Origin: a virus
Virus genome (UHGV): UHGV-0478246
DNA: 5,652 bases
Reading direction: 5' to 3' (one strand)
Shown: piece after piece, positions 1-5,652 of the stretch
Position numbering within the stretch: the stretch's first letter is position 1
How the letters are laid out: the number at the start of each line of letters is the position of its first letter
The notes under the pieces: model-generated
What the model saw: only the letters and a program-made list of their open reading frames with translations
What the model was told of the DNA's origin: nothing
Database searches by the model: none
Position numbers and translations under genes: made by a program

Positions 1-416
1 TGTTCCTCTGTTAGTTCTGTCCATATAATGCCGTGCAGATGTATTCTTTTGGTATTGTCGTGTCCCATTTCTGTGATTAGCCAGTGTTTGAGTGGTTTCT
101 TATACTTTTTCCACCATCGTTTTCTGAATAGGCTGACTGCTTTTTGAGGTGTTTTGTTCGGTTCGTTTTCGTCATACTCTAATTTTTTTAGGCTTTCTTC
201 GGAGAACGTCAGCGTTGCAAATATAGTATTTTTTTGATTGGATTTTATTTCTTCCATCAATCTTACTCTCCATTCATTTGCTTTTGCGCGTCTGCATTCT
301 TCGCAGTGTCCGCATGGAATTTGGATCCATCTCAGACGACGGTCTCTTATTCTTTTAGCGTTTTCGTTCGATTTGGCGTACTTTGGATTCTCTATGGTAC
401 TTGGATATAGACACAC
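1..416 (-). CDS. Replication initiation protein VP4 (rolling-circle Rep), N-terminal portion. The ORF runs off the left edge and continues at 5652. The likely start is GTG at 416..414. The alternative is ATG at 450..448 followed by a +1 frame change near the A5 run at about 421-425.
   Basis: Minus-strand translation gives (V/M)CLYPSTIENPKY...IPCGHCEECRRAKANEWRVRL (the Cys cluster typical of microvirus VP4). It continues to NTIFATLTFSEE (RCR motif 1, about 204-221) and KRIHLHGIIWTEL (HxH motif 2, about 21-41). No in-frame ATG lies upstream of the Cys cluster, and the frame is closed by TAA at 443..441. This ORF is absent from the supplied track because it crosses the window edge. Confidence 0.8.
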   Translation of the reverse strand, partial: MCLYPSTIENPKYAKSNENAKRIRDRRLRWIQIPCGHCEECRRAKANEWRVRLMEEIKSNQKNTIFATLTFSEESLKKLEYDENEPNKTPQKAVSLFRKRWWKKYKKPLKHWLITEMGHDNTKRIHLHGIIWTELTEE

Positions 417-454
417 TGTTTTTAATTGAAATTTGCCCCTTTAAAATCATTTTT

Positions 455-1663
455 CTACCATTTTGTTGTTACGGTTTTATCTACTCCCTTAAATTTCATC
501 TCCGGATCGTAGTGTTGTGTTACTGTCGATGAATTCTTGGGGGGTGTTTCGTTCATCCTTCTTTCCGTGTATTCTCTGATTGCCTTTCCTGTTTTTCCTC
601 CGATTGCCAGGTTCCCCACTAATTGTGCCAGCTTGATGATCGTATTCGCTATTTCGGTCCAATATTGGAGTTCTCGCAGGTCTGCGGTTGCTTCTTCGGT
701 TCTCTTTTTTGCTTCGAGTACTTTTGCTTCTGCTTCTTGGGTTTCGCCTGCTGCGTAGAAGTAAGCTGCTTGAGCCATTGCGCTGCATGCGTCTGCGTTT
801 ATTTTTTTGATTTCCGCTGATAGTTTTTCGTCTGCATATATGCTTTCCAGAGTTTTGATCGCCGCTGTTCCTTCGAGGATTTGTTTTTCGGCTTTCATCA
901 TATCGCCCTGGAATGATTCTTCTCCGAATATGATCTTCCCGAATTTATCGTCCTCTATTTCGAAGTATTTAGGTATCTCGATTTCTTTGCCGTCGATCGT
1001 CGTTTTTTTTGTGGGTTGCCATTTTACCATTTGGTCCCATAGTTGGTTCGCCGTATTGATGAAGCCCTTCCATCCTTCGAACATCTCTTGCTTTACTTGC
1101 CACAATCTTTTTTCGATTATCGTTTGGGTTTCCTCTTGGTTTTTGCCTGCTTCCGCTTCGAGTGCTTTTGCTTGCGTATTCAGTAGTTTGATTTCTGCTT
1201 CGTTCTTTCGTTCGCTCATCCGCACCTGTCGCAATGACATCAATGCTTGCAGTTGCATATTCGGATCGGCTGCCGATCCTGCTCCTGTAGCTCCTGTTGC
1301 ACCCATTGGAGCACCCGTCGTCGAACCGGCTCCTCCGCCTCCGGCACCTCCTTTGCCGTACATCAGACCGGGAGACAATCCCGCTGCATCCATTTGTGCG
1401 ACCTGGTTGGCATAGCTTTGGTCTTGGTAGGTTCTGTCGTATAATACCTGCTGTCTTTCGAATGCATTCTCCGCCGCCATTTCTCCGTATTTGTAATTTA
1501 TTTTGGCTGCATTCTCTGCCATCTCTTTCTGCTGCCTTATCTGTCTCCTCCTGCCTATGCCCAGCATGTTGCCGATACCTGAGATGCCGCCCATTATTCC
1601 CGAGAGAGGGTTCATAACATCCTCTCCTTTTTCGAGTAATTCAAGTAGTTTTTTAAAGTTCAT
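455..1663 (-). CDS. VP2 (minor capsid / DNA pilot protein), 402 aa.
   Basis: The ORF is given in the track. It lies immediately upstream of VP4, and a 107-aa ORF separates it from VP1. It contains '...YANQVAQMDAAGLSPGLMYGKGGAGGGG...', which resembles the AGLNPxL-Y-GG motif I recall from gokushovirus VP2. A Gly/Ala/Thr-rich flexible linker follows (about 1259-1387). The rest is coiled-coil-like and K/E/A/Q-rich. Confidence 0.75.
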   Translation of the reverse strand: MNFKKLLELLEKGEDVMNPLSGIMGGISGIGNMLGIGRRRQIRQQKEMAENAAKINYKYGEMAAENAFERQQVLYDRTYQDQSYANQVAQMDAAGLSPGLMYGKGGAGGGGAGSTTGAPMGATGATGAGSAADPNMQLQALMSLRQVRMSERKNEAEIKLLNTQAKALEAEAGKNQEETQTIIEKRLWQVKQEMFEGWKGFINTANQLWDQMVKWQPTKKTTIDGKEIEIPKYFEIEDDKFGKIIFGEESFQGDMMKAEKQILEGTAAIKTLESIYADEKLSAEIKKINADACSAMAQAAYFYAAGETQEAEAKVLEAKKRTEEATADLRELQYWTEIANTIIKLAQLVGNLAIGGKTGKAIREYTERRMNETPPKNSSTVTQHYDPEMKFKGVDKTVTTKW

Positions 1664-1757
1664 TTTCGTTCTTTTTTAAAAAGAATTCATACCTATAGTT
1701 CTTGTTATATATGTATAAATGTCTACCGCTCTGTGCCACATATATTTACGAGGGTTA

Positions 1758-1788
1758 AAAGAGGGGGGCGGAAATATCCCCCCTCTTT
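1758..1788 (-). terminator. Perfect 11-bp inverted repeat (aaagagggggg / cccccctcttt) with a 9-nt loop, in the only sizeable intergenic region (1664-1817). It is a candidate intrinsic terminator after VP1-ORF107, and/or an ssDNA origin or packaging hairpin.
   Basis: Read directly from the sequence. Arms are 1758-1768 and 1778-1788, with loop cggaaatat. On the minus strand the stem is followed by 'ttttaaccc', a short U-tract. G6/C6 runs are unusual in this AT-rich genome. Confidence 0.4.
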
Positions 1789-1817
1789 GAGTTTTGGTAG
1801 ATCTTTATACGACTGCT

Positions 1818-2141
1818 TTAGCTTTTTTCGGGATCGGTTTTTCCTTCTGTCCCGAAATTTTTCGCAGCCTCGGTTTCGCCCTTGTTTTTTGCGATTTGGT
1901 TTGCTGTACTTTGGTTGATCTTGTCTATTGCGTCTATCGCTACTTCGAATCGATCTGTTCTTATGTCGTATTCGGGTCGTACTCCATCTTTTTTTTCCGT
2001 GTAGATTGTTGGAAATACTCCATCCTCCATGTTACTGGCTTCTCCGCTGATTATCTTTCTTAGTTTTACTTCCCTCGGTTCTGCCTCGTAGGTAAGGTTC
2101 GGATTATCGATGCATCCTTTTCTATTTTTTGCTGTTTTCAT
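1818..2141 (-). CDS. Hypothetical protein, 107 aa, between VP1 and VP2. It could be a scaffold-like or accessory virion protein. The function is unsupported.
   Basis: The ORF is given in the track. Its start lies 4 nt after the VP1 stop. It uses the same strand and codon style as its neighbours. No motif recognised. Confidence 0.55.
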   Translation of the reverse strand: MKTAKNRKGCIDNPNLTYEAEPREVKLRKIISGEASNMEDGVFPTIYTEKKDGVRPEYDIRTDRFEVAIDAIDKINQSTANQIAKNKGETEAAKNFGTEGKTDPEKS

Positions 2142-2145
2142 GGTG

Positions 2146-4191
2146 TTATAAGTTTGGAATTTGTTTTGCTGACATTACTCTACGTGCTGTTACGTCGAAC
2201 GCCACTTGGACCCAGAAGTTTTGCGAGCTCAGTCTCGACTCCGCGAATATATTGTTATATATTGTCGGATCGATGTACGTCGACGCGTTAGAAATTGTTT
2301 TATTTATCCCTTCTTCGTATATTCTATTCAAACACATGAATGCTAAAGGCATTCCCGCGGCAAATTCGCCGTACGTTTCGTTTACGTCTGTCGTGTATTC
2401 GATCCATGACGGTTGTTTTCCTAATGATTGGTACGTGTGGTTGAAGTTTTCAGTGGTTTCTGTGCTCCATGCTGCTGCTTCTTCTGCTATCAGTTCTTGA
2501 AATCCGATTGCGTCCAATGTCGGCTTATGGAAGTCATCCATATTTTGCAGTCTTGTCCACCATTTGTTGCCTTGGCTGTAATCGATTCGGGGTGTAATCG
2601 ATCCCAAGGCCATGATCATGCTTGGCTCTGTGCATTTGATTTTCAAGCCCCTTCCGGATTTGTACATAGTTGCGACTCCTCGTCCGGCAAGTGTTCCTAA
2701 CGGTTCTTCATCTGTTGCTGAGTTTGATACGATTTCGTCGAATGCGATTTCGCTCTGCATTCCGCCGCAGAATATAGGAGATTCGGGTAGTGTCGTGCTT
2801 CTGACTCCGTATGTCGCTTCTCTCCATGCTTGGTAAGTACCATCCGTAATTGCTACGCGATTCAGCATGTTGAAGATCTTTTTTTGGAGGATCAGAGCAT
2901 CCATCGTAAGTTTTCCATCGCTCACATCTACCGCTGTGATCGCGTTGATCCCTCCGGTCGTCCCGTCGATCCACTCGGTGTTCAGCCAGTTGTTGAACCT
3001 GTCGCTAAGGTATGTTTTTACTGCCAGTCCTGCTTGTGAATACCATGAATTTGAACTGGTATAATATTTCGTGCGGTTATAGTTCGGTAGTCGTAAGGTT
3101 CCTATTGCAGCCGCATACGGCATTTTGTTGTCTTTTACTGTGTACACCGCAGAACTGGGTGCCGCTAAGATTGCCGTCCGTTCGTCGTCGATGTTTTTTA
3201 ATGGAAATTCTGTTAGTTTGATCTTCTGGTTGTCCGGCATTGTTAAATTGAATTCCCCGGCTATGTCTTGATTGTATGCAATTTTGATTGCTTTTTTGAC
3301 TTTGTACGCGTAAATGTTGGTCGCCTTTTTCGGGTTGTCCGGTGCCTTGAGTCCCAGCGCTTCCGGGTCTGTTCGTTCGAATACGAAGGAGTCTCCGAGT
3401 TTTGTCAGTTTGTTGGTTTTTGCTGTAGGGTTTTTCGGATCATTCGTTAAGAATTGTATTTCATTGACTTCCTCAGGTGAGATTTTTTCCTCGAATTCCA
3501 GTTTGATGTACATTGGTAAATTATCTGATGGACTGATTGTGTATGTTACACTTGAGTTGGTTAGCCATTCTTTAGTCCATTCGACTCCGCTTCCTACACT
3601 GATTTTCTTCCAAATATGGTTTATTCCGGTGATTACGTATGCGTTTTCTTCCTGTTTGTTGGCGTAATAGTTTTTGAATATGTCCCAGTACGCCAGATTG
3701 AATATCGCAGGAAATCTTCGGAGGTATTGATTGACTCTGGAGTGTCCGAATCCTTTTATTCCCAAGTATGAGAGTAGCGAGCTCGGATTGACCTGTCCTC
3801 TGTTGGTGTCGTCTTCATAGATCGATGCATTGGCTGTATATACTTGAAATTGCGGCAATAGTACCTTACTCATGTTCAACCCTACTCCTAAAGCGTTGTT
3901 ATGCAGTGCTGCTATATAGAGTCTGATCGGAATTACGAATACGTCGATTTGATGTTTGAAGCTGCCGAATACAGGTCCGGTTGTCGGCAGTGTTTTTACT
4001 TTTGTCGTGATATCGATGTAGAATGTCGTTCCGTCCATACCTATCTGGCACCAATAGGGAACGATTGTGCCGCATGCTTGTGATGTTCGGATTATTTTTC
4101 CTACGTTATGCGATGATCTACCGAAATTGGGTAGATATACTTCCATTTTGCTTTCGCTTCGGATTCTGTCTCCTCCTAATGTTTTTTTCAT
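2146..4191 (-). CDS. Major capsid protein VP1 (Microviridae F/VP1 family), 681 aa. The second Met, at codon 16 (about 4146), is a possible alternative start.
   Basis: The N-terminal signature 'FGRSSHNVGKIIRTSQACGTIVPYWCQIGMDGTTFYIDITTKVKTLPTTGPVFGSFKHQIDVFVIPIRLY' matches the microvirus pattern F.LSH...T...G.L.P....GD.F....R..P...P...FFVP.RL.W. The C-terminal 'NRVAITDGTYQAWREATYGV' matches the conserved GG.Y.DW....G region. Its size is larger than gokushovirus VP1 and typical of Bacteroidetes-associated microviruses. Confidence 0.9.
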   Translation of the reverse strand: MKKTLGGDRIRSESKMEVYLPNFGRSSHNVGKIIRTSQACGTIVPYWCQIGMDGTTFYIDITTKVKTLPTTGPVFGSFKHQIDVFVIPIRLYIAALHNNALGVGLNMSKVLLPQFQVYTANASIYEDDTNRGQVNPSSLLSYLGIKGFGHSRVNQYLRRFPAIFNLAYWDIFKNYYANKQEENAYVITGINHIWKKISVGSGVEWTKEWLTNSSVTYTISPSDNLPMYIKLEFEEKISPEEVNEIQFLTNDPKNPTAKTNKLTKLGDSFVFERTDPEALGLKAPDNPKKATNIYAYKVKKAIKIAYNQDIAGEFNLTMPDNQKIKLTEFPLKNIDDERTAILAAPSSAVYTVKDNKMPYAAAIGTLRLPNYNRTKYYTSSNSWYSQAGLAVKTYLSDRFNNWLNTEWIDGTTGGINAITAVDVSDGKLTMDALILQKKIFNMLNRVAITDGTYQAWREATYGVRSTTLPESPIFCGGMQSEIAFDEIVSNSATDEEPLGTLAGRGVATMYKSGRGLKIKCTEPSMIMALGSITPRIDYSQGNKWWTRLQNMDDFHKPTLDAIGFQELIAEEAAAWSTETTENFNHTYQSLGKQPSWIEYTTDVNETYGEFAAGMPLAFMCLNRIYEEGINKTISNASTYIDPTIYNNIFAESRLSSQNFWVQVAFDVTARRVMSAKQIPNL

Positions 4192-4194
4192 GGC

Positions 4195-4629
4195 TTATTT
4201 TATTTGATTGTTTTTCATTTCTTCGTTTACGTGCAGGATGAATATGAATGTTGCGGTCAGGATGTCTTCCCATTCTTTTTTAGCTATGTGTTTTTCCGCT
4301 TCTTCTTTAGTGTTGAATTCCTTTGCGTTCAACATCGAGCCGCACATTGTGATCACCCATTTGTTTTTCTTGTTGCGGATCAGTACGAATATGCCGTTTT
4401 TCGATTGTACTCTTTCTTCGATTTCGAGGTTTACGCTTTCGATTTCTTCTTCTTTTTTTCCGCTTTCGGCAAGTAGCTGATTTCTGAATTTTTTGTCCAT
4501 GTCGCTTGATTTTTTTTGTTGTTGATGCTTCGATTGTACTTTTTCTTCGATTTCGAGGTTTACGCTTTCGATTTCTTTTTCTTTTTTCTCGCTTTCGGCA
4601 AGTTGCTGATTTCTGGATTTTTTGTTCAT
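4195..4629 (-). CDS. Hypothetical protein, 144 aa. The N-terminal half is two 43-aa tandem repeats (K/E/Q-rich, coiled-coil-like). The C-terminal roughly 65 aa form a small globular-looking domain.
   Basis: The ORF is given in the track. Its stop lies 3 nt before the VP1 start. The repeat is visible at both protein and DNA level. The C-terminal 'GIFVLIRNKKNKWVITMCGSMLNAKEFNTKEEAEKHIAKKEW' loosely resembles a YegP/DUF1508-type beta-beta-alpha unit. That resemblance is weak. Confidence 0.65.
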   Translation of the reverse strand: MNKKSRNQQLAESEKKEKEIESVNLEIEEKVQSKHQQQKKSSDMDKKFRNQLLAESGKKEEEIESVNLEIEERVQSKNGIFVLIRNKKNKWVITMCGSMLNAKEFNTKEEAEKHIAKKEWEDILTATFIFILHVNEEMKNNQIK

Positions 4630-4672
4630 GTTACTTGATTTTTGTTGTTGTCGATACTTCGATTGTGTCGAT
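4401..4672. repeat. Direct tandem repeat with period 129 bp. There are two full copies (4401-4529 and 4530-4658, about 90% identical) plus a 12-14 nt partial third copy (4659-4672).
   Basis: Read directly from the sequence. 'tcgattgtac' recurs at 4401 and 4530, and 'tcgattgtgtcg' at 4659. The aligned copies differ by a few substitutions and small indels. Confidence 0.85.
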
Positions 4673-4801
4673 TTTGATGCCGCTTGCTTTGAGGTGGTGC
4701 TTATGAGTGCATCCTTGCTCTATGATTACGGCAGCTGCGGCGCCGATTGCGGCTGCTATTACCGCGATCCATTTTACGATTTTCTTTACTTTTTCATTCA
4801 T
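4631..4801 (-). CDS. Unannotated small ORF, 56 aa, with one predicted N-terminal transmembrane helix. Candidate membrane or lysis protein.
   Basis: My own translation, checked base by base: MNEKVKKIVKWIAVIAAAIGAAAAVIIEQGCTHKHHLKASGIKIDTIEVSTTTKIK*. The ATG at 4801..4799 overlaps the ORF119 stop (ATGAATGA). The TAA at 4633..4631 lies 1 nt before the ORF144 ATG. It fills what would otherwise be the only unexplained 164-nt gap in a tightly packed genome. It is below the 60-aa track cutoff. The GC-rich patch at 4729-4768 is its Ala/Gly-rich hydrophobic core. Confidence 0.55.
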   Translation of the reverse strand: MNEKVKKIVKWIAVIAAAIGAAAAVIIEQGCTHKHHLKASGIKIDTIEVSTTTKIK

Positions 4802-5153
4802 AGTTCAGTGATAATTGAGTGTCTGTGTTTTTGATCATTACTATCCTTCTGATAATAGGTTCGTACAGTTGTTTTCTTTCGTTGTATATCCAGTTGCTTA
4901 CCTCGTAGAAGCTGATGCCGGTTCTTTGTGGTTTTCGAGTATCTACGTATTCCTTGTCGAATGTTTCTCCGTCTTCTGTCACGTAGAATGTTCCTTCGTA
5001 TTGGAAGTTTCGTCTGGATACTGCTTCTGCACCGATCAGTTTTGTAAGATTAGTGGATCTATCTCCGATGTCTCCTCTTCCTTTGGTGAATTTATTATCC
5101 TGTTTCTGGTCAATATATTCTCTATTTTTCTGGTCGCAAATTCCGTTTCCCAT
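4794..5153 (-). CDS. Hypothetical protein, 119 aa, immediately downstream of VP4.
   Basis: The ORF is given in the track. Its ATG lies 3 nt after the VP4 TGA. Its stop overlaps the start of the 56-aa ORF. No motif recognised. Confidence 0.55.
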   Translation of the reverse strand: MGNGICDQKNREYIDQKQDNKFTKGRGDIGDRSTNLTKLIGAEAVSRRNFQYEGTFYVTEDGETFDKEYVDTRKPQRTGISFYEVSNWIYNERKQLYEPIIRRIVMIKNTDTQLSLNYE

Positions 5154-5156
5154 ATT

Positions 5157-5652
5157 TCACGAATTAATTGTTCCTTCTTTATGATCAGGTCTGCATATGC
5201 CTTGCATATTTCCTTCTTTTCTCTTTCCGTCATATTTTTTGATCGATTGCCAATATTTTACTGCGTGTACATACTCTTCGTATTGTTTTATTGTTTCCAC
5301 TTTGATAGGAGTTTTGTTGTAGTACTTTACTTGTTTTTCCTCTTTTATGATCCGGAGGGCTTCGCGTTCTTGATCTGTCCATATTTTTTGCTTGTAGTAT
5401 GTCGGTAGTGCTACTTTTATTCCTGATTCTGTTCTGTATGTTTCTTCTGTGAATTTATCCTGATATCTATGCCTGTTGAGTGTGTTTTTGTTTATGTAGT
5501 TTATTCCGATTTTTTTTGAGGTGAATATTTTTCCGTTGAATTCAGGGTTGCTTTCGTCTTTTTTCGTTATGTATTTTATGATGTAGTTTATTGTTCTTTC
5601 GTTTACTTCATACCCGAAGAATACCCAGCCGTACCCCCATTCTTTTTCGAAT
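5157..5652 (-). CDS. Replication initiation protein VP4, C-terminal portion. It enters at the right edge and stops with TGA at 5159..5157. Total length is about 303 aa if joined to 1..416.
   Basis: Minus-strand translation gives FEKEWGYGWVFFGYEVNERTINYIIKYITKKDESNPEF... The stretch NYIIKYITK is the RCR motif 3 (Y-x-x-K-Y catalytic tyrosines, about 5562-5585). The spacing from motif 2 is about 35 aa across the junction, as in microvirus Rep proteins. Confidence 0.8.
   Translation of the reverse strand, partial: FEKEWGYGWVFFGYEVNERTINYIIKYITKKDESNPEFNGKIFTSKKIGINYINKNTLNRHRYQDKFTEETYRTESGIKVALPTYYKQKIWTDQEREALRIIKEEKQVKYYNKTPIKVETIKQYEEYVHAVKYWQSIKKYDGKRKEGNMQGICRPDHKEGTINS

Follow-up and report, generated by a model that had tools for sequence, protein, structure and literature searches.

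The window, by which we mean the whole stretch of 5652 nt analysed here, is very probably a complete, circularly permuted microvirus genome from an uncultured phage in the order Alpavirales (formerly Alpavirinae) and the clade of the Litilviridae exemplar, linearised within the Rep gene by the assembler. No terminal repeat or overlap was found in the 5652 nt; circularity could therefore not be read from the window alone, whereas its relatives do show it. The circularity of the window's own molecule is thus predicted from differently permuted relatives, and its length falls within the 4.4-6.5 kb of small circular genomes.

Joining base 1 to base 5652 restored one open Rep frame, with the junction inside codon 139 (CA/A). 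The two leftover nucleotides of the minus strand, 'ca', are the complement of 'tg' at positions 1-2 and form CAA (Gln139) together with the 'a' at 5652. The joined frame stayed open for 311 codons (440..1, then 5652..5160) before reaching a stop, exactly as expected from the initial annotation, in which the minus-strand VP4 ORF left the window at base 1 with 'ca' and resumed at base 5652 with 'a'. An 800-nt probe built across the joined ends aligned over positions 1-800, with 83-93% identity and mostly 0 gaps, to ~40 relatives (~37 IMG/VR contigs, one isolate-assembly contig and four Logan/ENA contigs), each assembled independently and opened at a position other than that of the window. In total, 42 loci spanned the probe. 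The two end bases of the window are adjacent in L004 (912/913), L076 (4427/4428), L078 (5171/5172) and L079 (122/123), and they meet twice (2309/2310 and 7830/7831) in L077, a perfect 1.74-unit concatemer with a period of 5521. Moreover, 21 relatives carried exact terminal repeats of 25-127 nt, with units of 5522-5535 nt. The genome size of about 5.65 kb proposed initially exceeds the usual unit of the lineage, as it includes a private 129-nt tandem duplication.

The joined Rep is a 303-aa HUH replication protein with a GTG start at 416..414 on the minus strand. Its 5′ part (1..416, minus strand) encodes residues 1-138 and the first two bases of codon 139, and contains CGHCEEC (314-294), motif 1 FATLTF (221-204) and the HUH motif 2 HLHGII (41-24). 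The 3′ part (5157..5652, minus strand) begins with the third base of codon 139 (5652), ends with the stop at 5159..5157 and contains motif 3 YIIKYITK (5585-5562) with two catalytic tyrosines. The joined protein therefore has the three motifs of a superfamily I HUH Rep in order, with motifs 1 and 2 at the left end of the window and motif 3 at the right end, where they had been placed originally. When the joined VP4 was translated and searched, the two halves proved to be one protein. It matched PF23343 (45.4 bits, cut-off 27.8, residues 65-170) and phrog_942 (6.6e-32, residues 1-272), each in one stretch across codon 139, and in tblastn residues 1-276 aligned in one piece to the Rep of complete circular genomes. 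The Rep of the window is longer than the median among the relatives (303 vs 285 aa), in which the position homologous to its start codon is GTG in 10/21 and ATG in 11/21. Gene callers begin the Rep of the relatives at an internal ATG, yielding 250 aa rather than 285-303. A linear gene call breaks the window's Rep into two fragments, hence its completeness and circularity are worth recognising in annotation.

All genes are on the minus strand, and seven of them cover 96% of the sequence in the order Rep, ORF119, ORF56, ORF144, VP1, ORF107, VP2, matching the previously described order of VP4, three small ORFs, VP1, an ORF and VP2. Base composition on the coding strand is skewed towards A (41% A, 17% T). 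All seven ORFs were found in 21/21 circular relatives, with dN/dS of 0.08-0.39. Neither tRNA nor bacterial genes were found in the window, Rfam gave no match, and no other long ORF is cut, in agreement with the earlier view that no other gene is truncated and no host DNA flanks the genome. The four small ORFs had no significant Pfam match and no PHROG match. Among these, ORF119 (4794..5153, minus strand) is a conserved accessory gene, located at the same position in 21/21 circular relatives with 56-73% amino acid identity and dN/dS of 0.39. ORF56 (4631..4801, minus strand) is a small protein conserved in 21/21 relatives (84-98% amino acid identity, dN/dS 0.08); it has one hydrophobic segment, WIAVIAAAIGAAAAVII, and is probably a membrane protein. 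The accessory gene ORF144 (4195..4629, minus strand) has homologues of 101-119 aa in 21/21 relatives (dN/dS 0.28), 101 aa being the length in most of them, and the duplication adds 43 aa in the window.

This duplication was detected by TRF as a tandem repeat at 4400..4666, with a period of 129 nt and 2.1 copies. Lying in frame at the 5′ end of the accessory gene, the duplication accounts for the 129 nt by which the window exceeds its relatives in length. The two full copies are identical at 117/129 positions and differ at 12, and a 9-nt direct repeat, ACAATCGAA (coding strand), marks the borders of the unit, which fits a slipped-strand or microhomology-mediated duplication. It is the sole window-specific insertion in the 22-genome alignment. 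The unit is single-copy in the 37 IMG/VR and isolate-assembly relatives and in L076-L079; none of these 41 relatives has the duplication. A rival reading is a mis-assembly, in which the window ends come from different strains or molecules, or the duplication is artefactual and the true genome would measure ~5523 nt; such an artefact could arise if two strain haplotypes were placed one after the other, or if multiple-displacement amplification produced a template-switch chimera. The absence of the duplication from all 41 relatives, the 12/129 differences between the copies, which resemble between-strain divergence, and the 9-nt microhomology at the unit borders, which also suits template switching, speak for this explanation. 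Nevertheless, the window ends fit many relatives with zero gaps, and nucleotide identity to the relatives is similar on either side of the join, which makes a chimera of the two ends unlikely. At exactly 43 codons, the duplication leaves the frame open; moreover, its copies share 90.7% identity, more than either shares with any relative (≤ 89.8%), as a real within-lineage duplication predicts. On balance we consider mis-assembly unlikely, while leaving it some weight. The diverged, in-frame 129-nt duplication could be a genuine, maintained duplication of an N-terminal module in an accessory protein of a size-constrained phage, and it offers a small natural experiment.

A prophage origin, with the window as an excised or integrated fragment like the Bacteroidetes BMV proviruses instead of a free circle, is highly improbable, and we regard this reading as largely refuted. 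Alpavirinae were first described as proviruses at dif-like sites (PMC3091885), and two IMG/VR relatives, L007 and L030, have non-microviral DNA on one side, which in L007 encodes two tyrosine recombinases. However, the L007 junction lies at a poly-G run in VP2, and the contig itself begins with poly-G; the L030 junction, elsewhere in VP2, borders tailed-phage-like DNA of 52% GC. Both contigs therefore resemble assembly chimeras, the Bacteroidota-style integrases of L007 being attached through its poly-G chimera, and BMV integration, unlike these junctions, sits in non-coding DNA (PMC3091885). The window itself is wholly viral, with neither the flanking host genes nor the attachment-site repeats of an integrated prophage, and its ends join exactly within a gene, Rep. 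Contigs in the more than 120 close VP1 clusters reached ~5.5-5.7 kb at most, one concatemer excepted. A single scan of 185,579 species genomes returned no integrated copy of a window relative; the sole match was a stand-alone contig in an Acinetobacter lwoffii assembly. The initial annotation's preference for a free circular genome over a prophage fragment is upheld by these results. The stand-alone relative in the Acinetobacter lwoffii isolate assembly could, more weakly, reflect a real non-Bacteroidota host for the alpavirus clade.

The major capsid protein VP1 (2146..4191, minus strand; 681 aa) is of the F/VP1 type, with matches to PF02305 Phage_F (36.4 bits, cut-off 25) and phrog_514 (6.2e-41, residues 22-680); the closest public VP1 is 95% identical. 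The Alpavirinae signature PTLDAIGFQELIAEEAAA begins at VP1 residue 557. The published Alpavirinae-specific VP1R4 HMM, with a precision of 99.7-100% (PMC4777721), matched the window VP1 weakly (9.6 bits, E 3.9e-05 at Z=1, 13/18 positions aligned; homologous position PTLDAIGFQ). It scored 9.9-19.5 bits in the exemplars of all five Alpavirales families and gave no match in the VP1 of phiX174, Chp2, phiMH2K or SpV4. In a neighbour-joining tree of VP1, the window grouped with Alhyhydvirus faecalis (Capybara microvirus Cap1_SP_81), the Litilviridae exemplar, at 100% bootstrap; monophyly of Alpavirales was not recovered in this simple tree, since gokushoviruses were interspersed with the exemplars of the other four families. 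The profile searches of VP1 and VP4 and the VP1 phylogeny, all suggested at the outset, thus returned Microviridae families and a Litilviridae-related capsid. The proposed resemblance to Bacteroidetes-associated microviruses (Alpavirinae) consequently holds at the taxonomic level only, through the VP1 tree and VP1R4.

That the genome belongs instead to a gokushovirus (Gokushovirales, formerly Gokushovirinae) is very hard to sustain. Alpaviruses and gokushoviruses alike match Pfam Phage_F and the generic capsid and Rep families of PHROG, and the sole PDB sequence match was 8DES chain A, a 566-aa major capsid protein, which we take to be from a gokushovirus. The authors of phiHBP1 also placed that related Bacteroides phage in Gokushovirinae (PMC13064476). 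Yet the window VP1 aligned to those of Chp2 and phiMH2K over just 140-200 residues with 23-27% identity, while its alignment with the Litilviridae exemplar is full-length at 40% identity; the window's clade leaves out gokushoviruses with 100% bootstrap support, and VP1R4 is absent from all gokushovirus controls. Compared with the ~4.5 kb genomes and 530-565-aa VP1 of gokushoviruses, which group with Chp2, SpV4 and phiMH2K, the window has a 5.5-kb unit, a 681-aa VP1 and no VP3 or VP5 homologue. Alpavirinae have been described as having only VP1, VP2 and VP4 recognisable, no VP3/VP5 homologues and a genome longer than that of gokushoviruses (PMC3394797), which is what we observed here. The layout had also been called different from that of classic gokushoviruses; this stands for the length of VP1 and for VP3 and VP5, neither of which is recognisable here, but not for gene order, as VP4-VP1-VP2 is the core order in nearly all Microviridae, gokushoviruses included (PMC3394797). 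The Pichovirinae core order VP4-VP2-VP1 (PMC3394797) is not that of the window.

Returning to the alpavirus genome, VP2 (455..1663, minus strand) is a 402-aa DNA pilot protein with a Gly-rich segment, matched by nine PHROG pilot-protein families (best 5.7e-07). This VP2/H-type protein is encoded downstream of the capsid gene, with position and length kept in 21/21 relatives (402 aa in most; dN/dS 0.08). Between VP1 and VP2 lies the conserved gene ORF107 (1818..2141, minus strand; 21/21 relatives, dN/dS 0.11), which is where alpaviruses have been suggested to encode a VP3-like scaffolding protein. Its homologues reach the Litilviridae exemplar at 35% identity, and it showed no similarity to gokushovirus VP3 (hhalign probability 0.15%).

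The main intergenic region (1664..1817, minus strand), between ORF107 and VP2, contains a G6/C6 hairpin with a T-run (~1758-1790) followed by the invariant box GGCGGTAGACATTTATACATATATAACAAGAAC (~1700-1735). It has the highest proportion of invariant columns among all regions (66.7%); the hairpin stem is invariant and the loop variable. A pattern search found the box in L001, L003, L042 and L043, with a near-match in the intergenic sequence of L002, and L001-L003 have different hairpins upstream of it. Nucleotide conservation of hairpin plus box persists among relatives with capsids of just 46-56% identity. We regard the hairpin and the AT-rich box as the best candidate terminator and origin or promoter; the element could serve this alpavirus clade as its rolling-circle origin, or as terminator and origin in one, and its sharp conservation could guide a search for the replication origin. 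Taken jointly, the origin element and the maintained duplication module (with the Acinetobacter lwoffii host as a weaker third) are a tentative and rather doubtful case for new biology.

By analogy with established Microviridae biology, the packaged strand would be the coding one, of which the window is the reverse complement. The HUH Rep would nick the double-stranded replicative form at the origin, stay linked through one of the two motif-3 tyrosines, drive rolling-circle synthesis and reseal unit circles, which would be packaged in T=1 capsids of 60 VP1, with VP2 as the DNA pilot.

The window is one more strain of an alpavirus lineage that is gut-associated, very common and uncultured, and it leaves the knowledge of Microviridae unchanged. 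More than 120 VP1 clusters at 88-95% identity are already present in public assemblies, and the lineage is absent from GenBank phage records at the species/genus level (best VP1 56%). Its nearest counterparts are ~5.52-kb uncultured fecal and metagenomic microviruses from IMG/VR, Logan and ENA (e.g. L076, logan:SRR27434586_28388; L005, IMGVR_UViG_3300029621_000112; L077, ena:ERZ23877854 NODE_1648), which share the seven genes, their order, the hairpin and the box. Their VP1 are 81-95% identical and their whole genomes 82-93% identical in nucleotides to the window, from which they differ in having a single 129-nt copy and units of ~5.52-5.57 kb. The layout is already known from two complete circular GenBank genomes, Bajarodmic virus 724 (PQ006946.1, 5528 nt) and Microviridae sp. 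7879-1612 (MG945452.1, 5728 nt): VP4, 2-3 small ORFs, VP1, an ORF of ~106-109 aa, a ~180-nt gap with a hairpin, and VP2. The former has the conserved box and the latter an intergenic near-match, but VP1 is only 55-56% and Rep 46-50% identical to the window, and megablast found no nucleotide similarity to either.

Cap1_SP_81 (MK496694.1; Litilviridae, Alpavirales), whose VP1 aligns full-length at 39.7% identity (E 7e-150), resembles the window in its ORF107-like homologue after VP1 and in the VP1R4 signature. In contrast to the window, this homologue adjoins VP2, and a 507-nt non-coding region with several G/C hairpins and a tandem GCAGACGCATC repeat, but without the window's box, lies between VP2 and Rep. 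The distance between the two is at the family level. The BMV1-7 proviruses, the original Alpavirinae, which we compared by published description, likewise have VP4 upstream of VP1, VP2 downstream, three recognisable genes and a long VP1 (PMC3091885, PMC3394797) but, unlike the window, are integrated at dif-like sites (PMC3091885). Bacteroides phage phiHBP1 (PV598014) shares the VP1R4 signature, but its VP1 aligned over just 280 residues at 22% identity and groups with a Litenviridae exemplar instead. Finally, phiX174 (Bullavirinae) and Chp2, phiMH2K and SpV4 (Gokushovirinae) have in common with the window the F-fold capsid protein, the pilot protein and the two-tyrosine HUH Rep, and all are expected to be small circular ssDNA phages. 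The window lacks homologues of their D, G, J, E, VP3 and VP5, its VP1 is 120-250 aa longer, and its coding strand is A-rich whereas phiX174 and Chp2 are T-rich. As in the window, the Rep gene crosses the arbitrary record start in phiX174 (gene A, J02482) and phiMH2K (Vp4, AF306496).

The window is a complete, circularly permuted microvirus genome and represents a new strain or species of a known, very abundant, uncultured alpavirus lineage. The finding is correct and well observed, and the object is ordinary; it stands out solely by an in-frame duplication of 129 nt that is private to it and by a sharply conserved element composed of a hairpin and a box. The Rep gene (VP4) is located on the minus strand (416..1 and 5652..5157) and encodes 303 aa across the join of base 5652 to base 1. 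The frame entering at base 440 left base 1 with the leftover 'ca', which formed codon CAA with the 'a' at 5652, and the joined frame contained 311 open codons, to 5160, followed by a stop. The earliest possible start was the GTG at 416..414, giving the N-terminus MCLYPSTIENP. This start is well supported, because the homologous codon is GTG in 10/21 and ATG in 11/21 of the circular relatives (IMG/VR contigs with terminal repeats). Minus-strand positions in the window were 314-294 for the CGHCEEC cluster, 221-204 for motif 1 (FATLTF), 41-24 for HUH motif 2 (HLHGII), and 5585-5562 for motif 3 (YIIKYITK, with two tyrosines); the junction fell inside Rep codon 139. The initial annotation had placed one Rep frame over the join, with motifs 1 and 2 at the left end and motif 3 at the right, and the joined translation, motif positions and junction codon matched it exactly. 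We also observed that automated gene calls on four Logan/ENA contigs (L076-L079) put the Rep start at an internal ATG, which yields 250 aa and loses the N-terminal CxxC cluster. No solved structures with a sequence relation to Rep were found.

The window has no terminal repeat, and the join was therefore tested in three ways, i.e., with profiles, with tblastn, and with relatives cut elsewhere. Pfam PF23343 matched residues 65-170 of the joined Rep with 45.4 bits (cut-off 27.8), and phrog_942 matched residues 1-272 (6.6e-32), each unbroken across residue 139. By tblastn, Rep residues 1-276 gave one unbroken alignment with the Rep annotated in microvirus genomes from GenBank that are complete and circular. 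The decisive test came from relatives cut elsewhere. L004, a 5673-nt scaffold from an Acinetobacter lwoffii assembly, is broken inside VP2 and shares 82-86% nucleotide identity in aligned segments; its bases 912 and 913 are adjacent at the map position of the window junction. About 37 IMG/VR contigs aligned end to end to an 800-nt junction probe (400 nt each side of the join) with 83-93% identity and mostly zero gaps, and L076-L079 were unbroken across the junction point. Exact terminal repeats, the usual mark of a circular assembly, were present in 21 IMG/VR contigs (25-127 nt, with units of 5522-5535 nt). Moreover, L077 (ena:ERZ23877854 NODE_1648, 9605 nt) was a perfect head-to-tail 1.74-mer with a period of 5521 and 100% self-identity, reflecting either an assembler walk round a circle or a real replicative concatemer. 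Given the contiguous relatives, the terminal repeats and this concatemer, the join is exact, with zero bases missing or added. The main claim of the initial annotation, that the genome is complete and circularly permuted, is borne out.

All ORFs above 100 aa for which homologues exist are encoded on the minus strand. Beyond Rep, this strand carries ORF119 (5153..4794, 119 aa), ORF56 (4801..4631, 56 aa), ORF144 (4629..4195, 144 aa), VP1 (4191..2146, 681 aa), ORF107 (2141..1818, 107 aa), an intergenic region (1817..1664, 154 nt), VP2 (1663..455, 402 aa), and a 38-nt spacer before Rep (454..417). VP1, the major capsid protein, matched Phage_F and phrog_514, and VP2, the DNA pilot protein, matched nine pilot-protein PHROGs. 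All seven ORFs occupied the same positions in 21/21 circular relatives. Median dN/dS against these relatives was 0.08-0.12 for Rep, VP1, VP2, ORF107 and ORF56, 0.28 for ORF144, and 0.39 for ORF119. With values between 0.08 and 0.39 and presence in the relatives, all seven ORFs behave as real genes. ORF56 had one hydrophobic segment, a dN/dS of 0.08, and 84-98% amino acid identity in 21/21 relatives; it gave no family match and may be a membrane protein or have a part in lysis. The ORF107 family motif, YTEKKDGVxPxYDIRTDRF, was kept from the window to the Litilviridae exemplar (L086, 2144-2443). Published work has suggested that the ORF following VP1 may be an analogue of VP3. We rejected ORF107 as a VP3 homologue, as it lacks profile similarity to gokushovirus VP3; the proposed scaffolding role thus follows from position only. 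The window contained no tRNA genes or Rfam families.

The 129-nt segment was the sole window-specific insertion in the 22-genome alignment and corresponds to a tandem repeat at 4400-4666 (period 129, 2.1 copies), the copies being identical at 117/129 positions and meeting at ~4528/4529. The duplicated unit is 43 codons, in frame, and consists of the first 31 codons (92 nt) of the accessory gene and 37 nt upstream of its start codon. ORF144 has a repeated N-terminal module, MNKKSRNQQLAESEKKEKEIESVNLEIEEKVQSK... and MDKKFRNQLLAESGKKEEEIESVNLEIEERVQSK..., and its counterpart is 101 aa long in most relatives. A single copy was found in 37/37 IMG/VR and isolate-assembly relatives and in L076-L079, which include the closest genome (93% identity), i.e., 0/41 were duplicated. 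A 9-nt direct repeat, ACAATCGAA on the coding strand, bounds the unit, which fits slipped-strand or microhomology-mediated duplication. The microhomology account applies to the window's own sequence; single-copy relatives lack the downstream copy of ACAATCGAA. The insertion could also have arisen as a chimera when two strains were assembled or amplified together, and the true length would then be ~5523 nt, but the copies are slightly nearer to each other than to any relative, and this likeness favours a real duplication.

No part of the genome was more conserved than the 154-nt intergenic region (1664-1817), where 66.7% of columns are invariant vs 33-64% in the genes. On the coding strand, it contains the hairpin AAAGAGGGGGG-loop-CCCCCCTCTTT (G6/C6), with an invariant stem, a variable loop, and T residues after it. 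The invariant box GGCGGTAGAC(A/G)TTTATACATATATAACAAGAAC, also written GGCGGTAGACATTTATACATATATAACAAGAAC, is located ~30 nt beyond the hairpin. A pattern search recovered the box, with 2-4 mismatches, at the same intergenic position in four relatives (L001, L003, L042 and L043) whose VP1 proteins are only 46-56% identical to that of the window; L002 showed a near-match by eye. L001-L003 also have a strong hairpin upstream, with a sequence unlike that of the window. The pattern of conservation points to a candidate structured terminator after VP1-ORF107 (the hairpin) and a putative sequence-specific site, an origin or a promoter (the box). In a simple scan for sigma-70 promoters and terminators, the number of sites did not exceed that in shuffled controls, and the G6/C6 hairpin was not among them. 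A likeness of the box to the phiX174 origin, seen by eye only, was dropped; the shared CTATAG is not kept among close relatives.

A prophage state of the window is without any support. The IMG/VR contigs L007 (11.6 kb) and L030 (8.6 kb) were considered as integrated copies and rejected as assembly chimeras. L007 starts with poly-G (1-20) and switches to foreign DNA at a poly-G run in the Gly-rich part of VP2 (5530-5545); a full microvirus unit is joined there to 6 kb with integrase, ATPase and zeta-toxin-like genes. In L030, 4.6 kb of 52%-GC DNA with tailed-phage-type genes is fused to a partial unit, the switch (~4620) lying within VP2 at another place than in L007. The case of the BMV proviruses of Bacteroidetes is unlike these joins: they enter non-coding DNA via dif-like sites (PMC3091885). 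The best 120 VP1 clusters (88-95% identity) from a 5.8-billion-protein collection were nearly all on ~5.5-5.7 kb contigs. One scan of species-representative genomes returned L004 as its sole match. This stand-alone scaffold (NZ_JACWEU010000076.1, 1-5673), with 12 Ns, belongs to the isolate assembly of A. lwoffii SU1904 and encodes a VP1 85% identical to that of the window. Its presence there could be a hint of a non-Bacteroidota host or contamination; Kirchberger et al. caution about such single-contig host associations, a warning they gave for contigs from metagenome-assembled genomes (PMC9239249).

With the whole window as query, Megablast found no DNA-level match in 50,697 phage records, and VP1 had no identical sequence in the contig index. 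In the 2026 taxonomy, the old family is split at order level, and Alpavirales is an order of five families; 'Alpavirinae' has been dropped as a taxon name. ICTV exemplars were reached by descending the Alpavirales taxonomy, with accession numbers inferred: Tortoise microvirus 7 (Lilleviridae), Tortoise microvirus 40 and 56 (Litenviridae), and Capybara microvirus Cap1_SP_45 (Pikkuviridae), Cap1_SP_66 (Pieniviridae) and Cap1_SP_81 (Litilviridae). The comparators were phiX174, Chp2, SpV4, phiMH2K, and the cultured Bacteroides fragilis phage phiHBP1. The related GenBank accessions are absent from the supplements of Kirchberger et al. 2022, so their family numbering was not applied. With the Litilviridae exemplar, the VP1 alignment was full-length (39.7% identity, E 7e-150). 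Alignments with the remaining exemplars and controls covered only 140-290 residues and had 20-27% identity, except for phiX174 and SpV4, which gave no significant alignment; SpV4 was therefore left out of the tree. A bootstrapped neighbour-joining VP1 tree, which is crude and did not recover Alpavirales as a whole, placed the window in a 31-member clade with 100% support, with the Litilviridae exemplar inside and all else outside. The VP1R4 HMM, which is Alpavirinae-specific with a precision of 99.7-100% (PMC4777721, supplement), matched the VP1 of the window at the homologous site, PTLDAIGFQ (9.6 bits, single-sequence E 3.9e-05). Exemplars from each of the five Alpavirales families were matched too, as was phiHBP1, with no match in phiX174, Chp2, SpV4 or phiMH2K.

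The VP1 phylogeny suggested in the initial annotation placed the window with the Litilviridae exemplar. Its view that the layout is not that of a classic gokushovirus holds for the length of VP1 and for the absence of VP3 and VP5, but the order VP4-VP1-VP2 is not distinctive, being the core order in all Microviridae except Pichovirinae (PMC3394797, PMC9239249). Only VP1, VP2 and VP4 were recognisable, in agreement with alpavirus descriptions (PMC3394797). The proposed likeness to Bacteroidetes-associated microviruses stands as an alpavirus placement (VP1 clade, VP1R4), whereas the Bacteroidetes association comes from the history of the group and not from this sequence. The best GenBank relatives were bajarodmic virus 724 (VP1 56%, Rep 50% identity) and Microviridae sp. 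MG945452.1, both complete, circular, and arranged like the window, with an ORF of ~106 aa and a ~180-nt gap before VP2; MG945452.1 also has three small ORFs before VP1. Cap1_SP_81 differs from the window's clade in architecture, as its VP2 and Rep genes are separated by 507 nt of non-coding DNA (L086, 3499-4005) with several G/C-run hairpins and GCAGACGCATC as a tandem repeat. Over the whole window, the coding strand has a strong base skew, with 41% A and 17% T. The same A-over-T skew is seen in Cap1_SP_81 and bajarodmic virus 724, whereas phiX174 and Chp2 have T-rich coding strands.

Follow-up and report, generated by a model that had tools for sequence, protein, structure and literature searches.

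A probable GTG start codon for the Rep (VP4) gene of a gut microvirus, with ATG at the same codon in about half of the close genomes

GUG initiation codons are known in bacterial and phage genes, dnaA of Escherichia coli being one example, and they are common in genes for replication initiators of low abundance. Gene A of phage phiX174 gives a full-length protein and also A*, an in-frame product that is initiated internally. The ribosomes of Bacteroidia disregard Shine-Dalgarno sequences. In Flavobacterium johnsoniae, low structure and adenines at positions 0, -3, -6, -12 and -13 tune initiation (PMC6847099), and Alpavirinae occur integrated in the genomes of Bacteroidales (PMC3091885, PMC3394797). 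In the literature on GTG start codons of Microviridae we found nothing specific to the present case.

The window that we analyzed, 5652 nt in its full length, is a complete circular microvirus genome. All genes are on the minus strand, in the order VP1-VP2-VP4 on a 5.6-kb circle. VP1, the major capsid protein (2146..4191, minus strand), matches Pfam Phage_F. The VP2 open reading frame (455..1663, minus strand) encodes the DNA pilot protein (PHROG "pilot protein for DNA ejection", best value 5.7e-07); its stop codon, TAG at 457..455, lies 38 nt upstream of the proposed Rep start. The Rep/VP4 gene comprises 303 codons plus TGA and spans the linearisation point of the window. It runs on the minus strand from 416 to 1 (codons 1-139) and then from 5652 to 5157 (codons 139-303 and the TGA at 5159..5157), and the translation is unbroken across the junction. 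The same 303-aa architecture is present in five relatives (L003, L016, L018, L020 and L024).

Rep matches the Pfam family PF23343 (REP_ORF2-G2P) with E = 1e-11 and 45.4 bits, against a cut-off of 27.8. There are 1159 homologues at E <= 1e-10, nearly all with PF23343. The protein has a motif 1 (FATLTF), an HUH motif (H126-L-H128) and a tyrosine motif of the form Y-x3-Y-x2-K with Y162-x3-Y166; the residues H126, H128, Y162, K165, Y166 and K169 are invariant columns in the family alignment (A1). Judged by the profile match and these motifs, Rep is a Microviridae VP4 protein and a member of the HUH superfamily. Neither the full-length Rep of the window nor a version truncated at Met54 had an exact match in the protein collection, and an Rfam scan of the whole window gave no match.

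The 3' end of the gene shows some features of its own. Rep and a downstream ORF of 119 codons (4794..5153, minus strand) share a frame in every genome compared. The linker between them (5157..5210 in the window, minus strand) is short and holds one to three in-frame stops, the positions of which vary by genome (codon 286, 289, 298 or 304). In two public proteins, P0001 (423 aa) and P0011 (370 aa), Rep is fused to the downstream ORF. Because the stop positions differ and fusions occur, the effective C-terminus of Rep is variable (285-303 aa, or fused). Another ORF of 65 codons (5036..5233, minus strand; MTEREKKEICKAYADLIIKKEQLIREIW…) lies in a different frame and is kept in all relatives examined. 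Part of it is shared with the Rep tail (codons 279-303) and part with the beginning of the ORF at 4794..5153; a PHROG search with it gave no match. In the overlap with the Rep tail the variable sites are distributed 19/8/11 over the three positions of the Rep frame, and position 1 of Rep is the third position of the 65-codon ORF. Selection in this overlap tracks the 65-codon ORF, not Rep.

At the 5' end, the Rep frame is closed upstream by a TAA (441..443, minus strand), which is at the same position in 32 of 33 relatives. From this TAA the frame reads AGG GGC AAA TTT CAA TTA AAA ACA GTG TGT CTA TAT CCA, with the GTG at 416..414, and the encoded N-terminus is (M/V)CLYPSTIENP…PCGHCEECR. The eight codons between the TAA and the GTG include no ATG, no TTG and no second GTG. 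The next canonical starts in frame, TTG at 260..258 and ATG at 257..255 (Met54), are both past the conserved cysteine motif. These readings bear out the preliminary description, which had stated that Rep is without an ATG start and that the GTG is the only start-like codon ahead of the conserved N-terminus. The GTG (414..416, minus strand) is homologous to Met1 of the family. It is preceded by an A-rich untranslated leader of 24 nt (417..440, minus strand) with A at -3 and at -6. The leader contains the A5 run that had been described previously; the run exists, its position had been misplaced at 421-425. It occupies 419..423 (423..419 on the minus strand), and the string ttaaaaaca corresponds to 425..417.

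The nearest ATG, at 450..448, is 4 nt past the VP2 stop and 34 nt upstream of the GTG. As previously stated, it is out of the Rep frame, and a +1 shift would be needed to reach that frame from it. It opens an ORF of 31 codons (355..450, minus strand), which we considered as a conserved gene and rejected. The ORF had no PHROG or Pfam match, its start varies, and in different genomes it is 18, 28, 31 or over 50 codons long. The first position of its codons falls on the freely varying third position of Rep, which also counts against a conserved gene.

We compared this region with that of close relatives. A protein-guided scan of IMG/VR gave 36 loci with a Rep that is 83-92% identical to the query; additional close loci came from contigs encoding public proteins and from later scans. 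A distant blastn search with positions 1-1000 of the window against the phage collection yielded no close genome, all matches being short and 70-85% identical. Among the 43 close genomes (the window included), the codon at the identical position is ATG in 22 and GTG in 21, and in all 43 it stands directly before TGT/TGC-CTA-TAT-CC. The nearest relatives (L042-L046) are five separate assemblies with 96.6-96.7% nucleotide identity in Rep; all five have GTG, and their first 59 residues are identical. The orthologous region, the inspection of which had been proposed as a check, carries ATG or GTG at an identical codon with an unchanged number of bases.

The preliminary description had offered a homopolymer indel as an alternative, in which an assembly or sequencing error in the A5 run had removed or added one A; a run with one A more or fewer would put ATG 450 in the Rep frame. 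Homopolymers are indeed error-prone, and one public protein (P0004) begins MILRVKFQLKT-MCLYP, with the upstream ATG in frame in that genome. However, P0004 retains the canonical ATG immediately before CLYP, and the 11-residue N-terminal extension is missing from 35 of 37 family members. In 37 of the 38 close genomes that were aligned, 24 nt separate GATTTTAA from the start codon, and these include all 21 aligned genomes that start with ATG and need no correction; length variation in the VP2-Rep spacer is confined to the stretch between the VP2 stop and GATTTTAA. The run itself is AAAAA, AAAAG or GAAAG where the start is GTG, and AAAAC or AAAAA where it is ATG. All its changes are substitutions and none affects its length, and among the relatives compared we found no run-length difference that would restore an ATG-initiated frame. 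The five assemblies at about 96.6% identity have the same GTG at the same spacing. The constant spacing, the independent assemblies and the substitution-only changes in the run therefore exclude a homopolymer indel, and we assign this explanation hardly any probability.

A programmed +1 frameshift, with a start at ATG 450 and a slip into the Rep frame near the A-run, had been the other alternative. Most relatives have ATG 450, the A-rich context around it is good, and the frame that it opens extends over the Rep start. However, the upstream ATG is replaced by ACG in six relatives. One of these is of the ATG type (L026); the other five (L003, L016, L021, L031 and L047) are of the GTG type and have no ATG in either frame, which speaks decisively against the proposal. 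The relatives that start with ATG have an identical geometry and require no shift. Moreover, the putative slip site lacks conservation, and neither a prfB-like shifty stop nor a stimulatory structure is present (MFE -7.8 kcal/mol, z = +1.28). In the 27 nt that precede the GTG, variable sites are spread without bias over the codon positions of the Rep frame. A frameshift is hence as improbable as the indel.

The string GATTTTAA (441..448 in the window, minus strand) hardly varies among 38 close genomes, and this holds also where ACG replaces the ATG that it overlaps. The nick site of phiX174 is TG^ATATTAA, and we considered a similar site in GATTTTAA, into which the G of ATG 450 falls. This candidate was rejected: the pattern TGAT[AT]3-5A occurred upstream of Rep in 2 of 51 distant relatives, compared with 12 of 347 background windows.

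Rep differs between GTG genomes by as much as 19% at the nucleotide level and 16% at the amino-acid level; therefore the allele is old and viable. In a neighbour-joining tree of Rep, computed with the start codon omitted, the GTG genomes form a basal grade and the ATG genomes a nested clade. The sole exception is L012 (IMGVR_UViG_3300029230_000057), a GTG genome within the ATG clade. Its sequence is a mosaic, which is 95-98% identical to the GTG clade from -60 to +100 and 95-100% identical to the ATG clade from +200 onwards. Such a pattern indicates that L012 is a recombinant in which a GTG-type 5' end was joined to an ATG-clade body, with a breakpoint within Rep at about +100 to +200.

Loss of a start codon by mutation is a common route of gene loss, and the window could in principle be a defective genome in which such a mutation had inactivated Rep. 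The distribution of the allele argues strongly against this. GTG is found in 21 of the 43 genomes and in many samples, the ORF has stayed intact and under purifying selection across a divergence of up to 19% in nucleotides, and the clusters derived from GTG genomes contain hundreds to over a thousand member sequences. The probability of a defective Rep is practically negligible.

More distant homologues give the same start position. Across 37 homologues with 41-56% identity, M1 and C2 never vary and L3 and Y4 hardly do, and the GTG of the window aligns with M1. Exactly at M-C-L-(Y/H) start 35 of the 37. The N-termini of related VP4 proteins, which had been suggested for comparison, hence begin as the M-C-L-Y-P reading predicted. 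The nine invariant N-terminal columns in A1 are C2, N10, C35, G36, C38, E40, C41, W49 and R52. The four cysteines, C2 and C35-x2-C38-x2-C41, are invariant in 38 Rep sequences (411..413 and 294..314 in the window, minus strand). This suggests a candidate zinc-binding module at the N-terminus, which would include the first residue after Met. The start position is rigidly fixed, and a zinc module that includes residue 2 would explain why.

Distant loci from IMG/VR at 41-48% identity have ATG in 40 of 42 cases and GTG in two (L096 and L097); ATG is present in 11 of 11 loci from bacterial genome assemblies. The distant loci are mostly ATG, and thus ATG is the ancestral state of the family and GTG arose more than once. 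The GTG of the window differs from the ancestral ATG by one A-to-G transition at the first codon base. It is a long-lived allele in this species-level group of gut microviruses, where about half of the sampled genomes have it.

The coding constraint allowed us to examine whether translation begins at the GTG or farther downstream. In codons 2-59, the variable sites at positions 1/2/3 number 12/13/31 in 15 GTG genomes and 11/7/30 in 18 ATG genomes. The two groups show the same pattern of third-position bias, and therefore the 58 N-terminal codons are translated. No codon-position bias is seen in the 27 nt upstream of the start (5/2/4 in GTG genomes and 4/5/2 in ATG genomes). The signature of coding constraint hence begins at the proposed GTG, as expected for a gene initiated at GUG.

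These data also bear on the possibility that Rep is made solely from the internal ATG at 257..255 (Met54), as a protein of 250 aa without the cysteine-rich N-terminus. Met54 (255..257, minus strand) is the first ATG in frame, and it has been chosen by several gene callers, for example in P0009 (695 members) and P0015 (1184 members). A start there would lose the conserved segment of codons 2-53 (258..413, minus strand) with Cys2 and C35-G-x-C38-x-E-C41. However, codons 2-53 are open, GTG genomes and ATG genomes alike have substitutions biased to the third position there, and the nine invariant family residues, among them C2, C35, C38 and C41, lie upstream of Met54. Met54 itself lacks conservation across the wider family; A, I, N, S, L and other residues occur in its place. 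An exclusive start at Met54 is very unlikely. A minor second product from Met54, in the style of the phiX174 A* protein, is conceivable by analogy.

Codon position, homology to the family Met1, the ATG/GTG polymorphism, the constant spacing and the downstream coding constraint are all observed here. We put the probability at about 90% that Rep/VP4 is translated from the GTG at 416..414, with fMet as its first residue, into a normal 303-residue M-C-L-Y-P protein. The initiator tRNA would read this GTG as formyl-methionine. GTG initiation with an M-C-L-Y-P N-terminus had been the reading first suggested for this locus, and the comparison of genomes supports it.

The sequence around the start offers some indication of how initiation might proceed. 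No Shine-Dalgarno sequence was found at a functional spacing for any gene in the window, and all leaders are A-rich. All genes but Rep start with ATG. A GGGG at 439..436 is 19 nt upstream of the GTG, too distant to serve as a Shine-Dalgarno sequence. The RNA around the Rep start is weakly folded (MFE -7.8 kcal/mol, z = +1.28; 182 of 200 shuffled sequences are at least as stable), and no base of the GUG is paired in the MFE structure. Initiation is most likely independent of Shine-Dalgarno pairing and of the Bacteroidia kind, with an A-rich, weakly structured leader and A at -3 and -6. Integrated relatives of Rep with 37-44% identity were located on long contigs from Dysgonomonas (73 and 266 kb), Bacteroides, Phocaeicola and Paludibacteraceae, in line with the Bacteroidales-associated Alpavirinae (PMC3091885, PMC3394797). 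These relatives, together with the lack of Shine-Dalgarno sequences, make a host among the Bacteroidales likely.

A 5673-nt contig in an assembly of Acinetobacter (L128; NZ_JACWEU010000076.1, "Acinetobacter lwoffii strain SU1904") encodes a Rep that is 87% identical to that of the window. This contig is as long as an entire phage genome and is most likely a contamination, not a host signal.

The base at -3 is a purine in all 21 GTG genomes (9 A and 12 G) and C in 17 of the 22 ATG genomes. This association may reflect compensation, or plain linkage within two clades; few independent changes were seen. With a GUG start the amount of Rep would probably be somewhat lower than with AUG, a reduction that the phage evidently tolerates. 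ATG 450, with its good A-rich context, could capture ribosomes ahead of the Rep start. One might go further and propose that the ATG/GTG polymorphism is an adaptive dial for the Rep dosage in a host without Shine-Dalgarno guidance, co-tuned with the Kozak-like -3 base, and that the ATG 450 ORF might join in. We consider this idea rather doubtful.

The finding has consequences for public annotation. The proteins P0009-P0017 are 250 or 235 aa long and begin with MEEIKS, i.e. at Met54; P0009, for example, is a 250-aa protein named "MAG TPA: Replication associated protein [Microviridae sp.]" in nr. The contigs that encode these proteins have the GTG and an intact 53-codon extension. P0009-P0017 are thus truncated gene calls on GTG-type genomes, with Met54 as a false start, in which 53 conserved residues including the four invariant cysteines were dropped. 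Two automated calls in sister genomes, P0008 and P0002, begin at the GTG itself. The GTG start is hence already known to standard software, which calls it inconsistently. The main value of the present analysis lies in annotation: in an abundant group of human-gut microviruses the correct Rep model starts at GTG. In addition, the locus presents a clean natural polymorphism between ATG and GTG starts in a phage whose host probably does not rely on Shine-Dalgarno guidance at initiation. As a small test case, it could help to show how expression in Bacteroidia depends on start-codon identity and on the -3 base.

How does this locus compare with the known systems? Like other genes with a GUG start, such as E. 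coli dnaA, it has GTG in the place of the initiator Met, presumably decoded by fMet-tRNA, and the codon swaps with ATG among orthologues. The two differ in their context, which here is probably independent of Shine-Dalgarno sequences, as in Bacteroidia, whereas in E. coli it is Shine-Dalgarno-guided; we found no other mechanistic difference. The GTG start described here is an ordinary alternative initiation codon; it is textbook biology and involves no new mechanism.

With the VP4 proteins of Microviridae and gpA-type HUH Reps, the Rep of the window shares PF23343, the HUH motif, the gene order and the existence of relatives integrated in Bacteroidales, and its Y162-x3-Y166 resembles the paired tyrosines of phiX174 gpA. 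The VP4 genes of Alpavirinae-like gut microviruses, the candidate subfamily for the window, differ in the start codon, which is GTG here and ATG in 40 of the 42 distant viral loci and in all 11 assembly loci. The closest parallel to the internal ATG is phiX174 A/A*: both genes have an in-frame internal ATG, here Met54, downstream of a weaker main start. Unlike for A*, there is no sign of a translation start at Met54; the family does not conserve this residue, and public gene models that begin there are artefacts of gene callers.

Follow-up and report, generated by a model that had tools for sequence, protein, structure and literature searches.

A 129-nt tandem duplication lies across the boundary between two genes of the microvirus genome UHGV-0478246 (here the window, the whole 5652-nt stretch of DNA that we analysed), and the annotated start codon of the downstream gene, ORF144, appears to be a product of it. 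The conserved start of a widespread 101-aa microvirus protein corresponds to codon 44 of ORF144, which corrects the annotation, and the 43 residues before it are probably a drifting passenger. Overall, we think it probable that the duplication arose by slippage at a 9-nt direct repeat, ACAATCGAA, that its two copies then underwent complementary degeneration, and that the 39- and 78-nt inserts found in sister genomes are its descendants.

A tandem duplication across the boundary of ORF56 and ORF144

The window is a complete circular microvirus genome. It is identified as a microvirus by its Phage_F capsid, and as complete and circular by a 311-aa Rep ORF that is intact across the window ends. 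All of the long ORFs are on the minus strand, and their order on the coding strand (Rep, ORF119, ORF56, ORF144, capsid, ORF107, pilot) is identical in deposited faecal Microviridae, including MG945452. The Rep orthologues of relatives carry PF23343 (REP_ORF2-G2P), the 402-aa ORF matches DNA pilot proteins in PHROGs, and the capsid shares 46-58% identity with VP1 of deposited Microviridae by tblastn. A 56-aa gene is also called at the position of ORF56 in relatives. Megablast of the whole window against deposited phage genomes gave no match, and the protein collection held no capsid closer than 95% amino acid identity. A search for the host through prophages was uninformative, the sole genome match being a free 5673-nt contig in an Acinetobacter assembly, and a promoter and terminator scan of 4150-5250 did no better than shuffles. 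The genes at the boundary and next to it are listed here.

2146..4191, minus strand: major capsid protein, F-type, 681 aa (Pfam PF02305 Phage_F, 3.5e-9, above the curated cut-off; PHROG 514 major head protein, 6e-41)
4195..4629, minus strand: ORF144 as found, extension plus core (ORF call)
4195..4500, minus strand: putative ancestral 101-aa gene (the ORF144 core), just upstream of the capsid gene; conserved small microvirus protein
4631..4801, minus strand: ORF56, a small, strongly conserved protein with a hydrophobic N-terminal segment; its final 28 nt lie in copy A

Tandem Repeats Finder reported a period of 129 at 4400-4666, with 2.1 copies, 91% matches, 0 indels and a score of 450. Aligned on the minus strand, 4658-4530 and 4529-4401 are identical at 117 of 129 bases and differ at 12. 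When adjacent blocks were compared in a sliding scan, identity reached 0.907 at offset 129 (start 4400), against a maximum of 0.76 over all offsets of 30-399 in 30 dinucleotide shuffles. The units are arranged head to tail with no spacer, and the duplicated unit takes in the last part of ORF56, a single intervening base and 100 nt from the start of the next gene onward. A sequence-only reading of this DNA had proposed a 129-bp tandem duplication that straddles a gene boundary, duplicates a start codon, preserves the frame and is not recent. Both the repeat finder and the self-comparison at the 129-bp offset bear this out, with the coordinates correct; 129 is a multiple of 3, and 12 differences have accumulated between the copies. 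The parts of the array are as follows.

4400..4666, minus strand: whole array, 267 nt, two units of 129 nt with the 9-nt endpoint repeat present a third time (Tandem Repeats Finder; block-identity scan)
4530..4658, minus strand: copy A, the upstream one as the coding strand is read; contains the final 28 nt of ORF56 (..STTTKIK, TAA), one C, then ATG and 97 nt of ORF144
4401..4529, minus strand: copy B, downstream and inside ORF144; degenerate duplicate of the ORF56 tail, then the putative ancestral start and the consensus N-terminus
4631-4633, minus strand: ORF56 stop TAA, in copy A (read from the sequence)
4627-4629, minus strand: annotated ORF144 ATG, in copy A; reads ATG AAC AAA AAA TCC AGA
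4498-4500, minus strand: Met44 ATG, in copy B; reads ATG GAC AAA AAA TTC AGA (MDKKFR)
4501..4629, minus strand: net insertion of 129 nt between the ORF56 stop and the putative ancestral start; open, in frame and beginning with ATG, a 43-aa N-terminal extension

The ORF144-type N-terminus of copy A has the sequence MNKKSRNQQLAESEKKEKE..., and the k-mer GTACAATCGAAGCATCAAC marks the 129-nt form. At the protein level, the earlier reading of a 43-aa internal repeat was right about the frame and too generous about the length: the peptide repeat is 34 aa (M1-K34 and M44-K77), joined by the nine residues HQQQKKSSD, which are the former ORF56 tail in another frame. The same reading had attributed the read-through to loss of the ORF56 stop. 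That stop is indeed gone from copy B (TAA>CGA), but it lies out of the ORF144 frame, where it reads AGT AAC ATG (S N M), so its loss was unnecessary for read-through and has no bearing on it; upstream, the ORF144 frame stays open to 4719. A role of the repeat as an iteron or origin was ruled out, as it is lineage-specific and coding. Nor does the array have the character of a phase-variable contingency locus: its units of 129 and 39 nt are multiples of 3, and every state observed is in frame.

Homologues of ORF144 begin at Met44

A search of 5.8 billion proteins with ORF144 returned 2563 homologues, and 110 of the best 120 are exactly 101 aa long. There is no 144-aa homologue among the 2563, an informative absence since a two-copy protein would score highest. 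Among the best 120, all of the 101-aa proteins begin M-[DSNE]-K-[KR]-F-R-N-Q-L-L-A-E-S-G, which matches ORF144 at Met44 and not at Met1. This shared N-terminus indicates that Met44 is the ancestral start of ORF144 and that the annotated ATG is a duplicate standing beside the ORF56 stop, the reverse of the earlier view in which the first ATG was the real start and the internal one its mirror. The 129-nt unit is single-copy in 18 of 18 related IMG/VR genomes and in L032, and the duplication is thus specific to the lineage of this genome. Variation in the copy number of the 129-nt unit itself (one versus three copies), which had also been anticipated, was not found among the relatives compared.

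Two sets of proteins that might have passed for further cases were rejected. The 119-aa length class (P0121 and others) arises from an upstream in-frame ATG inside the ORF56 tail, and P0062 (147 aa), P0185, P0189 and P0194 are truncated or chimeric contigs. The 101-aa protein had no significant match in Pfam or PHROG, and its fold had no neighbour in the PDB (best E about 1); the fold matches in BFVD were only uncharacterised microvirus proteins, and an exhaustive profile search delimited a narrow family of 46 representatives. AF2 models ORF144 with a single long helix over residues 3-56, covering both the extension and the original N-terminus, followed by a low-confidence linker and then a core of a beta-sheet and two helices with pLDDT of 86-92.

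Complementary differences between the two copies

We polarised the 12 inter-copy differences with relatives, and the derived changes are distributed as follows.

29 nt before ATG (ORF56 tail), copy A: 1 derived change, TCA>TCG, synonymous in ORF56
29 nt before ATG (ORF56 tail), copy B: 4 derived changes, T3C, C15A, T26C and A27G
100 nt from ATG onward, copy A: 7 derived nucleotide changes, which fall in 6 codons and all alter the amino acid
100 nt from ATG onward, copy B: 0 derived changes

In the ORF56 frame, the changes in the copy B tail give V>A, T>K and TAA>CGA. In the coding part of copy A the changes include F5S, L9Q and G14E, and the new residues S5, Q9 and E14 each occur in 0 of the 120 best homologues; K30, from R30K, occurs in 1 of the 120 and K18 in 2. 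Copy B has the family consensus residue of these 120 homologues at all 6 of the differing codons. The derived changes are thus 1 and 4 in the ORF56 tail of copies A and B and 7 and 0 in the part belonging to the 101-aa gene (Fisher p = 0.010), on small counts, with 12 differences in total and an all-non-synonymous set of changes in copy A expected 25% of the time under neutrality. Both of the original genes are under purifying selection, with dN/dS relative to L001 of ~0.05 for ORF56 (dN 0.023, dS 0.465) and ~0.19 for the 101-aa gene. Between the copies dN/dS is ~1.3, compared with 0.17-0.4 for genes between genomes, the range for the 101-aa gene being 0.19-0.4. From these patterns of change, it appears that ORF56 draws its working end from copy A and the 101-aa gene its working start from copy B. 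The dN/dS of ~1.3 in the upstream copy, together with its lost invariant residues, argues against a functional internal protein repeat.

This outcome resembles the duplication-degeneration-complementation (subfunctionalisation) model, reportedly formulated by Force et al. in 1999, in that copies A and B have each lost a complementary part and both must be kept. It differs in that the unit is a 129-nt junction fragment and not a gene, in that its 'subfunctions' consist of one gene's 3' end and the following gene's 5' end, and in that the outcome is an insert between genes and not two paralogues. The window thereby offers a clean, small-scale case of duplicates that degenerate in complementary fashion where two genes meet, in a genome that has hardly any sequence to spare. 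The insert has drifted by 11 changes in 129 nt, an amount similar to half the dS between the window and its nearest genomes (0.06-0.32). Gut Microviridae evolve at more than 1e-5 per nt per day (PMC5656937), and at that rate the drift of the insert would correspond to roughly years to a few decades.

A 9-nt direct repeat at the ends of the unit

The length of the array is 2 x 129 + 9 nt because the 9-mer ACAATCGAA stands at all three unit boundaries.

4658..4666, minus strand: ACAATCGAA, first endpoint repeat, inside ORF56 (codons ..T I E..) (read from the sequence)
4529..4537, minus strand: ACAATCGAA at the junction of copy A and copy B (read from the sequence)
4400..4408, minus strand: ACAATCGAA where copy B ends (V-Q-S-K codons in the putative ancestral protein) (read from the sequence)

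Removal of one unit gives a reconstructed single-copy ancestor of 5523 nt. It has only 26 exact direct repeats of at least 9 nt at 30-400 nt spacing, set against ~2 million possible position/length combinations, and the ACAATCGAA pair is one of these, with a spacing of exactly 129. Nearly all relatives conserve the upstream ACAATCGAA (ORF56 ..D T I E V..). Only near relatives have the downstream one (GTA CAA TCG AAA = V Q S K, codons 31-34) in full or almost in full, and the single-copy genomes L027 and L031 have both halves, again in full or almost so.

An endpoint 9-mer of this kind reads as the usual mark of duplication by slippage or template switching at short direct repeats, a route that is general in bacterial, plasmid and phage DNA. 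Like other slipped-strand duplications, this one has no spacer, carries the 9-nt repeat at both ends and at the new junction, and has relatives without the event, and the array subsequently contracts and expands. Unlike the typical case, its unit straddles the border of two genes, and the ssDNA genome that carries it is very compact. Taken as a single event it is an ordinary slippage duplication, mechanistically nothing unusual, and our literature search on tandem duplications in Microviridae or phiX174 found nothing relevant.

We propose that replication slippage or template switching between two ACAATCGAA repeats 129 nt apart, in a circular ssDNA microvirus of ~5523 nt, would have copied the gene boundary, namely the tail of ORF56 with its stop, the single base that follows, and the 101-aa protein from its start through codon 33. 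One copy of each half would then have been enough, leading to complementary degeneration of copies A and B. The redundant halves would have become a 129-nt drifting insert that presents an ATG directly after the ORF56 stop, with the downstream gene in frame. Ribosomes initiating at this first ATG, coupled to ORF56 termination, would produce a 144-aa protein whose 43-aa helical N-terminal extension is probably tolerated and unconstrained, and initiation at Met44 may additionally yield the normal 101-aa protein. In sister lineages, the same duplication would have undergone a 90-nt in-frame internal deletion and then gains and losses of a 39-nt unit, giving their 39- and 78-nt inserts.

Sister genomes with 39- and 78-nt inserts

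The nearest relatives of the window are not single-copy. L019, L020 and L021 have 78 additional nt at the junction of ORF56 and the 101-aa gene, and L024, L025, L026, L028, L029 and L033 have 39 at exactly the same junction; L033 is also the nearest genome by capsid. The 39-nt unit, ATG RAC AAA AAG followed by CATCAACAACAACAAAAATCAAGYAAC, again includes a start codon, and 114- and 127-aa proteins arise where gene callers picked the first ATG of genomes of this type. The expectation of length variation between strains was thus sound, with proteins of 101, 114, 127 and 144 aa, but the unit that varies in relatives is 39 nt. The genomes of state-0 relatives measure 5524 nt and that of a +39 relative 5565 nt (after the assembler overlap was trimmed), and the window measures 5652, or 5523 + 129.

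We found the 129-nt form in no second genome, whether by a junction pattern in IMG/VR and JGI metagenomes or among the homologue proteins. The sole JGI match to the junction pattern, L022, shares no similarity with the window and was discarded as a chance match of a degenerate pattern. The exact pattern of the 39-nt unit had no match in IMG/VR. In a neighbour-joining tree of 1220 nt of flanks, the window groups with all expanded genomes and the single-copy L027 (bootstrap 52%), the other single-copy genomes falling outside, and the states 0, +39 and +78 occur within one subclade. L034 is close to the window in capsid and not in the 101-aa gene, and recombination is evident there.

The 39-nt unit and the 129-nt unit begin at the same base, and the junction of L029 equals that of the window minus 90 nt, with 2 differences in 39. 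Of the derived bases in copy B, T3C, T26C and A27G are also seen in internal units of the 39-nt genomes and never in a true ORF56 tail. C15A is confined to the window, and L024 retains TAT where the other internal units have CAT. Judging from these shared bases and boundaries, we lean towards a single 129-nt duplication in a common ancestor, followed by a 90-nt deletion in the sister lineage and then by gain and loss of 39 nt. We suggest more tentatively, at rather less than an even chance, that the window represents the ancestral full-length stage of a remodelling (+129, -90, +/-39) that would have given the whole subclade a new translated N-terminal segment. The new segment appears, from its sequence, to be partly the 3' end of the neighbouring gene read in another frame.

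The 129- and 39-nt units may instead have arisen independently at an A-rich boundary that is a recurrent hot spot for slippage, with parallel transitions or later recombination behind the bases that they share. We regard this as unlikely, though it deserves to be taken seriously. The single-copy state can give rise directly to a 39-nt duplication through a 2-nt microhomology, L024 (P0004) still has TAT, as in the ORF56 tail, and array copy number does change, with 0, +39 and +78 in one subclade. The tree is weakly supported at 52%, the state-0 L027 is nested inside the expanded clade, and mosaicism exists. Independent origin accounts poorly, however, for the finding that three of the four derived bases of the copy B tail are common to the internal 39-nt units and occur in no true ORF56 tail, and for the left boundary of the 39- and 129-nt units falling at the same base. 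Moreover, the expanded genomes are all in one subclade, and the 18 more distant genomes are single-copy.

If the common-ancestor history is true, in-frame steps throughout would imply an obligatory coupling of downstream translation to the ATG beside the ORF56 stop, and the subclade would be a natural series for how compact ssDNA phage genomes gain coding sequence. The window and its sister genomes form a natural allelic series of 0, +39, +78 and +129 nt, which is usable for the study of translational coupling, of how far N-terminal extensions are tolerated and of the packaging limits of gut microviruses, a group that is still hard to culture.

Start choice and the N-terminal extension

In every genome compared, a single base separates the ORF56 stop from the first ATG (TAA C ATG), an arrangement that, by its sequence, is typical of translational coupling. 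Leaders are A-rich at all genes of the window, with a Shine-Dalgarno motif before none. The two ATGs of ORF144 likewise have the same A-rich leader and no Shine-Dalgarno motif, and both lie in unstructured sequence, with predicted accessibilities, as the probability of being unpaired, of 0.75 and 0.76. Isoforms from the two starts, as suggested previously, are possible on these features. We infer that the main product is the 144-aa protein with a tolerated 43-aa extension, and the 101-aa form may be made too. The +129, the inferred -90 and the +/-39 events all preserve the frame, as would be required with initiation at the first ATG; the probability that the first two events (+129 and -90) were both in frame by chance is about 1/9.

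In phiX174, two proteins, A and A*, are made from in-frame starts in one microvirus gene, and A* is conserved and functional. ORF144 is similar in having two in-frame ATGs, from which a long and a short product are possible, and differs in that its upstream start is lineage-specific and its extra segment unconstrained. Among relatives the two starts and the segment between them are not conserved together: the 101-aa form predominates, the segment evolves neutrally, and in L020 and L021 an internal ATG of the extension has become ACG. Overprinting, the origin of new coding sequence from another frame, is classic in Microviridae, as in genes E and K of phiX174. The joint HQQQKKSSD is comparable in being a former ORF56 tail read in a different frame, as are the ..HQQQQKSSN units of sister genomes; unlike overprinting, the new reading is on a duplicated copy and does not overlap the working gene.

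An adaptive origin, in which the doubled N-terminal helix or the second start was selected and the 144- and 101-aa proteins have different roles in the manner of A and A*, seems improbable to us. It would fit a period that is a multiple of 3, an open extension with equivalent ATG contexts, the long AF2 helix over residues 3-56, and the retention of in-frame extensions in sister genomes through some divergence. It fits poorly with the upstream copy, which has lost three residues invariant in 120 homologues and has a dN/dS of ~1.3, with the lack of the extension in nearly all family members, and with the change of an internal ATG to ACG in L020/L021. Against it, too, is the probability of ~1/9 that two events are in frame by chance. 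A tolerated, drifting extension remains the reading that we prefer.

Assembly artefacts and recombination between genomes

The second copy could in principle be a chimera, formed in the assembly of two strains or during MDA amplification, as microvirus sequences often come from amplified viromes and the 129-nt form occurs just once across all the collections searched. We consider this very improbable. The 12 differences fall in a pattern that needs evolutionary time. The coding part of copy A has residues found in 0 of 120 homologues and so is no piece of another working strain, and the copy B tail shares derived bases with genomes assembled independently from other samples. At the k-mer sizes in common use, a microhomology of 9 nt probably falls short of the length that would produce a spurious edge, and the genome closes as a circle, with the Rep ORF intact across the ends.

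Least credible of all is illegitimate recombination between genomes, by which a single-copy genome, up to codon 34 of the 101-aa gene, was joined in front of the internal unit of a 39-nt-type genome: although the product sequence would match, with AAG|CAT at the junction and no need of a later T>C change, and recombination does occur in the group (L034), such a joining does not account for a breakpoint placed exactly at a 9-nt direct repeat that already existed with 129-nt spacing, and the donor N-terminus would need three substitutions never seen in the family (120 homologues).

ORF56 and the extended form of the 101-aa protein

The gene upstream of ORF144 encodes a small protein that is under very strong conservation, with a dN/dS of ~0.05 against the related genome L001.

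4631-4801, minus strand: ORF56 (MNEKVKKIVKWIAVIAAAIGAAAAVIIEQGC...), with a lysine-rich N-terminus, then a hydrophobic stretch, then Q-G-C

A search of Pfam and PHROG returned no family match for ORF56. Its composition looks like that of a signal peptide, or of a lipoprotein-type or membrane anchor, and the product may act in lysis or sit in the membrane.

The 101-aa protein that forms the core of ORF144 also occurs in a 119-aa form, which we found in five of its database homologues (P0121, P0123, P0126, P0128 and P0143, with P0121 representing 158 member sequences) and in the related genome L032 (1883-2242). This form starts at an upstream in-frame ATG that lies within the ORF56 tail (MASKSTQSKYQHQQKSSN followed by MDKKFR). 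ORF56 and the gene for the 119-aa form would overlap by ~50 nt, in different frames, in the genomes that carry it.

In some other database proteins (P0185, 184 aa; P0062, 147 aa; P0189; P0194), the N-terminal half of the 101-aa protein is fused to further sequence. In P0185 this half runs on into a stretch that matches the pilot protein's middle part. In P0062 the N-terminus begins again after the C-terminus of the 101-aa protein. These four are probably chimeric or short contigs, although they could, less probably, represent deletion variants without the capsid gene.

Recombination between lineages

The genome L034 is among the closest to the window by capsid (94% at the amino acid level), but its 101-aa gene is clearly unlike that of the window (..EEREVSENGP..). 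This pairing of a close capsid with a divergent 101-aa gene indicates that lineages within the window's group recombine.

The Rep and ORF119 region

The window lacks terminal redundancy and its ends fall inside the gene for Rep, the replication initiator. Since the Rep frame spans both ends, we conclude that the window is a complete circular genome cut within Rep.

5160-5652 joined to 1-440, minus strand: Rep, 311 aa, open across the window ends
5036-5233, minus strand: 65-aa ORF in a different frame, overlapping the Rep end and the ORF119 start
L032 1332-1520: 62-aa ORF (MTER.KNEICKGYADLIIRKEQLIREIW...), an open frame similar to the 65-aa ORF

The 65-aa ORF may be an overlapping gene; its counterpart is also open in L032, which is 85%-related to the window.

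Two related genomes, L026 (834-2108, 424 aa) and L030 (2341-3456, 371 aa), have a single gene call in which Rep is fused to ORF119, the next gene; in others the two are separate proteins of 250 and 119 aa. The fused call may reflect a variant with a frameshift or read-through, or else an error in sequencing.

Host clues and short repeats

L032 (NZ_JACWEU010000076.1) is a complete related microvirus genome; it forms a free scaffold of 5673 nt, including several N bases, within an assembly of Acinetobacter lwoffii. Contamination or co-sequencing of a phage is a likelier origin for it than a prophage, and for this reason it gives no host identification. At the seven gene starts of the window we found A-rich leaders throughout (7/7) and no Shine-Dalgarno-like motif (0/7). 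Hosts such as Bacteroidota initiate without Shine-Dalgarno pairing, and leaders of this kind fit such hosts.

Tandem Repeats Finder reported two weak short tandem repeats in the window.

561-608: 24 nt x 2.0, score 61, in the pilot gene
5084-5135: 23 nt x 2.2, score 62, in ORF119

Follow-up and report, generated by a model that had tools for sequence, protein, structure and literature searches.

A strongly constrained 56-codon gene of a gut microvirus: a predicted membrane protein with probable lipoprotein ancestry and a possible role in lysis or release

The locus and its neighboring genes

The window analyzed here is the whole 5,652-nt stretch of UHGV virus genome UHGV-0478246, a complete circular 5.65-kb gut microvirus. 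Its minus strand carries, at 4801..4631, a small open reading frame of 56 codons plus a TAA stop (ORF56; translation MNEKVKKIVKWIAVIAAAIGAAAAVIIEQGCTHKHHLKASGIKIDTIEVSTTTKIK) that a preliminary description of the sequence had singled out as a candidate lysis or membrane protein. The coding sequence (4631..4801) begins with a basic N-region, MNEKVKKIVK (codons 1–10; 4772..4801), containing four Lys and one Glu. This is followed by an Ala/Gly-rich hydrophobic helix, WIAVIAAAIGAAAAVII (codons 11–27; 4721..4771), which is a predicted signal-anchor or transmembrane segment, by an invariant EQGC motif that ends in Cys31 (codons 28–31; 4709..4720) and by a polar 25-residue tail, THKHHLKASGIKIDTIEVSTTTKIK (4634..4708), predicted to be periplasmic and, with low confidence, to form a β-hairpin.

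The Lys-rich N-terminus, the hydrophobic stretch and the two gene junctions given in the preliminary description were all located. Upstream, the start of ORF56 overlaps the stop of ORF119 (4794..5153, minus strand) by 8 nt at ATGAATGA (4794..4801, minus strand); downstream, its stop is separated by one base from the start of ORF144 (4195..4629, minus strand) in the string TAAcATG (4627..4633, minus strand), and the two genes do not overlap. The coupling to both neighbors is as tight as had been proposed, the upstream overlap being kept in 39 of 42 relatives and the stop-N-ATG arrangement in all of them. The placement of ORF56 between VP4 and VP1 needs correcting: with the end of VP4 at 5157 and the start of VP1 at 4191, ORF56 adjoins neither. 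Its immediate neighbors are ORF119, which is present in 32 of 32 close relatives, and ORF144, whose homologues lie upstream of VP1 and which is the downstream partner in a module consisting of a small signal ORF, an ORF144-like gene and VP1.

A 129-nt tandem duplication (4400..4657; copies at 4400–4528 and 4529–4657, 91% identical) spans the 3′ end of ORF56 and the 5′ end of ORF144. The last 27 nt of ORF56 do fall within copy 2, as had been noted, but the suggestion drawn from this, that the locus is evolutionarily fluid, fails for ORF56. The ORF144 homologues of relatives are 101 or 119 aa long, making the extra 43 codons private to UHGV-0478246, and the gene lengthened by the duplication is ORF144 (from 101 to 144 aa), not ORF56.

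The records nearest to this genome are those of unclassified gut microviruses from animals and humans, five of them “Parabacteroides” records, and VP1 (681 aa) gives only a partial Phage_F match. The gokushovirus-type label of the preliminary description is thereby left without support. Acinetobacter lwoffii was rejected as a host: the only match in the genome collection is a free 5.7-kb contig in its assembly, which is probably contamination. Two longer viral contigs (L073 and L074) had the look of possible prophages, but in each of them microvirus sequence runs into foreign DNA within VP2, which makes them probable chimeric assemblies.

Coding evidence and selective constraint

ORF56 is a real, previously missed and strongly constrained gene. 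Its homologues form 187 clusters, nearly all of 56 aa and on contigs of ~5.5–5.7 kb, and the exact 56-codon length is preserved in ~100 homologue clusters. Among 37 distinct sequences dN/dS is 0.087; pS is ~0.33, the variable sites are distributed 18/7/41 over the three codon positions, and the alternative frames over the gene have dN/dS above 1.6 or contain stops. In a per-gene comparison, ORF56 has the lowest dN/dS (0.063) of the seven genes compared (VP1, 0.143; ORF144, 0.275; ORF119, 0.53, i.e., weakly constrained); no gene in this genome is more tightly constrained. The claim that a genuine gene had been passed over by a size cutoff is thus upheld by the 187 clusters, the constant length, the dN/dS of 0.06–0.09 and the conservation of both junctions. 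The opposite view, that the frame is open by chance within an intergenic or overlapping region, could appeal to its shortness, under the size cutoff of the first scan, and to its having no database family. It is effectively refuted by the number and uniform length of the clusters (over 100 hold the exact length), by substitutions specific to codon position and by a dN/dS of 0.06–0.09 at a pS of ~0.33; moreover, the remaining frames are closed or have dN/dS above 1.6, the start and stop junctions are conserved, and distant genomes hold positional equivalents of the gene.

A tblastn search of ORF56 against 50,697 phage records gave no match with the low-complexity filter on, which may have masked the Ala-rich helix. 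Only sub-threshold noise came from Pfam, PHROGs and NCBIfam (MNSV_P7B, E 0.075; SPW_0924, E 2.2), and ORF144 has no Pfam or PHROG assignment. An exhaustive profile search of 1.84 billion representatives retrieved the ORF56 family itself and a repeat protein (P0297) whose match was judged coincidental.

The membrane segment, Cys31 and lipoprotein relatives

When every frame of the A-rich coding strand is scanned for ORFs of 25 aa or longer, a hydrophobic window reaching 1.6 is seen in ORF56 alone; the Kyte-Doolittle 17-window mean of WIAVIAAAIGAAAAVII is 2.59. The stretch is 17 residues long, not the 18 or so of the preliminary description. AlphaFold2 (AF2) models a helix over residues 3–29, with pLDDT of 84–88 over residues 1–20, and strands at residues 31–37 and 47–53 of the tail, with pLDDT of ~62–65. 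On hydropathy and the AF2 helix, the product is predicted to be a small membrane-targeted protein. Its N-terminus is basic, as had been pointed out, but the positive-inside bias is only modest because the C-terminal tail is also net positive. The helix has a small-xxx-small pattern compatible with self-association; Pro is absent from the whole protein, and the C-terminus is polar.

The constraint is concentrated in the N-terminal half. Codons 1–31 have a dN/dS of 0.026 despite a normal pS of 0.35, compared with 0.18 for the tail, and pairwise identity is 0.90 before the lipobox position and 0.70 after the Cys. Within the N-region, M1, E3 and K10 are invariant, and conservation is 90% or higher at N2, K4, K6 and K7. 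In the EQGC motif, E and Q are each found in 104 of 105 sequences and G and C in all 105. Cys31, invariant and directly after the hydrophobic stretch, had been missed in the preliminary description. In the tail, G41 is invariant, and K38, A39, K43, D45 and V49 each reach 90% conservation or more. Metal binding by C31, H33, H35 and H36 was considered; the His residues change to N or Y in a subclade.

The preliminary description had also missed a link to tiny-lipoprotein genes in the equivalent slot of related genomes. It had proposed a check for small TM ORFs at the syntenic position in relatives, and this check found both the ORF56 family and ORFs with lipoprotein signals. With an HMM of the ORF144 C-terminal domain, 32 genomes show a homologue immediately before VP1, and the slot has the order small ORF, ORF144-like gene, VP1. 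In related gut microviruses whose capsid protein is 40–57% identical, the small ORF carries a canonical lipoprotein signal (LLTSC, FTSC or LLAC). Such lipobox-bearing ORFs occupy the slot of ORF56 in ~20 outgroup genomes; their precursors are 49–75 aa and their mature parts 26–41 aa long. The slot gene is not universal, since the closest outgroup (L002; VP1 56–57% identical) is devoid of small hydrophobic ORFs. Both a lipobox ORF and an M15 peptidase are missing from many of the relatives that lie further away.

The connection of ORF56 to these lipoproteins runs solely via the family with the FTSC signal (L078-type). Alignment of the two families by hhalign gives a probability of 75.7% (E 2.4e-5, 44 columns) with the Cys of ORF56 aligned to the lipobox Cys. 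A Cys-anchored ungapped alignment of the tails has p ~1e-4 to 4e-4 against shuffles, and the tails share G-[IL]-[KH]-x-D-[ST]-[IV]-E-V at an equal distance from the Cys. A second family, the L054-type lipoproteins, shows no signal with ORF56 (hhalign probability 2%); two chimeric proteins (P0281 and P0282) join an L078-type signal to an L054-like tail.

ORF56 resembles a lipoprotein precursor in having a basic n-region followed by an uncharged hydrophobic h-region, in the position of Cys31 inside the window of ~residues 15–35 and in its homology to proteins with canonical lipoboxes, for which the shortness of the sequences keeps the support at a moderate level. It departs from one in the lipobox itself, which reads IEQGC, with E at −3 and Q at −2, where the consensus is [LVI][ASTVI][GAS]C (PMC6139136) and PROSITE PS51257 permits [LIVMFWSTAG] at −3. 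A strict PS51257-like scan of the window and of all close relatives for lipoboxes had zero matches. Judging from these comparisons, ORF56 is most likely a derivative of the slot lipoprotein family. In two canonical lipoprotein families the identities before the lipobox and after the Cys are 0.63/0.95 and 0.65/0.85, i.e., the tail is the better conserved part; the reversal of this pattern in ORF56, together with the invariant Glu at −3, suggests that its hydrophobic segment is probably a retained signal-anchor.

Candidate roles at the cell envelope

For exit from their hosts, some microviruses outside the phiX174 group have a peptidase and most have nothing recognizable. Very small phages usually lyse their hosts via small transmembrane (TM) proteins (PMC7693330), and a Bacteroides microvirus, phiHBP1, uses an M15 peptidase (PMC13064476). 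No peptidase or lysozyme domain was found with Pfam and PHROGs in the six ORFs scanned here (ORF56, ORF119, ORF144, VP1, ORF107 and VP2), and an M15 homologue is absent from this genome and from most relatives; it occurs in just two genomes, too few to judge whether it and the small ORF are mutually exclusive. By its sequence, ORF56 is the only plausible candidate for an envelope-acting product in a genome without a recognizable lysin. Since the six ORFs scanned encode no peptidase and the coding strand no other hydrophobic ORF, our best guess, held with slightly less than even confidence, is that ORF56 may be the single-gene lysis or release effector of the phage. A TM helix alone predicts little in this respect, given that in a large test of TM ORFs from ssRNA phages the majority had no lytic effect (PMC7693330). 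The literature searched gives no account of microvirus lipoproteins, nor of microvirus lysis genes beyond E and peptidases.

In the model preferred here, ORF56 would be produced together with the late, structural module. Its Lys-rich N-terminus would remain cytoplasmic, the 17-residue Ala/Gly-rich helix would insert in the inner membrane and the basic 25-residue tail, possibly a β-hairpin, would be exposed to the periplasm. With the lipobox degenerated to IEQGC, the signal helix was probably kept as a permanent membrane anchor; it has become the most constrained part of the protein. From the inner-membrane/periplasm interface it could act as a single-gene lysis or release effector, either by self-association of the helix damaging the membrane or by blocking a target in envelope biogenesis. 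The functional parallels would be the small single-gene lysis proteins and the colicin-release lipoproteins.

The colicin-release lysis proteins (PF02402, Lysis_col) are very small envelope proteins; their precursors, of 40–49 aa, combine a basic N-terminus with a hydrophobic signal and a Cys, and ~28 residues make up the mature part. They bring about quasi-lysis and are lethal on over-expression (PMC2896534). ORF56, with 56 aa and 25–26 residues after the Cys, falls into a similar size class, albeit without a valid lipobox, and has a Gly at +10 from the Cys as they do. Its L078-type relatives share this Gly as well as C-x-A-x-Y-[IM], and their profile gives a weak match to the colicin-release proteins (hhalign 67%, E 5e-5); one L078-type member carries the label “Lysis protein” in nr. 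Membership of ORF56 itself in the colicin-lysis family was nevertheless rejected, PF02402 having zero matches on ORF56 at E up to 10 and the ORF56 family reaching an hhalign probability of 0.5% against eight colicin lysis proteins. Unlike the colicin-release proteins, ORF56 has an invalid, non-canonical lipobox (IEQGC) and its constraint on the signal helix, and it is borne by a phage, outside a colicin operon, whose likely host is not an enterobacterium. Colicin-type quasi-lysis operates through an outer-membrane phospholipase (PMC2896534), which speaks against the parallel to the extent that the host would have to possess such an enzyme and its action would have to let out a virion of roughly 25 nm.

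Single-gene lysis proteins (Sgl) such as phiX174 E, MS2 L and LysM are recurrent and lineage-specific and have no muralytic enzyme (PMC7693330). Like them, ORF56 is a small protein of a tiny phage, and in those systems a single membrane helix is the functional part. ORF56 differs in having lipoprotein relatives, none of which has been described for any Sgl in the literature searched. Gene E lies within gene D in a different frame; ORF56 is free-standing and overlaps its neighbor by only 8 nt. The helix of the E protein contains a conserved Pro and the protein is oriented N-out; ORF56 lacks Pro and is predicted to be N-in. As ORF56 is not embedded, has no Pro and showed no sequence similarity to E in the PHROG, Pfam and exhaustive profile searches, an E-type protein was rejected. 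Small phage lipoproteins that serve lysis are known in the spanins (lambda Rz1, an o-spanin; T1 gp11, a u-spanin), and lipoprotein genes are otherwise rare in phages (PMC6139136). An o-spanin requires an inner-membrane partner together with an endolysin and holin, none of which is encoded here, and the C-terminal TM helix of a u-spanin is missing from ORF56; with no second hydrophobic ORF on the coding strand, no muralytic domain and a polar C-terminus, a spanin was rejected. A holin or pinholin was likewise rejected, as the six ORFs scanned contain neither an endolysin nor a peptidase domain and there is no M15 homologue.

The main rival to a lysis role is superinfection exclusion or receptor masking, in which the anchored tail would bind the periplasmic face of an outer-membrane receptor or stop DNA entry; we consider this rather unlikely. 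The precedent is the T5 Llp type of exclusion lipoprotein, which is small, phage-encoded and periplasm-facing and acts on an outer-membrane protein (PMC9586334), and such roles of small phage lipoproteins are well documented (PMC9586334; bioRxiv 10.64898/2026.03.26.714494). Exclusion would protect infected cells and spare the loss of progeny on debris, as Llp does with FhuA. By sequence, the relatives of ORF56 are likewise small, canonical lipoproteins, and having no acidic residues after the Cys they would face the periplasm. Lineages exchange tail types in the manner of cassettes (L054-, L078-, L001-, L062- and L066-types; the chimeric P0281 and P0282), as would be expected if the partner were a variable host surface protein, and the gene is missing from the closest outgroup, as an accessory gene might be. 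However, the mature part of Llp, at ~60 residues, is about twice as long as the 25–40 residues seen here and has a defined fold, ORF56 itself is without a valid lipobox, and its tail of only 25 residues has no NCBIfam or Pfam match of the Llp/Cor type; no sequence match to any exclusion lipoprotein model was obtained. An accessory “moron” would not usually be the most constrained gene of its genome and be carried by essentially all close relatives, as ORF56 is, and the constraint on ORF56 lies on the membrane helix and not on the exposed tail that is meant to bind. Finally, exclusion would leave the phage without any lysis candidate. If this function were nonetheless the correct one, it would be the first of its kind described in microviruses.

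Some other membrane role is less probable still. ORF56 might tether replication or assembly to the inner membrane or modulate host envelope physiology or stress, possibly after a signal peptidase I cut behind the Ala run (IGAAA|A) that would free a 33-residue periplasmic peptide. Its tight coupling to ORF119 and ORF144, both of unknown function, in a conserved capsid-adjacent module would fit such a role, no family assignment constrains its function, and G20-A21-A22-A23 resembles a helix breaker with an AxA cleavage site. Yet the hydrophobic stretch runs four residues beyond this putative site, and the whole helix is nearly invariant, whereas cleavable signals normally drift, as those of the L054- and L078-types do. 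An invariant Cys aligned with the lipidation Cys would be left unexplained, and we know of no precedent for a dedicated membrane tether in microviruses.

Returning to lysis or release as the preferred reading, what had been a vague small TM ORF is now a defined candidate: the most constrained gene, in a conserved capsid-adjacent module, with mini-lipoprotein relatives. Should it have this role, small peptides with lytic or other activity on Bacteroidales-type envelopes would gain a new class. We further propose, as a speculative and on balance doubtful extension, that in a large clade of animal and human gut microviruses the slot just before the ORF144-like gene and VP1 may hold a superfamily, not described before, of miniature lipoproteins and of membrane peptides derived from lipoproteins, which would serve as lysis genes. 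Theirs would be a lipoprotein-type single-gene lysis analogous to that of the colicin-release proteins, in which the ORF56 lineage would have swapped the lipid anchor for a retained, highly constrained transmembrane helix. This would be a natural case of a lipid anchor and a transmembrane anchor substituting for each other, in phages that are among the commonest viruses of animal and human guts.

A constrained 56-codon gene in a compact genome

The window reads as one whole circular microvirus genome whose genes are all on the minus strand: Rep/VP4 (303 aa; start at 416, wrapping around the window ends, stop at 5157), ORF65 (5233..5036), ORF119 (5153..4794), ORF56 (4801..4631), ORF144 (4629..4195), VP1 (4191..2146; 681 aa; Pfam Phage_F, phrog_514), ORF107 (2141..1818) and the VP2 pilot protein (1663..455). 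The Rep/VP4 frame starts with GTG (VCLYPSTIENPKY...) and its relatives with ATG (MCLYP...). The preliminary description placed ORF56 between VP4 and VP1; its direct neighbors are ORF119 and ORF144. The 56-codon frame, its basic N-terminus (MNEKVKKIVK), the ATGAATGA overlap of its start with the upstream stop and the TAAcATG junction between its stop and the downstream start are all present as described, and both junction motifs are kept in relatives; the hydrophobic run, WIAVIAAAIGAAAAVII, is likewise there, at 17 rather than about 18 residues.

ORF56 is a real gene. A search of 5.8 billion proteins returned 187 clusters of homologues at 80-96% identity, nearly all exactly 56 aa long and encoded on contigs of ~5.5-5.7 kb. 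IMG/VR contributed 37 related loci, most of them complete genomes. A codon alignment of 37 distinct sequences, which needed no gaps, places variable sites 18/7/41 over the three codon positions and yields a dN/dS of 0.087 (Nei-Gojobori). In the remaining forward frames and in two reverse frames of the region dN/dS exceeds 1.6, and the reverse frame that shares wobble positions with ORF56 contains stops in most genomes. When seven genes were compared by this same measure in 32 close genomes, ORF56 came out with the lowest dN/dS (0.063; VP2 0.087, ORF107 0.114, VP1 0.143, ORF144 0.275, ORF65 0.29, ORF119 0.53). The last two are found in 32/32 of these genomes, ORF119 under weak constraint and ORF65 despite an overlap, in a different frame, with both Rep/VP4 (3' end) and ORF119 (5' end). 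ORF144 matches no Pfam or PHROG family. Its N-terminal part is variable and rich in Lys, Glu and Ser; its C-terminal domain (~65 aa) is conserved and closes with a helix of moderate hydrophobicity. In 32 of the fetched genomes a homologue sits immediately upstream of VP1 (e.g., L001 1599-1967, L002 5214-5525, L070 3861-4136).

The 3' end of ORF56 is, as previously noted, part of a 129-nt tandem repeat (4400-4657); its last 27 nt lie inside copy 2. The repeat unit takes in the final eight ORF56 codons and the opening 34 of ORF144, with the junction between the two genes copied. In the downstream copy, the sequence that was once the tail and stop of ORF56, together with the ATG, now belongs to the ORF144 frame, where it reads ...HQQQKKSSDMDKK...; ORF144 gains 43 in-frame codons and ORF56 stays intact. 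Because ORF144 homologues in relatives are 101 or 119 aa (single cases of 100 and 152 aa), the duplication is private to this genome and recent. The earlier suggestion that it marks a fluid locus does not follow for ORF56, on whose instability the repeat is uninformative.

Lipoprotein genes in the same slot

In more distant relatives, whose VP1 is 37-60% identical, the coding strands were scanned for PROSITE-like lipoboxes as well as for hydrophobic ORFs of small size. Many of these genomes have a small ORF whose basic N-terminus leads into a hydrophobic stretch and a canonical lipobox, with a short polar tail behind. The lipoboxes read LLTSC|NAKQFVSQSASTFKSGDTVVTKITYEQVGTIKK in L043, L044, L054 and L068; TTSC, FTSC or TTGC followed by AV(T/N)H(K/R)VVQS...GDSI.I.YEQ in L001, L075, L079, L081 and L082; FTSC|SASYMLHKKGLHADSVEVWIKTKTNNAAY in L076-78 and L080; VQSC|TMSMS... 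in L055, L062 and L064; GVSC|TNML... in L066 and L067; and LLAC|TNSL... in L070, with two shorter lipobox ORFs in L048 and L090. With an HMM of the ORF144 C-terminal domain, the order lipobox ORF, ORF144-like gene, VP1 was found in ~20 of these relatives, where the three genes usually abut or overlap, and ORF56 occupies exactly this slot. The invariant Cys after its hydrophobic run and these lipoprotein relatives were overlooked in the preliminary description. Its observation is confirmed, and its interpretation is partly supported and now sharpened.

Profile comparison showed no relationship between ORF56 and the L054-type family, a set of 111 clusters. For the L078-type family, with 54 clusters, hhalign gave a probability of 75.7% (E 2.4e-5, 44 columns), with the Cys residues in register together with LKASGIKIDTIEVSTTTK and MLHKKGLHADSVEVWIKTK, and a Cys-anchored ungapped alignment of the tails gave p ~1e-4 to 4e-4 against shuffled tails. 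Two 71-aa proteins, P0281 and P0282, are chimeric: an L054/L001-like tail (…VAQSVSSYTKGDTTTTIIKYEQVGNIRK) follows a signal of the L078-type with the CSAS start, which suggests modular exchange of lipoprotein types within one slot. We regard ORF56 as likely homologous to this lipoprotein group, short of proof because the sequences are so short.

Other relatives, without the lipobox ORF, have another kind of small ORF, 50-60 aa long and marked by motifs like ...EVIARVIPTVNNWSGTALVLKVLNFL... (L045 2213-2365; L069 3744-3905), present in L046 (697-879, 3578-3760) and L061 (164-346, 2888-3070) as two related copies at different places. The 'smalltalk protein' family (NCBIfam NF033879) gives weak sub-threshold matches in L055 (5460-5660, E 0.009) and L066 (4252-4464, E 0.016), covering the signal and lipobox parts (…TVQSC, …LGVSC).

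A probable membrane anchor

With A at 41% and T at 17% on the coding strand, hydrophobic reading frames are scarce there and frequent on the complement. The hydrophobic window of ORF56 scores 2.59 (Kyte-Doolittle); among coding-strand ORFs of 25 aa or more, whatever their frame, no other reaches even 1.6. An AlphaFold2 model from 110 family sequences (mean pLDDT 74) has one helix, residues 3-29, and a tail folded as a low-confidence hairpin (strands 31-37 and 47-53). Small residues recur at every fourth helix position (A13/A17/A21 and A16/G20/A24), a spacing compatible with helix-helix packing. The N-in orientation is likely, with some uncertainty because the C-terminal tail is also net positive.

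The hydrophobic run is directly followed by an invariant E-Q-G-C, in which Glu at -3 is excluded both by the consensus [LVI][ASTVI][GAS]C (quoted in PMC6139136) and by the PROSITE-like rule as implemented. The E-Q-G triplet is fixed, whereas the L054-type varies in the usual way (S/G at -1, T/A at -2). Constraint is also inverted: mean pairwise identity before the lipobox and after the Cys is 0.90 and 0.70 in ORF56, against 0.63 and 0.95 in the L054-type and 0.65 and 0.85 in the L078-type, and codons 1-31 of ORF56 have dN/dS 0.026 versus 0.18 for the tail at equal synonymous divergence. A signal that is cut off and lost would not also be the protein's best-conserved part. Signal-peptidase-I cleavage after the Ala run is improbable; atypical lipidation at Cys31 is a more serious contender, if still less likely than not. 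The simplest reading of these patterns is that the ORF56 lineage has kept its signal helix as a membrane anchor that would itself be functionally important.

Candidate function and novelty

A role in lysis has somewhat less than an even chance. In its favor, though indirectly, the six ORFs scanned for domains (ORF56, ORF119, ORF144, VP1, ORF107 and VP2) contain no peptidase or lysozyme, the genome encodes no second membrane protein, and lysis by a single small membrane protein is typical of very small phages (PMC7693330). phiHBP1, the only Bacteroides microvirus in culture, carries an M15 peptidase (PMC13064476), homologues of which occur in only two of the fetched genomes and not in the window. 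One L078-type protein is named 'Lysis protein' in nr, and the L078-type profile weakly matches eight colicin-release lysis proteins fetched from plasmids, at 67% probability (hhalign), in an alignment that spans the signal, the Cys, C-x-A-x-Y-[IM] and a Gly at +10. At ~47 aa, colicin-release proteins belong to the small lipoproteins; they make the envelope permeable, and their overproduction kills the cell (PMC2896534). ORF56 itself, however, shows no similarity to these eight (hhalign probability 0.5%), the closest outgroup, L002, lacks any hydrophobic small ORF, and the majority of small-phage TM ORFs assayed elsewhere are non-lytic (PMC7693330). The main rival, modeled on T5 Llp (PMC9586334), is that ORF56 is an anchored, periplasm-facing peptide for superinfection exclusion or receptor masking; the diverse, cassette-like slot tails and the patchy distribution suit it, but the extreme constraint on the helix does not, and it would leave the phage without any other lysis candidate. 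We consider it unlikely. Some other role has at least a small probability.

Small envelope-active phage proteins are a known kind; not so the ORF56 family, the slot it occupies and the apparent exchange of a lipid anchor for a helix anchor. Neither ORF56 nor its lipoprotein relatives belong to any Pfam, PHROG or NCBIfam family, and full-text literature searches returned no account of microvirus lipoproteins, nor of lysis genes in such phages except protein E and peptidases. An exhaustive profile search with the ORF56 family found only the family itself and P0297, a secreted-looking repeat protein of 769 aa with five copies of LKVNGVCVDTIQVSATHKLK, close to the ORF56 tail LKASGIKIDTIEVSTTTKIK; we judged this likeness coincidental because repeats inflate the score.

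Two longer IMG/VR contigs, L073 (5543-11224) and L074 (1-4175), hold a full or partial copy of this microvirus joined inside VP2, in L073 at a Gly-rich stretch, to unrelated DNA encoding tyrosine-recombinase-like and ATPase-like proteins (L073) or tailed-phage-like genes (L074); they are probably chimeric assemblies rather than prophages. A complete relative with an 85% identical VP1 (L072; NZ_JACWEU010000076.1, 5673 nt) is a free contig in an Acinetobacter lwoffii assembly, more likely through sample or sequencing contamination than as a host signal.
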